Shown: positions 1 to 64,000 of the stretch, in pieces | How the letters are laid out: each line of letters starts with the position of its first letter | How positions within the stretch are numbered: the stretch's first letter is position 1 | DNA from: Escherichia coli | GTDB lineage: Bacteria; Pseudomonadota; Gammaproteobacteria; Enterobacterales; Enterobacteriaceae | Assembly (NCBI RefSeq): GCF_003334315.1 | Contig: NZ_QOWR01000007.1 | Strand: one strand, 5' to 3' | DNA: 64,000 nucleotides | Made by a program: the position numbers and the translations under genes | Notes under the pieces: model-generated | Told to the model about the DNA's origin: nothing | What the model saw: only the letters and a program-made list of their open reading frames with translations | Databases searched by the model: none

Positions 1-802
<802 letters not shown>

Positions 803-820
803 CCTTTGAAAGGTGGCGGG

Positions 821-2158
821 ATGATGTATCGCATCAGAAATTGGTTGGTAGCGACGCTGCTGCTGCTGTGCACGCCGGTGGGTGCCGCGACGCTCTCTGA
901 TATTCAGGTTTCTAACGGTAATCAACAGGCGCGGATAACGTTGAGTTTTATTGGCGATCCTGATTATGCGTTTAGCCATCAAAGCAAACGCACCGTGGCG
1001 CTCGATATCAAACAAACGGGCGTGATTCAGGGACTGCCGTTGTTGTTCAGCGGTAATAATCTGGTGAAGGCGATTCGCTCTGGAACGCCTAAAGATGCAC
1101 AAACGCTACGGCTGGTGGTCGATCTTACCGAAAACGGTAAAACCGAAGCGGTGAAGCGACAGAATGGCAGCAATTACACTGTCGTCTTTACGATTAACGC
1201 CGATGTGCCGCCACCGCCTCCTCCGCCGCCCGTGGTTGCGAAACGCGTTGAAACGCCTGCGGTTGTCGCACCGCGCGTCAGCGAACCGGCGCGCAATCCG
1301 TTTAAAACGGAAAGTAACCGCACTACGGGTGTTATCAGCAGTAATACGGTAACGCGTCCGGCAGCGCGCGCGACGGCTAACACTGGCGATAAAATTATCA
1401 TCGCTATTGATGCCGGACACGGCGGTCAGGACCCTGGCGCTATCGGCCCCGGTGGTACGCGGGAGAAAAATGTTACCATCGCCATCGCGCGTAAATTGCG
1501 TACTTTGCTCAATGACGATCCGATGTTTAAAGGCGTTTTAACCCGTGACGGGGATTACTTTATCTCGGTGATGGGGCGCAGTGATGTGGCACGTAAGCAA
1601 AACGCCAATTTCCTCGTGTCGATTCACGCTGATGCCGCACCGAACCGCAGTGCGACTGGCGCTTCCGTATGGGTGCTCTCTAACCGTCGCGCCAACAGTG
1701 AAATGGCCAGCTGGCTGGAGCAGCACGAGAAACAGTCGGAGCTGCTGGGTGGGGCGGGTGATGTGCTGGCGAACAGTCAGTCTGACCCCTATTTAAGCCA
1801 GGCGGTGCTGGATTTACAGTTCGGTCATTCCCAGCGGGTAGGGTATGATGTAGCGACCAGTATGATCAGTCAGTTGCAACGCATTGGCGAAATACATAAA
1901 CGTCGACCAGAACACGCCAGCCTTGGCGTTCTGCGCTCGCCGGATATCCCATCAGTACTGGTCGAAACCGGTTTTATCAGCAACAACAGCGAAGAACGTT
2001 TGCTGGCGAGCGACGATTACCAACAACAGCTGGCAGAAGCCATTTACAAAGGCCTGCGCAATTACTTCCTTGCGCATCCGATGCAATCTGCGCCGCAGGG
2101 TGCAACGGCACAAACTGCCAGTACGGTGACGACGCCAGATCGCACGCTGCCAAACTAA
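821..2158 (+). CDS. amiB: N-acetylmuramoyl-L-alanine amidase AmiB
   Basis: 445 aa from ATG 821 (GGTGG Shine-Dalgarno upstream); signal peptide, proline-run linker, amidase_3 domain ([14 protein letters not shown]); the TTG at 806 in the ORF track was rejected as start. Confidence 0.92.
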
Positions 2159-2167
2159 GGACGATTG

Positions 2168-4015
2168 ATGCCAATTCAGGTCTTACCGCCACAACTGGCG
2201 AACCAGATTGCCGCAGGTGAGGTGGTCGAGCGACCTGCGTCGGTAGTCAAAGAACTAGTGGAAAACAGCCTCGATGCAGGTGCGACGCGTATCGATATTG
2301 ATATCGAACGCGGTGGGGCGAAACTTATCCGCATTCGTGATAACGGCTGCGGTATCAAAAAAGATGAGCTGGCGCTGGCGCTGGCTCGTCATGCCACCAG
2401 TAAAATCGCCTCTCTGGACGATCTCGAAGCCATTATCAGCCTGGGCTTTCGCGGTGAGGCGCTGGCGAGTATCAGTTCGGTTTCCCGCCTGACGCTCACT
2501 TCACGCACCGCAGAACAGCAGGAAGCCTGGCAGGCCTATGCCGAAGGGCGCGATATGAACGTGACGGTAAAACCGGCGGCGCATCCTGTGGGGACGACGC
2601 TGGAGGTGCTGGATCTGTTCTACAACACCCCGGCGCGGCGCAAATTCCTGCGCACCGAGAAAACCGAATTTAACCACATTGATGAGATCATCCGCCGCAT
2701 TGCGCTGGCGCGTTTCGACGTCACGATCAACCTGTCGCATAACGGTAAAATTGTGCGTCAGTACCGCGCAGTGCCGGAAGGCGGGCAAAAAGAACGGCGC
2801 TTAGGCGCGATTTGCGGCACCGCTTTTCTTGAACAAGCGCTGGCGATTGAATGGCAACACGGCGATCTCACGCTACGCGGCTGGGTGGCCGATCCAAATC
2901 ACACCACGCCCGCACTGGCAGAAATTCAGTATTGCTACGTGAACGGTCGCATGATGCGCGATCGCCTGATCAATCACGCGATCCGCCAGGCCTGCGAAGA
3001 CAAACTGGGGGCCGATCAGCAACCGGCATTTGTGTTGTATCTGGAGATCGACCCACATCAGGTGGACGTCAACGTGCACCCCGGCAAACACGAAGTGCGT
3101 TTCCATCAGTCGCGTCTGGTGCATGATTTTATCTATCAGGGCGTGCTGAGCGTGCTACAACAGCAACTGGAAACGCCGCTACCGCTGGACGATGAACCCC
3201 AACCTGCACCGCGTTCCATTCCGGAAAACCGCGTGGCGGCGGGGCGCAATCACTTTGCAGAACCGGCAGCTCGTGAGCCGGTAGCTCCGCGCTACACTCC
3301 TGCGCCAGCATCAGGCAGTCGTCCGGCTGCCCCCTGGCCGAATGCGCAGCCAGGCTACCAGAAACAGCAAGGTGAAGTGTATCGCCAGCTTTTGCAAACG
3401 CCCGCGCCGATGCAAAAATTAAAAGCGCCGGAACCGCAGGAACCTGCACTTGCGGCGAACAGTCAGAGTTTTGGTCGGGTACTGACTATCGTCCATTCCG
3501 ACTGTGCGTTGCTGGAGCGCGACGGCAACATTTCACTTTTATCCTTGCCAGTGGCAGAACGTTGGCTGCGTCAGGCACAATTGACGCCGGGTGAAGCGCC
3601 CGTTTGCGCCCAGCCGCTGCTGATTCCGTTGCGGCTAAAAGTTTCTGCCGAAGAAAAATCGGCATTAGAAAAAGCGCAGTCTGCCCTGGCGGAATTGGGT
3701 ATTGATTTCCAGTCAGATGCACAGCATGTGACCATCAGGGCAGTGCCTTTACCCTTACGCCAACAAAATTTACAAATCTTGATTCCTGAACTGATAGGCT
3801 ACCTGGCGAAGCAGTCCGTATTCGAACCTGGCAATATTGCGCAGTGGATTGCACGAAATCTGATGAGCGAACATGCGCAGTGGTCAATGGCACAGGCCAT
3901 AACCCTGCTGGCGGACGTGGAACGGTTATGTCCGCAACTTGTGAAAACGCCGCCGGGTGGTCTGTTACAATCTGTTGATTTACATCCGGCGATAAAAGCC
4001 CTGAAAGATGAGTGA
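2168..4015 (+). CDS. mutL: DNA mismatch repair protein MutL
   Basis: 615 aa, [23 protein letters not shown]... GHKL ATPase N-terminus; the 8-bp overlap with miaA is the known arrangement. Confidence 0.95.
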
Positions 4016-4958
4016 TATCAGTAAGGCGAGCCTGCCTAAGGCGATTTTTTTGATGGGGCCGACGGCCTCCGGTAAAACGGCGTTAGCCATTGAGCTGCGT
4101 AAAATTTTACCAGTAGAGTTGATAAGCGTTGATTCTGCCCTTATTTACAAAGGGATGGATATCGGGACGGCGAAGCCGAACGCTGAAGAGTTACTCGCCG
4201 CGCCGCACCGATTGCTGGATATTCGCGATCCGTCGCAGGCTTACTCGGCTGCTGATTTTCGCCGCGATGCGCTGGCGGAAATGGCCGATATCACCGCGGC
4301 GGGGCGGATCCCACTGTTAGTGGGCGGTACGATGTTGTATTTCAAGGCATTGCTGGAAGGGTTGTCGCCGCTACCGTCGGCAGACCCGGAAGTACGGGCT
4401 AGAATTGAGCAACAGGCGGCAGAGCAAGGTTGGGAGTCATTGCATCGTCAACTTCAGGAGGTAGATCCGGTTGCGGCAGCAAGGATTCATCCAAATGATC
4501 CACAAAGGCTTTCCCGGGCACTGGAAGTTTTTTTCATTTCGGGTAAAACTTTAACGGAACTGACGCAAACGTCAGGAGACGCTCTACCGTATCAGGTGCA
4601 TCAGTTCGCCATCGCCCCGGCGAGCCGTGAACTGCTCCATCAACGCATTGAGCAGCGTTTTCATCAGATGTTGGCTTCAGGTTTTGAAGCAGAAGTCCGG
4701 GCGCTTTTTGCCCGAGGAGATTTGCATACGGACTTGCCTTCCATTCGTTGCGTGGGTTATCGCCAGATGTGGTCTTACCTTGAAGGCGAAATCTCATACG
4801 ATGAAATGGTTTATCGAGGTGTTTGCGCCACGAGACAGTTGGCGAAGCGGCAGATAACCTGGCTGCGTGGTTGGGAAGGGGTTCACTGGCTTGACAGTGA
4901 AAAACCAGAACAGGCGCGTGACGAAGTATTACAGGTTGTTGGTGCTATCGCAGGCTGA
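4008..4958 (+). CDS. miaA: tRNA dimethylallyltransferase MiaA
   Basis: 316 aa, P-loop GPTASGKT near N-terminus; hfq immediately downstream. Confidence 0.95.
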
Positions 4959-5031
4959 ATGTGTACAATTGAGACGTATCGTGCGCAATTTTTTCAGAAT
5001 CGAAAGGTTCAAAGTACAAATAAGCATATAA

Positions 5032-5371
<340 letters not shown>

Positions 5372-5427
5372 ACACGGGGAGCCAGCGATCCTGCGTTCCC
5401 CGCTGATCTATTTAGAGGGTTATACGC

Positions 5428-6708
5428 TTGTTTGACCGTTATGATGCTGGTGAGCAGGCGGTACTGGTACACATCTATTTTACGCAAGACAAAGATATGG
5501 AAGACCTCCAGGAGTTTGAATCTCTGGTCTCTTCCGCCGGTGTCGAAGCATTGCAGGTGATTACCGGTAGCCGTAAAGCGCCGCACCCAAAGTATTTTGT
5601 AGGTGAAGGTAAAGCAGTTGAAATTGCGGAAGCTGTCAAAGCGACGGGTGCTTCGGTCGTTCTTTTTGACCATGCCCTGAGCCCGGCGCAAGAGCGTAAC
5701 CTGGAGCGTTTGTGCGAGTGTCGTGTTATCGACCGCACCGGCCTTATTTTAGATATTTTCGCCCAACGTGCGCGTACCCATGAGGGTAAGTTGCAGGTTG
5801 AGCTGGCGCAGCTGCGCCATCTGGCTACGCGCCTGGTGCGTGGCTGGACCCACCTTGAAAGACAGAAAGGCGGGATAGGTTTGCGTGGTCCGGGTGAAAC
5901 CCAGCTCGAAACCGACCGTCGTTTGTTGCGTAATCGCATCGTGCAGATACAGTCGCGCCTGGAAAGAGTTGAAAAGCAGCGTGAGCAGGGGCGGCAATCG
6001 CGTATCAAAGCCGACGTTCCTACTGTTTCGCTGGTGGGATATACCAACGCCGGTAAATCTACCCTTTTCAATCGCATCACCGAAGCGCGGGTCTACGCGG
6101 CAGACCAGTTGTTTGCCACCCTCGACCCGACGTTGCGGCGTATTGACGTTGCAGATGTCGGTGAAACCGTACTTGCAGATACCGTAGGGTTTATTCGCCA
6201 CCTGCCGCACGATCTGGTGGCGGCATTTAAAGCCACGTTACAAGAGACGCGGCAAGCCACATTACTGCTGCACGTCATTGATGCGGCGGATGTGCGTGTA
6301 CAAGAAAACATCGAAGCGGTGAATACGGTTCTTGAAGAGATCGACGCTCACGAGATCCCAACCCTGCTGGTGATGAACAAGATCGATATGCTGGAAGATT
6401 TCGAACCGCGTATTGATCGGGACGAAGAGAACAAACCGATCCGTGTCTGGCTTTCCGCACAGACCGGAGCGGGGATACCACAGCTTTTTCAGGCTTTGAC
6501 GGAGCGGCTTTCCGGCGAGGTGGCGCAGCATACATTGCGTCTGCCACCGCAGGAAGGGCGTCTGAGAAGTCGTTTTTATCAGCTTCAGGCAATAGAAAAA
6601 GAGTGGATGGAGGAGGACGGCAGCGTAAGTCTGCAAGTTCGTATGCCGATCGTTGACTGGCGTCGCCTCTGTAAACAAGAACCGGCGTTGATCGATTACC
6701 TGATCTAA
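5428..6708 (+). CDS. hflX: GTPase HflX
   Basis: 426 aa, TTG start with AGAGGG Shine-Dalgarno; G-domain motif GYTNAGKST. Confidence 0.93.
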
Positions 6709-6793
6709 CGGCGTAGCGTCTGAAGCGTGGAGTCATATCCTCTGGCGTCGAAAGACAACAGGGATCACCGCATAACAAATATGGAGCACAAAC

Positions 6794-8053
6794 ATGGCGT
6801 GGAATCAGCCCGGTAATAACGGACAAGACCGCGACCCGTGGGGAAGCAGCAAACCTGGCGGCAACTCTGAGGGAAATGGAAACAAAGGCGGTCGCGATCA
6901 AGGGCCACCTGATTTAGATGATATCTTCCGCAAACTGAGCAAAAAGCTCGGTGGTCTGGGCGGCGGTAAAGGCACCGGATCTGGCGGTGGCAGTTCATCG
7001 CAAGGCCCGCGCCCGCAGCTTGGCGGTCGTGTCGTTACCATCGCAGCGGCAGCGATTGTCATTATCTGGGCGGCCAGTGGTTTCTATACCATTAAAGAAG
7101 CCGAACGCGGCGTGGTAACACGCTTTGGTAAATTCAGCCATCTGGTTGAGCCGGGTCTGAACTGGAAACCGACGTTTATCGACGAAGTCAAACCGGTGAA
7201 CGTGGAAGCCGTGCGTGAACTGGCCGCTTCTGGTGTGATGCTGACGTCGGACGAGAACGTAGTGCGCGTTGAGATGAACGTGCAGTACCGCGTCACCAAT
7301 CCGGAAAAATATCTGTATAGCGTGACCAGCCCGGATGACAGCCTGCGTCAGGCTACCGACAGCGCCCTGCGTGGAGTTATCGGTAAATACACCATGGACC
7401 GCATTCTGACGGAAGGTCGTACCGTGATTCGTAGCGATACTCAGCGCGAACTGGAAGAGACGATTCGTCCGTATGACATGGGTATCACGCTGCTGGACGT
7501 CAACTTCCAGGCTGCTCGTCCGCCGGAAGAAGTAAAAGCGGCGTTTGACGATGCGATTGCTGCGCGTGAAAACGAACAGCAATACATTCGTGAAGCAGAA
7601 GCGTATACCAACGAAGTTCAGCCGCGTGCGAACGGTCAGGCGCAACGTATCCTCGAAGAGGCGCGTGCGTACAAGGCCCAGACCATCCTGGAAGCTCAGG
7701 GTGAAGTGGCGCGCTTTGCTAAACTTCTGCCGGAATATAAAGCCGCGCCGGAAATTACTCGCGAGCGTCTGTATATCGAGACGATGGAAAAAGTGTTGGG
7801 TAACACCCGCAAAGTGCTGGTTAACGATAAAGGTGGCAACCTGATGGTTCTGCCGTTAGACCAGATGCTGAAAGGTGGTAACGCCCCTGCGGCGAAGAGC
7901 GATAACGGTGCCAGCAATCTGCTGCGTCTGCCGCCAGCCTCTTCCTCCACAACCAGTGGAGCAAGCAACACGTCGTCCACCAGTCAGGGCGATATTATGG
8001 ACCAACGCCGCGCCAACGCGCAGCGTAACGACTACCAGCGTCAGGGGGAATAA
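6794..8053 (+). CDS. hflK: FtsH protease modulator HflK
   Basis: 419 aa, Gly-rich N-terminal tail, single TM helix, SPFH/band-7 domain. Confidence 0.93.
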   Translation: MAWNQPGNNGQDRDPWGSSKPGGNSEGNGNKGGRDQGPPDLDDIFRKLSKKLGGLGGGKGTGSGGGSSSQGPRPQLGGRVVTIAAAAIVIIWAASGFYTIKEAERGVVTRFGKFSHLVEPGLNWKPTFIDEVKPVNVEAVRELAASGVMLTSDENVVRVEMNVQYRVTNPEKYLYSVTSPDDSLRQATDSALRGVIGKYTMDRILTEGRTVIRSDTQRELEETIRPYDMGITLLDVNFQAARPPEEVKAAFDDAIAARENEQQYIREAEAYTNEVQPRANGQAQRILEEARAYKAQTILEAQGEVARFAKLLPEYKAAPEITRERLYIETMEKVLGNTRKVLVNDKGGNLMVLPLDQMLKGGNAPAAKSDNGASNLLRLPPASSSTTSGASNTSSTSQGDIMDQRRANAQRNDYQRQGE

Positions 8054-8055
8054 CG

Positions 8056-9060
8056 ATGCGTAAGTCAGTTATCGCGATTATCATCATCGTGCTGGTAGTG
8101 CTTTACATGTCTGTCTTTGTCGTCAAAGAAGGTGAGCGCGGTATTACGCTGCGTTTTGGTAAGGTACTGCGTGACGATGACAACAAACCTCTGGTTTATG
8201 AGCCGGGTCTGCATTTCAAGATACCGTTCATTGAAACGGTGAAAATGCTCGACGCACGTATTCAGACCATGGACAACCAGGCCGACCGCTTTGTGACCAA
8301 AGAGAAGAAAGACCTGATCGTCGACTCTTACATCAAATGGCGCATCAGCGATTTCAGCCGTTACTACCTGGCAACGGGTGGTGGCGACATTTCGCAAGCG
8401 GAAGTGCTGTTGAAACGTAAGTTCTCTGACCGTCTGCGTTCTGAAATTGGTCGCCTGGACGTGAAAGATATCGTCACCGATTCCCGTGGTCGTCTGACCC
8501 TCGAAGTACGTGACGCGCTGAACTCCGGTTCTGCGGGTACAGAAGATGAAGTTACTACCCCGGCGGCAGATAACGCCATTGCCGAAGCGGCAGAGCGCGT
8601 AACGGCTGAGACGAAGGGCAAAGTTCCGGTCATCAACCCGAACAGTATGGCGGCGCTGGGTATTGAAGTTGTCGATGTGCGAATTAAGCAGATCAACCTG
8701 CCTACCGAAGTGTCTGAAGCGATCTACAACCGTATGCGCGCCGAGCGTGAAGCGGTAGCGCGTCGTCACCGTTCACAAGGTCAGGAAGAAGCGGAAAAAC
8801 TGCGCGCGACTGCCGACTATGAAGTGACCAGAACGCTGGCAGAAGCTGAGCGTCAGGGCCGTATCATGCGTGGTGAAGGCGATGCCGAAGCAGCCAAACT
8901 GTTTGCTGATGCATTCAGTAAAGATCCGGACTTCTACGCATTCATCCGTAGCCTGCGTGCTTATGAGAACAGCTTCTCTGGCAATCAGGACGTGATGGTC
9001 ATGAGCCCGGATAGCGATTTCTTCCGCTACATGAAGACGCCGACTTCCGCAACGCGTTAA
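8056..9060 (+). CDS. hflC: FtsH protease modulator HflC
   Basis: 334 aa, TM helix plus SPFH domain; starts 3 bp after hflK. Confidence 0.93.
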   Translation: MRKSVIAIIIIVLVVLYMSVFVVKEGERGITLRFGKVLRDDDNKPLVYEPGLHFKIPFIETVKMLDARIQTMDNQADRFVTKEKKDLIVDSYIKWRISDFSRYYLATGGGDISQAEVLLKRKFSDRLRSEIGRLDVKDIVTDSRGRLTLEVRDALNSGSAGTEDEVTTPAADNAIAEAAERVTAETKGKVPVINPNSMAALGIEVVDVRIKQINLPTEVSEAIYNRMRAEREAVARRHRSQGQEEAEKLRATADYEVTRTLAEAERQGRIMRGEGDAEAAKLFADAFSKDPDFYAFIRSLRAYENSFSGNQDVMVMSPDSDFFRYMKTPTSATR

Positions 9061-9089
9061 TATAACGACTGCGGTACAGGTCAATAAAG

Positions 9090-9126
9090 CCACCGCATCC
9101 TCAGGGATGTCGGTGGTTTTCTTTTT
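9090..9126 (+). terminator. intrinsic terminator after hflC
   Basis: GC-rich stem ccaccgcatcc/ggatgtcggtgg followed by ttttcttttt. Confidence 0.55.
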
Positions 9127-9141
9127 CTATAAGGATAATGA

Positions 9142-9340
9142 ATGAATTCGACAATCTGGCTGGCGCTTGCCCTGGTTTTGGTACTGGAAGGTTTAGGGCC
9201 GATGCTTTACCCGAAGGCATGGAAGAAGATGATCATCTGCGATGACCAATTTGCCCGATAATATTTTACGTCGTTTTGGCGGTGGACTTGTGGTTGCGGG
9301 CGTTGTGGTCTACTACATGTTGAGGAAAACGATTAGCTGA
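9142..9340 (+). pseudogene. yjeT: yjeT (DUF2065 small membrane protein) interrupted by a +1 frameshift
   Basis: ATG 9142 encodes MNSTIWLALALVLVLEGLGPMLYPKAWKKMI then stops at 9259-9261; the +1 frame continues MTNLPDNILRRFGGGLVVAGVVVYYMLRKTIS to TGA 9338-9340. Deleting one A near 9235 joins them into a 65-codon ORF. Confidence 0.6.
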
Positions 9341-9440
9341 ACAAAAAACAGACTGATCGAGGTCATTTTTGAGTGCAAAAAGTGCTGTAACTCTGAAAAA
9401 GCGATGGTAGAATCCATTTTTAAGCAAACGGTGATTTTGA

Positions 9441-10742
<1,302 letters not shown>

Positions 10743-10946
10743 TTCTGGTACGCCTGGCAGATATTTTGCCTGCCGGGCTAACAGTGTGATACATTGCTGT
10801 GTCGGTTAAGCCATTACGCTATCCGACACAGTGTTAAATCCTCGCTTTTTTCCTTCCCCGAACTGAAATAAATTAGCGACACAGCTTGTGGCTGGTTTAT
10901 CATCAATATAAATGTATTTTTTCCCGATTTCCCTTTTGAGGTTGAT

Positions 10947-11372
10947 GTGCAGTTAACGAGTTTCACTGATTACGGATTACGTGCGCTGATCTACATGGCG
11001 TCATTGCCAGAAGGGCGGATGACCAGTATTTCTGAAGTGACTGACGTCTACGGCGTCTCCCGTAATCATATGGTCAAAATAATCAATCAACTTAGTCGTG
11101 CCGGCTACGTGACTGCTGTTCGTGGAAAAAATGGCGGCATTCGCCTGGGTAAATCGGCGAGTGCGATACGTATTGGTGATGTGGTGCGCGAGCTGGAGCC
11201 CTTATCGCTGGTGAATTGCAGCAGTGAGTTTTGCCACATTACACCTGCCTGTCGGTTGAAACAGGCGCTTTCTAAGGCCGTGCAAAGTTTTCTTACGGAA
11301 CTGGATAACTACACGCTTGCCGATTTGGTTGAAGAGAATCAACCGCTTTATAAATTATTGCTGGTGGAGTGA
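10947..11372 (+). CDS. nsrR: NO-sensing Rrf2-family repressor NsrR
   Basis: 141 aa, GTG start with GAGG Shine-Dalgarno; Rrf2 HTH; Cys residues for Fe-S cluster near C-terminus; immediately upstream of rnr. Confidence 0.9.
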
Positions 11373-11410
11373 CGAAAATCTTCATCAGAGATGACAACGG
11401 AGGAACCGAG

Positions 11411-13852
11411 ATGTCACAAGATCCTTTCCAGGAACGCGAAGCTGAAAAATACGCGAATCCCATCCCTAGTCGGGAATTTATCCTCGAACATTTAACCAAA
11501 CGTGAAAAACCGGCCAGCCGTGATGAGCTGGCGGTAGAACTGCACATTGAAGGCGAAGAGCAGCTTGAAGGCCTGCGTCGCCGCCTGCGCGCGATGGAGC
11601 GCGATGGTCAACTGGTCTTCACTCGTCGTCAGTGCTATGCGCTGCCGGAACGCCTCGACCTGGTGAAAGGTACCGTTATTGGCCACCGTGATGGCTACGG
11701 CTTTCTGCGGGTTGAAGGGCGTAAAGATGATTTGTATCTCTCCAGCGAGCAGATGAAAACCTGCATTCATGGCGATCAGGTGCTGGCGCAGCCGCTGGGC
11801 GCTGACCGTAAAGGTCGTCGTGAAGCGCGTATTGTCCGCGTACTGGTGCCAAAAACCAGCCAGATTGTTGGTCGCTACTTTACTGAAGCGGGCGTCGGCT
11901 TTGTGGTTCCTGACGATAGCCGTCTGAGCTTCGATATCTTAATCCCGCCCGATCAGATCATGGGCGCGCGGATGGGCTTTGTGGTCGTAGTCGAACTGAC
12001 TCAGCGTCCGACTCGCCGCACCAAAGCGGTGGGTAAAATCGTCGAAGTGCTGGGCGACAATATGGGCACCGGCATGGCGGTTGATATCGCTCTGCGTACC
12101 CATGAAATTCCGTACATCTGGCCGCAGGCTGTTGAGCAACAGGTTGCCGGGCTGAAAGAAGAAGTGCCGGAAGAAGCAAAAGCGGGCCGTGTTGATCTGC
12201 GCGATTTACCGCTGGTCACCATTGATGGCGAAGACGCCCGTGACTTTGACGATGCAGTTTACTGCGAGAAAAAACGCGGCGGCGGCTGGCGTTTATGGGT
12301 CGCGATTGCCGACGTCAGCTACTATGTGCGTCCGCCAACGCCGCTGGACAGAGAAGCGCGTAACCGTGGCACGTCGGTGTACTTCCCTTCGCAGGTTATC
12401 CCGATGTTGCCGGAAGTGCTCTCTAACGGCCTGTGTTCGCTCAACCCGCAGGTAGACCGCCTGTGTATGGTGTGCGAGATGACGGTTTCGTCGAAAGGCC
12501 GCCTGACGGGCTACAAATTCTACGAAGCGGTGATGAGCTCTCACGCGCGTCTGACCTACACCAAAGTCTGGCATATTCTGCAGGGCGATCAGGATCTGCG
12601 CGAGCAGTACGCCCCGCTGGTTAAGCATCTCGAAGAGTTGCATAACCTCTATAAAGTGCTGGATAAAGCCCGTGAAGAACGCGGTGGGATCTCATTTGAG
12701 AGCGAAGAAGCGAAGTTCATTTTCAACGCTGAACGCCGTATTGAACGTATCGAACAGACCCAGCGTAACGACGCGCACAAATTAATTGAAGAGTGCATGA
12801 TTCTGGCGAATATCTCGGCGGCGCGTTTCGTTGAGAAAGCGAAAGAACCGGCACTGTTCCGTATTCACGACAAGCCGAGCACCGAAGCGATTACCTCTTT
12901 CCGTTCAGTGCTGGCGGAGCTGGGGCTGGAACTGCCGGGCGGTAACAAGCCGGAACCGCGTGACTACGCGGAGCTGCTGGAGTCGGTTGCCGATCGTCCT
13001 GATGCAGAAATGCTGCAAACCATGCTGCTGCGCTCGATGAAACAGGCGATTTACGATCCAGAAAACCGTGGTCACTTTGGCCTGGCATTGCAGTCCTATG
13101 CGCACTTTACTTCGCCGATTCGTCGTTATCCAGACCTGACGCTGCACCGCGCCATTAAATATCTGCTGGCGAAAGAGCAGGGGCATCAGGGCAACACCAC
13201 TGAAACCGGCGGCTACCATTATTCGATGGAAGAGATGCTGCAACTGGGTCAGCACTGTTCGATGGCGGAACGTCGTGCCGACGAAGCAACGCGCGATGTG
13301 GCTGACTGGCTGAAGTGTGACTTCATGCTCGACCAGGTAGGTAACGTCTTTAAAGGCGTAATTTCCAGCGTCACTGGCTTTGGCTTCTTCGTCCGTCTGG
13401 ACGACTTGTTCATTGATGGTCTGGTCCATGTCTCTTCGCTGGACAATGACTACTATCGCTTTGACCAGGTAGGGCAACGCCTGATGGGGGAATCCAGCGG
13501 CCAGACTTATCGCCTGGGCGATCGCGTGGAAGTTCGCGTCGAAGCGGTTAATATGGACGAGCGCAAAATCGACTTTAGCCTGATCTCCAGCGAACGCGCA
13601 CCGCGCAACGTCGGTAAAACGGCGCGCGAGAAAGCGAAAAAAGGCGATGCAGGTAAAAAAGGCGGCAAGCGTCGTCAGGTCGGTAAAAAGGTAAACTTTG
13701 AGCCAGACAGCGCCTTCCGCGGTGAGAAAAAAACGAAGCCGAAAGCGGCGAAGAAAGACGCGAGAAAAGCGAAAAAGCCATCGGCGAAAACGCAGAAAAT
13801 AGCTGCAGCGACCAAAGCGAAGCGTGCGGCGAAGAAAAAAGTGGCAGAGTGA
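11411..13852 (+). CDS. rnr: ribonuclease R
   Basis: 813 aa from ATG 11411 (GGAGG upstream); RNB domain, S1 domain, lysine-rich C-terminal tail. Confidence 0.95.
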
Positions 13853-13909
13853 TCAATACCCTCTTTAAAAGAAGAGGGTTAGATTGCTGACAAAATGCGC
13901 TTTGTTCAT

Positions 13910-14007
13910 GCCGGATGCGGCGTGAACGCCTTATCCGGCCTACATAATCACGCAAATTCAATATATTGCAGAGATCATGTAGGCCGGATAAACGTAGTGC
14001 ATCAGGC
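13910..14007. repeat. REP/BIME element (two inverted REP units) between rnr and rlmB
   Basis: gccggatgcggcgtgaacgccttatccggcctac ... gtaggccggataaacgtagtgcatcaggc. Confidence 0.7.
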
Positions 14008-14031
14008 AAAACGTAAACAACGAGTACATTA

Positions 14032-14763
14032 ATGAGCGAAATGATTTACGGCATCCACGCAGTGCAGGCCCTGCTGGAGCGCGCCCCTGAACGTTTTCAG
14101 GAAGTCTTTATTTTAAAAGGCCGTGAAGATAAACGTCTGTTACCGCTGATTCACGCCCTTGAGTCTCAGGGCGTGGTTATCCAGTTGGCAAACCGCCAAT
14201 ATCTCGACGAGAAAAGCGACGGTGCCGTGCATCAGGGCATTATCGCCCGCGTGAAGCCAGGACGTCAGTATCAGGAAAACGATCTGCCGGATCTGATCGC
14301 TTCGCTCGATCAACCGTTCCTGCTGATCCTCGACGGCGTAACCGATCCGCACAACCTCGGCGCGTGCCTGCGTAGTGCGGACGCCGCAGGCGTTCATGCG
14401 GTGATTGTGCCGAAAGATCGCTCCGCACAGCTCAACGCTACGGCGAAAAAAGTAGCCTGCGGCGCGGCAGAAAGCGTTCCGCTGATTCGGGTGACTAACC
14501 TTGCGCGCACCATGCGTATGTTGCAGGAAGAGAATATCTGGATCGTCGGTACGGCAGGCGAGGCGGATCATACACTCTATCAGAGCAAAATGACCGGACG
14601 CCTGGCGCTGGTGATGGGTGCGGAAGGTGAAGGTATGCGTCGCCTGACTCGTGAACATTGCGATGAGTTGATCAGCATCCCGATGGCTGGAAGCGTTTCT
14701 TCCCTGAACGTTTCGGTTGCGACCGGAATTTGCTTATTTGAAGCGGTGCGCCAGCGCAGCTAA
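14032..14763 (+). CDS. rlmB: 23S rRNA (Gm2251) 2'-O-methyltransferase RlmB
   Basis: 243 aa, SpoU/TrmH methyltransferase motifs. Confidence 0.93.
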
Positions 14764-14783
14764 TTTCTCAGAATTATGAAAAG

Positions 14784-14810
14784 CCATCCAGATTTGGATG
14801 GTTTTTTTTT
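14784..14810 (+). terminator. intrinsic terminator after rlmB
   Basis: ccatcc-agattt-ggatgg stem followed by a 9-T run. Confidence 0.75.
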
Positions 14811-14889
14811 GTCTATAGCTGGTAAGATAATTACGTATTGCAAATATTCATTTTATTAATATTTAAACTTAATCTATATGGAATAATAT

Positions 14890-15291
14890 ATGACATGGAA
14901 TCCGTTGGCGCTAGCGACGGCGCTGCAAACTGTACCTGAACAAAATATTGATGTAACAAATAGCGAGAACGCATTAATTATTAAAATGAATGATTATGGC
15001 GATTTGCAAATCAATATTCTTTTTACTTCCCGCCAAATGATTATCGAAACCTTTATTTGTCCGGTGAGTAGTATCAGCAATCCAGATGAATTTAATACCT
15101 TCTTATTAAGAAATCAGAAGATGATGCCGTTGTCATCGGTAGGGATCTCCAGCGTACAACAGGAAGAGTATTACATTGTTTTCGGGGCGTTATCGCTTAA
15201 ATCTTCTCTTGAAGATATCCTGCTTGAGATAACCTCGCTGGTAGATAACTCATTGGATCTGGCTGAAATTACAGAAGAATATTCACACTAA
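14890..15291 (+). CDS. yjfI: uncharacterised protein YjfI (DUF2170)
   Basis: 133-aa ORF, AT-rich, first gene of the yjfIJKLMC cluster. Confidence 0.8.
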   Translation: MTWNPLALATALQTVPEQNIDVTNSENALIIKMNDYGDLQINILFTSRQMIIETFICPVSSISNPDEFNTFLLRNQKMMPLSSVGISSVQQEEYYIVFGALSLKSSLEDILLEITSLVDNSLDLAEITEEYSH

Positions 15292-15309
15292 TTACAAGGA
15301 CGGGTATTT

Positions 15310-16008
15310 ATGGGAATTTTAAAAAGTTTATTTACGCTGGGGAAATCGTTTATCTCCCAGGCGGAAGAATCCATTGAAGAAACCCAGGGCGTGCGCATGC
15401 TGGAACAGCATATTCGTGACGCTAAAGCTGAACTCGATAAAGCCGGAAAATCTCGCGTTGATCTGCTGGCGCGGGTGAAATTAAGTCACGATAAGCTGAA
15501 AGATTTACGTGAGCGCAAAGCCAGTCTGGAAGCCCGTGCGCTGGAAGCGTTAAGCAAGAACGTTAATCCGTCGTTGATTAACGAAGTTGCTGAAGAAATC
15601 GCGCGCCTTGAGAATCTCATTACCGCTGAAGAGCAAGTGTTGTCGAATCTGGAAGTCTCCCGTGATGGCGTGGAAAAAGCAGTTACAGCGACAGCGCAGC
15701 GTATCGCTCAGTTTGAGCAGCAAATGGAAGTCGTTAAAGCCACTGAAGCCATGCAGCGTGCACAACAGGCTGTAACAACCTCTACCGTTGGCGCATCTTC
15801 CAGCGTTTCGACAGCGGCAGAATCCTTAAAACGCCTGCAAACGCGTCAGGCCGAACGTCAGGCTCGCCTGGATGCTGCCGCACAGTTGGAGAAAGTCGCA
15901 GACGGTCGCGACCTTGACGAAAAGCTGGCGGAAGCCGGAATTGGCGGTAGCAATAAAAGTAGCGCCCAGGATGTATTAGCAAGACTGCAACGCCAACAGG
16001 GCGAGTAA
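15310..16008 (+). CDS. yjfJ: PspA/IM30-family protein YjfJ
   Basis: 232 aa, coiled-coil rich (…LEQHIRDAKAELDKAG…), PspA-like. Confidence 0.85.
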   Translation: MGILKSLFTLGKSFISQAEESIEETQGVRMLEQHIRDAKAELDKAGKSRVDLLARVKLSHDKLKDLRERKASLEARALEALSKNVNPSLINEVAEEIARLENLITAEEQVLSNLEVSRDGVEKAVTATAQRIAQFEQQMEVVKATEAMQRAQQAVTTSTVGASSSVSTAAESLKRLQTRQAERQARLDAAAQLEKVADGRDLDEKLAEAGIGGSNKSSAQDVLARLQRQQGE

Positions 16009-16058
16009 TTTTTTTGCCAGCCTCGCTAAAAGGCTGGCAACTATTTTAAGGATAAAAT

Positions 16059-16718
16059 ATGTCTGGTTTTTTCCAGCGTCTGTTTGGCAAGGATAATAAG
16101 CCAGCTATCGCTCGTGGTCCGCTGGGACTTCATCTCAATAGTGGCTTTACGCTCGACACGTTAGCGTTTCGTTTGCTGGAAGATGAATTGCTGATTGCGC
16201 TGCCGGGTGAGGAATTTACGGTAGCCGCCGTCAGCCACATCGATCTGGGCGGCGGTAGTCAGATTTTCCGCTACTACACTTCAGGCGATGAGTTTCTGCA
16301 AATCAATACCACCGGCGGCGAAGATATTGATGACATTGATGATATCAAGCTCTTTGTCTATGAAGAGAGCTACGGTATCAGTAAAGAGAGTCACTGGCGC
16401 GAGGCGATCAACGCCAAAGCGATGGGAGCAATGACCTTAAACTGGCAGGAAAAACGCTGGCAGCGATTTTTTAACAGCGAAGAACCGGGAAATATCGAAC
16501 CCGTCTACATGCTGGAAAAAGTAGAAAATCAAAACCATGCCAAATGGGAGGTCCATAATTTTACCATGGGCTACCAACGGCAAGTAACCGAAGATACTTA
16601 CGAATATTTGCTGCTAAATGGTGAGGAATCTTTTAACGATCTCGGCGAGCCAGAGTGGTTATTTTCGCGCGCGTTGGGTGTCGATATCCCGCTGACATCA
16701 CTTCATATTATTGGTTAA
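16059..16718 (+). CDS. yjfK: uncharacterised protein YjfK (DUF2491)
   Basis: 219-aa ORF in conserved cluster position. Confidence 0.8.
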   Translation: MSGFFQRLFGKDNKPAIARGPLGLHLNSGFTLDTLAFRLLEDELLIALPGEEFTVAAVSHIDLGGGSQIFRYYTSGDEFLQINTTGGEDIDDIDDIKLFVYEESYGISKESHWREAINAKAMGAMTLNWQEKRWQRFFNSEEPGNIEPVYMLEKVENQNHAKWEVHNFTMGYQRQVTEDTYEYLLLNGEESFNDLGEPEWLFSRALGVDIPLTSLHIIG

Positions 16719-16735
16719 TTACAAGGACGTTTACA

Positions 16736-17134
16736 ATGCATATACTGGATTCACTTCTTGCCTTTAGCGCCTATTTTTTTATTGGCGTGGCTATGGTGAT
16801 TATTTTTCTGTTTATCTATTCTAAAATTACACCGCACAACGAATGGCAGTTAATCAAAAACAATAATACCGCGGCGTCACTGGCGTTCAGCGGTACATTG
16901 TTGGGTTACGTTATCCCCTTATCCAGTGCGGCAATCAATGCGGTGAGTATTCCAGACTATTTCGCCTGGGGCGGGATTGCACTGGTGATTCAGTTACTCG
17001 TTTTTGCTGGTGTCAGACTTTATATGCCCGCATTAAGCGAAAAAATTATTAATCACAATACCGCAGCAGGAATGTTTATGGGAACCGCCGCGCTGGCTGG
17101 CGGTATTTTTAACGCAGCTTGTATGACATGGTAA
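16736..17134 (+). CDS. yjfL: inner-membrane protein YjfL (DUF350)
   Basis: 132 aa from internal ATG 16736 (MHILDSLLAFSAYFFIGV...), multi-TM; the longer track ORF from 16655 overlaps yjfK and was not used. Confidence 0.75.
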   Translation: MHILDSLLAFSAYFFIGVAMVIIFLFIYSKITPHNEWQLIKNNNTAASLAFSGTLLGYVIPLSSAAINAVSIPDYFAWGGIALVIQLLVFAGVRLYMPALSEKIINHNTAAGMFMGTAALAGGIFNAACMTW

Positions 17135-17143
17135 TGGACGATC

Positions 17144-17782
17144 ATGGCCAGAAAACGCAAATCAAGAAATAACAGTAAAATTGGTCACGGAGCGATTAGT
17201 CGCATTGGTAGACCGAATAATCCTTTTGAACCGCGTCGCAATCGCTACGCACAAAAATACTTAACGTTGGCGCTAATGGGCGGTGCCGCTTTTTTCGTAT
17301 TGAAAGGTTGTAGCGATAGTAGCGATGTCGATAACGACGGCGACGGAACGTTTTACGCGACAGTGCAGGATTGTATTGATGACGGTAATAATGCCGACAT
17401 TTGCGCGCGTGGCTGGAACAACGCCAAAACGGCATTTTATGCCGATGTTCCGAAGAATATGACTCAGCAGAACTGTCAGTCTAAGTACGAAAATTGCTAC
17501 TACGACAATGTTGAACAGAGTTGGATCCCGGTCGTTTCTGGATTTTTGTTAAGCCGGGTTATTCGTAAAGATCGCGATGAGCCGTTTGTTTATAACAGCG
17601 GCGGTTCCTCTTTTGCTTCGCGCCCAGTCTGGCGCAGCACTTCTGGTGATTACTCTTGGCGCTCCGGTTCTGGCAAAAAAGAGTCTTACTCTTCGGGCGG
17701 CTTTACCACCAAAAAAGCGTCTACCGTTTCTCGCGGCGGCTATGGTCGTTCTTCCAGCGCCCGTGGGCATTGGGGAGGCTAA
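17144..17782 (+). CDS. yjfM: uncharacterised protein YjfM (DUF1190)
   Basis: 212 aa, N-terminal basic region plus TM helix, Ser/Gly-rich C-terminus. Confidence 0.8.
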   Translation: MARKRKSRNNSKIGHGAISRIGRPNNPFEPRRNRYAQKYLTLALMGGAAFFVLKGCSDSSDVDNDGDGTFYATVQDCIDDGNNADICARGWNNAKTAFYADVPKNMTQQNCQSKYENCYYDNVEQSWIPVVSGFLLSRVIRKDRDEPFVYNSGGSSFASRPVWRSTSGDYSWRSGSGKKESYSSGGFTTKKASTVSRGGYGRSSSARGHWGG

Positions 17783-17784
17783 TC

Positions 17785-18948
17785 ATGCTGAGACACAACG
17801 TTCCTGTGCGACGGGATCTGGACCAGATCGCCGCTGACAACGGTTTCGACTTTCATATCATCGACAATGAAATCTATTGGGATGAGAGTCGGGCTTACCG
17901 TTTTACTCTGCGCCAGATTGAAGAGCAGATCGAAAAACCGACTGCGGAACTGCATCAGATGTGCCTTGAGGTGGTGGATCGCGCGGTAAAAGATGAAGAG
18001 ATCCTGACGCAACTGGCGATCCCGCCGTTGTACTGGGATGTGATCGCTGAAAGCTGGCGCGCCCGCGATCCTTCGCTGTATGGACGGATGGATTTTGCCT
18101 GGTGTGGCAATGCGCCGGTGAAGCTGCTGGAGTACAACGCCGATACGCCAACTTCATTGTACGAGTCGGCTTATTTCCAGTGGCTGTGGCTGGAGGATGC
18201 CCGGCGCAGCGGCATTATTCCGCGTGATGCCGATCAGTACAATGCTATTCAGGAACGCCTGATTTCACGCTTTAGCGAGCTTTACAGTCGGGAACCGTTT
18301 TATTTTTGCTGCTGTCAGGACACCGATGAAGACAGGAGTACCGTGCTGTACTTGCAGGACTGCGCCCAGCAGGCAGGGCAGGAGTCGCGGTTTATCTACA
18401 TTGAAGATCTCGGTTTGGGCGTCGGCGGCGTACTGACCGATCTTGATGATAATGTCATCCAGCGTGCATTTAAGCTGTATCCGCTGGAGTGGATGATGCG
18501 TGACGATAACGGTCCGCTGCTGCGCAAGCGTCGCGAGCAATGGGTGGAGCCGTTATGGAAAAGTATCTTGAGTAATAAAGGGCTAATGCCGCTGCTTTGG
18601 CGCTTCTTCCCTGGTCATCCTAACCTTCTTGCATCCTGGTTTGAGGGTGAAAAATCGCAGATTGCCGCTGGCGAAAGCTATGTGCGTAAACCGCTCTACT
18701 CGCGCGAAGGCGGAAATGTCACCATTTTCGACGGCCAGAATAACGTCGTTGACCACGCTGATGGTGATTACGCCGATGAACCGATGATCTACCAGGCGTT
18801 TCAACCTCTGCCGCGGTTTGGCGATAGCTACACACTCATCGGTAGCTGGATTGTCGATGATGAAGCGTGCGGAATGGGGATCCGTGAAGATAACACACTG
18901 ATCACCAAAGACACCTCACGTTTCGTTCCGCATTACATTGCTGGATAA
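17785..18948 (+). CDS. yjfC: glutathionylspermidine-synthase-like ATP-grasp protein YjfC
   Basis: 387 aa from ATG 17785 (GGGGAGG Shine-Dalgarno); starts 3 bp after the yjfM stop. Confidence 0.85.
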   Translation: MLRHNVPVRRDLDQIAADNGFDFHIIDNEIYWDESRAYRFTLRQIEEQIEKPTAELHQMCLEVVDRAVKDEEILTQLAIPPLYWDVIAESWRARDPSLYGRMDFAWCGNAPVKLLEYNADTPTSLYESAYFQWLWLEDARRSGIIPRDADQYNAIQERLISRFSELYSREPFYFCCCQDTDEDRSTVLYLQDCAQQAGQESRFIYIEDLGLGVGGVLTDLDDNVIQRAFKLYPLEWMMRDDNGPLLRKRREQWVEPLWKSILSNKGLMPLLWRFFPGHPNLLASWFEGEKSQIAAGESYVRKPLYSREGGNVTIFDGQNNVVDHADGDYADEPMIYQAFQPLPRFGDSYTLIGSWIVDDEACGMGIREDNTLITKDTSRFVPHYIAG

Positions 18949-18982
18949 GAATGTTTTAGCAATCTCTTTCTGTCATGAATCC

Positions 18983-19014
18983 ATGGCAGTGACCATACTA
19001 ATGGTGACTGCCAT
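18983..19014. promoter_or_regulatory. 14-bp imperfect inverted repeat immediately upstream of the aidB start
   Basis: atggcagtgaccat-acta-atggtgactgccat (one mismatch between arms). Confidence 0.3.
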
Positions 19015-19031
19015 TGATGGAGGGAGACACA

Positions 19032-20657
19032 GTGCACTGGCAAACTCACACCGTTTTTAATCAACCTATACCATTAAATAACAGCAACTTATACCTGTCT
19101 GATGGCGCGCTCTGCGAAGCGGTAACGCGTGAAGGTGCTGGCTGGGATAGCGATTTTCTAGCCAGTATTGGTCAGCAGTTAGGAACGGCTGAATCCCTTG
19201 AACTGGGGCGGCTGGCGAATGTGAATCCGCCTGAATTATTGCGCTACGATGCGCAAGGACGCCGTCTGGACGATGTGCGTTTTCACCCCGCCTGGCACCT
19301 GCTGATGCAGGCGCTATGTACCAATCGGGTGCACAATCTTGCCTGGGAAGAAGACGCTCGCTCCGGCGCATTTGTGGCGCGCGCGGCGCGTTTTATGTTA
19401 CATGCGCAGGTTGAGGCAGGGTCGTTATGTCCGATAACCATGACCTTTGCCGCCACGCCATTGTTGTTACAGATGTTACCCGCGCCGTTTCAGGACTGGA
19501 CCACGCCGCTATTGAGCGATCGCTACGATTCTCACTTATTGTCAGGTGGGCAAAAACGCGGTTTGTTGATTGGCATGGGAATGACGGAAAAGCAGGGCGG
19601 TTCCGATGTTATGAGCAACACCACCCGTGCAGAGCGTCTGGAAGATGGCTCTTATCGGCTGGTGGGGCATAAATGGTTTTTCTCGGTTCCGCAAAGCGAT
19701 GCGCATCTGGTGCTGGCGCAGACCGCGGGTGGCCTGTCCTGCTTTTTTGTGCCGCGCTTTTTGCCTGACGGGCAACGCAACGCGATTCGCCTCGAGCGGC
19801 TGAAAGATAAGCTGGGTAATCGCTCTAACGCCAGTTGCGAAGTGGAGTTTCAGGATGCCATTGGTTGGTTGTTGGGGCAGGAAGGGGAAGGAATTCGTCT
19901 GATCCTGAAAATGGGTGGGATGACGCGTTTTGATTGCGCCCTGGGTAGCCATGCCATGATGCGCCGTGCATTTTCGCTGGCGATTTATCATGCACATCAA
20001 CGCCATGTTTTTGGTAATCCATTGATCCAACAGCCCCTTATGCGTCATGTCTTAAGTCGCATGGCACTTCAGCTTGAAGGGCAAACGGCGTTGCTGTTTC
20101 GTCTTGCGCGAGCGTGGGACCGGCGTGCCGATGCCAAAGAAGCCCTGTGGGCGCGTTTATTTACGCCTGCGGCAAAATTTGTGATCTGCAAAAGAGGTAT
20201 GCCGTTTGTGGCCGAAGCGATGGAGGTGCTGGGCGGCATTGGTTATTGCGAGGAGAGCGAGCTGCCGCGGCTTTACCGGGAGATGCCGGTAAACAGTATT
20301 TGGGAAGGTTCCGGCAATATTATGTGCCTGGATGTGTTGCGCGTTCTCAATAAGCAAGCGGGCGTATACGACTTATTGTCGGAAGCATTTGTGGAAGTGA
20401 AAGGGCAGGATCGCTATTTTGATCGCGCGGTTCGTCGTTTACAGCAGCAGCTGCGTAAGCCAGCTGAAGAACTGGGGCGAGAGATTACTCATCAGCTATT
20501 CCTGCTGGGCTGCGGTGCGCAAATGTTGAAATATGCTTCTCCGCCAATGGCGCAGGCGTGGTGTCAGGTGATGTTAGATACGCGCGGCGGCGTACGGTTG
20601 TCAGAGCAGATCCAGAATGATTTATTGCTGCGGGCGACGGGGGGAGTGTGTGTGTAA
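19032..20657 (+). CDS. aidB: isovaleryl-CoA-dehydrogenase-like adaptive-response protein AidB
   Basis: 541 aa from GTG 19032 (VHWQTHTVFNQP...), acyl-CoA dehydrogenase fold. Confidence 0.92.
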   Translation: MHWQTHTVFNQPIPLNNSNLYLSDGALCEAVTREGAGWDSDFLASIGQQLGTAESLELGRLANVNPPELLRYDAQGRRLDDVRFHPAWHLLMQALCTNRVHNLAWEEDARSGAFVARAARFMLHAQVEAGSLCPITMTFAATPLLLQMLPAPFQDWTTPLLSDRYDSHLLSGGQKRGLLIGMGMTEKQGGSDVMSNTTRAERLEDGSYRLVGHKWFFSVPQSDAHLVLAQTAGGLSCFFVPRFLPDGQRNAIRLERLKDKLGNRSNASCEVEFQDAIGWLLGQEGEGIRLILKMGGMTRFDCALGSHAMMRRAFSLAIYHAHQRHVFGNPLIQQPLMRHVLSRMALQLEGQTALLFRLARAWDRRADAKEALWARLFTPAAKFVICKRGMPFVAEAMEVLGGIGYCEESELPRLYREMPVNSIWEGSGNIMCLDVLRVLNKQAGVYDLLSEAFVEVKGQDRYFDRAVRRLQQQLRKPAEELGREITHQLFLLGCGAQMLKYASPPMAQAWCQVMLDTRGGVRLSEQIQNDLLLRATGGVCV

Positions 20658-20714
20658 GCGTATACGACTGATGCGACGCTGGTTTCGATTAACTAAATGA
20701 AATATGTGAAAATT

Positions 20715-20749
20715 GTAGGCCGGACAAGGCGCTCGCGCCGCATCCGGCA
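20715..20749. repeat. REP element downstream of aidB
   Basis: gtaggccggacaaggcgctcgcgccgcatccggca. Confidence 0.65.
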
Positions 20750-20773
20750 TTGTTCATTTGCTGTAGATGACAC

Positions 20774-21049
20774 TCATGCATACAGTATCGCCTGTACGCG
20801 CCAGTTATCAGGCTGCTGGTCTTCGTACATGGTAATAATGCGGTACCATGACGCACCTTGTTCATCGGCCTTTAACGCCACGATACGTTCCACGTCCTGC
20901 GGATCCCCTGAAATATTGCTAACTGAGATCTGACCTATTTCATTCAGGCCCGTCACGCAGTCAGCACTGGCGAATTCTGCAGACTGTGCCGTGGCGCTCG
21001 CAGGATAAGTCACTAATTGCAGCGAGGGTGAGGCAAGTAATTGTTTCAT
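20774..21049 (-). CDS. yjfN: small secreted protein YjfN (DUF1471/YhcN family)
   Basis: 91 aa from ATG 21049 (MKQLLASPSLQL...), signal peptide. Confidence 0.75.
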   Translation of the reverse strand: MKQLLASPSLQLVTYPASATAQSAEFASADCVTGLNEIGQISVSNISGDPQDVERIVALKADEQGASWYRIITMYEDQQPDNWRVQAILYA

Positions 21050-21197
21050 CGTCAGCTCCATTTTTCGTTTCCCCACATGTTGCAGGGCATTCCATCGCGG
21101 TAATAAACGCCCAGGCTTCCAGCCGGTAATTTATTGTGCACAGGTAAACGCATAGGGACGCAAAGCAATGTAAAGCTGACTATGTAAGTTGTCTGAT

Positions 21198-21527
21198 TTA
21201 TTTACGGTACAAAATGGCTTGTGAATACCACTGTCCTGTCACGATGGTTTCGTCCACCATGACGACAACGTAATAATCAGCTTTTGCAGCGACAGCTTTC
21301 GCTTTGATTTCTGCTAATGCGTCATCCGGAGAACCCCGAACCATCGTGCTTACGCTACCTATTCGCTGTAACCCTTGCGTCTGGTCGCGGCGAATCTCTT
21401 GCGGATGGTCCGTTACTGGCGGTGCTGGCTGTGGCGTACCTTGCAGTGCGCTACAGGCACTTAACATCAACACCAATAATAAACTGGCAAACCGGTAAAT
21501 AACGCTATTACGTTTCCTGCTAACCAT
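21198..21527 (-). CDS. bsmA: lipoprotein BsmA (YjfO), biofilm stress and motility
   Basis: 109 aa from ATG 21527, lipobox LSAC; DUF1471-like C-terminus ...QAILYRK. Confidence 0.8.
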   Translation of the reverse strand: MVSRKRNSVIYRFASLLLVLMLSACSALQGTPQPAPPVTDHPQEIRRDQTQGLQRIGSVSTMVRGSPDDALAEIKAKAVAAKADYYVVVMVDETIVTGQWYSQAILYRK

Positions 21528-21708
21528 AGTGTAGTGCCTTATTAATTTAACTTTGGGGGAATGTTCCCGAATTGTTACCTGGTACGCGATTTTCGAATGA
21601 AAACGTGACGAAAGCGTAACCCACATCTCAACATTATGAACTAATACCGCCAGCAGAAACTTGTGCTAAGGATTTCTTCATGTCATACCAGACAAAAAGG
21701 AGAGACAG

Positions 21709-22458
21709 ATGATTGAAATAGAATCACGCGAGCTGGCAGATATTCCCGTTCTTCATGCTTATCCTGTCGGACAAAAAGATACCCCGTTACCGTGCGCGAT
21801 TTTTTATCACGGCTTTACTTCGTCCAGTCTGGTGTATAGCTATTTTGCCGTTGCGCTGGCGCAGGCTGGTTTGCGGGTGATCATGCCGGATGCGCCCGAT
21901 CACGGTAGTCGTTTTAGTGGCGACGCAGCGCGGCGGTTAAATCAATTCTGGCAAATCTTGCTACAAAGTATGCAGGAATTCACTACTTTACGTGCGGCAA
22001 TAGCCGAAGAAAAGTGGCTGCTTGATGACCGTCTGGCAGTCGGTGGTGCGTCGATGGGCGCGATGACGGCACTGGGGATTACCGCTCGCCACCCCACGGT
22101 GAGATGTACCGCCAGCATGATGGGATCGGGCTATTTTACATCACTCGCCCGTTCACTGTTTCCACCGCTGATACCTGAAACGACAGCACAGCAGAATGAA
22201 TTCAATAACATTGTCGCGCCGCTGGCAGAGTGGGAAGCGACAAACCACCTGGAACAACTTAGTGACAGACCTCTACTGCTGTGGCATGGCCTCGACGATG
22301 ACGTTGTGCCTGCCGACGAATCACTACGTTTGCAGCAGGCCTTAAGCGAGACGGGACGGGATAAACTGCTAACCTGTTCATGGCAGCCAGGCGTGCGTCA
22401 CCGCATTACGTCTGAGGCGTTAGATGCTGCAGTGACATTTTTCCGCCAGCATCTTTAA
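21709..22458 (+). CDS. yjfP: alpha/beta-hydrolase esterase YjfP
   Basis: 249 aa, GxSxG nucleophile elbow (GGASMGAM). Confidence 0.88.
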
Positions 22459-23210
22459 ACACGCAGAATGCTGACCCCTTGCGCTTCCAGTTGTTGCAGG
22501 ATTTCCGGGTTAGCATTTTTGCCGGTGATCAGCATATCAATTTGATCGGCACGGCTAAAAAGCATTCCCGCGCGTTCGCCAATCTTACTGCTATCAACCA
22601 GTACCACCAGTTTCCCTACCACGCTCAGCATCTTCTGCTCTGCCATTGCCGTCAGCATATCGGTTTTATACAACCCTTCTGCTGTCAGTCCTTTGCCGCT
22701 GGTAAACATCCAGTGCCCGGCATAGAGACTGTTTTCGCTGCCCTGCGGGCTTAAAGTGATGGACTGACTTTTGTTGTACTGTCCGCCCATAATGATCACG
22801 CTGTCATGTTCTTGATCGATCAGGTAATTTGCCAGCGGTAGATAATTAGTGATGATTTGCACTGGCTTGCCACACATTTCCCGCCCAAGCAGAAACGCGG
22901 TGGAGCCGCAGTTGATGACTACGCTTTCGCCCGGATTAACCAGCTGCGAGGCCGCTTTAGCGATACGTACTTTTTCATCGTGATTCTGCGCCTGATGCAG
23001 ATTCATCGGCGTCCAGCGCGGGCGCTGTTGGGTAATAGCTTCTGCGCCATTGCGCACTTTTTTCAGTTTGCCGCTTTCGTCAAGTTTATTGATATCGCGT
23101 CGCGCAGTGGCAGGCGAAATTCCCAGACGCTCAACGACTTTCTCAACGGTCACAAAGCCCAATTGTGCGAGCATTTCCAGGAGGATTTGATGTCTTTGTG
23201 CTTCAGTCAT
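22455..23210 (-). CDS. ulaR: DeoR-family repressor of the ascorbate utilisation regulon UlaR
   Basis: 251 aa, N-terminal HTH, sugar-phosphate-binding C-domain; adjacent to ulaG. Confidence 0.92.
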
Positions 23211-23317
23211 GAGCTATTCCGATAAAATTTGATTTTTTTAGATGATATTTGAAATAGCCAGGAAATACTACGCCGGATAGCGCGAACTACTCCACGCTAT
23301 CCGGTATAAACGACAGA

Positions 23318-24382
23318 TTACAGGAATGACTTGAACGGCAGATCCGGTTCAATAGTGAAGCAATCATCGAAACCACGCGGATAGTGGTACTCGAAGTTGT
23401 CTTTATCCAACGGCCAGGTAAATTTGCCGCCAACCTGCCAGATAAACGGCTTGAAGCCATACTTCAGGCGATCTTTTTTCATCTCCCACAGCACGCGGAT
23501 CTCTTGCGGATCGGCCTGGAAGTTTGACCAGATATCGTGGTGGAACGGGATAACCACTTTCGCATTCAGGGCTTCACCCATACGCAGCATATCGGCGCTG
23601 GTCATTTTGTCGGTGATACCGCGCGGGTTTTCGCCGTATGAACCTAAAGCCACGTCGATCTGATGTTCGTTACCGTGCTTCGCATAATAGTTAGAGTAGT
23701 GGGAGTCGCCGCTGTGATACAGGGAGCCGCCAGGCGTTTTGAACAGATAGTTCACCGCGCGATCGTCCATGCCGTCCGGCAGTACGCCAGCCGCTTTTTG
23801 ATCGGCAGGCAGGGTGATCAGTGCAGTACGGTCGAAAGCGTCAAGCGCATGAATTTCAATGTCTTTCACTTTTACAACATCGCCCGGTTTGACCACGATG
23901 CAACGCTCTTTCGGTACGCCCCAGCCAATCCACAAATCCACACAGGTTTTCGGTCCAATGAACGGTACGTCATCAGCACAGTTCTGCATCACAGCAGCAG
24001 CGACGTTGACGTCGATATGATCGTTGTGATCGTGAGTCGCCAGTACCGCGTCGACCTGGCGAATCGCAAACGGATCAAGAACAAACGGGGTGGTGCGCAG
24101 GTTTGGCTGCAGTTTTTTCACGCCAGCCATGCGCTGCATTTGGTGACCCTGTTTCATTAACGGGTTACCGTGACTTTGTTTGCCAGTGCCGCACCAGAAA
24201 TCAACGCAAACGTTGGTGCCACCTTCCGATTTTAACCAGATCCCGGTGCAGCCAAGCCACCACATCGCAAATGTGCCAGGAGCGACCTGTTCTTGTTCAA
24301 TTTCTTCATTCAACCAGCTACCCCACTCCGGGAAAGTGCTCAGGATCCAGGATTCACGGGTGATACTTTTCACTTTACTCAT
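23318..24382 (-). CDS. ulaG: L-ascorbate-6-phosphate lactonase UlaG
   Basis: 354 aa from ATG 24382, metallo-beta-lactamase fold (HDHNDH). Confidence 0.92.
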
Positions 24383-26134
<1,752 letters not shown>

Positions 26135-26149
26135 TAAGGAGTTTTGATT

Positions 26150-26455
26150 ATGACCGTACGTATTCTGGCTGTGTGTGGCAACGGACAAGGCAGTTCCATG
26201 ATCATGAAGATGAAAGTGGACCAGTTTTTAACCCAATCAAACATTGACCACACGGTAAACAGCTGCGCGGTTGGCGAATACAAAAGCGAGTTGAGCGGCG
26301 CGGATATCATCATCGCTTCTACGCACATTGCGGGCGAAATCACCGTGACCGGCAACAAATACGTGGTCGGCGTGCGCAACATGCTCTCTCCTGCCGACTT
26401 TGGCCCGAAACTGCTGGAAGTGATCAAAGAGCATTTCCCGCAGGACGTGAAGTAA
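26150..26455 (+). CDS. ulaB: ascorbate PTS EIIB
   Basis: 101 aa [16 protein letters not shown]..., phosphorylatable Cys. Confidence 0.93.
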
Positions 26456-26464
26456 GGACGCGCC

Positions 26465-26929
26465 ATGAAATTACGTGATTCGCTGGCGGAGAATAAATCC
26501 ATCCGCCTGCAGGCTGAAGCAGAGACATGGCAGGACGCAGTGAAAATCGGCGTTGACCTGCTGGTGGCGGCGGATGTTGTCGAGCCGCGTTACTACCAGG
26601 CGATTCTGGATGCGGTTGAACAGCACGGTCCGTACTTTGTGCTCGCACCAGGCCTGGCAATGCCGCACGGTCGCCCGGAAGAGGGCGTTAAGAAAACCGG
26701 TTTTGCGCTAGTGACGCTGAAAAAGCCGCTGGAGTTCAACCACGAAGATAATGACCCTGTGGATATCCTCATCACCATGGCGGCGGTCGATGCCAACACG
26801 CACCAGGAAGTAGGCATCATGCAGATCGTCAACCTGTTTGAAGATGAAGAAAATTTCGACCGTTTACGTGCCTGCCGTACCGAGCAGGAAGTACTGGATC
26901 TCATTGACCGCACCAACGCGGCAGCTTAA
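26465..26929 (+). CDS. ulaC: ascorbate PTS EIIA
   Basis: 154 aa, PTS EIIA-2 fold. Confidence 0.93.
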
Positions 26930-26942
26930 GAAGGAATTGAAG

Positions 26943-27593
26943 ATGTCATTACCGATGTTGCAAGTCGCGCTGGACAACCAGACTATGGATAGCGCCTACG
27001 AAACCACTCGCCTGATTGCCGAAGAAGTCGACATTATCGAAGTGGGCACCATTCTGTGCGTGGGCGAAGGCGTGCGTGCGGTTCGCGATCTGAAAGCGCT
27101 TTACCCGCACAAAATCGTACTCGCAGACGCCAAAATTGCCGATGCGGGCAAAATTCTTTCTCGTATGTGCTTCGAAGCCAATGCTGACTGGGTGACGGTA
27201 ATTTGCTGTGCGGATATCAACACCGCCAAAGGCGCGCTGGACGTAGCAAAAGAGTTTAACGGCGACGTGCAGATTGAACTGACCGGCTACTGGACCTGGG
27301 AACAGGCGCAGCAGTGGCGCGACGCAGGCATTCAGCAGGTGGTTTATCACCGCAGCCGTGACGCGCAGGCCGCAGGCGTGGCGTGGGGCGAAGCGGACAT
27401 TACCGCGATCAAACGTCTTTCCGATATGGGCTTCAAAGTGACCGTCACTGGTGGCCTGGCGCTGGAAGATCTGCCACTGTTCAAAGGCATTCCGATTCAC
27501 GTCTTTATCGCGGGCCGTAGTATCCGTGATGCCGCTTCTCCGGTGGAAGCCGCACGTCAGTTCAAACGTTCCATCGCCGAACTGTGGGGCTAA
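26943..27593 (+). CDS. ulaD: 3-keto-L-gulonate-6-phosphate decarboxylase
   Basis: 216 aa from ATG 26943 ([11 protein letters not shown]...), OMP-decarboxylase-like. Confidence 0.93.
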
Positions 27594-27602
27594 GGAGCGG
27601 AT

Positions 27603-28457
27603 ATGTTGTCCAAACAAATCCCGCTTGGCATCTATGAAAAAGCGCTCCCCGCCGGGGAGTGCTGGCTGGAACGCCTGCAACTGGCAAAAACGTTGGGCTT
27701 CGATTTTGTCGAGATGTCGGTAGATGAAACGGACGAGCGCCTGTCGCGCCTCGACTGGAGCCGCGATCAGCGTCTGGCGCTGGTGAACGCGATTGTTGAA
27801 ACCGGCGTACGCGTACCGTCAATGTGCCTTTCTGCTCATCGTCGTTTCCCGCTGGGTAGCGAAGATGACGCGGTGCGGGCGCAGGGGCTGGAGATTATGC
27901 GTAAAGCTATCCAGTTCGCTCAGGACGTCGGCATTCGCGTGATCCAGCTGGCGGGCTATGACGTTTACTATCAGGAAGCCAATAACGAAACGCGTCGTCG
28001 TTTTCGTGACGGCCTGAAAGAGAGCGTTGAGATGGCAAGCCGCGCGCAGGTGACGCTGGCGATGGAGATCATGGATTATCCGTTGATGAACTCCATCAGC
28101 AAGGCGCTGGGCTACGCGCACTATCTCAACAATCCGTGGTTCCAGCTCTACCCGGATATCGGCAACCTGTCGGCGTGGGACAACGATGTGCAGATGGAGT
28201 TGCAGGCCGGAATCGGGCATATCGTCGCAGTACATGTGAAAGACACCAAACCTGGCGTCTTCAAAAACGTGCCGTTTGGCGAAGGTGTAGTGGATTTCGA
28301 ACGTTGTTTCGAAACGCTCAAACAGAGTGGCTATTGCGGGCCGTACCTGATTGAGATGTGGAGCGAAACGGCGGAAGACCCGGCGGCAGAAGTGGCGAAA
28401 GCGCGTGATTGGGTGAAAGCGCGCATGGCGAAAGCGGGCATGGTGGAGGCGGCATAA
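27603..28457 (+). CDS. ulaE: L-ribulose-5-phosphate 3-epimerase
   Basis: 284 aa, xylose-isomerase-like TIM barrel. Confidence 0.93.
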
Positions 28458-29143
28458 TGCAAAAGCTAAAACAGCAGGTATTTGAAGCCAACATGGAGCT
28501 GCCGCGCTACGGGCTGGTGACCTTTACCTGGGGCAACGTCAGCGCTATCGACCGCGAACGCGGGCTGGTGGTGATCAAGCCCAGCGGCGTTGCCTACGAA
28601 ACCATGAAAGCGGCCGATATGGTGGTGGTTGATATGAGCGGCAAGGTGGTGGAAGGGGAGTATCGCCCATCTTCCGACACTGCGACGCATCTCGAACTCT
28701 ACCGTCGTTACCCGTCGCTTGGCGGCATTGTCCATACCCACTCCACTCATGCCACCGCATGGGCGCAGGCGGGGCTGGCGATCCCGGCGTTAGGCACCAC
28801 GCACGCTGACTACTTCTTTGGTGATATCCCGTGTACGCGTGGATTAAGCGAAGAAGAGGTGCAGGGTGAGTATGAACTGAACACTGGCAAAGTGATTATC
28901 GAAACGCTGGGCAACGCCGAGCCGCTGCATACGCCGGGAATTGTGGTGTATCAGCACGGACCGTTCGCCTGGGGGAAAGATGCCCACGACGCGGTGCATA
29001 ACGCGGTAGTGATGGAAGAAGTGGCGAAAATGGCGTGGATTGCGCGCAGTATTAATCCACAACTCAATCACATCGACAGCTTCCTGATGAATAAACACTT
29101 CATGCGTAAGCACGGCCCTAACGCTTATTACGGGCAGAAGTAA
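28457..29143 (+). CDS. ulaF: L-ribulose-5-phosphate 4-epimerase
   Basis: 228 aa from ATG 28457 (TAATG overlap with ulaE stop), class II aldolase/adducin fold. Confidence 0.93.
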
Positions 29144-29200
29144 AACACGCGCTGCGGAAATTTCCTTCCTCGGGAGATAACTGGTCTAATTCCGCAGCCG

Positions 29201-29231
29201 TTTTTCAAAAAAAGCCCCCTGCGAAGGGGGC
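29201..29231 (-). terminator. intrinsic terminator of yjfY (hairpin shared with the ulaF 3' end)
   Basis: gccccctgcgaagggggc hairpin flanked by aaaaaaa on the plus strand, giving a U-run on the minus strand. Confidence 0.6.
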
Positions 29232-29271
29232 AAAGCAAACTATGGCAATGTTTCGTTGGTTATACCTGGTG

Positions 29272-29547
29272 CTAGCGATAAATATCCGCGCTGGCGTGCA
29301 TATTGCCGTTACTCCCCGGTTCCCGCATCAGAATTACGTGGTAGTACGTTGCGCCTTGCGCATCTGTTTCTTCATTTAATGCCTGACGTGCTTCGCTTTC
29401 AGTGGCGAAATTATGATTGATATAAATCACGCCTAAGCTTTGCACATCGTCCATATTTCTGGCCTGGTGGTTATTAATTTCAATGGCTGCCCATGTATTT
29501 GCACTTAGCAAAAGCACAGCCAGAAGGGCTAAAACTCGACTGAACAT
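29272..29547 (-). CDS. yjfY: small secreted protein YjfY (DUF1471)
   Basis: 91 aa from ATG 29547 with strong GGAGG Shine-Dalgarno; signal peptide. Confidence 0.75.
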   Translation of the reverse strand: MFSRVLALLAVLLLSANTWAAIEINNHQARNMDDVQSLGVIYINHNFATESEARQALNEETDAQGATYYHVILMREPGSNGNMHASADIYR

Positions 29548-29855
29548 AGATACCTCCTCGACGGCTGACTTTGTGTGCTCTCCTCTGTGATGATCTTCTG
29601 ATTTAATTTTAATCAATGATAAAGAAGTTGATGGTGACCATTTCTGATGCAGTTGTTCGAAAAAACACTGTGACGGAATGTGATGAACTTCAAATCAGCG
29701 GTTTAGAGGTTATTTGCGAAAGGGGAGATTTATTTCTGCTCCGCCCTTGAGTTTAGCGGGGTATGTCAGTACTATAACGCGTCATTTTTCAGCCGACCTT
29801 TAACACGTTCCTTGCCTCCCCGGGATTCGGCTGACCCAGACAGGAGGCTGAATAA

Positions 29856-30269
<414 letters not shown>

Positions 30270-30275
30270 TTTCTG

Positions 30276-30822
<547 letters not shown>

Positions 30823-30851
30823 TCGGTCACGGTCCATTAATACGACTTTGA

Positions 30852-31313
<462 letters not shown>

Positions 31314-31334
31314 TTCGTTATTCAACGAGACGTA

Positions 31335-31366
31335 AAAACGCCGACCAGTGGTCGGCGTTTTGCTTT
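31335..31366 (+). terminator. intrinsic terminator of the rpsF-rplI operon
   Basis: cgccgaccagtggtcggcg stem then ttttgcttt. Confidence 0.8.
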
Positions 31367-31414
31367 ATAGCGAAAGCGTTACAACTGGTAGTATAACGCT
31401 CTGATATCTATTAA

Positions 31415-32692
31415 TTAGCTTGTCGCTAACTGTACTTGCGGTTCTTCATCTTTAACTTTGATAAGCGTCCACAGCGCAATGGCGCCAATAATGTCAAAGA
31501 AAGCCAGGGCAATAAAGAACGGCGCGAAGCCGATAATGTGAACGAATGCCCCGATAAACAGGTTGAAAATCAACTGACCGCTCCACGCACAGGCTCCTGC
31601 CATACCCACTGCGGTAGCTACTTCGTCTTTTTTGAACAGATCGCCACCCAGAGTTGCTGCTACAGTAGAAAGACATTGATGCGAGAACGCGCCAATACTA
31701 ATCAGTAATACGGCAATGTAGGGATTTTCGACAATACTCACCAGGCCAATCGTCATCATAATGACGGCTGCAATAGTGAAGGTAATTCTTCGTGAGTTAA
31801 TTAAACTCACGCCGCGATCGTGGAAGAACTTCGCGACAAAACCACTGGCTAAACAGCCGAGATCGCCCAGCAGGAAAGGCAGCCAGACGAACATGGCAAT
31901 TTCTTTCAGGCTAAAATGCAGCGTTTCGACGAAGAAAATCGGCACCCAGAAGTTAATGGTTCCCCATGCCGGGTCTGCGAGAAAACGCGCGATGCCAATC
32001 CCCCAGAAATTACGTTGGCTGAGGATATGCTTGATTGACGTTTTTTCTTTCTTATCTGTTTTAAGATGCTGTTCTTGCCCTGATTCAATATAGTGGCGCT
32101 CTTCATCAGAAAGGCGTTTGGCATCTTTCGGATCTTTATAACAAAAGAACCAAAATAAAGCCGCGAGCAAAGCAAGGCTACCTGAAACAATAAACGCAAA
32201 TTGCCAGCTATGAAACATAATGCACCAGGCAATCAACGGTGGAGCAAGCATCGCGCCGAGTGAGGTGCCCATATTGAAAACACCTGTCGCCACGCCACGC
32301 TCTTTTGCCGGGAACCATGTTGATGCGGTTTTTACACCCGCCGGAATTGCCGACGCTTCGCTGAAACCCATCAGGGCGCGCATAAATGCCAGACCTGACC
32401 ACGTTCCGGTTAGTGCATGGCCCATTGTCGCCAGGCCCCAAATTGCGGCACATATCGCAAAACTTAACTTCAGACCCACGGTATCAATAAAGAAGCCCAT
32501 TACCGGTTGCCCTAATGTATAGGCCAACTGGAATGCACTGACAATCCATGAATATTGCTCTTTAGTTATTCCGGTTGTCTCCATAATCGTTGGAGCCGCA
32601 ATACCTAACGCCGTTCTGTCCAGATAATTGATTACAGTGATAAAGCATACGAGGGCAATTATATGCCACCGGTAATTCTTTATTTTATTCAT
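31415..32692 (-). CDS. MFS permease, anion:cation symporter (ACS) family (ExuT/DgoT-like organic-anion or sugar-acid transporter)
   Basis: 425 aa, about 12 TM segments; N-terminal signature NYLDRTALGIAAP typical of ACS-family MFS; own AT-rich 92-bp upstream region. Confidence 0.8.
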   Translation of the reverse strand: MNKIKNYRWHIIALVCFITVINYLDRTALGIAAPTIMETTGITKEQYSWIVSAFQLAYTLGQPVMGFFIDTVGLKLSFAICAAIWGLATMGHALTGTWSGLAFMRALMGFSEASAIPAGVKTASTWFPAKERGVATGVFNMGTSLGAMLAPPLIAWCIMFHSWQFAFIVSGSLALLAALFWFFCYKDPKDAKRLSDEERHYIESGQEQHLKTDKKEKTSIKHILSQRNFWGIGIARFLADPAWGTINFWVPIFFVETLHFSLKEIAMFVWLPFLLGDLGCLASGFVAKFFHDRGVSLINSRRITFTIAAVIMMTIGLVSIVENPYIAVLLISIGAFSHQCLSTVAATLGGDLFKKDEVATAVGMAGACAWSGQLIFNLFIGAFVHIIGFAPFFIALAFFDIIGAIALWTLIKVKDEEPQVQLATS

Positions 32693-32784
32693 GTTTAAAC
32701 CTTTTAATTATATTAATAAACCCTGGTTGTTGGTGTTTCCGTGTAATAGGTAATAAAAATCAGGTACAGAGGAAATATTGAAAA

Positions 32785-34857
32785 TTATTGTGTGTAAATT
32801 TCTCCATTTAAAAATTCTGGCCAGTTTTTTTCAAAGTAAATACCGTTAATACACGGTTGCATACGTAAAGACTTCACTTCGGTAATAAAAGAACCTTGCG
32901 AATATTTAATCGTTAATCTGTGATTTTTGTCTTCAGCCCGTTCAGAGCGAAAACGCCATTCTTCTTTTGCGCCGCGACGAGTTTGTGGGAGGCATTTGCC
33001 TTGTGGATCAATAACCATCCGCGCCCCACGACTGCCACCACCTGCGTCAATATAATGCGTCAATTGCGTTAATACCGCGGCCGAAGTCAGCGCCATATGC
33101 CGCCACATAAATAGTTCGGCAATTTCGCCTGCGTGATTGATGGTTAAACCGTGTTGTTGTACAAACTCACTTAGCAGCAGGGCGTCACGGGTGGCGTGAC
33201 GAACTTTATCGGCATGACAAATAAATCCGGCGTAATCAGACATTCGCGCCTGGATTTTTTCTTTCACCGTTACCAGCGCCATTCCGTTCTCATTTACCAG
33301 TGCCTGAGCGATAACTTCTCTGACTATATTCAGAGATGAGGCTACCAGCTGCGCGACATCACCCTCAACAGACCGCTTTTGTGTGCAACCAATAAAGCGC
33401 GCCAGACGCACGGCAATAACCTGTCCGGCATTCAGCGCCGCACCGCCTGGTCGGGTAACGCCGTGAGTTCCGGCTACTTCTCCCACCGCAAAACAACCGG
33501 GCAGGGATGTTTGTCCCCAGATATCCACTTCAATGCCGCCATTCATGTGCTGATTATTCATGGCGAACTGCAGAGGCTGCGCGGTGAGATCGTAACCGTG
33601 CATCTTATACAGCGAGATAGACAGCGGATTCATTCGTTGCAGCCGTTCGATGGGCGATGCTGCCAGAGCGTCGTTATTTTCCAGATACGCGCGAACGTCG
33701 TCGTCCAGTCGATCTAATGTGAAGGGCAAATCACCAGGCACCGCTTCAGGATTGCGATTGAAATCCATAAACACCCGACGACCATGTTGCTGCTCTTGCG
33801 CCACCGCCATATCTAACAAGCTGGAGCCAAAATCCATCACCCGAGTGGCGTGGAACGGCCACTGATAGCCTTTACGGAAAATGTTTGAAGCCAGCTCCTG
33901 GGTGGTGCGATAGTAATCCGCGAGGAAGTTATACTCGTTACCCTCAGCATCCACGGAATAGATATACGGGATCACCTGTACATAGGTGCCGGATAAATTC
34001 CACGGAAACGTGCTACGCGGCGTGCCTATACCAAACTGGCTTTCGGTCAGATTGGTTAGCGTCAGGCCTTCCTCCAGCGCCAGCCCCAGCGAGCCAAAAC
34101 ATTTGTGTGGGTACACACTGTCGCGATAAAGCTCGCCAGGCCCTCCTGTTGCCAGTACCACATTGGGCGCAGTCACAATTGCCAGCCCCCAAGGGTTATG
34201 GGCGCGATGACCGGTCGCGAGGATTGCCCCCGCAACACGGTCTTCGCCGTTTTCGTCACGCTGATGCAGCAGTTTAATCACTGTTGCACTGGTCAACACT
34301 GGAATGGCGAGGCGCTGTACTTCTTCCAACAGCACTTTCACCATTAACCTTGAGGTACGCGGCCCACACGAGGTTGCACGCCCGGCTTCGTCATGGTCGG
34401 TTTGATAACGAAGAATCGCGCCATAGCGATCTTCCGGTAATTCCAGACCAAGATATTGCAACCCGCCAAGAGTGTGCAGAGAACCTACCGCTTCGACATA
34501 AGCGGTGTCGTGATCCATCGCCCCACCGCTCGCCAGTGCCTCTGCCAGTTTGGTGAAGTTGTCGCCGTTGCCCGCGGTAGCGGCGGTAAACAGTGTCTGT
34601 TTATCGGAACCAGAACATGCCGACGTCCCCATATATAACCCGGCAGTGGCGATCAGCACATTTTGCTGGCGGCGTTTAAGTTCCACAGCTGCACGCAGCC
34701 CGGCTGCACCACTGCCGACTACCAGGGCATCTGTTTGCCAGAGTGGGTAATCAACACCGTCTACCGTGACAACCCATGCGGGCTCTGCCTGTGCAAAACC
34801 CTTTGGGAAAGTAACGTGCGTCAGCGCATCAAGGATGGTGTCATCAAGCTGACTCAT
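32785..34857 (-). CDS. FAD-dependent oxidoreductase, fumarate reductase/succinate dehydrogenase flavoprotein-like (FAD_binding_2) with extra C-terminal domain
   Basis: 690 aa; Rossmann dinucleotide motif DALVVGSGAAGLRAA; C-terminal FAD-contact motif GCFAVGEVAGTHGVTRPGGAALNAG; start overlaps upstream stop by 4 bp (ATGA). Confidence 0.8.
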   Translation of the reverse strand: MSQLDDTILDALTHVTFPKGFAQAEPAWVVTVDGVDYPLWQTDALVVGSGAAGLRAAVELKRRQQNVLIATAGLYMGTSACSGSDKQTLFTAATAGNGDNFTKLAEALASGGAMDHDTAYVEAVGSLHTLGGLQYLGLELPEDRYGAILRYQTDHDEAGRATSCGPRTSRLMVKVLLEEVQRLAIPVLTSATVIKLLHQRDENGEDRVAGAILATGHRAHNPWGLAIVTAPNVVLATGGPGELYRDSVYPHKCFGSLGLALEEGLTLTNLTESQFGIGTPRSTFPWNLSGTYVQVIPYIYSVDAEGNEYNFLADYYRTTQELASNIFRKGYQWPFHATRVMDFGSSLLDMAVAQEQQHGRRVFMDFNRNPEAVPGDLPFTLDRLDDDVRAYLENNDALAASPIERLQRMNPLSISLYKMHGYDLTAQPLQFAMNNQHMNGGIEVDIWGQTSLPGCFAVGEVAGTHGVTRPGGAALNAGQVIAVRLARFIGCTQKRSVEGDVAQLVASSLNIVREVIAQALVNENGMALVTVKEKIQARMSDYAGFICHADKVRHATRDALLLSEFVQQHGLTINHAGEIAELFMWRHMALTSAAVLTQLTHYIDAGGGSRGARMVIDPQGKCLPQTRRGAKEEWRFRSERAEDKNHRLTIKYSQGSFITEVKSLRMQPCINGIYFEKNWPEFLNGEIYTQ

Positions 34858-36395
34858 GCATCCTCCATCGGCGTAAACAGGCTACTTTCCATCAGGCGTG
34901 GATGCTTGATAATTGGACGGAAGGCCATATACGGCAGAATGTCGCGCTCAATCTCCACACTCGGTGCGATTTCAATTAATTCAACGCCTTCTGCCGTTAA
35001 CTGGAATACTGCGCGTTCAGTGATATACAACACTTCCTGACCACTTTGCTGTGCGTAGGCGGCGCTAAAAGTGATTTTTTCCACCTGGGTAACCAGTTTA
35101 GGGATTTGACCTGACTGGGCGATATGCAAGCCATCTGGCGTTACATCAATCTTGCTACCTTTGGCGTCGAACGTGCCGCAGAACACCACTTTACGGGCGT
35201 TTTGCGCAATTTCGAGAAAACCGCCGGGGCCAATGAGATTGCCATTGAGATGGGAGACGTTGACGTTACCGTACTGATCCATCTCTCCCATGCCGAGGAA
35301 GGTGATATCGATCCCTCCGCCACTGTAGAACTCAAATTGATCGAGTGATGGAATAATGGCATCGGCGTTGCGGGCACAACCAAACAGAGCATCATCAAGC
35401 ATCATGCCGTTATGTACGCCTTGCTCGACGCTCAGCCATAAACTTTGGTAAGGAACGCCTTCGCGCAGCGCTACGCCTGGAATACCGCCAGGAATACCAA
35501 AGCCAAAGTTGGTTGAAGCGCCAGCCACCAGTTCGCGTGCTGCCCGACGGGCAATCAGGCGGCGCACCGGATGACTAACCAGTTCAATAGCGTCGTTAGA
35601 ACTCAGACGGCGATGTTGACCGCTAATGGTCAGGTCGTAACCGCCAAGATAGGTTTGCGGTTGTTCGCGGTGTTCAACGATGCCATCAACCAGAATGCCC
35701 GGTAATTTGACCCGGCGTGGTTCAATCGCGCCAGCTTCCAGCACATCGCGTACCTGTACGAACACTTTGCCGCCGCTGTTGTGTGCTGCCAGCGCCATGG
35801 AATAGCTATCCATATCAATCGCTTCTTCTTCAAGGCTGACGTTGCCTCGAGGATCGGCATAAGTGCCACGCAAAATCGCGTAATCCACTTTGAAAGGGCG
35901 ATAACGAAGTTTGGTTTCACCGTCGATTTCAATCAGTTCTACCAGGTCGTCGGTAGTGCATTCATTCGACTTACCGCCGCCATTGCGTGGATCAACAAAC
36001 GATCCCAGCCCAACGTGGGTAAAAAGCCCCGGACGTCCGGCGCCGATCTCCCGTAGCAGTGCCTGAATCACGCCACCAGGAAAGCAGTAGGCTTCAATCG
36101 TGTTATTTTTTACCAGCGCCTGCATTTTGGGCGACCAGGTAAAGTGCCCGGCAATAATGCGTTTGAGCATCTCTGCGTGCGCAAAACGATTAGTGCCTTT
36201 GCAGTCGCGATCGCCAATACCCAGCGAGTGGATTAGCGTCAGGTCGCGAGGGTGTCCGGTTTGCAGGAAACGCGCTTCAATAGCAGCCAGAATATGGTCG
36301 GCTTCTACCATACCGCCGCCGTTACCGCTAATAGCAATAGTCGCACCGTCCTGAATTTGCGCCGCCAGTGCCTCGGCGGTTGTTATCTTACGCAT
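34854..36395 (-). CDS. fused alpha/beta family-I CoA-transferase (YdiF / acetate CoA-transferase type)
   Basis: 513 aa; blocks GSFVDPRNGGGKSNE, FEFYSGGGIDITFLGMGEMDQYGNVNVSHLNG and YITERAVFQLTAEGVELIEIAPSVEIERDIL parallel my recollection of E. coli YdiF; AAGGA Shine-Dalgarno. Confidence 0.85.
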   Translation of the reverse strand: MRKITTAEALAAQIQDGATIAISGNGGGMVEADHILAAIEARFLQTGHPRDLTLIHSLGIGDRDCKGTNRFAHAEMLKRIIAGHFTWSPKMQALVKNNTIEAYCFPGGVIQALLREIGAGRPGLFTHVGLGSFVDPRNGGGKSNECTTDDLVELIEIDGETKLRYRPFKVDYAILRGTYADPRGNVSLEEEAIDMDSYSMALAAHNSGGKVFVQVRDVLEAGAIEPRRVKLPGILVDGIVEHREQPQTYLGGYDLTISGQHRRLSSNDAIELVSHPVRRLIARRAARELVAGASTNFGFGIPGGIPGVALREGVPYQSLWLSVEQGVHNGMMLDDALFGCARNADAIIPSLDQFEFYSGGGIDITFLGMGEMDQYGNVNVSHLNGNLIGPGGFLEIAQNARKVVFCGTFDAKGSKIDVTPDGLHIAQSGQIPKLVTQVEKITFSAAYAQQSGQEVLYITERAVFQLTAEGVELIEIAPSVEIERDILPYMAFRPIIKHPRLMESSLFTPMEDA

Positions 36396-36404
36396 ACAAT
36401 TTCC

Positions 36405-37181
36405 TTATTGATTATGGAAGCTCACGCTACTTTTTTCGGCAAAGGCGCGCGTCGCCTGCTGGCAATCCTGAGTGGCAGACATTAATCCGGCCAGTAGCTG
36501 GTGCGGGTAATCGGCATGTTTATTTTCCAGTGCCAGAATCAGTTGCTTAATATGCGCCAGTGCCACCGGACCGCATTTTTCCAGCTGCGCTAACTGGTTC
36601 GCCATCCAGCTTTCCACCTGTTCTTTTTCTACCACTTCATCAATTAAATTCGCCGCCTGGGCTTCCTGCGCCGTCAGGCGTTTACCCAGCATCAGCATCT
36701 GGCGACCGACCACCGGACCAACCTGATTAAGCACACGTTCAATGCCCATCCAGCCAGGCACCATGCCGAGCATCACTTCCGGGTTAGAGAATTTCGCGCC
36801 GGGGCGGGCAATACGAATATCGCAGCACAAGGCCAGTTCAATACCACCGCCGATGGTATGACCGTTGAGATTCGCAACGGTTAATTGGGGTAAGTTTCGC
36901 AGGCGATTAAAAACGTCATTACCGCGTTTAATCCATTTTCTGCCCATATCTAATGGCGAATAGGCCGACCACGATTTAATATCGCCACCCGCACAAAAGA
37001 ATTTATCGCCGGTTGCCGTTAATTCGACTAATCGTAATGTGGTGTCGTTTTCAATTTCATTTAAATAATGGTCGAGAGATTCGATCATTTCTTCATTAAT
37101 AGCATGACATTTATCTTCACGGTTCAATGTCAGGCGGCAAGAAGCCGCCGCTCTGCTGAACAGAACGGGTTGGTCACTCAT
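36405..37181 (-). CDS. enoyl-CoA hydratase/isomerase (crotonase-family) protein
   Basis: 258 aa from ATG 37181 (MSDQPVLF...; AAGGA 6 nt upstream); crotonase motifs FCAGGDIK and GHTIGGGIELALCCD; the track's longer start at 37187 sits directly against the Shine-Dalgarno. Confidence 0.8.
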   Translation of the reverse strand: MSDQPVLFSRAAASCRLTLNREDKCHAINEEMIESLDHYLNEIENDTTLRLVELTATGDKFFCAGGDIKSWSAYSPLDMGRKWIKRGNDVFNRLRNLPQLTVANLNGHTIGGGIELALCCDIRIARPGAKFSNPEVMLGMVPGWMGIERVLNQVGPVVGRQMLMLGKRLTAQEAQAANLIDEVVEKEQVESWMANQLAQLEKCGPVALAHIKQLILALENKHADYPHQLLAGLMSATQDCQQATRAFAEKSSVSFHNQ

Positions 37182-37190
37182 GATCATTCC

Positions 37191-38033
37191 TTAACAATAA
37201 TGCGCGATGCGATCGACGCTAATATCCAGCGTGCTGTTAATATCTTTCTGCCACCAGTAAGGCGAGAATATTTCCAGTTCTATAGCGCCATTAAATCCGG
37301 CGTTTTCAACCAGCCGACGAATTGACGGAATATTGATGACGCCATCTCCCGGCATTCCCCGGTCATTGACCAGATCGGTGGTCGGTACTAACCAGTCGGA
37401 AACATGAAACGCGAGGATGCGTTTTCCGGCACGCAGGATCTGACTGGCGAGCTCCGGATCCCACCAGACGTGATAAACATCCACCGCCACGCCGAGGCCA
37501 AACTCACCATCGGGATCGAGTTCATCACACCAGTCCAGCGCCTGACGTAACGTGCACAGGCAAGAGCGGTCGGCAGCAGTCATCGGGTGCAGCGGCTCCA
37601 GCGCAATTGGCACGCCGACATCTTTCGAATGTGGCAGCAACTGGCGAATCCCTTGTTTTACTTGTTCCCGCGCTTCGTACAAATCTTTTGTTCCCTGCGG
37701 TAACCCGCCAACCACCTGCATATAACAGGCGGCGTTAAGCACCGCTGCGTCGTCCAGCGCCCGGCGGTTATCATCAATCGCCAGTTTGCGTTCCGCCTGT
37801 GTCGGCGCGGTGTAGTAAGTGCTACGGCACAAACCGGAAACGCTCATGTTACTGGCAGCAAGCTGGCGGGCGATTTGCTGGAGATCTTCACCCTGCAACT
37901 CCCTGCGCCAGGGGGCAATTGCGCCAATACCACGCGCGGCGCAGGCATCAATAATGGCGGGTAGAGGCGTTTTATAGCCCAGTGTTGCGGTATTGATACT
38001 GAATAAATCCGGGCGTTGTAACAGATCTCTCAT
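37191..38033 (-). CDS. sugar-phosphate isomerase/epimerase-like protein (xylose-isomerase-like TIM barrel)
   Basis: 280 aa; composition typical of AP-endonuclease-2/xylose-isomerase TIM barrels (IALEPLHP..., HVSDW...); GAGG Shine-Dalgarno. Confidence 0.75.
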   Translation of the reverse strand: MRDLLQRPDLFSINTATLGYKTPLPAIIDACAARGIGAIAPWRRELQGEDLQQIARQLAASNMSVSGLCRSTYYTAPTQAERKLAIDDNRRALDDAAVLNAACYMQVVGGLPQGTKDLYEAREQVKQGIRQLLPHSKDVGVPIALEPLHPMTAADRSCLCTLRQALDWCDELDPDGEFGLGVAVDVYHVWWDPELASQILRAGKRILAFHVSDWLVPTTDLVNDRGMPGDGVINIPSIRRLVENAGFNGAIELEIFSPYWWQKDINSTLDISVDRIAHYC

Positions 38034-38042
38034 GATTCAGCC

Positions 38043-38834
38043 TCAGAAGCGCGGCATACTTAAGCCGCCGTCGATGGCGACCGCCTGACCACAGGTGTAA
38101 ATCAGTTTACCTTCCGCCATCGCGCGGACGGTGGAAGCAATATCAGCCGGATAACCCCAACGTCCCCACGGCACCAGACCTTTGGCAATCAGTTCGTCGT
38201 AATAAGCCGTTGCCGGAATAGTCATATCGGTTTTGATGAGACCAGGGCGCACTTCATAAACGCCAATTTGTTCATTACAAAGGCGAGCAGCAAACAGACG
38301 AGCAGCGGCAGAAACGGCGGTTTTGGCAATGGTGTATTCGCCGCGATTCATCGCCAGCATGATGGCGTTGATGGAACTGACGAAAATAATCGAGCGGTGC
38401 GGCAGTTCCGCTTCCGGTTTCGGCTGTGCCAGTAAGCGCTTACTGAATGCCTGAGCAAGGAAGAACGGCGCGCGGGTGTTAATGGCAATGTTTTGATCGA
38501 AGCTGTCTGGTTCGAGGTCGAGGAGGTCACCGCGTTTTTTCACTGAAATCCCCGCGTTATTGAGCAGGCAGTCCAGACGCCCCCACTGGTTTTGTGCCGC
38601 GTCGAGCATCTCTTCATGCAAGGAGAGATCGCCGACATCGGCAGGGAAGCAAATGACTTCCACACCTTCTGCCAGACATTCCTGTTGTGTGGCATGTAAT
38701 TTTTCTACGCTGTCAGCATCGGGGCGATCGTTAATCAGCAGGTTAAATCCGCCACGAGCAAGCTCCAGCGCACAGCCCTTTCCAATACCACGAGCGGCTC
38801 CGGTAATCACGGCAACAGGACGAGTGGATTTCAT
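38043..38834 (-). CDS. short-chain dehydrogenase/reductase (SDR)
   Basis: 263 aa; cofactor motif ITGAARGIGKG, NNAG, catalytic YTIAK; first gene of the minus-strand operon. Confidence 0.85.
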   Translation of the reverse strand: MKSTRPVAVITGAARGIGKGCALELARGGFNLLINDRPDADSVEKLHATQQECLAEGVEVICFPADVGDLSLHEEMLDAAQNQWGRLDCLLNNAGISVKKRGDLLDLEPDSFDQNIAINTRAPFFLAQAFSKRLLAQPKPEAELPHRSIIFVSSINAIMLAMNRGEYTIAKTAVSAAARLFAARLCNEQIGVYEVRPGLIKTDMTIPATAYYDELIAKGLVPWGRWGYPADIASTVRAMAEGKLIYTCGQAVAIDGGLSMPRF

Positions 38835-38879
38835 ACAATAACTCTCTTTTTTGAATATTGTTTTCTAAGTGACAATTAG

Positions 38880-38923
38880 CTTGCGACGTGCCGCAAGAAA
38901 GATCAACCATCTGGTTGGTTGAT
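38880..38923. promoter_or_regulatory. candidate TetR operator(s): two palindromes in the divergent intergenic region
   Basis: cttgcg-acgtgc-cgcaag (38880-38897) and atcaacca-tctggt-tggttgat overlapping caacca-tc-tggttg (38902-38923), inside the 211-bp AT-rich gap between the operon start and the TetR start. Confidence 0.35.

Positions 38924-64000: not shown

Follow-up and report, generated by a model that had tools for sequence, protein, structure and literature searches.

A recurrent one-base frameshift in Escherichia coli yjeT at a candidate quasi-palindrome template-switch hotspot

In the stretch of E. coli DNA analysed here (64,000 nucleotides, hereafter the window), an extra A at position 9235 splits yjeT, the gene for a 65-aa DUF2065 protein, into two open reading frames (ORFs), as was evident from ORF reading and from alignment. 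Genome comparison indicates that the same insertion arose independently in many E. coli lineages. The explanation that we favour, and consider probable, is that the frameshift is real and inactivating and that the site at which it recurs is a quasi-palindrome hotspot of template switching. The original prediction, which concerned the broken frame, overlooked both the independent recurrence of the insertion and its completion of a palindrome.

Results

The yjeT reading frame is broken by a single A

The locus contains the following features.

8056..9060, plus strand: hflC, an intact 334-aa ORF; WP_001232412.1 is at the same position in strain AHM9C68I.
9090..9127, plus strand: intrinsic terminator after hflC, stem CCACCGCATCC / GGATGTCGGTGG and then T-run TTTTCTTTTTC, read from the sequence.
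9131..9135, plus strand: putative Shine-Dalgarno-like AAGGA, 6 nt 5' of the yjeT ATG, from the sequence.
9142..9340, plus strand: yjeT pseudogene (DUF2065), 199 nt, not 198.
9142..9261, plus strand: truncated YjeT ORF of 39 codons, MNSTIWLALALVLVLEGLGPMLYPKAWKKMIICDDQFAR, ending at TAA.
9235..9235, plus strand: inserted A, from alignments; the sole indel relative to AHM9C68I and CP53.
9242..9340, plus strand: second yjeT ORF of 32 codons, MTNLPDNILRRFGGGLVVAGVVVYYMLRKTIS, in the native frame from Met34 and containing the second hydrophobic helix.
9444..10742, plus strand: purA, an intact 432-aa ORF; annotated as purA in relatives.

Alignment with the intact yjeT of CP53 and AHM9C68I placed the inserted base in the context ATGATC-A-TCTGCG, and relative to CP53 the extra A was the sole difference in 221 nt. 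The wild-type reading of the site, without the extra A, is ATGATCTCTGCG, and the wild-type 30-bp segment at the site is GGAAGAAGATGATCTCTGCGATGACCAATT. When A9235 is removed, yjeT has 65 codons, as had been predicted, and its product is identical to RefSeq WP_001089296.1, a DUF2065 protein. The repaired 65-aa YjeT matches Pfam PF09838 over model positions 1-56 of 56 (E=6.8e-21). The original prediction had also named the gene as yjeT and the additional base as an A at 9235, all of which the alignments with intact E. coli yjeT bore out, and the ORFs agreed with its description of a 39-codon frame from 9142 that continues to 9340 one frame over.

An 11-residue hydropathy scan of the repaired YjeT located two hydrophobic helices, at about residues 3-14 and 44-51, and the frame break sits in the loop separating them. 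The 39-aa product consists of 31 native residues, comprising the first hydrophobic helix, followed by eight out-of-frame residues (ICDDQFAR); this fragment too carries the PF09838 tag in the protein collection. Compared with YjeT/DUF2065 proteins (PF09838; YJET_ECOLI; WP_001089296.1), the window gene is identical apart from A9235 and stands in the same order, hflC-yjeT-purA, but its frame shifts past codon 31, leaving the first helix alone in frame, and it lacks the uninterrupted frame of about 65 codons with two helices. Because the frame is broken at 9235, yjeT of the window is a pseudogene of the DUF2065 family.

The insertion left hflC and purA untouched, and the conserved position of yjeT is kept in the window: the gene lies, in agreement with the original prediction, between the hflC terminator and purA (hflC ends at 9060 and purA starts at 9444). 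A terminator scan detected the inner stem (9095..9110) and T-tail 3' of hflC. The yjeT gene is part of the complex yjeF...hflC-yjeT-purA...rlmB operon (PMC4161252). At position 9335, in the last yjeT codon, the window and its close relatives have AGC (...TIS) and K-12 has GGC (...TIG); both forms of intact YjeT are common, each being present on at least 1000 contigs.

Comparison with the nearest complete genome

A frameshift of this kind could be a sequencing or assembly error, in which case the A would be absent from the strain's DNA and would have entered the sequence as a random consensus error or as a systematic error at a GATC-containing palindrome-like motif. We compared the whole 64-kb window with the nearest complete genome, AHM9C68I (NZ_CP104618). 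From 1 to 25000 the A at 9235 was the single indel, alongside 5 SNPs; from 25001 to 64000 there were 7 SNPs, 0 small indels, and one IS1 present in AHM9C68I only. With 12 SNPs, one IS1 and one base separating the two sequences, the assembly is not indel-prone, and a noisy assembly was ruled out by the lack of any other small indel in 64 kb relative to AHM9C68I. The site itself (ATC|TCT) is not a homopolymer, and the inserted A copies neither neighbour, which also argues against an error. What speaks for one is that the 406-bp region has no 100% match among the RefSeq complete genomes.

The comparison gave two further observations. At about 32811..32820, AHM9C68I has an IS1B of about 0.77 kb between genes for an FAD-dependent oxidoreductase and an MFS transporter; the window lacks it, and no other large difference separates the two over 64 kb. 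On the minus strand, cpdB is interrupted where a 20-bp sequence, GATATCAGCCCCTTCGATAC, is perfectly duplicated in tandem (two copies at 47343..47381), which gives ORFs at 47327..48196 and 46224..47309 (289 aa and 361 aa). The cpdB gene of AHM9C68I is in the same split state and is flagged 'frameshifted' by RefSeq; the cpdB pseudogene is therefore inherited, unlike that of yjeT.

The same insertion is present on many E. coli backgrounds

We searched the complete E. coli genomes by megablast with a 41-mer centred on the inserted A; megablast demands an exact 28-mer, so that this query matches insertion-bearing genomes only. The +A allele was present in 7 of the 5426 genomes, namely SC516, APEC 102026, DETEC-S566, UTAK-1, MB06101, OkiPb01711, and F2_81, and the window yjeT differed by one base from that of the other 5419. 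The change was specific. Insertion of C or of T at the site was found in 0 of 5426 complete genomes each, as was each of the two reciprocal one-base deletions of T. A scan of JGI metagenomes was of little use here: it gave no match to any inserted base at the site, and only six wild-type matches were present there.

RefSeq calls yjeT 'frameshifted', with no protein accession, in all seven carriers, and in each of them yjeT is the sole frameshifted gene within the 18 kb examined. The 18-kb flanks of the carriers lie 94-416 SNPs from the window and 89-412 SNPs from one another, the sole exception being the pair UTAK-1 and OkiPb01711, whose flanks are identical. The complete genomes thus place the allele on at least six divergent backgrounds. 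UTAK-1 is from cattle in the USA and OkiPb01711, an O84:H2 STEC, from cattle in Japan; their lineage comes from separate submitters on two continents, and its allele is present on two further GenBank assemblies too.

Nearest relatives were intact for five carrier lineages, that of the window included. Several genomes with intact yjeT are identical to APEC 102026 over 18 kb save for a one-base gap; the nearest genomes to F2_81 and to SC516 have an intact gene, with a few SNPs in addition to the gap; and the next-nearest genomes to the UTAK-1/OkiPb01711 pair are intact.

The exact 39-aa product was present on about 460 public contigs in a protein collection drawn from NCBI, JGI, Logan, and ENA. 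It has six variants that differ by one residue, every one with the ending KMIICDDQFAR (KIIICDDQFAR in P0019). Such an IIC tail can come from +A only, since +T, +C, and +G would give IFC, ILC, and IVC, and the protein cluster of the truncated form contains IIC tails only. Contigs read from the collection add three flanking haplotypes, and at least 10 distinct 3.1-kb haplotypes bear +A; with the nearest relatives intact, these haplotypes indicate that the identical +A recurs. The ...TIG version of the 32-aa second ORF was called on 26 ENA contigs.

The carriers also bear on the question of sequencing error. Most of them are single, isolated tips with intact relatives, a pattern that is expected from artefacts as well. 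At least one, OkiPb01711, is a Nanopore-only assembly, and one carrier contig (L015) plainly contains many errors, which break hflC and purA as well. On the other side, five genomes from the same Nanopore-only pipeline as OkiPb01711 are intact, the allele is shared by descent between UTAK-1 and OkiPb01711, and it is present on contigs with names suggesting short-read assemblers (one 'k141_', MEGAHIT-style, and several 'METAG-scaffold'). An error would also have to account for a single kind of insertion, never +C or +T, that RefSeq flags identically in seven complete genomes with no other frameshifted gene nearby. An artefact of long-read platforms was largely rejected, as the allele is found in varied assembly kinds, dates, and countries. 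The original prediction had left the choice between a pseudogene and a sequencing indel; the evidence favours a real mutation, and assembly error is retained as a rival that we judge unlikely. On these comparisons we hold with good confidence that the strain-specific yjeT pseudogene is real and that the A is truly present.

A single origin followed by spread through short patches of homologous recombination would also place one allele on many backgrounds. Carrier pairs share identical tracts of 322-1498 bp around the insertion, and a short patch would carry no other marker, given how little the yjeT region varies: in 5215 of 5426 genomes the identity across the 406 bp is 99% or more. Such spread, however, needs about 10 imports of an allele with a frequency of about 0.1%, each in a tract shorter than 0.3-1.5 kb. 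In the window the patch must stop within 100 bp downstream, because the window has AGC at 9335 and all 13 of the other carriers examined have GGC, +A with an AGC last codon being found in the window only. Nor does recombination account for the inserted base being precisely the one that completes the palindrome. We consider this route very unlikely.

The inserted base completes two overlapping inverted repeats

Inspection of the sequence around A9235 revealed two inverted repeats that involve the added base.

9227..9238, plus strand: perfect 12-nt palindrome AGATGATCATCT, created by A9235 and verified by computation.
9230..9248, no strand assigned: second inverted repeat TGATCATC-TGC-GATGACCA, from a minus-strand terminator-like scan.

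In the wild type the palindrome site reads AGATGATC-TCT, with one T unpaired; the 12-nt palindrome includes a GATC (Dam) site. The second repeat comprises 8 bp with 7 of 8 Watson-Crick pairs and a 3-nt loop, and within it A9235 pairs with T9243, which is unpaired in the wild type. The wild-type sequence GATGA-TC_TC-TGC-GATGA is thus a double quasi-palindrome: TC_TC is an imperfect complement of both flanking GATGA copies, and each time the unpaired T calls for an A. The added base is the one dictated by the opposite arm in both repeats.

The window allows 191,877 distinct single-base insertions, and in 561 of them (0.29%) the inserted base would become part of a newly formed palindrome of 12 nt or longer; the palindrome at the site had itself been spotted post hoc. 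DNA folding of the mutant gave -2.2 kcal/mol for the plus strand and -3.3 kcal/mol for the minus strand, and 0 for the wild type, with hairpin z-scores that were not significant. The hairpins being weak and statistically unremarkable, the structural argument is one of complementarity, not stability.

The plus strand is the leading strand in the window, as judged from GC skew (+0.039), Chi sites (12:1), and KOPS (3:0). The skew was negative (-0.036) in 32001..40000 and positive in the remainder of the window; that segment overlaps unnamed genes for a TetR regulator, a 3-ketoacyl-ACP reductase, a CoA transferase, an FAD oxidoreductase, and an MFS transporter.

Consequence of the insertion for YjeT

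Loss of YjeT function is likely in carriers, because the in-frame product contains the first helix only and ATG 9242, from which the second ORF would start, lacks a proper ribosome-binding site: on reading the sequence, none that was convincing was present within 5-9 nt of it. The two halves of YjeT might still be made.

We considered whether the split gene could be functional, either through a programmed +1 ribosomal frameshift or as two separate one-helix peptides. Several features would suit such an arrangement. The break falls in the inter-helix loop and the second ORF begins at the native Met34; a +1 slip at CGA-TAA would yield a 65-aa protein with 8 loop residues changed; and termination-reinitiation is conceivable, the first stop being 17 nt past the second ATG. 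Programmed +1 frameshifting is known from prfB, which likewise has two overlapping frames whose joining gives the full-length protein. Unlike prfB, however, the yjeT arrangement is not conserved, its ancestral state is single-frame, and no slippery or stimulatory elements were found on reading 9220..9265, neither a slippery motif nor a Shine-Dalgarno-like stimulator preceding the stop. No Rfam match or RNA structure was found in 8500..10000. The original prediction had named a conserved two-frame structure as what would speak against a pseudogene or an indel; the arrangement is present in 0.13% of the genomes. Programmed frameshifting or recoding was rejected on these grounds, and together with the weak context of ATG 9242 they make a functional two-frame gene extremely unlikely.

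Selection alone could in principle account for the carriers if loss of yjeT were advantageous in some niches, for example in livestock-associated strains. The carriers are largely from chicken, cattle, and pig, the allele persists in the O84:H2 STEC lineage in the USA and Japan, and a Keio-type yjeT deletion is viable with no strong phenotype reported. Selection should nevertheless yield varied disruptions, whereas here one allele dominates: it is on about 460 contigs, and no other truncated form exceeds 70. Most of those others that were inspected trace to homopolymer errors, to the gene caller's choice of start, or to chimeras. Conservation of the protein is otherwise strong, with an intact gene in 99.9% of complete genomes. 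Selection alone is for these reasons an improbable explanation. We regard as equally improbable a high-rate, one-way contingency switch, in which template switching at the quasi-palindrome would repeatedly turn off this conserved membrane protein, encoded beside hflKC, or split it into two one-helix peptides, the off state being tolerated or even favoured in some animal-associated lineages. A phase-variable contingency locus was considered and set aside, ATC|TCT not being a repeat tract.

YjeT falls in one 90%-identity cluster with Citrobacter. A structure search found no solved structure of YjeT, and a literature search found no papers mentioning DUF2065. The reports found on yjeT mention it incidentally: it showed 3.1-fold induction in a bleomycin-treated recA strain, was an overexpression hit in an Ala-Ala screen, had a Tn-seq value of -1.38 in Dickeya, and was listed with the Salmonella genes needed to resist starvation stress.

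Other truncated YjeT entries in protein collections

Other truncated YjeT entries (36-aa and 45-aa forms) were inspected as a test of general decay of the gene. General decay was rejected: these entries comprised homopolymer indels from error-prone assemblies, a single nonsense change, one junction with an adapter, one chimera, and intact genes for which the gene caller had simply chosen another start. The broken yjeT of L015 (GCA_046575635.1) and of L019-L021 (ENA and NCTC assemblies) is in visibly indel-ridden sequence; among these, hflC and purA are split and several homopolymer changes occur within 250 bp. A Logan contig from ERR11802483 has an apparent Nextera transposase adapter, GATGTGTATAAGAGACAG, joined directly to yjeT codon 29 at the start of the contig; the protein collection consequently includes a spurious YjeT fragment of 36 aa. 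Because some source assemblies are indel-ridden, the counts of truncated YjeT in protein collections include artefacts.

Discussion

From the insertion, its uniqueness in the window, its recurrence on different backgrounds, its specificity, and the completion of both repeats, we infer a template switch during replication as the mechanism. The nascent strand would briefly copy the opposite arm, and the switch would add precisely the A that the unpaired T lacks as a partner. With the plus strand leading, +A would follow from copying of the upstream GATGA by the growing leading strand; alternatively, a lagging-strand fold-back on the downstream arm, with the 3-nt loop, would give the same +A. An outcome of +A only fits a leading-strand switch onto the upstream arm, with the same product expected from the downstream arm on the lagging strand. 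In the lineage of the window strain the event would be very recent. The double quasi-palindrome of the wild type probably underlies the independent +A in many lineages, and this short hotspot is, on balance, the likeliest cause of the recurrence.

Several points stand against this mechanism. The inverted repeats are short, with arms of 5-8 bp, their predicted hairpins are weak, the palindrome was spotted post hoc, and the reciprocal deletion of T, which the model allows, was never seen in 5426 genomes. Strand bias together with the presence of two templates for +A could explain the missing deletions.

The quasi-palindrome hotspots studied so far generally have longer arms, and quasi-palindrome-templated frameshifts have been examined mostly with engineered reporters. 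Relative to those hotspots, the arms in the window are much shorter, two overlapping repeats specify the same base, and the evidence for yjeT is from natural populations only. Quasi-palindrome mutation is an established class of E. coli hotspot in which imperfect repeats are made more perfect with a strand bias (PMC7202029); the Ripley 1982 model, the thyA hotspot of Dutra and Lovett 2006, and the lacZ QP5/QP6 reporters are summarised in the same source. Criteria for such a hotspot are a repeat-dependent rate, the involvement of ExoI/ExoVII, and stimulation by AZT or fluoroquinolones (PMC7202029 and, in part, work of the Lovett laboratory). As in that class, the frameshift in the window makes an incomplete inverted repeat perfect and is seen repeatedly at a single site, with one outcome of two. 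The known strand bias could account for the single outcome, but a lagging-strand switch on the downstream arm would give the same base.

As regards annotation, yjeT is treated in seven RefSeq genomes exactly as PGAP-flagged frameshifted pseudogenes are. Unlike ordinary ones, it shows an identical non-homopolymer insertion on many unrelated backgrounds. The same allele is real in other strains, and the yjeT pseudogene should therefore not be 'corrected' automatically in annotation.

The yjeT pseudogene is in itself ordinary, and no major question is altered by it. It offers a candidate natural quasi-palindrome-templated frameshift that is visible across thousands of genomes, in a short, easily cloned sequence where two overlapping imperfect repeats specify one base. 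For the biology of E. coli, the recurrent and sometimes persistent loss of the gene suggests that YjeT, conserved as it is, may be dispensable in nature, at least in some lineages.

Follow-up and report, generated by a model that had tools for sequence, protein, structure and literature searches.

Five intergenic sites in a stretch of the E. coli chromosome carry ordinary E. coli REPs (palindromic units) in BIME arrangements, and the absence of such units from a variable operon in the same stretch is uninformative about the origin of that operon. We estimated the probability of this reading at about 95%. The whole stretch analyzed, called the window here, is 64 kb long and runs from tsaE to yjfF. 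The gene order of its left part is tsaE-amiB-mutL-miaA-hfq-hflXKC-purA-nsrR-rnr-rlmB ... aidB ... ula ... rpsF-priB-rpsR-rplI. To the right of a variable segment follow ytfB-fklB-cycA ... ytfH-cpdB ... paeA-msrA-tamAB ... ytfQRT-yjfF. A 13-kb part (29000–42000) was 100% identical to several complete E. coli chromosomes, e.g. NZ_CP059283.1. Positions 4,405,000–4,454,122 of K-12 MG1655 aligned with 9757–64000 of the window at 97.6–98.6% identity, three indel regions excepted.

REP units and their arrangement

Nine well-formed REP units and two degenerate remnants were found, all confined to five intergenic sites. These were the five sites named in the original prediction, and each of its coordinate ranges contained REP units. 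Its limits were too narrow for the two BIME-1 elements, which extend left to about 13881 at site 1 and right to about 51905 at site 4. The features are given below; bit scores are from a covariance model of the units, except where an Rfam family is named.

Site 1 (rnr-rlmB spacer), 13881–13909, plus strand: conserved flank motif, outside the range predicted before; aligns with the flank of the site 4 BIME-1
Site 1, 13910–13943, plus strand: Y-type REP unit; 34 of 34 consensus positions; 59.3 bits; hairpin of −21.3 kcal/mol, z −5.2
Site 1, 13944–13978, plus strand: BIME-1 L linker, sequence conserved with site 4; Rfam ES036 30.6 bits, below the gathering score
Site 1, 13956–13968, plus strand: match to the IHF consensus in the linker, ATTCAATATATTG, 1 mismatch to WATCAANNNNTTR
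Site 1, 13979–14007, minus strand: REP unit of Z1 length, decayed, with a Z-type head and a Y-type tail; 42.6 bits
Site 2 (aidB/yjfN convergent spacer), 20715–20748, minus strand: lone Y-type REP unit; 57.4 bits; 3 consensus mismatches
Site 3, 46099–46127, plus strand: REP unit 3a, starting 2 nt past the ytfH stop codon; 39.5 bits
Site 3, 46140–46175, minus strand: REP unit 3b, a variant of Z2 length; 46.1 bits
Site 3, 46182–46210, plus strand: degenerate REP remnant; head GCCGGATGCG intact, tail decayed, CTAC absent; −0.5 bits alone
Site 4 (msrA 3' end/paeA (ytfL) upstream region), 51778–51806, plus strand: Z1-type REP unit; 39.9 bits
Site 4, 51807–51841, minus strand: BIME-1 L linker; Rfam ES036 39.3 bits at 51799–51841, above the gathering score of 37.6
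Site 4, 51817–51829, minus strand: match to the IHF consensus in the linker, ATTCAATATATTG, 1 mismatch to WATCAANNNNTTR
Site 4, 51842–51875, minus strand: Y-type REP unit; 52.4 bits; 4 consensus mismatches
Site 4, 51876–51905, minus strand: conserved flank motif; aligns with 13881–13909
Site 5 (ytfQ-ytfR spacer of the ytfQRT-yjfF operon), 60807–60821, plus strand: truncated REP head GCCTGATGCC, abutting the GTAG of the Y unit; single-stranded in the predicted fold
Site 5, 60822–60855, minus strand: Y-type REP unit; 57.1 bits; 2 consensus mismatches
Site 5, 60870–60906, plus strand: Z2-type REP unit, forming a BIME-2-type pair with the Y unit; 41.0 bits

Sites 1 and 4 conform to the definition of BIME-1 in PMC3333891: a Y unit and an inverse Z1 unit joined by a long conserved L linker, in single copy. 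The 129-nt elements at 13880–14008 and 51777–51905 lie in inverted orientation and are 81% identical, linker and one flank included. Folded as single strands, the whole elements formed long hairpins of −48.7 kcal/mol (z −7.5) at site 1 and −38.9 kcal/mol (z −4.3) at site 4. The rnr hairpin (13861–13880) precedes the site 1 flank. The Z1 unit of site 1 alone folded weakly (−6.2 kcal/mol, z −0.6), and its orthologues in E. albertii and E. whittamii have kept the symmetric CAGG tail. At site 5, a Y and a Z2 unit are separated by a short linker of 14 nt, as in BIME-2. Site 3 is an atypical BIME with two units, arranged tail to tail, and a decayed third. In the earlier range for this site, the two complete units stand, while the third, at 46182–46210, is a remnant without a stable fold (z +0.47). 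Since several units are decayed (the Z1 unit of site 1, the third unit of site 3, the head of site 5), not every unit need be functional.

The sequences in the five ranges contained the head GCC(G/T)GATGCG and the tail ATC(C/A)GGCCTAC, and the GATGC and CTAC columns were invariant in an alignment of the nine full units. A covariance model with 11 base pairs was made from these nine units and run unfiltered over the window on both strands. The nine units scored 39.5–59.3 bits (E from 1.7e-8 to 7.5e-14). The next-best matches (12.9 and 11.8 bits) were the opposite strands of two palindromic units, and no unrelated position in the whole window scored above 11.6 bits (E ≥ 0.6). As the model was trained on the window's own units, three model-independent checks were added. 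The model itself can fairly test only whether further units are absent; for the positive identification we rely on the published consensus and on Rfam.

The 34-nt E. coli REP consensus GCCGGATGCGGCGTGAACGCCTTATCCGGCCTAC, also given as GCCGGATGCGGCGTGAACGCCTTATCCGGCCTACGA, is quoted in PMC12306157. It was identical to 13910–13943 at all 34 positions and had 2 mismatches at 60822–60855, 3 at 20715–20748, and 4 at 51842–51875. Matches in unrelated sequence of the window began at 13 mismatches, and no match with 3 or fewer mismatches occurred in 100 shuffles. The Rfam family naRNA4 is a curated model based on the REP325 Y-Z2 pair. It matched site 5 (60825–60903) with 67.3 bits against a gathering score of 59.5, and at a permissive threshold its extra matches were the other four sites only. 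The Rfam ES036 model matched the two BIME-1 linkers and nothing else in the window. In an unbiased repeat search, REP units were the sole substantial dispersed repeats. The covariance model, the published consensus, the two Rfam models, and the repeat search thus returned no sixth site in the 64-kb window. The scan with REP consensus models that had been proposed with the prediction recovered its five sites.

Rfam matches above the gathering score were also recorded for the ES239 sRNA upstream of cysQ (48188–48310, 154.5 bits) and for the RpsF leader (29792–29876, 110.1 bits), both unrelated to REPs. STnc450 (51662–51719, 77.2 bits, above the gathering score) is likewise unrelated to REPs; it lies upstream of paeA/ytfL and adjoins the BIME-1 of site 4.

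Simpler pattern scans were too unspecific. The 10-mer head motif gave 28 hits for 13 expected, with many chance hits within genes, and a loose head/tail pattern gave 268 hits at 3 mismatches. A tighter pattern including the CTAC foot returned all nine units and one false positive (61525–61562, within ytfR). Three further candidates were rejected. The hairpin GCCGGATAGCG...CGCTATCCGG in the ulaG-ulaR spacer (23270–23311) has CTAC on the wrong side and scored 10 bits (E 1.7); this CTAC-GCCGGATAGCGCG...CGCTATCCGG structure probably represents either the terminator hairpin of ulaG or a REP in an advanced state of decay. At 42888–42912, after cycA, a hairpin is followed by a T-run, so it is an intrinsic terminator. 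The exact head 10-mer at 21885–21894, within yjfP, has no tail.

The units are imperfect palindromes of 29–37 nt with a GTAG/CTAC foot, and CTAC was invariant in all nine aligned units. Y units folded at −19 to −21 kcal/mol (z −2.8 and −5.2). Their stems contain a mismatch, with GC of the 5' arm opposite TT of the 3' arm (GATGCGGCG...CGCCTTATC). Non-complementary bases within the stem are needed for TnpA-REP binding (PMC3333891). The spacers that contain the five sites are co-directional or convergent, at gene 3' ends, and no site falls in a divergent promoter region. With site 1 as query, and with at most 40 matching pieces counted per record, the median was at least 39 places per genome in complete E. 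coli genomes.

Stable folding and placement at gene 3' ends would also be expected of generic intrinsic terminators or gene-specific regulatory hairpins that belong to no repeat family, and genuine terminators are close by, e.g. the hairpins at 13861–13880 (rnr) and 31336–31366 (rplI). However, the same 34-nt consensus recurs at unrelated loci with 0–4 mismatches, the units have a GTAG/CTAC foot and no following T-run, a curated Rfam model derived from REPs matched them, and the family occupies about 40 or more places per genome. By this sequence-family evidence, an explanation by terminators is already refuted, and we give it next to no chance. The palindromes are best read as REP units.

Conservation of the sites

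K-12 has the identical nine units at the same five sites, and no further REP units were found elsewhere in the 49.5 kb compared by sequence (NC_000913.3). The elements are canonical and already known biology. REP and BIME elements of E. coli have been under study for about 40 years. Since they are long known and K-12 holds identical units at all five sites, their finding matters little in itself.

A comparison of REP occupancy across strains had been suggested with the prediction. Each site with short flanks was searched for in 5426 complete E. coli genomes, with presence defined as at least 80% query coverage. The window version of the sites was present in 71% to 99.5% of these genomes:

Site 1: 3843 of 5426 genomes (71%)
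Site 2: 5399 of 5426 genomes (99.5%)
Site 3: 5355 of 5426 genomes (98.7%)
Site 4: 5288 of 5426 genomes (97.5%)
Site 5: 5167 of 5426 genomes (95.2%)

Site 1, in the rnr-rlmB spacer, is dimorphic, with the full BIME-1 in about 71% and a short allele in about 29% of complete E. coli genomes. In all eight genomes sampled from those below 80% coverage, 70% of the query was matched and the span was about 89 bp shorter. Two genomes with the short allele were opened, and in both a single different REP unit (GTAGGCCGGGCAAGCGTGGCGCTCCCGGC) stood directly after the rnr hairpin. E. albertii, E. whittamii, and Escherichia sp. MOD1-EC7003 also have the full BIME-1 upstream of rlmB. This element is therefore older than the species E. 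coli, and judging from these sequences the short allele is most likely the derived one. No E. coli-type REP upstream of rlmB was found in Citrobacter, Klebsiella, Enterobacter, and most other genera sampled (110 of 118 loci were without one). A few Buttiauxella and Cedecea loci had their own REP variants there.

Site 5 may vary as is known for BIME-2 elements. In strain GN04592 it has an extra Y unit and thus three full units, and it is longer by about 140 bp of GC-rich sequence; in the window, one pair and a truncated head are present. A GC-rich palindrome, cccctcgccccttcggggagagggttagggtgagggggac, lies in this extra sequence of the GN04592 ytfQ-ytfR spacer (locus positions 350–470), and we take it to resemble a boxC repeat.

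BIMEs are known as a source of intergenic polymorphism, and our cross-strain counts agree with this. They add a little descriptive detail, namely four nearly fixed sites and a dimorphic BIME-1 in the rnr-rlmB spacer.

Other differences from K-12 were also seen. In cpdB (minus strand), a 20-nt tandem duplication, cgatatcagccccttcgata, at 47342–47361 shifts the frame and splits the gene into two ORFs (47327–48196 and 46224–47309). In a related strain, cpdB is marked 'frameshifted' in RefSeq and is 20 bp longer than that of K-12, so cpdB looks like a lineage-specific pseudogene. At 49117–49120, in the cysQ/ytfJ gap, ytfI (about 1.2 kb in K-12) is missing from the window. The chpS-chpB toxin–antitoxin pair (about 0.6 kb in K-12) is also missing, and the ytfP/ppa gap contains 129 bp instead (58783–58912). 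Strain ECONIH1 has a 2.7-kb insertion between cycA and ytfE (locus coordinates 16554–19235), which encodes a DKNYY-domain protein and a hypothetical protein. This insertion is without REP and is missing from both the window and K-12.

The variable segment between rplI and ytfB

The original prediction noted that an accessory locus at 31415–39693 held no REP unit and took this as consistent with a history different from that of the REP-decorated core. We searched this locus for canonical REP units and found none. The best covariance scores there were 10.8 bits (E 1.1) and 7.4 bits (E 8.4), for two partial matches within ORFs. The best consensus match had 15 mismatches in 34 positions, which is the background level. 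No match to Rfam naRNA4 or ES036 was found in the locus, and the repeat search agreed. The locus is indeed variable and REP-free, but the segment missing in K-12 has other boundaries:

31370–39290, no strand assigned: variable segment absent from K-12, boundaries by blastn against K-12; no REP

RefSeq annotates in this segment an MFS transporter, an FAD oxidoreductase, a CoA transferase, an enoyl-CoA hydratase, a sugar-phosphate isomerase, a ketoacyl reductase, and the 5' part of a TetR gene. The segment begins 4 nt past the rplI terminator. Where the window has these 7.9 kb, K-12 has 1.08 kb with yjfZ.

The REP-free state of the locus is as predicted by chance and tight gene packing, and it is silent on the origin of the operon. 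PMC4550694 gives 355 annotated REP loci per 4.64 Mb for K-12. With this density, or with 5 sites per 64 kb as in the window, 0.63–0.65 REP sites are expected in 8.3 kb, and the probability of finding none is 0.52–0.55. When an 8.3-kb segment was placed along the window, 42% of all placements were REP-free, as were 22% of those wholly in core DNA. The genes of the operon are packed at −4 to 9 nt, the exceptions being one 92-nt AT-rich spacer and a divergent promoter region. Two REP-eligible spacers touch the locus and neither is occupied, compared with 5 occupied of 25 in the core (Fisher p = 1.0). The REP-free stretch around the locus extends over 25.3 kb (20750–46098), of which 17.0 kb are core DNA, and the first 13.9 kb of the window are core and REP-free as well. 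REP absence is uninformative here because nearly any 8-kb stretch would be equally consistent with it.

A history different from that of the core is consistent with the variability of the segment and is right in this loose sense only; the REP argument adds nothing. In E. coli, with one REP site per 13 kb or so and only certain kinds of spacer hosting them, 'no REPs inside' is unfit as evidence for the origin of an 8-kb island.

Alternatively, the lack of REPs could be a true mark of recent acquisition from a foreign source, the operon being a small 'REP desert' that host REPs have yet to colonize. In Pseudomonas, such deserts fall together with mobile elements and strain-specific genes (PMC3390384). 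The segment here varies between genomes (3105 of 5426, or 57%, have the operon), all four alternative rplI-ytfB forms examined were also without REP, and the MFS-transporter end is somewhat AT-rich (GC 0.43–0.49). Against this, the chance of no REP in 8.3 kb is about one half with only two eligible spacers, and the 17 kb of flanking core are equally REP-free. GC across the locus was 0.43–0.56 per kb, low only at the MFS-transporter end; elsewhere it was core-like (0.51–0.56). The Pseudomonas deserts used as island markers have a lower limit of 25 kb (PMC3390384), and the REP-free stretch at this locus is neither longer than density predicts nor confined to variable DNA. Remnants of the operon in K-12 argue that the locus is old in the species. 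We consider a recent foreign origin marked by missing REPs improbable and prefer chance and gene packing as the explanation.

The K-12 remnants are of two kinds. The ytfA pseudogene of K-12 corresponds to the last 403 nt of the TetR gene of the operon (39291–39693), and it overlaps ytfB exactly as in the window. K-12 also retains a 102-bp piece of the ketoacyl-reductase gene (38644–38745) with 82% identity. K-12 thus has a decayed or replaced version of the locus. At the level of sequence, this points to an operon long resident in E. coli and later lost or replaced, rather than to a recent arrival.

The rplI-ytfB interval is a multi-state variable spot. yjfZ was found in about 2513 of 5426 genomes, and the counts for the operon and yjfZ sum to more than 5426. 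Three yjfZ-type records were opened (K-12, ECONIH1, and 2017.06.04CC), and all had yjfZ without the operon. The forms in ECONIH1 and 2017.06.04CC also carried IS elements, IS200/IS605 (tnpA and insQ/tnpB) and IS5-like. The direct rplI-MFS junction (window 31314–31414) was present in only 360 of 5426 complete genomes. In both operon-bearing genomes opened from outside these 360, rplI was separated from the operon by a HipB/HipA-like toxin–antitoxin pair. The reductase and TetR genes diverge from a 211-nt spacer, and the palindrome caaccatctggttggttg within it (38895–38925) is a plausible operator for the TetR-family regulator.

Proposed roles and relation to known elements

Family membership, hairpin-forming potential, 3'-end placement, and conservation of the sites across E. 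coli, at genus level for site 1, were observed directly. Statements about the function of single sites are borrowed from other REPs. By analogy with these, the hairpins as RNA would block 3'–5' exonucleases and stabilize the upstream mRNA. Site 5 follows the gene for a periplasmic binding protein in an ABC-transporter operon, so a role in mRNA stabilization would fit there. According to PMC12306157, which cites the original study, translation of a gene can be reduced when a REP follows its stop codon within 15 nt. Only ytfH has such a REP, with a gap of 2 nt between stop and stem, and the other full units are 24–57 nt from the nearest stop codon. The REP next to ytfH may therefore reduce its translation, if it behaves like those studied elsewhere.

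BIME-1 L linkers bind IHF (PMC3333891); by analogy, the linkers of sites 1 and 4, each with a consensus match, would do so. Gyrase cleaves BIME-2 elements, with Y units preferred (PMC6379681); by analogy, the Y unit of site 5 may be a preferred gyrase site. TnpA-REP acts in trans on single-stranded REPs and needs GTAG and the stem mismatch (PMC3333891). Both are present in units of the window. The units may have been spread and reshuffled in trans by this REP-associated tyrosine transposase, which is encoded outside the window.

For the dimorphism at rnr-rlmB, a REP-anchored replacement of the whole BIME, possibly by TnpA-REP, might be proposed in place of a simple deletion. The dimorphism may also alter rnr-rlmB co-expression. 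Separately, the REP adjacent to ytfH may throttle translation. We regard these proposals as tentative and on balance doubtful. Even if true, neither would be conceptually new.

Some sites might instead be mainly genes for trans-acting small RNAs, naRNA4-like at site 5 and ES036/CssrF-like at the BIME-1 linkers. The naRNA4 match at 60825–60903 and the ES036 match at 51799–51841 both exceed the gathering thresholds. PMC4550694 reports that about 80% of E. coli REPs are transcribed and that naRNA4 derived from REP325 condenses DNA with HU. However, these Rfam models necessarily match any Y-Z2 pair or BIME-1 linker, so a match indicates the sequence family and no separate gene, and site 5 lies within an operon and would be transcribed in any case. 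We think it unlikely that small-RNA genes are the main identity of these sites, and compare them below as REP and BIME elements.

The units resemble the E. coli REPs of the Y, Z1, and Z2 types in length, in the palindrome with an internal mismatch, in the foot, in 3'-end placement, and in consensus, and the K-12 units are identical. They differ from typical E. coli REPs only by decay, seen in the hybrid Z1 unit of site 1 and in the remnants at 46182–46210 and 60807–60821. With BIME-1 (the RIP/RIB or IHF-binding BIME), sites 1 and 4 share the Y and inverse Z1 units, the L linker of about 35 nt, the IHF-consensus match, and the flank. The difference is that a single variant REP unit stands at site 1 instead in 29% of complete E. 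coli genomes. Site 5 is like BIME-2 and REP325/naRNA4 in its Y-Z2 pair, its 14-nt linker, and its naRNA4 score above the gathering score, but it is a single pair with a truncated head, and BIME-2 arrays are tandem. The REP deserts of the Pseudomonas fluorescens group follow the same logic as the original prediction, that of variable DNA without host REPs. Those deserts have a 25-kb limit, whereas the locus described here measures 8 kb, and the 25-kb REP-free stretch around it consists mostly of core DNA.

Follow-up and report, generated by a model that had tools for sequence, protein, structure and literature searches.

Two kinds of gene meet in the yjfIJKLMC block of Escherichia coli, a PspA-type membrane-stress pair and an ATP-grasp ligase, and the locus raises the question of whether its six genes serve one system and what such a system would do. 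The window, the whole stretch of DNA that was analysed (64,000 nucleotides of an E. coli contig, NZ_QOWR01000007.1), contains the known locus; the cluster itself is not new. A first-pass annotation had called its function poorly defined, which still applies to the role of the whole cluster but not to YjfC, for which crystal structures and an in vitro peptide–spermidine ligase activity are available. The additions made here are an L-M-C core, a seven-gene ancestor, the position of a T9->T8 mutation and a tail pattern in DUF1190 proteins. We lean, if only slightly, towards reading yjfIJKLMC as a six-gene remnant, without the channel, of an ancient seven-gene inner-membrane system of proteobacteria, built of four units (YjfI–YjfJ; K+ channel with YjfK; YjfL–YjfM; YjfC) and coupling envelope state, polyamine conjugation and PspA-type repair.

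Organisation and composition of the locus

The six genes lie co-directionally behind the rlmB terminator with short gaps, as the first-pass annotation had it: the open reading frames agree, the gaps from yjfI to yjfC measure 18, 50, 17, 9 and 2 nt in order, with yjfC starting 2 nt past the yjfM stop codon, and the families named (DUF2170, PspA_IM30, DUF2491, DUF350, DUF1190 and GSP_synth) are exactly those that Pfam assigns (Table 1). The stem-loop between yjfC and aidB has no T-tract after the stem and may be a 3′ stabiliser or an element of aidB control; its membership in the system is not established.

Table 1. Coordinates of genes and regulatory features in and around the yjf block
Feature	Position	Strand	Description
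rlmB intrinsic terminator	14778–14810	+	hairpin + T9 tract; dG -18 kcal/mol, z -5.4
yjfI upstream region	14811–14889	+	AT-rich; published sigma-70 SELEX site
yjfI	14890–15291	+	DUF2170 (PF09938)
yjfJ	15310–16008	+	PspA_IM30 (PF04012)
yjfJ–yjfK spacer	16009–16058	+	hairpin 16014–16040, then CTATTTTAA; dG -17.1, z -3.0
yjfK	16059–16718	+	DUF2491
yjfL	16736–17134	+	DUF350 (PF03994); start per RefSeq
yjfM	17144–17782	+	DUF1190
yjfC	17785–18948	+	ATP-grasp, GSP_synth (PF03738); start per RefSeq
yjfC–aidB spacer stem-loop, long	18963–19027	+	dG -35.3, z -5.1

The impression that the block is visibly more AT-rich than its neighbours is correct in places. Its GC content is 48.4%, the mean of the window being 51.9%, and 4.5% of stretches of equal size fall below it; the lowest values are those of the rlmB–yjfI spacer (14764–14889; 23.8%), yjfI (38.3%) and yjfL (43.6%), but yjfJ (51.4%) and yjfC (53.0%) are unremarkable. 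The low GC of the upstream spacer and yjfI would be expected of a horizontally acquired island under H-NS-type silencing, or of an anti-phage defence locus, with no housekeeping role; so would the reported near-silence of the block across about a thousand transcriptomes, the identity of only 79% between the YjfI proteins of two E. coli lineages in which rlmB is 100% identical, and the IS1 insertions and deletions that some strains carry in the block. Such an origin or role is nevertheless very improbable in our estimate. The same rnr-rlmB/aidB slot is used in Escherichia, Salmonella and Klebsiella, the rnr-rlmB side is shared by Enterobacter, and Citrobacter has a reduced yjfLMC in this slot; moreover, every one of 5426 complete E. 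coli genomes has the locus, 5327 of them with coverage of at least 80%, no mobility genes flank the block, and PADLOC gave no meaningful match, merely weak coiled-coil ones for YjfJ.

Transcription and heat tolerance

The rlmB–yjfI spacer carries TTAATA-17-TGGAAT at 14856–14861/14879–14884, the published sigma-70 SELEX site; no sigma-54 motif (GG-N10-GC) was found upstream of yjfI. A heat-adaptive mutation in this region has been published as '(T)9->8 intergenic (+47/-80) rlmB/yjfI' and called a "promoter" mutation. Because position -80 relative to the yjfI ATG is 14810, and the T9 tract of the rlmB terminator occupies 14802–14810, the mutation is a T9->T8 deletion in the terminator U-tract of rlmB. 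Papers from 2024–25 tie yjfIJKL to heat tolerance (PMC12492005, PMC11472167): every strain evolved at 45 °C shows higher expression of the yjfIJKL module, and its activation from a plasmid makes growth 1.21-fold faster at 42 °C. The block is almost silent in standard E. coli, where transcription would arrive by read-through of the rlmB terminator together with a weak AT-rich promoter; higher expression benefits growth at 42–45 °C.

Co-transcription of all six genes, on which the first-pass annotation had staked its single cluster, is partly contradicted. The annotated transcription unit, nsrR-rnr-rlmB-yjfIJ, ends at yjfJ and so splits the block; the hairpin between yjfJ and yjfK is terminator-like and unique in the window; and the co-regulated transcriptome module comprises yjfIJKL, with yjfM and yjfC outside it. 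All three would suit two unrelated, uncoupled units that merely adjoin, one a small stress module of the PspA type, made up of yjfIJ and maybe yjfK, the other a polyamine-conjugation module yjfLMC, which we regard as possible but doubtful. The co-regulated module, however, passes the hairpin into yjfK and yjfL.

Linkage of the six families and loss of a K+ channel gene

The neighbourhoods of 80 loci, each with a YjfC relative, also bear on this alternative. L (59/80) and M (53/80) form with C the core set; I and J occur in 21/80 each and K in 20/80, and I, J and K are gained or absent jointly. About 20 more of them, in Bradyrhizobium, have a short M-like ORF. Most loci have LMC or MC without I, J and K, so the ligase module can do without the PspA module; this holds even for Citrobacter sp. 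R56 at the same site, where rlmB is followed by a yjfI remnant and then yjfLMC, and the three-gene form has therefore arisen by deletion. The paralogous ygiBC beside tolC with no PspA gene near, and the DUF2170–PspA pair bacAB of Pseudomonas aeruginosa without a ligase, likewise favour two separate units. Against this, wherever the survey found I, J and K, no more than a few kb separate them from L, M and C, and in 13 alphaproteobacterial loci the ligase gene sits inside the I-J operon (IJC) with K, L and M divergent, so that selection keeps C linked both to I-J and to M. The orders seen are IJKLMC, divergent mlk<>IJC, ji<>KLMC, IJC-KLM, LMC and MC, and the six families remain linked in Alpha- and Gammaproteobacteria despite this shuffling of order and strand. 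Co-occurrence profiling, proposed in the first-pass annotation, fits a retained linkage, and shows an L-M-C set that occurs alone in other genomes.

That annotation overlooked both the free-standing L-M-C and an ancestral seventh gene, which encodes a K+ channel. In Salmonella, Enterobacter and locus L090 this gene separates yjfJ from yjfK, and of the 5426 complete E. coli genomes just 19 retain it there; in five alphaproteobacterial loci it is directly upstream of yjfK, and wherever it occurs yjfK is directly downstream. At the corresponding position the window has a 50-nt spacer with a hairpin. The ancestral system had seven genes including the channel, and the E. coli block is a cut-down, channel-less derivative. 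Channel and YjfK may have formed one unit of the system, of which the window has lost the channel gene.

The YjfI–YjfJ pair

YjfJ is a PspA/IM30 (bacterial ESCRT-III) family protein, matching PF04012 over model positions 1–220 of 220 (E=5.9e-58), although pairwise BLASTP against E. coli PspA gave no significant match. Its N-terminal amphipathic helix, GILKSLFTLGKSFISQAE, has a hydrophobic moment of 0.45, and the large rings typical of PspA are reportedly not formed. YjfI is a DUF2170 protein with a CesT/Tir-like chaperone fold; it matches the crystal structure of BacA (PDB 8Q8O, E=2e-16), reaches 93 bits in a partial match to the BacA NCBIfam model NF050185 (cut-off 300), and has no signal peptide or hydrophobic segment. 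A published AlphaFold2 analysis predicts the BacA–BacB interaction with a probability of 0.981, and BacB levels rise on deletion of bacA. By this analogy YjfI is probably a binding partner or regulator of YjfJ: as a cytoplasmic CesT-like protein it would bind YjfJ and restrain or chaperone it, and YjfJ would coat and stabilise the stressed inner membrane through its amphipathic helix.

YjfK, YjfL and YjfM

YjfK is predicted to be a soluble, all-beta protein (AlphaFold2 pLDDT 90.8) without a signal peptide. Its invariant residues (R71, Y73, Q81, R136, E153, M170, R174 and G207) point to a conserved Arg/Glu-rich site, and structure comparison found no relatives outside DUF2491. YjfL, with hydrophobic segments at residues 7–25, 49–72 and 75–93, is a small polytopic inner-membrane protein, and would be paired with YjfM.

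Reading on from its basic N-terminus, YjfM has a signal/anchor segment whose last residue is Cys, an acidic Cys-rich stretch, a second hydrophobic segment (SWIPVVSGFLLSRVI) and a basic tail that ends in ...STVSRGGYGRSSSARGHWGG. Earlier work took DUF1190 for a lipoprotein that chelates metal or belongs to the outer membrane. All 44 long homologues (44/44) have a Cys-rich segment of net negative charge and a tail of net positive charge, a charge pattern compatible with a cytoplasmic tail; YjfM may accordingly be a bitopic (lipo)protein with a periplasmic acidic Cys-rich domain. The short Bradyrhizobium M-like proteins lack the second hydrophobic segment, and their tails would therefore be periplasmic. 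DUF1190 tails end in GG in 60/74 cases, against about 6% expected from tail composition, and in something else in 14/74; an RGGFG-type motif is present in 71/74, and only 2/72 have an Asp or Glu anywhere beyond it. The tail recurs in the E. coli paralogue pair ygiB-ygiC, YgiB having TRGGFG and a ...SMGG end.

YjfC and its possible partner

YjfC is an ATP-grasp peptide–spermidine ligase, equivalent to the GspS-family synthetase domain without the amidase domain; it matches PDB 7UK6/7UK7 (E=4e-273), its paralogue YgiC being 7UK8, and the RefSeq product name agrees. By published accounts, YjfC and YgiC show no glutathionylspermidine synthetase activity; in vitro, they join peptides to spermidine. 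The cytoplasmic enzyme amidates a peptide carboxylate with spermidine.

An AlphaFold2 model of a YjfC-linker-tail fusion (run without a scrambled control and returned without coordinates) gave pLDDT 33–36 for the linker, 65–73 with a beta strand for tail residues 422–438 (FTTKKASTVSRGGYGRS), and below 50 for the final nine residues of the tail, its GG end among them. This moderate-confidence placement of the RGGFG motif on YjfC suggests that YjfM is a partner or substrate of the ligase. The tail would dock YjfC by its motif, serving as likely substrate or as membrane anchor, and docking would couple the state of the envelope with polyamine conjugation and with membrane repair of the PspA type.

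It is also conceivable, though we think it rather unlikely, that the system monitors or adjusts the balance of polyamines and cations at the membrane. On this view the product of YjfC would be a small soluble peptide–spermidine conjugate resembling glutathionylspermidine, ion or solute flux would fall to the K+ channel together with YjfK and YjfL, and YjfM would be no substrate but simply a lipoprotein of the periplasm. Essentially this has been proposed by Ravi et al. 2024 (PMC11237479). That the channel gene accompanies K fits it, as do the acceptance of free peptides by YjfC in vitro, the AdoMet decarboxylase and polyamine oxidase genes of related operon variants, and the poor placement of the extreme tail C-terminus. 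It leaves unexplained, however, why a DUF1190 gene stands immediately upstream of the ligase in most surveyed loci, the near-universal RGGFG motif and GG end, and the inside-positive charge of the tail.

In the coupled inner-membrane system favoured here the physiological role is inferred, and the ties of YjfC, YjfM or YjfK to YjfJ are putative. The earlier proposal that PspA paralogue and amide ligase make up one envelope stress or modification system gains from the linkage survey, Ravi et al. 2024 (PMC11237479), PMC12492005, PMC11472167 and what is cited of Pederick 2023 in PMC11762307; as an idea it was already published, and the YjfC activity and structures 7UK6/7UK7 were known.

Comparison with known systems

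Like the E. coli phage-shock system (pspF, pspABCDE, pspG), the yjf cluster has a PspA/IM30 (ESCRT-III) effector with an N-terminal amphipathic helix, a small partner predicted to bind it, and expression tied to heat and membrane stress. Unlike it, the cluster lacks PspF, PspB, PspC and an upstream sigma-54 motif, its partner is a CesT-like DUF2170 protein, its effector, the most distant member of the PspA family, is reportedly ring-less, and its further genes encode a ligase and DUF350, DUF1190 and DUF2491 proteins. The P. aeruginosa bac cluster (PA3732-PA3729) also has a DUF2170 gene directly upstream of a PspA-family gene, BacA acting as negative regulator or partner of BacB; in contrast to yjf, bacA reportedly has a putative sigma-54 site upstream, and by the published description none of the four genes, PA3730 and PA3729 included, has spermidine synthase homology.

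The block belongs to the 'third group' of CesT/Tir-PspA operons with polyamine genes (Ravi et al. 2024, mSystems, PMC11237479), which combines DUF2170-PspA, a GspS-related ATP-grasp ligase, a K+ channel, DUF350, DUF1190 and DUF2491, except that the window copy lacks the channel. That study takes DUF1190 for a metal-chelating lipoprotein and DUF2491 for an enzyme, whereas we describe a DUF1190 topology signature with a predicted ligase-docking tail, and a DUF2491 protein without a fold relative.

The tolC-ygiB-ygiC operon shares the DUF1190 and peptide–spermidine ligase pair (YgiC versus YjfC, E=6e-129) but has no PspA, DUF2170, DUF2491 or DUF350 gene and is co-transcribed with the gene of the TolC outer-membrane channel. 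YjfC is inactive with glutathione (Sui 2012, according to citing papers). GspSA and trypanothione synthetase share with YjfC the ATP-grasp synthetase fold and membership of PF03738, and link a C-terminal Gly carboxylate to spermidine by an amide bond; unlike GspSA, YjfC has no N-terminal amidase domain (387 versus 619 aa). RimK, which acts on ribosomal protein S6, and tubulin tyrosine ligase are ATP-grasp enzymes of another subfamily. Each modifies a single partner protein at its C-terminus, the partner often being encoded adjacent, and adds amino acids rather than a polyamine; they offer a parallel for the predicted relation of YjfC to YjfM.

Identity and conservation of the block

All six ORFs of the yjfI-yjfC block are 100% identical to yjfI-yjfC of the annotated E. 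coli chromosome, located between rnr-rlmB and aidB, and the gene order is that of K-12 MG1655. Pfam matches return exactly the six families named in the first-pass annotation, i.e. DUF2170 (YjfI), PspA/IM30 (YjfJ), DUF2491 (YjfK), DUF350 (YjfL), DUF1190 (YjfM) and an ATP-grasp ligase (YjfC), and the rlmB terminator that it placed ahead of the block is a strong hairpin and then nine T (14778-14810). The block is thus real and had been correctly described. The annotated starts of yjfL and yjfC are 16736 and 17785, respectively, both placed too early in the ORF listing, and the intergenic gaps from yjfI to yjfC are, in order, 18, 50, 17, 9 and 2 nt.

The block had also been called AT-rich. Its GC content is indeed 48.4% vs 51.9% for the window, with 4.5% of equal-sized windows lower, but the deficit is local: GC content is 23.8% in the rlmB-yjfI spacer, 38.3% in yjfI, 43.6% in yjfL, 47.4% in yjfK and 48.8% in yjfM, and ordinary in yjfJ (51.4%) and yjfC (53.0%). 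The AT-rich 5′ end of the cluster is unusually diverse. Two E. coli lineages (locus L005 1958-2353 and window 14890-15291) share only 79% identity in YjfI, compared with 100% in the adjacent RlmB and 98% in YjfL.

The locus is found in 5426 of 5426 complete E. coli genomes, of which 5327 retain 80% or more of it uninterrupted; roughly 100 of these genomes have no intact cluster, and the cluster is therefore dispensable. Some E. coli strains carry an IS1 inside yjfK (E. coli locus L004, 3850-4547), and in E. coli SCPM-O-B-7615 only 15% of the block is matched. Anti-phage defence models (PADLOC) gave zero matches for five of the proteins, and YjfJ gave weak coiled-coil matches only (E ~1e-3). 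An Rfam scan of 14600-19100 returned nothing at E<=1. Immediately ahead of aidB, in the yjfC-aidB spacer, lies a very stable stem-loop without a T-tract (18963-19027, dG -35.3, z -5.1).

Features of the block and of related loci (window coordinates unless a locus is named)
Feature	Position	Strand	Remarks
yjfI-yjfC, six co-directional ORFs	14890-18948	+	ORF listing
Sigma-70 SELEX site (literature), TTAATA-17-TGGAAT	14856-14861 and 14879-14884		rlmB-yjfI spacer
yjfJ-yjfK spacer replacing the channel gene	16009-16058		50 nt; hairpin 16014-16040 (dG -17.1, z -3.0), then CTATTTTAA
K+ channel gene	L005 3070-4140; L088 3849-4919		between yjfJ and yjfK
Candidate YjfC substrate peptide			TVSRGGYGRSSSARGHWGG

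Modular gene neighbourhoods

The relatives of YjfC form 3001 clusters at 50% identity (E<=1e-3), of which 38 were aligned and used to fetch 80 genomic loci, mostly from Alphaproteobacteria and some from Gammaproteobacteria; neighbouring genes were labelled with profiles iterated from the six E. coli proteins. Writing I, J, K, L, M and C for the types of yjfI to yjfC, L is present in 59 and M in 53 of the 80 YjfC-type loci, I and J in 21 each and K in 20; besides the 53 with M, about 20 Bradyrhizobium loci have, between L and C, an M-like ORF that is short and divergent. The order in Escherichia is IJKLMC. A divergent arrangement, mlk<>IJC, occurs in 13 loci (Sphingomonas, Caulobacter, Brevundimonas, Phenylobacterium and Pseudovibrio), and the 80 loci also include LMC (15), MC (10), ji<>KLMC (three) and IJC-KLM (one). 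The core is L-M-C, or M-C, and gains and losses of I, J and K coincide. When all neighbouring ORFs were clustered in search of more conserved partners, lineage-specific synteny and spurious high-GC ORFs were all that emerged, and a word-indexed homologue search with YjfM reached Enterobacteriaceae only.

Loci that have I, J and K retain the ligase gene either beside M or within the I-J operon, which points to real functional coupling rather than chance adjacency; the co-occurrence check proposed in the first-pass annotation, run on the 80 loci, thus argues for coupling of the PspA-type and ligase genes. In our best model the block is a stress system of the inner membrane, modular in build and present in E. 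coli in a reduced and nearly silent form. The main rival, that the block consists of two independent modules, gains from published transcriptomes, where the induced yjfIJKL gene set is without yjfM and yjfC, but it sits poorly with this retention of the ligase gene, and we regard it as rather unlikely.

Loss of a potassium channel gene

A separate direct search identified a further partner, a 356-aa K+ channel gene (PF07885) located between yjfJ and yjfK and overlapping both; it occurs in Salmonella, in Enterobacter and in an enterobacterial contig of greater distance, and loci L005 (from E. coli), L088, L089 and L090 carry it. Only 19 of the 5426 complete E. coli genomes have kept it, and five alphaproteobacterial loci carry a channel homologue directly upstream of K. 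The gene is absent from the window, leaving incomplete the seven-gene set of group 3 of Ravi et al., the CesT/Tir-PspA-polyamine operons (PMC11237479). The hairpin in the spacer that replaces it is unique in the window; the channel gene is likewise absent from Klebsiella, where the 53-nt spacer is unrelated, and the losses therefore look independent. A more severe reduction occupies the same rlmB/aidB slot in Citrobacter sp. R56, where rlmB and its terminator are followed by a truncated 5′ remnant of yjfI and then yjfLMC (L006 8640-8800); a deletion has left this scar, taking out everything from the rest of yjfI to the end of yjfK. Together, the distribution of the channel gene and the Citrobacter reduction show the K-12-type cluster to be derived by reduction from an older seven-gene system, and the block in the window is a reduced member of group 3. 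Laboratory E. coli thus carries a channel-less remnant; Salmonella, or else the 19 E. coli strains with all seven genes, may serve better as models.

Transcription and heat adaptation

Evolution of E. coli at 45 C brings strong induction of the yjfIJKL set (Rychel et al. 2025), and activation of the module from a plasmid makes growth 1.21-fold faster at 42 C. The supplement of that study lists a 'promoter' mutation, '(T)9->8, intergenic (+47/-80)'. Counted back from the yjfI ATG, -80 falls at 14810, on the final T of the U-tract (14802-14810) of the rlmB terminator, and the literature annotates a transcription unit nsrR-rnr-rlmB-yjfIJ; the one-base deletion therefore likely switches the block on through more rnr-rlmB read-through rather than through a new promoter. 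One U fewer should weaken termination only modestly. No convincing promoter created or improved by the deletion was found, and a sigma-70 scan gave no more sites than shuffled sequence. Neither strand of 14701-14900 contains the motif GG-N10-GC, and a sigma-54 promoter ahead of yjfI, of the kind present in psp and claimed for bacA, the P. aeruginosa DUF2170 gene, was rejected.

Since yjfK and yjfL belong to the induced module, transcription crosses the yjfJ-yjfK hairpin. An intragenic terminator at the yjfL 3′ end (17084-17104) was considered for the boundary of the IJKL module and rejected (z -0.5 vs shuffled sequence; not conserved in Klebsiella). An identical 14-mer, TAATTACAAGGACG, recurs at the stop-to-start junctions yjfI>yjfJ (15289-15312) and yjfK>yjfL (16716-16738); it is E. 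coli-specific, being absent from Klebsiella, Salmonella and Enterobacter, and was discarded as a regulatory repeat in favour of what is probably chance or ribosome-binding-site convergence.

The YjfI, YjfJ, YjfK and YjfL proteins

Residues 3-128 of YjfI match the P. aeruginosa BacA structure 8Q8O (E=2e-16), and homology to this solved DUF2170 protein assigns YjfI a CesT/Tir-like chaperone fold, as described in the literature for DUF2170/BacA (PMC11237479 for the CesT/Tir-like DUF2170). Its score against the BacA equivalog NF050185 is 93.3 bits (cut-off 300) and covers part of the model only, which by this measure makes YjfI a relative of BacA and not an orthologue. A 2026 study predicted the interaction of BacA with its PspA partner BacB with a probability of 0.981. 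A published guess that YjfI is a periplasmic lipoprotein is unlikely, as neither a signal peptide nor a hydrophobic segment was found in YjfI and the homologue crystallised as a soluble dimer.

YjfJ is placed in the PspA/IM30 (bacterial ESCRT-III) family by a full-length profile match in a fresh Pfam scan (residues 2-232 to PF04012, E=5.9e-58, model 1-220 of 220), and it is the second ESCRT-III-type protein of E. coli. Its predicted N-terminal amphipathic helix GILKSLFTLGKSFISQAE has a hydrophobic moment of 0.45 and a mean hydrophobicity of 0.26. BLASTP of YjfJ against E. coli PspA was not significant, which puts the two very far apart in pairwise comparison. YjfJ has been reported not to assemble into large rings or rods, and a homology-modelled YjfJ 48-mer exists in the literature. 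PDB sequence searches with YjfJ and YjfK were empty. YjfK has been proposed to be an outer-membrane beta-barrel porin (PMC12492005); we rejected this, finding neither a signal peptide nor structural similarity to barrels. The hydrophobic segments of YjfL mark it as a small polytopic membrane protein.

YjfC and the DUF1190 tail

YjfC carries the synthetase domain PF03738, is identical to PDB 7UK6 (E=4e-273) and matches the structures of GspSA (E=2e-32) and trypanothione synthetase (E=1e-37); homology of this domain places it in the glutathionylspermidine synthetase family of ATP-grasp enzymes. GspSA differs in having 619 aa with an N-terminal amidase, whereas the 387-aa YjfC matches only its residues 253-444 and 487-613 and is without the amidase half of the bifunctional architecture. 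Crystal structures exist of YjfC (7UK6/7UK7) and of its paralogue YgiC (7UK8/7UKA), and RefSeq names both 'peptide--spermidine ligase'. According to a 2025 review, YgiC joins peptides to spermidine, lacks glutathionylspermidine synthetase activity and has no known physiological substrate. Pederick 2023, as cited by others, ascribes peptide-spermidine ligase activity to both YgiC and YjfC, and for YjfC the lack of GSP synthetase activity is taken from the title of Sui 2012, a paper on both homologues.

The neighbouring DUF1190 protein offers a specific substrate candidate. DUF1190 proteins consist of a basic N-terminus, a signal/anchor usually ending in a lipobox-like Cys, a segment of ~75 residues with 4-5 Cys, a conserved hydrophobic segment (F-x-P-L-L-A-G-Y-M-M-G) and a ~77-residue tail bearing a near-universal [ST]RGGFG. 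All of the 44 long homologues combine a net negative Cys-rich segment (median -7) with a net positive tail (median +8), an inside-positive pattern that would be expected of a membrane-spanning second hydrophobic segment followed by a cytoplasmic tail. The short Bradyrhizobium forms are without this second segment, and their tails would therefore be outside the cytoplasm. An RGGFG-type motif is present in 71 of 74 distinct M-C pairs, and 60 of the 74 tails end in Gly-Gly, vs ~6% expected from tail composition. Asp or Glu follows the motif in only 2 of 72 cases, and the C-terminal carboxylate is therefore almost always the sole carboxyl group there. Glutathione, the substrate of the related GspS, likewise offers a C-terminal Gly carboxylate. 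YgiB, encoded beside YgiC downstream of tolC in E. coli K-12 (L085 3745-5582), resembles YjfM in its TRGGFG motif and ...SMGG end, and any YjfM-YjfC substrate relation should extend to YgiB-YgiC.

In AlphaFold2, run on YjfC joined by a (G4S)6 linker to the last 30 YjfM residues with a paired alignment of 28 fusions and without a scrambled control, pLDDT is 33-36 in the linker, 65-73 in FTTKKASTVSRGGYGRS, with a beta strand at TVSR, and <50 in the last nine tail residues; the model suggests that the tail motif docks on the ligase. A mechanism can be proposed in which YjfM and YgiB are not simple periplasmic lipoproteins, their basic tail lying in the cytoplasm as the physiological partner of YjfC and YgiC. 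Docked on the RGGFG motif, the ligase would link spermidine by an amide bond to the free, usually Gly-Gly, C-terminal carboxylate; this polyamination might report or tune envelope state and, in the yjf system, feed into the PspA/ESCRT-III membrane-repair module. As a whole, this proposal of bitopic inner-membrane DUF1190 proteins that are C-terminally spermidinylated and feed membrane repair is possible but rather unlikely.

Comparison with known systems

The cluster is a block of conserved E. coli K-12 genes that includes an enzyme of known in vitro chemistry; the substrate candidate, the channel-less remnant and the likely terminator read-through make the question of its cellular role directly testable. 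The classical Psp regulon differs in its sigma-54 promoter, and Pfam gave no matches to PspB or PspC within the cluster. The exact operon class of DUF2170-PspA, ATP-grasp ligase, K+ channel, DUF350, DUF1190 and DUF2491 has been described by Ravi et al. 2024 (PMC11237479), who propose that the PspA-based system monitors polyamines. The envelope stress or modification system suggested in the first-pass annotation matches this published hypothesis and is hence known, its cellular function still being a matter of inference. Overall, the block as annotated at first restates known annotation: its domain make-up, the PspA-ligase association, the in vitro ligase activity and the heat-tolerance link are all published.

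Follow-up and report, generated by a model that had tools for sequence, protein, structure and literature searches.

A hairpin predicted to enclose the aidB promoter of Escherichia coli and its possible role in gating translation by transcript origin

Fold-back inhibition was reportedly described by Davis, Simons and Kleckner in 1985 in the transposase mRNA of IS10/Tn10, and a related stem-loop that occludes the ribosome-binding site is said to occur in IS50. In phage T4, McPheeters et al. in 1986 and Gott et al. in 1988 reportedly found that the early read-through RNA of genes e (lysozyme), soc and I-TevI sequesters the ribosome-binding site, with late promoters inside the stem-loop giving a translatable mRNA. 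A stem-loop occluding the ribosome-binding site is also present in IS200 (PMC3196728).

A comparable arrangement is proposed here for aidB of Escherichia coli, within a window of 64,000 nt (64 kb), the whole stretch of DNA that was analysed. The proposal shares with IS10/Tn10 a ribosome-binding site that would be hidden only in transcripts from outside, a promoter of the gene's own that starts inside the repeat, and an expected insulation from impinging transcription. With the phage T4 genes it shares a promoter within the hairpin and translation that would be gated by where the transcript starts. However, IS10/Tn10 is a mobile element and aidB is a chromosomal housekeeping or stress gene. Unlike in IS10/Tn10, the 5' arm at aidB doubles as the -35/UP region of a regulated promoter, and the aidB case is a computational prediction. 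In phage T4 the control is temporal and acts inside one programme, whereas at aidB the effect would be to keep two unrelated transcription units apart.

The aidB promoter is a textbook case of Ada activation and sigma-S selectivity, and work on its regulation has stayed almost wholly at the DNA level. A full-text literature search (aidB promoter with inverted repeat or palindrome; aidB with yjfC) found no dyad or read-through hairpin, the primary aidB papers (Landini 1994, 1995, 1996; Lacour 2002, 2003; Rippa 2010) lying outside its scope. If the proposal is true, there is an unrecognised layer of control on a classic model promoter, and an overlooked RNA device would influence any aidB expression measured where there is transcription from upstream, be it in a construct or under a given condition. 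The aidB case would also be a clear instance, on a chromosome, of a promoter lying within a hairpin that blocks translation, a counterpart of the IS10 and phage T4 fold-back devices. If the gating reading is false, the finding is a mere dyad on a known promoter.

The inverted repeat and the aidB promoter

The repeat lies just upstream of aidB. Its parts and the adjoining Shine-Dalgarno region are as follows, with positions relative to the transcription start given where they apply.

18983-18996, plus strand: arm 1 of the inverted repeat, ATGGCAGTGACCAT, at -23 to -10 (from sequence and conservation)
18997-19000, plus strand: spacer (loop) ACTA between the arms
19001-19014, plus strand: arm 2 of the inverted repeat, ATGGTGACTGCCAT, at -5 to +9 (from sequence and the mapped start)
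19019-19026, plus strand: Shine-Dalgarno region, GGAGGGAG

The arms are complementary at 13 of 14 positions, the sole mismatch being G18991 opposite G19006. A longer version of the repeat, 18979-18996 with 19001-19018, is complementary at 16 of 18. The near-perfect 14-bp inverted repeat noticed in the sequence-only reading, with its ACTA loop, is borne out, and the GTG at 19032 that it took as the aidB start is the annotated start in strain MG1655. Its description of the repeat as abutting the start codon is loose, as arm 2 ends 17 nt short of the GTG, although the repeat does adjoin the Shine-Dalgarno sequence.

A total of 2 repeats of such quality (14-nt arms, at most one mismatch, loop of at most 12 nt) are present in the 64-kb window. 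The other, of equal quality, is at 31334 and is terminator-like in appearance. The number expected by chance per 64-kb window has a mean of 0.19 from dinucleotide shuffles and is 0.13 by an analytic estimate, and for the whole E. coli genome approximately 10 are expected. The repeat is locally unexpected, yet with about 10 chance cases per genome it is on its own suggestive rather than compelling. The RNA fold of 18975-19050 has an energy of -27.2 kcal/mol (z = -3.2). As single-stranded DNA, the two strands fold at -13.3 and -12.4 kcal/mol (z = -6.1 and -5.1).

The yjfC-aidB spacer in the window has no differences from that of K-12 MG1655. An identical spacer is found in 4231 of 5413 E. coli genomes, and the repeat is almost invariant in the species. 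No second copy was found in the genome at BLAST sensitivity, the median being 1 place per genome across the 5413, and the 64-kb window holds no further copies with one mismatch or fewer. This single copy per genome rules out a repetitive extragenic palindrome of the REP/BIME type. A known RNA family was likewise rejected, as none of the 5 matches to Rfam 15 in the window (gathering score) is near 18950-19035.

The repeat covers positions -23 to +9 of the well-studied aidB promoter; as DNA, therefore, this region was already known. The promoter of the literature, with its Ada box, UP element, CATACT with -12C and -13C, sigma-S selectivity, repression by Lrp and autorepression by AidB, is this same DNA. 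The promoter and the neighbouring genes are placed as follows.

17785..18948, plus strand: yjfC coding sequence, stop TAA at 18946-18948 (RefSeq annotation of the colinear K-12 region)
18950-18962, plus strand: Ada box, AATGTTTTAGCAA, at -56 to -44; it fits AAT(N)6GCAA and is outside the inverted repeat
18994-18999, plus strand: -10 hexamer CATACT, whose C is -12, with -13C at 18993; at the tip of the hairpin
19006, plus strand: aidB transcription start (+1, G), inside arm 2, giving a 5' UTR of 26 nt
19032..20657, plus strand: aidB coding sequence with GTG start (annotation, translation and orthologues)

The sigma-S-preferred aidB promoter is known for a -10 element that starts with C (-12C) (PMC3141248), and the sole candidate for it is CATACT at 18994-18999. 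The sequence CCATACT is almost invariant in aidB upstream regions across the Enterobacterales. Also conserved is the 3' part of arm 1, TGACCAT, which runs from just upstream into the -10 element. The likely -35 hexamer is CTGTCA at 18970-18975, and it is overlapped by the 5' arm of the basal stem described below.

The published mapping of the promoter, as relayed by the supplement of bioRxiv 10.1101/2020.02.05.936344, places -13C at NC_000913.2 4412259 and the start at 4412272. The 1977-bp offset between NC_000913.2 and NC_000913.3 was verified before the start site was placed in the window, where a window position X corresponds to NC_000913.3 X + 4,395,243. On this basis -13C falls on C18993 and the aidB start on G19006. 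The last 9 nt of arm 2 are all that is transcribed of it from the aidB promoter. The promoter's own mRNA is therefore unable to form the hairpin, because its start is inside arm 2 and arm 1 is missing, and RNA from +1 (G19006) is predicted to be unstructured (fold z = +0.2). The sequence-only reading had given weight to whether transcription starts downstream of the repeat; the start is inside it, a position that settles this point in neither direction.

Ada recognises the core AAT(N)6GCAA (PMC3788762). This motif is located 20 nt upstream of arm 1, and neither it nor AAAGCGCA is found in the repeat. In other genera the position of the Ada box is occupied by TTTTGTGAyC. AidB is reported to favour AT-rich UP elements upstream of the -35 (PMC3546729, PMC3788762), whereas the repeat is at -23 to +9 and is not AT-rich. 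In orthologous promoters the arms of the repeat and their spacing are unconserved. The suggestion that the repeat might be an operator for Ada or AidB is not supported from the sequence, and neither protein appears to explain it.

The scan for terminators over 18700-19300 predicted no intrinsic terminator between yjfC and aidB. The repeat is like one in being a stable GC-containing stem-loop at an operon end, downstream of yjfC, but differs in that a U-tract is absent after both stems at aidB. Neither the 14-bp stem nor the long hairpin has a U-tract 3' of it, the 3' flank being TGATGGAGGGAG. With no U-tract within 0-2 nt of the stem and a negative scan of 18700-19300, identity as an intrinsic terminator was rejected.

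The fold predicted for read-through RNA

When RNA that starts within yjfC or immediately downstream of it is folded, the repeat forms the apex of a hairpin of approximately 65 nt, 18963-19027, in both minimum-free-energy and partition-function folds. Below the repeat, this hairpin has three further parts.

18963-18975, plus strand: UCUCUUUCUGUCA, the basal stem's 5' arm, a run of pyrimidines able to pair with the Shine-Dalgarno region (from folds, RNAalifold and pair counts)
18976-18982, plus strand: 7-nt bulge UGAAUCC, separating basal stem from repeat (from folds)
19015-19027, plus strand: 3' arm of the basal stem, UGAUGGAGGGAGA, containing the Shine-Dalgarno GGAGG (19019-19023)

The basal stem formed by UCUCUUUCUGUCA and UGAUGGAGGGAGA has 13 bp, 4 of them G.U. 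Within the Shine-Dalgarno window, the predicted mean probability of being unpaired is 0.004 in the read-through RNA vs 0.47 in RNA from +1. In 1000 shuffles of the upstream part this probability averaged 0.33, and 0.2% of the shuffles were as low as observed (p = 0.002). The fold energy is -38.2 kcal/mol vs -25.0 +/- 3.2 kcal/mol for the same shuffles. The same calculation on 53 neighbouring K-12 genes sets aidB apart: its long/short ratio is 128, and no other exceeds 3.

Changes made in silico separate the contributions of the two stems. When arm 1 is complemented, the probability of being unpaired rises 16-fold to 0.065, and when both arms are complemented it is back at 0.004. Complementing the 5' arm of the basal stem raises it to 0.31. 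This pattern suggests that it is the basal stem that hides the ribosome-binding site, the 14-bp repeat being a clamp. The predicted fold has the features of a fold-back device: the Shine-Dalgarno sequence is on the 3' strand, and the gene's own start is inside the hairpin, giving an mRNA that lacks the 5' strand. A hairpin that limits translation, as offered in the sequence-only reading, does not hold for the promoter's own mRNA, which starts in arm 2 and is unstructured, but the idea survives in modified form as a prediction for yjfC read-through RNA.

Comparison of aidB upstream regions

The aidB upstream regions of 28 genomes were compared, together with 20 further distinct sequences from a metagenome pattern scan. 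The module compared is approximately 80 nt, from TTTTGTGAyC to the start codon, and is almost constant in length. In 10 sequences aidB is adjacent to yjfC without a terminator between them: E. coli, E. albertii, S. enterica, S. salamae, 3 Citrobacter-like sequences, Phytobacter and 2 metagenomic contigs. The comparison group of 28 has the rlmB terminator or other sequence upstream of aidB.

The fold z of the module is -3.3 to -6.6 (median -5.1) in all 10 yjfC-adjacent sequences vs a median of -1.3 in the 28 others (Mann-Whitney p ~2e-6, from a test that ignores phylogeny). Median module energies are -34.6 kcal/mol (n=10) and -22.1 kcal/mol (n=28), respectively. In a fixed register, 14 to 18 of the 18 basal stem pairs are present in the yjfC-adjacent sequences vs a median of 11 in the others (p ~5e-6, phylogeny again being ignored). 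RNAalifold on the 10 yjfC-adjacent sequences independently predicts the stem between the pyrimidine tract and the Shine-Dalgarno sequence. Its covariation term is -0.36, with few two-sided changes, and most of the basal pairs are either conserved or changed on one side. No consensus structure was predicted by RNAalifold from an alignment of 20 species (20 genera), the structure being confined to the yjfC-adjacent group. Across the 20 species, 71.9% of cells are paired vs 39-54% in slid controls, and the covariation score is 0.224 vs 0.172.

The apical stems vary in sequence yet still pair, as with GGCAG:CTGCC in E. coli and GGCGC:GCGCC in Salmonella. The E. coli pair TCCATGGCAG/CTGCCATTGA corresponds to TCAATGGCGC/GCGCCATTGA in Salmonella, with 2 apparent double changes. 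The inner stem of Salmonella is different (AGTCA/TGACT) and has a 5-nt shift. As a dyad, the Salmonella sequence has other arms and a centre moved by approximately 2.5-4.5 bp; Citrobacter and Enterobacter have little or no dyad, and a significant dyad is absent from most genera. S. enterica has a strong apical hairpin (z = -3.6), and its Shine-Dalgarno region is only partly sequestered, at 0.23, which is no different from shuffles. The repeat of E. albertii has 3 mismatches.

One of the basal pairs is A:U, G:C or G.U depending on the lineage. In 9 of the 10 sequences the sense RNA folds more stably than its antisense, the margin being 10-13 kcal/mol in Escherichia, where it is due to the G.U pairs. 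Within E. coli, the polymorphisms A18975G and A18983G keep the pairing as G.U. The common polymorphism T18976G is inside the 7-nt bulge. The variants T19002A/G, and a G-to-T change in the Shine-Dalgarno sequence of one strain, break pairs and are uncompensated.

Four features favour an RNA structure on read-through transcripts over a DNA operator: the dyad varies in sequence and spacing, the pairing depends on G.U, the two strands are asymmetric, and the structure is linked with absence of an upstream terminator.

Gating by transcript origin and its alternatives

The reading preferred here, with a probability of about 0.45, is that a fold-back hairpin gates aidB translation by the origin of the transcript and so insulates aidB from transcription of the yjf operon. 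It is built on the repeat, the position of the repeat relative to the mapped start, the predicted structures and the comparative pattern. The hairpin of approximately 65 nt (18963-19027), with the 14-bp repeat as its apical stem, would enclose the entire aidB core promoter and could form only in RNA containing both halves, which is to say in transcripts entering from yjfC, their presumed source. In such RNA, 18963-18975 would pair with 19015-19027 and hide the ribosome-binding site, the repeat clamping this pairing. Transcripts from the aidB promoter, starting at G19006 without the 5' half, would have an open ribosome-binding site. Under the model, translation of aidB would require firing of its own promoter, which is controlled by Ada, sigma-S and Lrp. 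Read-through RNA, being untranslated, would probably be open to Rho as well. The model presumes that read-through RNA exists, for which the lack of a predicted terminator and the correlation of structure with absence of an upstream terminator give indirect support, and the block to its translation and any effect of Rho would follow from the predicted fold. If true, the model would account for the complementarity between the Shine-Dalgarno sequence and an untranscribed pyrimidine tract beside the -35 region.

On the evolutionary side, it is conceivable, at odds slightly short of even, that a conserved promoter-enclosing hairpin silences yjfC read-through and that selection keeps it only in lineages without a terminator between the genes. 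If so, the comparative data show the device being retained in lineages open to read-through and eroding in those with an intervening terminator.

Some observations count against gating. The two arms of the basal stem coincide with elements conserved for other reasons, the 5' arm overlapping the -35/UP region and the 3' arm being the Shine-Dalgarno sequence, and complementarity between pyrimidines and purines that includes G.U pairs easily arises. The covariation is thin, the Shine-Dalgarno sequence of S. enterica is only partly covered, the 3'-end data of Adams 2021 list no end at this site, and there are the uncompensated E. coli variants.

The hairpin might instead serve the upstream operon, either as a 3'-end stabiliser against exonucleases after Rho-dependent or other termination, or as an RNase III site that separates the yjfKLMC mRNA from aidB. 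The stacked helices of 13 and 14 bp do approach the length of an RNase III substrate. The hairpin is strong in just those sequences in which yjfC lacks an intrinsic terminator and weak in those with a terminator ahead of aidB, and in S. enterica the apical hairpin is strong while the Shine-Dalgarno sequence is only partly covered. Such a role is nevertheless rather improbable. The absence of a U-tract after the stem means that it is not an intrinsic terminator, and this role leaves unexplained the specific complementarity to the Shine-Dalgarno sequence, extending to the start region, that the hairpin base has in most of the yjfC-adjacent sequences. The 3'-end data of Adams 2021 list no RNA 3' end between NC_000913.3 4414240 and 4414279, which is a weak negative, and record none at 4414226-4414270, which argues against the operon-end role. 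Even less probable is a palindromic operator at which a putative dimeric repressor would block RNA polymerase, for example where anaerobiosis or acetate controls aidB independently of Ada. The dyad has its centre at -10/+1, where repressors classically bind, it may overlap the Lrp footprint, and its near invariance in E. coli (the 4231 of 5413 genomes with an identical spacer) would fit an operator. However, the sequence and spacing of the half-sites are unconserved, being shifted in Salmonella and with little or no dyad in Citrobacter and Enterobacter, and half-sites of 14 bp that are 4 bp apart are atypical for a dimer. The larger structure needs G.U pairs, which in DNA are mismatches, and the sense strand is better by 10 kcal/mol. 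There is also no second copy in the genome at BLAST sensitivity, and the sites of the known regulators are upstream of it.

It is also possible, though unlikely, that the hairpin is a functionless by-product, in which independent constraints on the extended -10 (TGACCAT), the 5' UTR (CTGCCAT) and the Shine-Dalgarno sequence were combined with template-switch (quasi-palindrome) mutation, without selection. Even species that have no repeat conserve half of each arm as part of the promoter or UTR, about 10 such repeats per genome are expected by chance, E. albertii has its 3 mismatches, and several E. coli variants break pairs. Templated mutation can also produce apparently compensatory changes in a single step. 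A by-product leaves three features unexplained: all 10 yjfC-adjacent sequences have stable hairpins that differ in sequence, unlike the 28 others; the hairpin's base can pair with the Shine-Dalgarno sequence; and aidB is the sole extreme among the 53 neighbouring genes.

The Ada box and the aidB upstream region in other lineages

The Ada box, AATGTTTTAGCAA at positions 18950-18962 of the window, was compared with the corresponding sequence upstream of aidB in L091, L092, L095, L008, L002 and others. Among the genera compared, it is found only in E. coli and E. albertii. In all other genera examined, this position is occupied by TTTTGTGAyC lacking GCAA. On this sequence comparison, the confinement of the box to these two species suggests that Ada control of aidB may be specific to Escherichia. 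The complementarity of TTGTG to the CACAA directly 5' of the aidB start codon is retained also in lineages without the large hairpin predicted in the yjfC-aidB read-through RNA.

A divergent aidB upstream region is found in the metagenome contig OGDJ01001213.1 (9618-9699, minus strand). The aidB encoded there has an N-terminus that resembles that of E. coli, with a GTG start (VHWQTHTVFNQPIPL), and is preceded by the rlmB terminator. The Ada box is replaced by TTTTGTGACC, and the dyad is a different, short one (ATAACCAT-ACTT-ATGGCTAT).

In GCA_900450065.1, labelled E. coli, the second arm of the promoter inverted repeat has a 1-nt deletion (GGTGA-TGCC, around position 1501), which places an ATG at the start of the first arm in frame with aidB. 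The annotated aidB product is accordingly extended at its N-terminus by MAVTILMVMPLMEGDT, to 557 aa. The upstream yjfC is split into four fragments in this strain.

When E. coli genomes were searched with the yjfC-aidB spacer, 2 of the 5416 matching places were on plasmids rather than chromosomes.

Other inverted repeats and arm-like sites

Only one further inverted repeat in the window, AAAAACGCCGACCAGTGGTCGGCGTTTTG (31334-31362), is of similar quality. It is situated between rplI and the convergent yjfZ and looks like a bidirectional intrinsic terminator. Allowing up to 3 mismatches, ATGGCAGTGACCAT occurs at 13 sites in the whole window, counting both arms, against 4.8 +/- 2.1 in shuffled sequences. 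The remaining sites are dispersed over coding regions and the excess is likely due to codon or ATGG/CCAT composition.

RNA ends and RNA families in the window

The 3'-end data set of Adams 2021 includes the end of an antisense RNA within the 3' part of aidB, presumably from transcription of the convergent yjfN. Five Rfam families match the window at gathering score, all of which are expected in this region of E. coli.

RNA features of the window
~20553 (NC_000913.3 4415796), minus strand, antisense RNA 3' end (Adams 2021)
29792-29876, RpsF leader (Rfam)
48188-48310, ES239 (Rfam)
51662-51719, STnc450 (Rfam)
51799-51841, ES036 (Rfam)
60825-60903, naRNA4 (Rfam)

Follow-up and report, generated by a model that had tools for sequence, protein, structure and literature searches.

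A gene-end stem-loop without a proximal U run occupies the place of the ulaG terminator at the Escherichia ulaG-ulaR junction

The hairpin between ulaG and ulaR in Escherichia coli is an ordinary non-canonical gene-end stem-loop with a clear evolutionary origin. The explanation that we favour, with moderate confidence, is that it is a terminator-derived 3'-end stem-loop which has lost its U-tract, and which would act as a leaky terminator and as an exonuclease barrier, with some read-through into ulaR. The analysis concerns a window of 64,000 nt, to which all positions refer unless stated otherwise, and which is collinear with E. coli K-12 MG1655 from position 4395244 on. An earlier reading of the window, made from its letters only (the sequence-only reading), had described the hairpin as something other than a canonical terminator, and had proposed instead a REP-like or RNA-stability element or a protein site in the ulaR promoter. 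Its rejection of a canonical terminator stands, and of its positive proposals the one that agrees best with the data is a role at the RNA level, on the ulaG-sense strand, whereas membership of the REP family is unsupported and a protein site is disfavoured.

The two genes lie on the minus strand, and both their ends, together with the 107-bp gap that separates them, had been placed correctly (Table 1). The inverted repeat reported in the gap is present, with arms CCGGATAGCG (23273-23282) and CGCTATCCGG (23295-23304) of 10 nt each that are 100% complementary; the spacer between them is, however, 12 nt rather than the 13 nt first given, and the last position of the element is 23304 instead of 23305. 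The ulaG-sense RNA forms a stem of 14 pairs, 8 of them G-C, closed by the loop GUAG (centroid -25 kcal/mol, z -3.2 versus shuffles), and the G.U pairs of the inner stem are confined to this minus-strand RNA. An optional extension at the base adds 4 pairs, giving 18 pairs in the minimum-free-energy fold, so that the energy of the hairpin is about -24 to -26 kcal/mol with 14 to 18 pairs. The structure is unlikely to be accidental: perfect 10-nt inverted repeats with a loop of 3-20 nt occur at 5 places in the window versus approximately 1.1 hits per window in shuffles, a rarity that puts the chance of one falling within the 107-bp gap at about 0.002, and the segment of the gap from the ulaG stop to the ulaR promoter has z = -5.45 relative to shuffles. 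A permissive Rfam scan of 22800-23800 gave no match. At the other end of ulaR, the convergent genes yjfP (plus strand, end 22458) and ulaR (minus strand, end 22455) overlap by 4 nt (22455-22458), which leaves no intergenic space for a terminator of ulaR's own, and ulaR transcripts must therefore enter yjfP in antisense.

Table 1. Positions of genes, hairpin parts and promoter elements at the ulaG-ulaR junction
Feature	Position	Strand	Remarks
ulaR	22455-23210	-	ATG at 23210-23208
Candidate auto-operator TTTGATTTTTTTAGA	23228-23242	+	2-mismatch copy of TGTGATTNNTTTTGA; overlaps ulaR TSS; outside hairpin
Inferred -10 hexamer of ulaR, TATCAT	23242-23247	-	5/6 match to TATAAT; >95% conserved; 17-nt spacer to TAGTAT
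Tail CGUAGUAUUU	23263-23272	-	U-rich, interrupted, without a proximal U run
-35-like hexamer TAGTAT of inferred ulaR promoter	23265-23270	-	2 nt from hairpin; 5' edge of conserved block
Optional extended helix	23268-23309	-	UUAUA (23309-23305) with CGUAG (23272-23268); one A x C mismatch
Core-stem 3' arm, ulaG-sense RNA, CGCUAUCCGG	23273-23282	-
Inner hairpin	23283-23294	-	UGGA/UUCG, 4 more pairs (2 G.U); tetraloop GUAG
Core-stem 5' arm, ulaG-sense RNA, CCGGAUAGCG	23295-23304	-	starts 13 nt past ulaG stop
ulaG	23318-24382	-	stop codon TAA at 23318-23320
ulaA	start 24737	+

The hairpin resembles an intrinsic terminator in being a G+C-rich stem-loop on the sense strand soon after a stop codon, and differs from one in what follows the stem. 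In intrinsic termination the U residues closest to the stem count most, and the tail of the ulaG hairpin holds 1 U within its first 4 nt and 3 within its first 8. The statement that it has no U-tract was thus essentially right, although a permissive consensus scan (rule: 5/8 U, offset <=2) lists the site as terminator-like, a call that arises because five of eight bases are U once the count begins 2 nt past the stem. As this distal U-rich tail does pass the permissive scan, the actual efficiency of termination could exceed the level that we infer. Gene ends were scored by a terminator score d of the d'Aubenton-Carafa type (d'Aubenton Carafa et al. 1990), combined with the modern energies of ViennaRNA. 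On this scale the E. coli ulaG hairpin has d = -34 (-33.9) with nT 0.60, versus +7 to +40 for the five canonical terminator hairpins of the window, which serve six gene ends (hflC, rlmB, yjfY, shared rplI/yjfZ, ytfE). The score separated the window's known terminators correctly, and the ulaG hairpin is the most stable in the calibration on 21 gene ends of the window. Its d falls between those of the two scored REP hairpins, after aidB (-28) and yjfN (-40). Any intrinsic termination at the ulaG hairpin would be expected to yield 3' ends at about 23266-23263; the Term-seq supplements of PMC7815308 and PMC12207403 contain no 3'-end entries for ulaG or ulaR.

Two other gene ends of the window were noted. 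On the 3' side of purA (10742-10850, plus strand) there is a strong hairpin, CUGUGUCGG...CCGACACAG, without a U-tract (-17 kcal/mol, d = -35), which belongs with that of ulaG to one class of non-canonical gene-end stem-loops. Between rplI (plus strand) and yjfZ (minus strand), a perfect 12-nt palindromic hairpin at 31335-31361, CGCCGACC...GGUCGGCG, has the score of a terminator on either strand (d = +23 and +25) and appears to be a bidirectional terminator.

Comparison across the Enterobacteriaceae reveals where the Escherichia hairpin comes from. Retrieval via UlaR gave 80 loci, with ulaG upstream of ulaR in 77 of them. The segment from the stop codon to the promoter has a more stable fold than 95% of its shuffles in 71 of the 76 distinct sequences compared (median z -4.3), and the sequences of the hairpins differ from genus to genus; a preference of the fold for the sense over the antisense strand is not general across genera (32 versus 41). 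A canonical terminator follows ulaG in Salmonella, Citrobacter, Kosakonia, Cedecea and Pseudescherichia (for example, AUGCCGGGAUUACCCGGCAUUUUUU), with d from +29 to +35 in the first four genera and from +11 to +35 when Pseudescherichia is included. The proximal U run is absent after the hairpin in Enterobacter, Klebsiella and Leclercia, where d is -10 to -20, and in Escherichia, where it is about -34.

The ulaG terminator of Salmonella and Citrobacter (AUGCCGGG-loop-CCCGGCAUUUUUU) shares with the Escherichia hairpin its position past the ulaG stop and upstream of the conserved ulaR promoter block, a spacer of nearly equal length (105-107 nt), and a 5' arm AT(G/A)CCGG(G/A) that falls in the same alignment columns. 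By position and 5' arm, the hairpin is accordingly orthologous to a recognised terminator. The rest of the element differs: the loop, 3' arm and U-tract are replaced in the Escherichia alignment by unrelated sequence of similar length, the stem has 14-18 pairs compared with 8-10, and the score is -34 compared with about +30. Whereas the Salmonella/Citrobacter terminator lies 13-16 nt upstream of TAGTAT, the Escherichia hairpin abuts this hexamer. The aligned 5' arm implies that the Escherichia hairpin is a derived form of the ulaG terminator, and, given descent from a genuine terminator, the choice between a terminator and something else that framed the sequence-only reading is a false dichotomy, a point which that reading overlooked.

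Several loci in the collection are unusual in other respects. One from a record titled Edwardsiella hoshinae encodes a UlaR 90% identical to that of E. coli and has an enterobacterial promoter block and a Salmonella-type terminator, AUGCCGGAUCUCUCCGGCAUUUU, the top of whose stem is A-U in place of the G-C of Salmonella, i.e. a double compensatory change relative to Salmonella. In two Citrobacter spp. loci (L020 and L021, upstream of 2501) the promoter block before ulaR is kept, and what precedes the block is unrelated sequence, with no ulaG ahead, which points to a rearranged ula locus.

Of the competing explanations, the one that survives best is that efficient intrinsic termination persists at the hairpin, whose long stem would make up for its poor U-tract and keep ulaG transcription out of ulaR. 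We consider this unlikely. The 14 pairs with 8 G-C and the 5/8 U tail that satisfy the permissive scan, the positional orthology to canonical terminators and the UAUUU tail that the extended 18-pair fold would leave are all in keeping with it; the single U in the first 4 nt past the G-C stem, the nT and the strongly negative d, set against the positive scores of canonical terminators in the window and in sister genera, are not, and a transcription start 109 nt upstream of ulaR, such as that recorded in RegulonDB (see below), would be pointless were transcription to stop efficiently at the hairpin.

Variation within Escherichia was analysed in a set of nine distinct alleles from E. coli and the cryptic Escherichia lineages. 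The hairpin and its upstream spacer hold all of it, and from the hairpin to the ulaR ATG the alleles share the same 62 nt, save for one substitution in a single allele (L004). The sense fold is more stable than the antisense fold in all nine alleles (-22.7 to -26.1 versus -15.3 to -22.8 kcal/mol), and its energy is spread over 3.4 kcal/mol compared with 7.5 kcal/mol for the antisense fold. At all five variable stem positions the changes are compatible with wobble pairing (A-U to G.U, U.G to U-A, U.G to C-G and G.U to A-U); the K-12 allele CCGGGUAGCG, for instance, has a G.U pair in the sense RNA where the opposite strand has a C x A mismatch. In two alleles that lack 9 nt of the loop region, a hairpin of 14-15 pairs persists and its base acquires a G-C pair, and in two divergent alleles an A-to-G substitution turns the A x C mismatch of the extended helix into G-C. 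Over the alleles, 91.5% of cells are paired, versus 29-46% when the partners are slid. Covariation is not significant, with five one-sided and 0 double compensatory changes, and 500 of 500 shuffles reach the observed score. The structure of the hairpin is thus retained in Escherichia, and its covariation is without statistical support.

The resemblance to REPs, which reportedly protect the mRNA preceding them against 3' exonucleases and also attenuate transcription, was pursued with the nine bona fide REPs of the window (13909-13943, 13979-14008, 20715-20749, 46098-46127, 46140-46176, 51777-51806, 51842-51876, 60822-60856 and 60869-60906), several of which are paired as BIMEs; they lie in the rnr-rlmB, aidB-yjfN and paeA-msrA spacers and at two further sites. 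None of the nine is listed in the MG1655 RefSeq feature table, which holds no REPs at all, even at real ones, and the lack of any feature in that table for the ulaG-ulaR gap is therefore uninformative. The likeness is real as far as form is concerned. The ulaG hairpin shares with Y-type REPs and BIMEs (GCCGGATGCGGCG...CGCCTTATCCGGCCTAC) the outer stem CCGGAT...ATCCGG (in the REP form, GCCGGAT/ATCCGGC) and an extragenic, transcribed position at a 3' end, right after the stop codon; like REPs it combines a strong stem with the lack of a U-tract, and in d and stability it is comparable with the two REP hairpins scored. Three sites of the window match the pattern CCGGAT-N(5-30)-ATCCGG, namely two REPs and the ulaG hairpin, versus 0.08 expected by chance.

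Nevertheless, the hairpin is not a REP. A covariance model trained on the window's nine REPs scores it at 8.5 bits (E = 3, at noise level) versus 38-57 bits for the nine, and the comparison with the REP consensus recommended in the sequence-only reading gives 4 mismatches to the 14-nt tail CTTATCMGGCCTAC, where real REPs have at most 2. Its arms are perfectly symmetric, those of REPs asymmetric; its loop region is longer; and it reads ...TATCCGGC-GTAG where REPs read ...TATCCGGC-CTAC. We also rejected a dispersed family of which the hairpin would be a member: the region is single-copy in 5,420 of 5,426 complete E. coli genomes, with a median of 1 and a maximum of 2 places per genome by blastn at E <=10, a search that finds close copies only. 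That a degenerate or orphan REP (BIME) was inserted after ulaG, to act REP-like if at all, would account for the excess of the outer-stem pattern and for a d and a stem stability in the class of REP hairpins, and the same spacer does carry two GCCGGATA...TATCCGGC hairpins in Pseudocitrobacter; set against the consensus and copy-number results, and the homology of the 5' arm to an arm of the Salmonella terminator, we regard such an origin as improbable. The outer stem held in common with REPs means instead that the hairpin is REP-like in form, and probably in action, without belonging to the family. The Pseudocitrobacter spacers themselves (L054, L059 and L073) are 146-147 nt long, their two hairpins being in tandem and of REP-like form (at approximately 2360-2430 in L054 and L073); one of those in L059, TGCCGGATAGCGATTCGCGCATCCGGCA, is similar to an arm of the E. 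coli hairpin.

On the side of ulaR, the hairpin adjoins a 60-nt promoter and leader block (23211-23270, minus strand) that is strongly conserved over 75 distinct enterobacterial sequences. Conservation begins abruptly at TAGTA (from 23270 downwards), 2 nt past the hairpin, and continues to the ATG, whereas the hairpin columns are unconserved in the same sequences. The block contains TAGTAT, TTTCAAATATCATC (>95% conserved, and including TATCAT) and a run of seven A residues (A7), and we infer that TATCAT and TAGTAT constitute the ulaR promoter; a promoter scan called no ulaR promoter in the gap at the thresholds used. Two start sites are on record 80 nt apart: one, from Cappable-seq in EHEC, is at 23239, where the A7 run begins, 29 nt before the ulaR ATG, and the other, from RegulonDB v10.5, is at 23319, within the ulaG stop codon and 109 nt before the ATG (both PMC10469882 Table S5), while Mendoza-Vargas 2009 gives no ulaR TSS. 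The mapped EHEC 5' end lies just 3 nt past TATCAT; our guess is that transcription really begins a few nt deeper in the A7 run and involves slippage. We considered and rejected a leader helix, GCUAUUUC/GGAAUAGC, by which the Shine-Dalgarno sequence of ulaR would be sequestered, as no consistent covariation was seen by eye in 57 distinct sequences.

The start at 23319 is what gives some plausibility to a further explanation, i.e. that the hairpin belongs to the 5' UTR of an extended ulaR mRNA, which begins at the ulaG stop codon and which the stem-loop would stabilise or attenuate. The position fits, being 10 nt upstream of the base of the extended helix (23309) and 15 nt upstream of that of the core stem (23304). 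The sole TSS in the EHEC Cappable-seq data is, however, that 29 nt upstream of ulaR, which matches the conserved TATCAT, and upstream of 23319 neither inspection by eye (no good -10/-35) nor the promoter scan finds a promoter; the RegulonDB entry might be a processed 5' end, and we consider the 5'-UTR explanation very improbable. No less doubtful, and in our estimate highly so, is that the hairpin persists as a neutral relic and now has no function. The lack of significant covariation would be expected of a relic, but the hairpin is kept at its site in 71 of 76 distinct enterobacterial sequences, and its stability stays within 3.4 kcal/mol over nine alleles, deletions included, even though the hairpin and its upstream spacer are the only variable part of the gap.

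The likely operators of UlaR, a DeoR-family protein, lie elsewhere. The motif TGTGATTNNTTTTGA is present as two perfect copies in the ulaG-ulaA spacer (24421-24435 and 24653-24667, plus strand), approximately 232 bp apart and conserved in most genera, and it fits the 3' part of the UlaR sites predicted with the RegulonDB PWM; judged by their sequence, these copies are likely UlaR operators. Copies with two mismatches occur at 24499-24513 and 23228-23242 (plus strand), the latter being the sole match in the ulaG-ulaR gap and lying inside the conserved block, and no match at <=2 mismatches falls within the hairpin (23273-23304). The 23228-23242 copy is a candidate UlaR auto-operator, in agreement with a SELEX-chip UlaR site reported to be 'upstream of ulaR, downstream of ulaG' (PMC5934670). 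Ungapped comparison of 16-mers between the block upstream of ulaR and the ulaG-ulaA spacer found similarity at chance level. Scarcely credible, then, is the protein-site option of the sequence-only reading, namely that the hairpin DNA is a protein-binding palindrome of the ulaR promoter at about -34 to -69 from the TSS, whether the SELEX UlaR auto-operator or an activator site: it does lie directly upstream of the -35 region, but its sequence is unconserved outside Escherichia beside a conserved promoter block, its allelic changes are mismatches in DNA and wobble-compatible only in the sense RNA, a 9-nt deletion is tolerated, and the nearest match to the operator motif is outside it.

We return to the terminator-derived stem-loop as the best explanation. 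Its ancestor would have been an intrinsic terminator such as that found after ulaG in Salmonella and Citrobacter, of which the 5' arm was kept in place while, in Escherichia, the loop, 3' arm and U-tract would have been exchanged; that replacement is what has brought a longer stem to within 2 nt of the ulaR -35-like hexamer. The present hairpin probably has two roles. Firstly, it would support weak, leaky termination at UAGUAUUU, without a proximal U-tract. Secondly, it would be a barrier to 3'-to-5' exonucleases that sets and stabilises the 3' end of the ulaG mRNA, by a mechanism that would be akin to that of a REP-type 3' hairpin, with no REP identity. Some of the ulaG transcription that ascorbate induces would in that case continue past the hairpin into ulaR, the repressor gene.

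There is a parallel in stem-loops that are said to set mRNA 3' ends by stopping exonuclease trimming after termination further downstream. Those stem-loops are, like the ulaG hairpin, stable, without a U-tract and located at a gene end. Unlike them, the ulaG hairpin is just 62 nt from translated ulaR, a distance that makes a Rho-dependent stop just downstream unlikely, and read-through would probably run into ulaR itself. A bolder version of the terminator-derived explanation, which is possible but which we hold only tentatively, is that loss of the ulaG U-tract and fusion to the ulaR -35 region produced a deliberately leaky terminator. Ascorbate-induced read-through would, on that version, raise UlaR synthesis and add a negative feedback, coupled to induction, to the autorepression at 23228-23242, and the hairpin would set the ulaG:ulaR stoichiometry by protecting the ulaG segment alone from 3' decay.

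The overall results give an order for the ulaG-ulaR junction in which the hairpin is followed, after 2 nt, by the -35-like hexamer, the -10 hexamer, a TSS in the A7 run and the candidate auto-operator. The practical value of this is modest. Should read-through be substantial, UlaR levels in E. coli would go up on induction, which bears on quantitative models and on biosensor uses of the ula system. The boundary between the inducible gene and the repressor gene is built differently within the family, with a canonical terminator in Salmonella and Citrobacter versus a hairpin without a U-tract in Escherichia, Klebsiella and Enterobacter, and the locus is a small but clear case of terminator turnover in which structure has been retained.

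Follow-up and report, generated by a model that had tools for sequence, protein, structure and literature searches.

The flavoproteins closest to the protein described here are the FrdA and SdhA subunits of fumarate reductase and succinate dehydrogenase, which work with Fe-S and membrane-anchor partners, and the L-aspartate oxidase NadB. FrdA (602 aa) consists of FAD, capping, helical, and C-terminal domains, binds its FAD covalently through His44, and carries His232 (the hinge His), the catalytic Arg287, His355, and the carboxylate-binding Arg390 in its active site. NadB (540 aa) is soluble and works alone, with no partner subunit; it binds FAD non-covalently and lacks the FrdA-type C-terminal domain. 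In gut bacteria, enzymes of the same FAD_binding_2 superfamily act as reductases on the enoate group of shikimate, itaconate, cinnamates, and urocanate (bioRxiv 10.1101/2022.12.26.521950). These include UrdA and the cinnamate, itaconate, and shikimate reductases, and in them the fold has been diversified to many carboxylate substrates; however, the gut flavin reductases are exported or respiratory enzymes in which helical and C-terminal domains of the FrdA type are missing. At the level of gene clusters, the nearest parallels are the levoglucosan, 3-keto-glycoside, and inositol modules. In clusters related to the one studied here, a dehydrogenase similar to LgdA or IolG is found together with an IolI-like TIM barrel, a PfkB kinase, and an aldolase, although all of these matches are below the equivalog cut-offs. 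To our knowledge, none of the described pathways of these three kinds includes a FrdA-fold flavoprotein. The acyl-CoA deoxyribonate pathway of Klebsiella michiganensis, whose cluster encodes a CoA synthetase, a hydroxyacyl-CoA dehydrogenase, a thiolase, and a glycerate kinase (PMC6365646), was also considered and set aside; its gene content differs and it has no such flavoprotein.

The gene of interest lies in a 64,000-nucleotide stretch of an Escherichia coli genome assembly (hereafter the window). As originally predicted from the sequence alone, it is an ATG-initiated ORF of 690 aa at positions 32,785–34,857; the strand, left unstated in the prediction, is minus, and RefSeq annotates an identical 690-aa CDS at this locus. 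The gene belongs to a seven-gene accessory operon at a fixed chromosomal site (Table 1). This operon is syntenic in Klebsiella and Salmonella, is carried by 58% of complete E. coli genomes, and is absent from K-12. The start codon of the flavoprotein gene overlaps the stop codon of the CoA-transferase gene by 4 nt (gcATGAgt), confirming an overlap that had been read from the sequence and that is consistent with translational coupling of the two genes. Also in agreement with the prediction, ORF calls, NCBIfam matches, and RefSeq annotation reveal neither an Fe-S gene nor a cytochrome gene within the operon or in its flanks. None of the operon proteins matched a PADLOC defense model. For the TIM barrel, the solved homologs do not assign a reaction, since 3qc0 and 3ju2 come from structural genomics and 7vpf bears the description "novel putative sugar isomerase". 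Its nearest characterized relative is IolI (1i60, E = 6e-18 in a profile search), and it distantly resembles the 3-dehydroshikimate dehydratase fusion 5hmq. A literature search covering the locus (rplI/ytfB, yjfZ/ytfA), the gene combination, SMc04130, 7VPF, and dihydroshikimate found no functional study, apart from a report (PMC6790063) in which ytfA is a TetR regulator gene that varies between E. coli strains.

Table 1. Features of the operon and of the flavoprotein gene, with positions in the window.
Feature	Position	Strand	Basis
MFS transporter, anion:cation symporter type, D-galactonate/hexuronate-transporter-like	31415..32692	-	TIGR00893, 315 bits (below cut-off of 395)
FAD flavoprotein, 690 aa, SdhA/FrdA/NadB fold, uncharacterized family	32785..34857	-	ORF, Pfam, AF2, Foldseek
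C-terminal domain of flavoprotein, residues ~606–690 plus stop codon, GC 0.40	32785..33042	-	hhalign, family alignment, GC profile
Helical domain of flavoprotein, residues ~481–605, equivalent to FrdA/SdhA/NadB helical domain	33043..33417	-	HMM, NadB alignment, long helices in AF2 model
Capping domain of flavoprotein, residues ~276–420, with invariant motifs WNxSGxYQ, KGYxWP, GSSxxD	33598..34032	-	Family alignment
N-terminal ~41 residues of flavoprotein before GxGxxG, short helix and beta-hairpin, absent from FrdA	34735..34857	-	DSSP on AF2 model, hhalign
Fused family-I CoA transferase, YdiF/FadX type	34854..36395	-	PDB 2ahu (YdiF), E = 1.8e-113; NCBIfam FadX, 380 bits (below cut-off)
Short-chain enoyl-CoA hydratase (crotonase)	36405..37187	-	NCBIfam; best PDB match 5zai (3-hydroxypropionyl-CoA dehydratase), E = 3.6e-40
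Xylose-isomerase-like TIM barrel ("sugar phosphate isomerase/epimerase")	37191..38033	-	PDB 3qc0/3ju2 (SMc04130), 7vpf
SDR, PRK12745 type	38043..38834	-	NF009386, 420 bits (cut-off of 250)
Perfect palindrome ATCAACCA-N6-TGGTTGAT between the divergent starts	38902..38923		Inverted repeat
Divergent TetR-family regulator ytfA	39046..39693	+	RefSeq CDS; NCBIfam TetR matches

The flavoprotein has the complete FrdA/SdhA domain plan

The original prediction placed the flavoprotein among fumarate reductase-like proteins on the basis of a dinucleotide motif (DALVVGSGAAGLRAA, residues 43–57, GxGxxG) and a C-terminal FAD-contact motif (GCFAVGEVAGTHGVTRPGGAALNAG, residues 454–478). Both motifs, as well as the C-terminal peptide that it quoted, are present in the translation, and Pfam FAD_binding_2 spans residues 43–475 (E = 1.7e-27). 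In PDB, the best sequence-level match is NadB (profile E = 1e-29), with an alignment that reaches position 577 of the family profile. The AF2 model (pLDDT of 92.3, pTM of 0.93) has its best Foldseek matches in FrdA/SdhA (E of ~1e-30, ~17% identity), which extend over 655–690 aligned columns (about 670) with target-normalized TM-scores of 0.70–0.79. By hhalign, residues 38–655 correspond to FrdA residues 2–567 with a probability of 99.2%, and HMM profile positions 399–621 align to FrdA 341–563, where the SRG of the family (GGSRGA in the flavoprotein) falls on ESRGAH of FrdA. The protein thus shows the SdhA/FrdA/NadB superfamily pattern of two FAD motifs with a capping domain between them and a helical domain after them, and it has the complete four-domain plan of FrdA/SdhA from end to end.

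A C-terminal extension of ~200 residues, which had been proposed as a distinguishing feature, is not supported. Residues ~481–605 match the helical domain of FrdA/SdhA, which is also present in NadB, and residues 606–690 match the C-terminal domain of FrdA/SdhA. The prediction had itself named alignment of this part with a normal capping domain of a known enzyme as the result that would overturn it; residues 480–690 do align as normal FrdA/SdhA/NadB domains, helical and C-terminal rather than capping. The apparent extension is an artifact of comparison with shorter soluble reductases and of a helical domain that Pfam leaves unannotated. In the C-terminal part, Pfam Succ_DH_flav_C was detected in one of 36 family members (E = 0.013), and the equivalence is visible only by profile-to-PDB searches, hhalign, and structure comparison. 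The extra length relative to FrdA lies instead in about 40 N-terminal residues, an 8-residue DKQT insertion, and a capping domain that is ~35–40 residues larger. Neither a twin-arginine motif nor a hydrophobic signal segment can be read in the N-terminus (MSQLDDTILDALTH...), the first ~17 residues of which are confined to the clade that shares at least 45% identity. Pfam detected no FMN_bind or cytochrome domain in the protein, which is cytoplasmic, soluble, and stand-alone, the last two being properties shared with NadB.

The 3' end of the gene had also been described as AT-rich over its last third. This holds for the last ~80 codons (~12% of the gene) but not for the whole last third: the GC content is 0.54 in codons 1–610, 0.40 in codons 611–690, and 0.31 in the last 41 codons. 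A foreign graft was considered as an explanation and rejected: beyond the fact that the region falls in a weakly conserved, allele-variable domain, nothing points to a separate origin. Within the C-terminal domain, F675 and E676 are invariant in the family. The first helices of the helical domain (residues 481–540) are hypervariable between E. coli alleles, of which there are 3138 and which form a mosaic.

Cofactor and active-site residues

The protein differs from FrdA/SdhA at the flavin and in the catalytic residues. In both HMM and hhalign alignments, FrdA His44 falls in an insert that has no counterpart in the flavoprotein, and the family has G-T-S-x-x-S-G-S-D-K-Q-T where FrdA/SdhA has R-S-H-T/S-x-A-A-x-G-G. 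The absence of a covalent-FAD His, suspected earlier from the sequence, therefore stands in alignment with FrdA, and the FAD is probably bound non-covalently, as in NadB. Among the four active-site residues of FrdA, only Arg390 is strictly kept (as R469). FrdA H232 aligns with the invariant G276, and H355 aligns with Q436, which is followed by the conserved H437. The catalytic Arg287 motif GPRD aligns with the invariant GSSxxD, so that the Arg is replaced by Ser or a gap; this assignment is tentative, as the capping domain has no HMM alignment to NadB or FrdA and is aligned by hhalign at low confidence only. The invariant R405, elsewhere in the capping domain, could serve as a stand-in for R287. 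H244 and R290 of NadB likewise lack counterparts. The family has its own invariant motifs around the flavin, namely GSDKQT, WNxSGxYQ, and KGYxWP, and the 8-residue insertion adjoins the flavin loop.

Distribution and genomic context of the family

Sequence comparison assigns the flavoprotein to a large family without a name, separate from FrdA/SdhA, NadB, TfrA, and AprA. This family comprises at least 422 representative clusters (50% identity, E ≤ 1e-30) from many phyla; it has members in Clostridia, Aminicenantes, an Asgard archaeon, and Rhizobiales, and is present in both strict anaerobes and aerobes. Most members are 600–700 aa in length and most representatives align to residue ~688; the invariant motifs and the full-length alignment (~30–688) are both found in the E. 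coli protein. Relatives in AFDB have TM-scores of 0.85–0.98 and all lack names. The flavoprotein reaches none of the NCBIfam cut-offs, with bit scores of 123.6 against 718 for TfrA, 96.9 against 452.75 for NadB, and 80.7 against 567 for SdhA/FrdA. Full-length similarity to KstD was not found, the dinucleotide motif alone matching 7p18 (E = 3.9e-5, profile positions 14–61), and matches to the UrdA/flavocytochrome c3 type are confined to profile positions ~13–222 (~17–220 for UrdA). No characterized ortholog was found in NCBIfam, PDB, AFDB names, or the literature. The SDR and the TIM barrel of the operon also come from uncharacterized families. Given a family of this size and phyletic breadth with a clearly re-engineered active site, identification of the substrate would annotate thousands of genes.

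The genomic context was compared in 83 related loci outside the E. coli-type operon. Neighbor labels in these loci are mostly NCBIfam matches below curated cut-offs and mechanically called ORFs. An SDR of the same cluster as that of the E. coli operon adjoins the flavoprotein gene in 36 loci from many phyla, and the PRK12745-type SDR is a family-wide partner of the flavoprotein. Carbohydrate-type genes are found nearby in 59 loci, and no Fe-S or membrane-anchor partner gene was seen in any of the 83. The nearest clusters (45–58% identity) have the order TetR-SDR-(Gfo)-TIM-FAD-transporter, and metagenome clusters have TetR-SDR-FAD-TIM-TRAP, in which the solute-binding protein is closest to hexuronate-binding proteins with ligands known from PMC7660916. 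In Rhizobiales, the order Gfo/Idh/MocA-FAD-KdgK-like is recurrent, and in Phycisphaerae the order is SDR-Eda-FAD-KDG kinase. The closest relatives (52–57% identity) have sugar ABC transporters as neighbors, along with dehydrogenases of the GMC and LgdA-like types and a kinase resembling KdgK.

Proposed function and alternative explanations

The flavoprotein is most plausibly a dehydrogenase or an enoate reductase whose substrate is a free acid. As a whole, the findings are best explained by a C–C oxidoreductase that acts next to the carboxylate of a sugar-acid-like substrate in series with the SDR, an explanation that we consider to have an even chance of being correct. The flavoprotein would catalyze a two-electron C–C dehydrogenation or ene-reduction (possibly a C–O oxidation). 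Its substrate would be a polyhydroxy acid in free form, such as a sugar acid or else a cyclitol carboxylate, imported by the MFS anion symporter. The IolI-like TIM-barrel isomerase may join this series in Proteobacteria and Verrucomicrobia, and in many relatives the last steps of the pathway would be those of a KDG-type PfkB kinase and an aldolase. Neither a kinase nor an aldolase is encoded in the E. coli operon, which speaks against this explanation, as does the presence of the family in strict anaerobes as well as aerobes. In E. coli, Klebsiella, and Salmonella, the YdiF-type CoA transferase and the short-chain crotonase appear to have been added; these most likely handle a short (C3–C4) hydroxy/enoyl acid branch rather than supplying the substrate of the flavoprotein. 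The substrate could be a nutrient that separates operon-bearing E. coli from strains without the operon such as K-12.

A broader interpretation, possible but doubtful in our judgment, is that the family has adopted the whole flavoprotein fold of complex II with no Fe-S partner, covalent flavin, or catalytic Arg/His pair, and that together with the SDR it performs an undescribed step of sugar-acid or cyclitol-acid catabolism. Examples would be desaturation beside the carboxylate, or a flavin-dependent route to a keto-deoxy acid that feeds the KDG-type kinase and aldolase. If so, a new catabolic module would be present in more than half (58%) of the E. coli genomes.

The original prediction described the locus as a CoA-thioester operon, and a pathway of this kind is the first alternative to be weighed. 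The CoA transferase would activate the imported acid, the flavoprotein would desaturate or reduce the acyl-CoA, the crotonase would hydrate it, and the SDR would oxidize the 3-hydroxyacyl-CoA, in a beta-oxidation-like cycle with a FRD-fold enzyme in place of acyl-CoA dehydrogenase. Exactly these four activities and a transporter are encoded in the E. coli operon, and the overlap of the CoA-transferase and flavoprotein genes could mean that the two enzymes act consecutively, which also counts against the sugar-acid explanation. The same is true of the recurrence of CoA transferase and crotonase near family members in a few unrelated lineages (loci L037, L047, and L053; also L078 and L017). Devosia, Rhodobacter, Rubellimicrobium, a betaproteobacterium, and a Desulfobacterales MAG have a CoA transferase near the family member, accompanied either by crotonase or by acyl-CoA dehydrogenase plus MaoC hydratase. 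However, a CoA transferase lies within 8 kb of the flavoprotein gene in only four of the 83 non-enterobacterial loci, far below the counts for SDR and carbohydrate-type genes, and the nearest clusters carry no CoA gene, such that the description holds for the enterobacterial version only. Moreover, the Arg that binds the free carboxylate in FrdA/NadB is retained, a thiolase and a ring-cleaving enzyme are both absent, and we know of no FrdA-fold enzyme that uses CoA esters. We regard this pathway as unlikely.

Rather unlikely as well is a cytoplasmic enoate reductase whose substrate would be a hydroaromatic acid or a small unsaturated one. Such an enzyme would resemble the flavin reductases of gut anaerobes (bioRxiv 10.1101/2022.12.26.521950), which provide a precedent within the superfamily. 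Shikimate or 3-dehydroshikimate would be converted to the dihydro form, or acrylate or crotonate released by the CoA enzymes would be reduced. The Brenneria cluster has a PcaK-like aromatic-acid transporter, the TIM barrel is IolI-like with its distant resemblance to 5hmq, and the crotonase resembles 3-hydroxypropionyl-CoA dehydratase, all of which fit such a role. Nevertheless, the closest relatives are found among sugar genes, and aroD, aroE, and protocatechuate genes are absent nearby. Unlike the respiratory reductases, the flavoprotein lacks FMN_bind and an export signal, and its matches to urocanate reductase are limited to the N-terminal FAD motif region.

A redox-neutral flavoenzyme appears quite improbable; as a dehydratase or isomerase, it would supply the adjacent kinase and aldolase with a 2-keto-3-deoxy sugar acid. 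This explanation would account for the missing electron partner, as a partner subunit was seen nowhere, and for a distribution that extends from Clostridia, Aminicenantes, and an Asgard archaeon to Rhizobiales; in addition, a classical aldonate dehydratase is absent from the clusters in which a KDG-type kinase and Eda adjoin the gene. However, the idea is purely inferential, we know of no such dehydratase or isomerase in this fold, and the OYE, Gfo, and GMC oxidoreductases in the clusters suggest real redox chemistry. Finally, an extra fumarate reductase or L-aspartate oxidase paralog is very improbable, even though NadB, FrdA, SdhA, and TfrA are the best PDB and NCBIfam matches, given scores far under the curated cut-offs, an identity of ~17%, the changes of H232 to Gly, GPRD to GSS, and His355 to Gln in the alignment, the lack of a FrdB-like gene at the locus, and the frdABCD genes that E. 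coli already has 45 kb away.

Regarding regulation, a scan for promoters and terminators gave sites no more common than in shuffled sequence. The palindrome between the divergent starts is a candidate YtfA operator, at which YtfA probably senses the substrate proposed above, and it is conserved in the intergenic regions of Klebsiella and Salmonella.

Fold and family of the flavoprotein

The open reading frame of the flavoprotein was confirmed, with an ATG start and 690 residues on the minus strand, and its translation contains both FAD motifs and the C-terminal peptide that had been quoted for it. The window comes from the E. coli chromosome; over 8.5 kb surrounding the gene, several complete genomes match it with 100% identity, and RefSeq labels the identical coding sequence "FAD-dependent oxidoreductase".

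The original prediction described the last ~200 residues as an extension, and four lines of evidence agree that they are the usual complex-II domains. In a profile built from 36 family members, positions 15–254 align with residues 2–232 of FrdA (the flavoprotein subunit of E. coli fumarate reductase) and positions 399–621 of 667 with FrdA 341–563 of 602, and the invariant S-R-G of the family coincides with the FrdA ESRGAH motif. The same profile aligns to L-aspartate oxidase (NadB), through the helical domain of the latter. In hhalign, query residues 38–655 match FrdA 2–567 with a probability of 99.2%. Moreover, the AlphaFold2 model (pLDDT 92.3, pTM 0.93) matches FrdA and SdhA chains over 655–690 alignment columns (E about 1e-30, target-normalized TM 0.70–0.79). 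Therefore, residues ~481–605 are the ordinary helical domain and residues ~606–690 the ordinary C-terminal domain of complex-II flavoproteins. Beyond the last aligned position, 46 profile positions remain in the family compared with 39 residues in FrdA. The flavoprotein is ~90 residues longer than FrdA, and the surplus sits outside the C-terminal region: about 40 N-terminal residues forming a short helix and a beta-hairpin, an insertion of eight residues (D-K-Q-T...) that follows the first flavin loop, and a capping domain about 35–40 residues larger than that of FrdA. The apparent extension arose because the comparison was made with shorter soluble relatives and because Pfam reports only FAD_binding_2 here (residues 43–475), Succ_DH_flav_C being marginal in one of the 36 members. 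The flagged anomaly is thus explained and ordinary.

Searching 1.84 billion representative proteins yielded 422 clusters of the family at E≤1e-30; the majority have lengths of 600–700 residues and can be aligned over residues ~30–688, so the C-terminal region is common to the whole family. Invariant motifs include GSDKQT, YxTD, GPxTS, WNxSGxYQ, KGYxWP, SSxxD, QHxNGG, GE..G..G..RPGGxALN, SRG, and FE. Structural neighbors in AFDB (TM 0.85–0.98) are all unnamed and come from Proteobacteria, Firmicutes, Spirochaetes, Coriobacteriia, Lentisphaerae, and an Asgard archaeon. A literature search for the family or the operon found no describing paper. These statements on architecture and family are close to certain. 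The protein is an uncharacterized variant of a well-known fold, within an uncharacterized accessory operon, and is a good candidate for substrate discovery.

Active site and redox partners

Residue numbering was verified against the FrdA sequence. FrdA His44, which binds FAD covalently, has no counterpart in the flavoprotein, as had been anticipated. FrdA His232 (Q-Y-H-P-T) corresponds to the invariant Gly276 (S-Q-F-G), and FrdA His355 to Gln436, with an invariant His437 one position on. The catalytic Arg287 of FrdA (GPRD) maps to an invariant G-S-S-x-x-D, tentatively because the capping-domain part of the alignment is weak; an invariant Arg405 lies elsewhere in the capping domain. Only FrdA Arg390, which is Arg469 here, is strictly kept from the FrdA active-site set. 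As read from the alignment, the substrate pocket is shown to be rebuilt, yet the predicted carboxylate-binding Arg next to the flavin is kept.

The protein shares about 17% identity with solved structures, and NCBIfam matches (TfrA, NadB, SdhA/FrdA) all score far under the curated cut-offs. Fumarate reductase, succinate dehydrogenase, and L-aspartate oxidase were rejected as identities on the changes at His44, His232, Arg287, and His355 and on these scores. As had been noted originally, no Fe-S or cytochrome genes occur in or beside the operon, and the true frdABCD lies 45 kb away. The protein is shown to stand alone and to adopt the complete fold of complex-II flavoproteins; it is probably cytoplasmic and probably binds FAD non-covalently.

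Operon, genomic context, and possible substrates

The minus-strand operon encodes, in order, an SDR (PRK12745 type), a TIM barrel, a short-chain crotonase, a YdiF-type CoA transferase, the flavoprotein, and an ACS-type MFS transporter, with the TetR gene ytfA divergent upstream. It lies between rplI and ytfB, and the identical seven-gene set occupies this site in Klebsiella oxytoca and Salmonella. Among 5426 complete E. coli genomes, 3138 carry the flavoprotein gene and 42% lack the operon; those without it presumably include the K-12 type, with yjfZ and a ytfA remnant at the site. That Klebsiella and Salmonella have the operon at the same position points to an ancestral locus that has been lost repeatedly. 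The palindrome between the SDR and ytfA is also conserved in K. oxytoca and Salmonella.

Features of the flavoprotein operon in the window
Feature	Coordinates	Strand	Remark
Region compared among E. coli genomes	31300-39800		
Flavoprotein gene	32785-34857	minus	
Segment differing in allele group P0028	32785-32970		residues 631-690
Hypervariable block	33080-33530		residues ~481-595
TIM barrel (xylose-isomerase-like)	37191-38033	minus	
SDR	38043-38834	minus	
Palindrome ATCAACCA-N6-TGGTTGAT, perfect 8+8	38902-38923		between divergent SDR and ytfA starts; candidate YtfA operator
ytfA (TetR family)	39046-39693	plus	

The CoA transferase matches YdiF, and the best solved match of the crotonase is 3-hydroxypropionyl-CoA dehydratase. 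The nearest characterized relative of the TIM barrel is the inosose isomerase IolI, and its solved homologs (3qc0/3ju2, SMc04130; 7vpf) are of unknown function. Both the TIM barrel and the SDR (solved structural-genomics homologs 4da9 and 4one) belong to function-unknown families, so three of the operon enzymes are uncharacterized.

Outside the E. coli-type operon, context was sampled at 80 loci from species-representative genomes plus plasmid and metagenome loci, with ORFs called mechanically, clustered, and labeled with NCBIfam. Three layouts recur. Type A (TetR-SDR-(Gfo/Idh/MocA)-TIM-transporter-flavoprotein, the transporter being MFS or TRAP) occurs in Pseudescherichia, Mangrovibacter, Phytobacter, Brenneria, Opitutia, Lentisphaeria, and gut metagenomes. 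In one such cluster, the solute-binding protein of the TRAP transporter most resembles 4n8y, 4n15, 4n91, and 4mhf, which are hexuronate-binding proteins (PMC7660916); in Brenneria, the cluster has a PcaK-like aromatic-acid transporter instead. Type B (sugar ABC transporter, two GMC oxidoreductases, LacI, LgdA-like Gfo/Idh/MocA, flavoprotein, KdgK-like kinase) occurs in Rhizobiales and Rhodobacterales, where the flavoproteins share 52–57% identity with the query. Type C (OYE-type reductase, SDR, Eda, flavoprotein, KDG kinase) is seen in Phycisphaerae and in several candidate phyla. At loci of Planctomycetes and candidate phyla (L075:4054-6708, L081:1060-2493, and similar), the gene upstream of the flavoprotein encodes an OYE-type flavoenzyme that in some cases is fused with a GltD-like NAD(P)-binding module; an SDR and an Eda-KDG kinase gene or fusion lie downstream. 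Across 83 loci outside the E. coli-type operon, an SDR of the kind encoded in that operon is found at 36, often adjacent or overlapping, and at least one carbohydrate-type marker at 59.

The substrate class is much less certain than the architecture and family. There is about an even chance that the flavoprotein is a sugar-acid oxidoreductase. It would catalyze a two-electron reaction adjacent to the carboxylate of a polyhydroxy acid in its free form (either a sugar acid or possibly a cyclitol carboxylate), in series with the SDR and the IolI-like isomerase. In enterobacteria, a branch for small acids would be served by the CoA transferase and the short-chain crotonase. The chief alternative, in line with the CoA-thioester operon originally proposed, is that a CoA ester passes through a beta-oxidation-like cycle. 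The E. coli gene set, with its CoA transferase and crotonase, supports this alternative, as do the confirmed overlap of the flavoprotein start codon with the CoA-transferase stop (gcATGAgt) and the recurrence of CoA genes at a few loci elsewhere. However, the family-wide context argues against it, with a CoA transferase within 8 kb at only 4 of the 83 other loci, as does the retained carboxylate-binding Arg. Two less likely readings are an enoate reductase for acids that are shikimate-like or small and unsaturated, a role with precedent in the superfamily, and a redox-neutral flavoenzyme yielding a keto-deoxy acid.

Allelic variation and decay in E. coli

The flavoprotein gene is an intraspecies mosaic. 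Only 124 of the 3138 carriers have the allele of the window (≥99% nucleotide identity), whereas 2834 have alleles that are 90–95% identical to it. Divergence is centered on the hypervariable block, which encodes surface helices of the helical domain; compared with the common allele, nucleotide identity is 67–87% in the block and 95–99% in its flanks, and amino-acid identity is 60–70% over residues 481–540. A third allele group (P0028) differs mainly over its last 60 residues (43–50% identity), the stretch that is AT-rich in the window's allele. The AT-rich 3' end noted originally is real but restricted to roughly the final 12% of the coding sequence: GC is 0.54 in codons 1–610, 0.40 in codons 611–690, and 0.31 in the last 41 codons.

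E. coli AVS0750 carries an insertion beside the operon (L090:2727-4488, between rplI and the MFS gene) that comprises an HTH gene and a frameshifted HipA toxin-antitoxin gene; this insertion is absent from the window. Among other E. coli genomes (H20, NZ_CP034106.1; H1-H4; H26-H30), some have the flavoprotein gene or the operon split by an IS1 element of ~776 bp, and in others the match to the gene is without its first 240 nt. These interruptions and 5'-shortened matches point to operon decay in some lineages.
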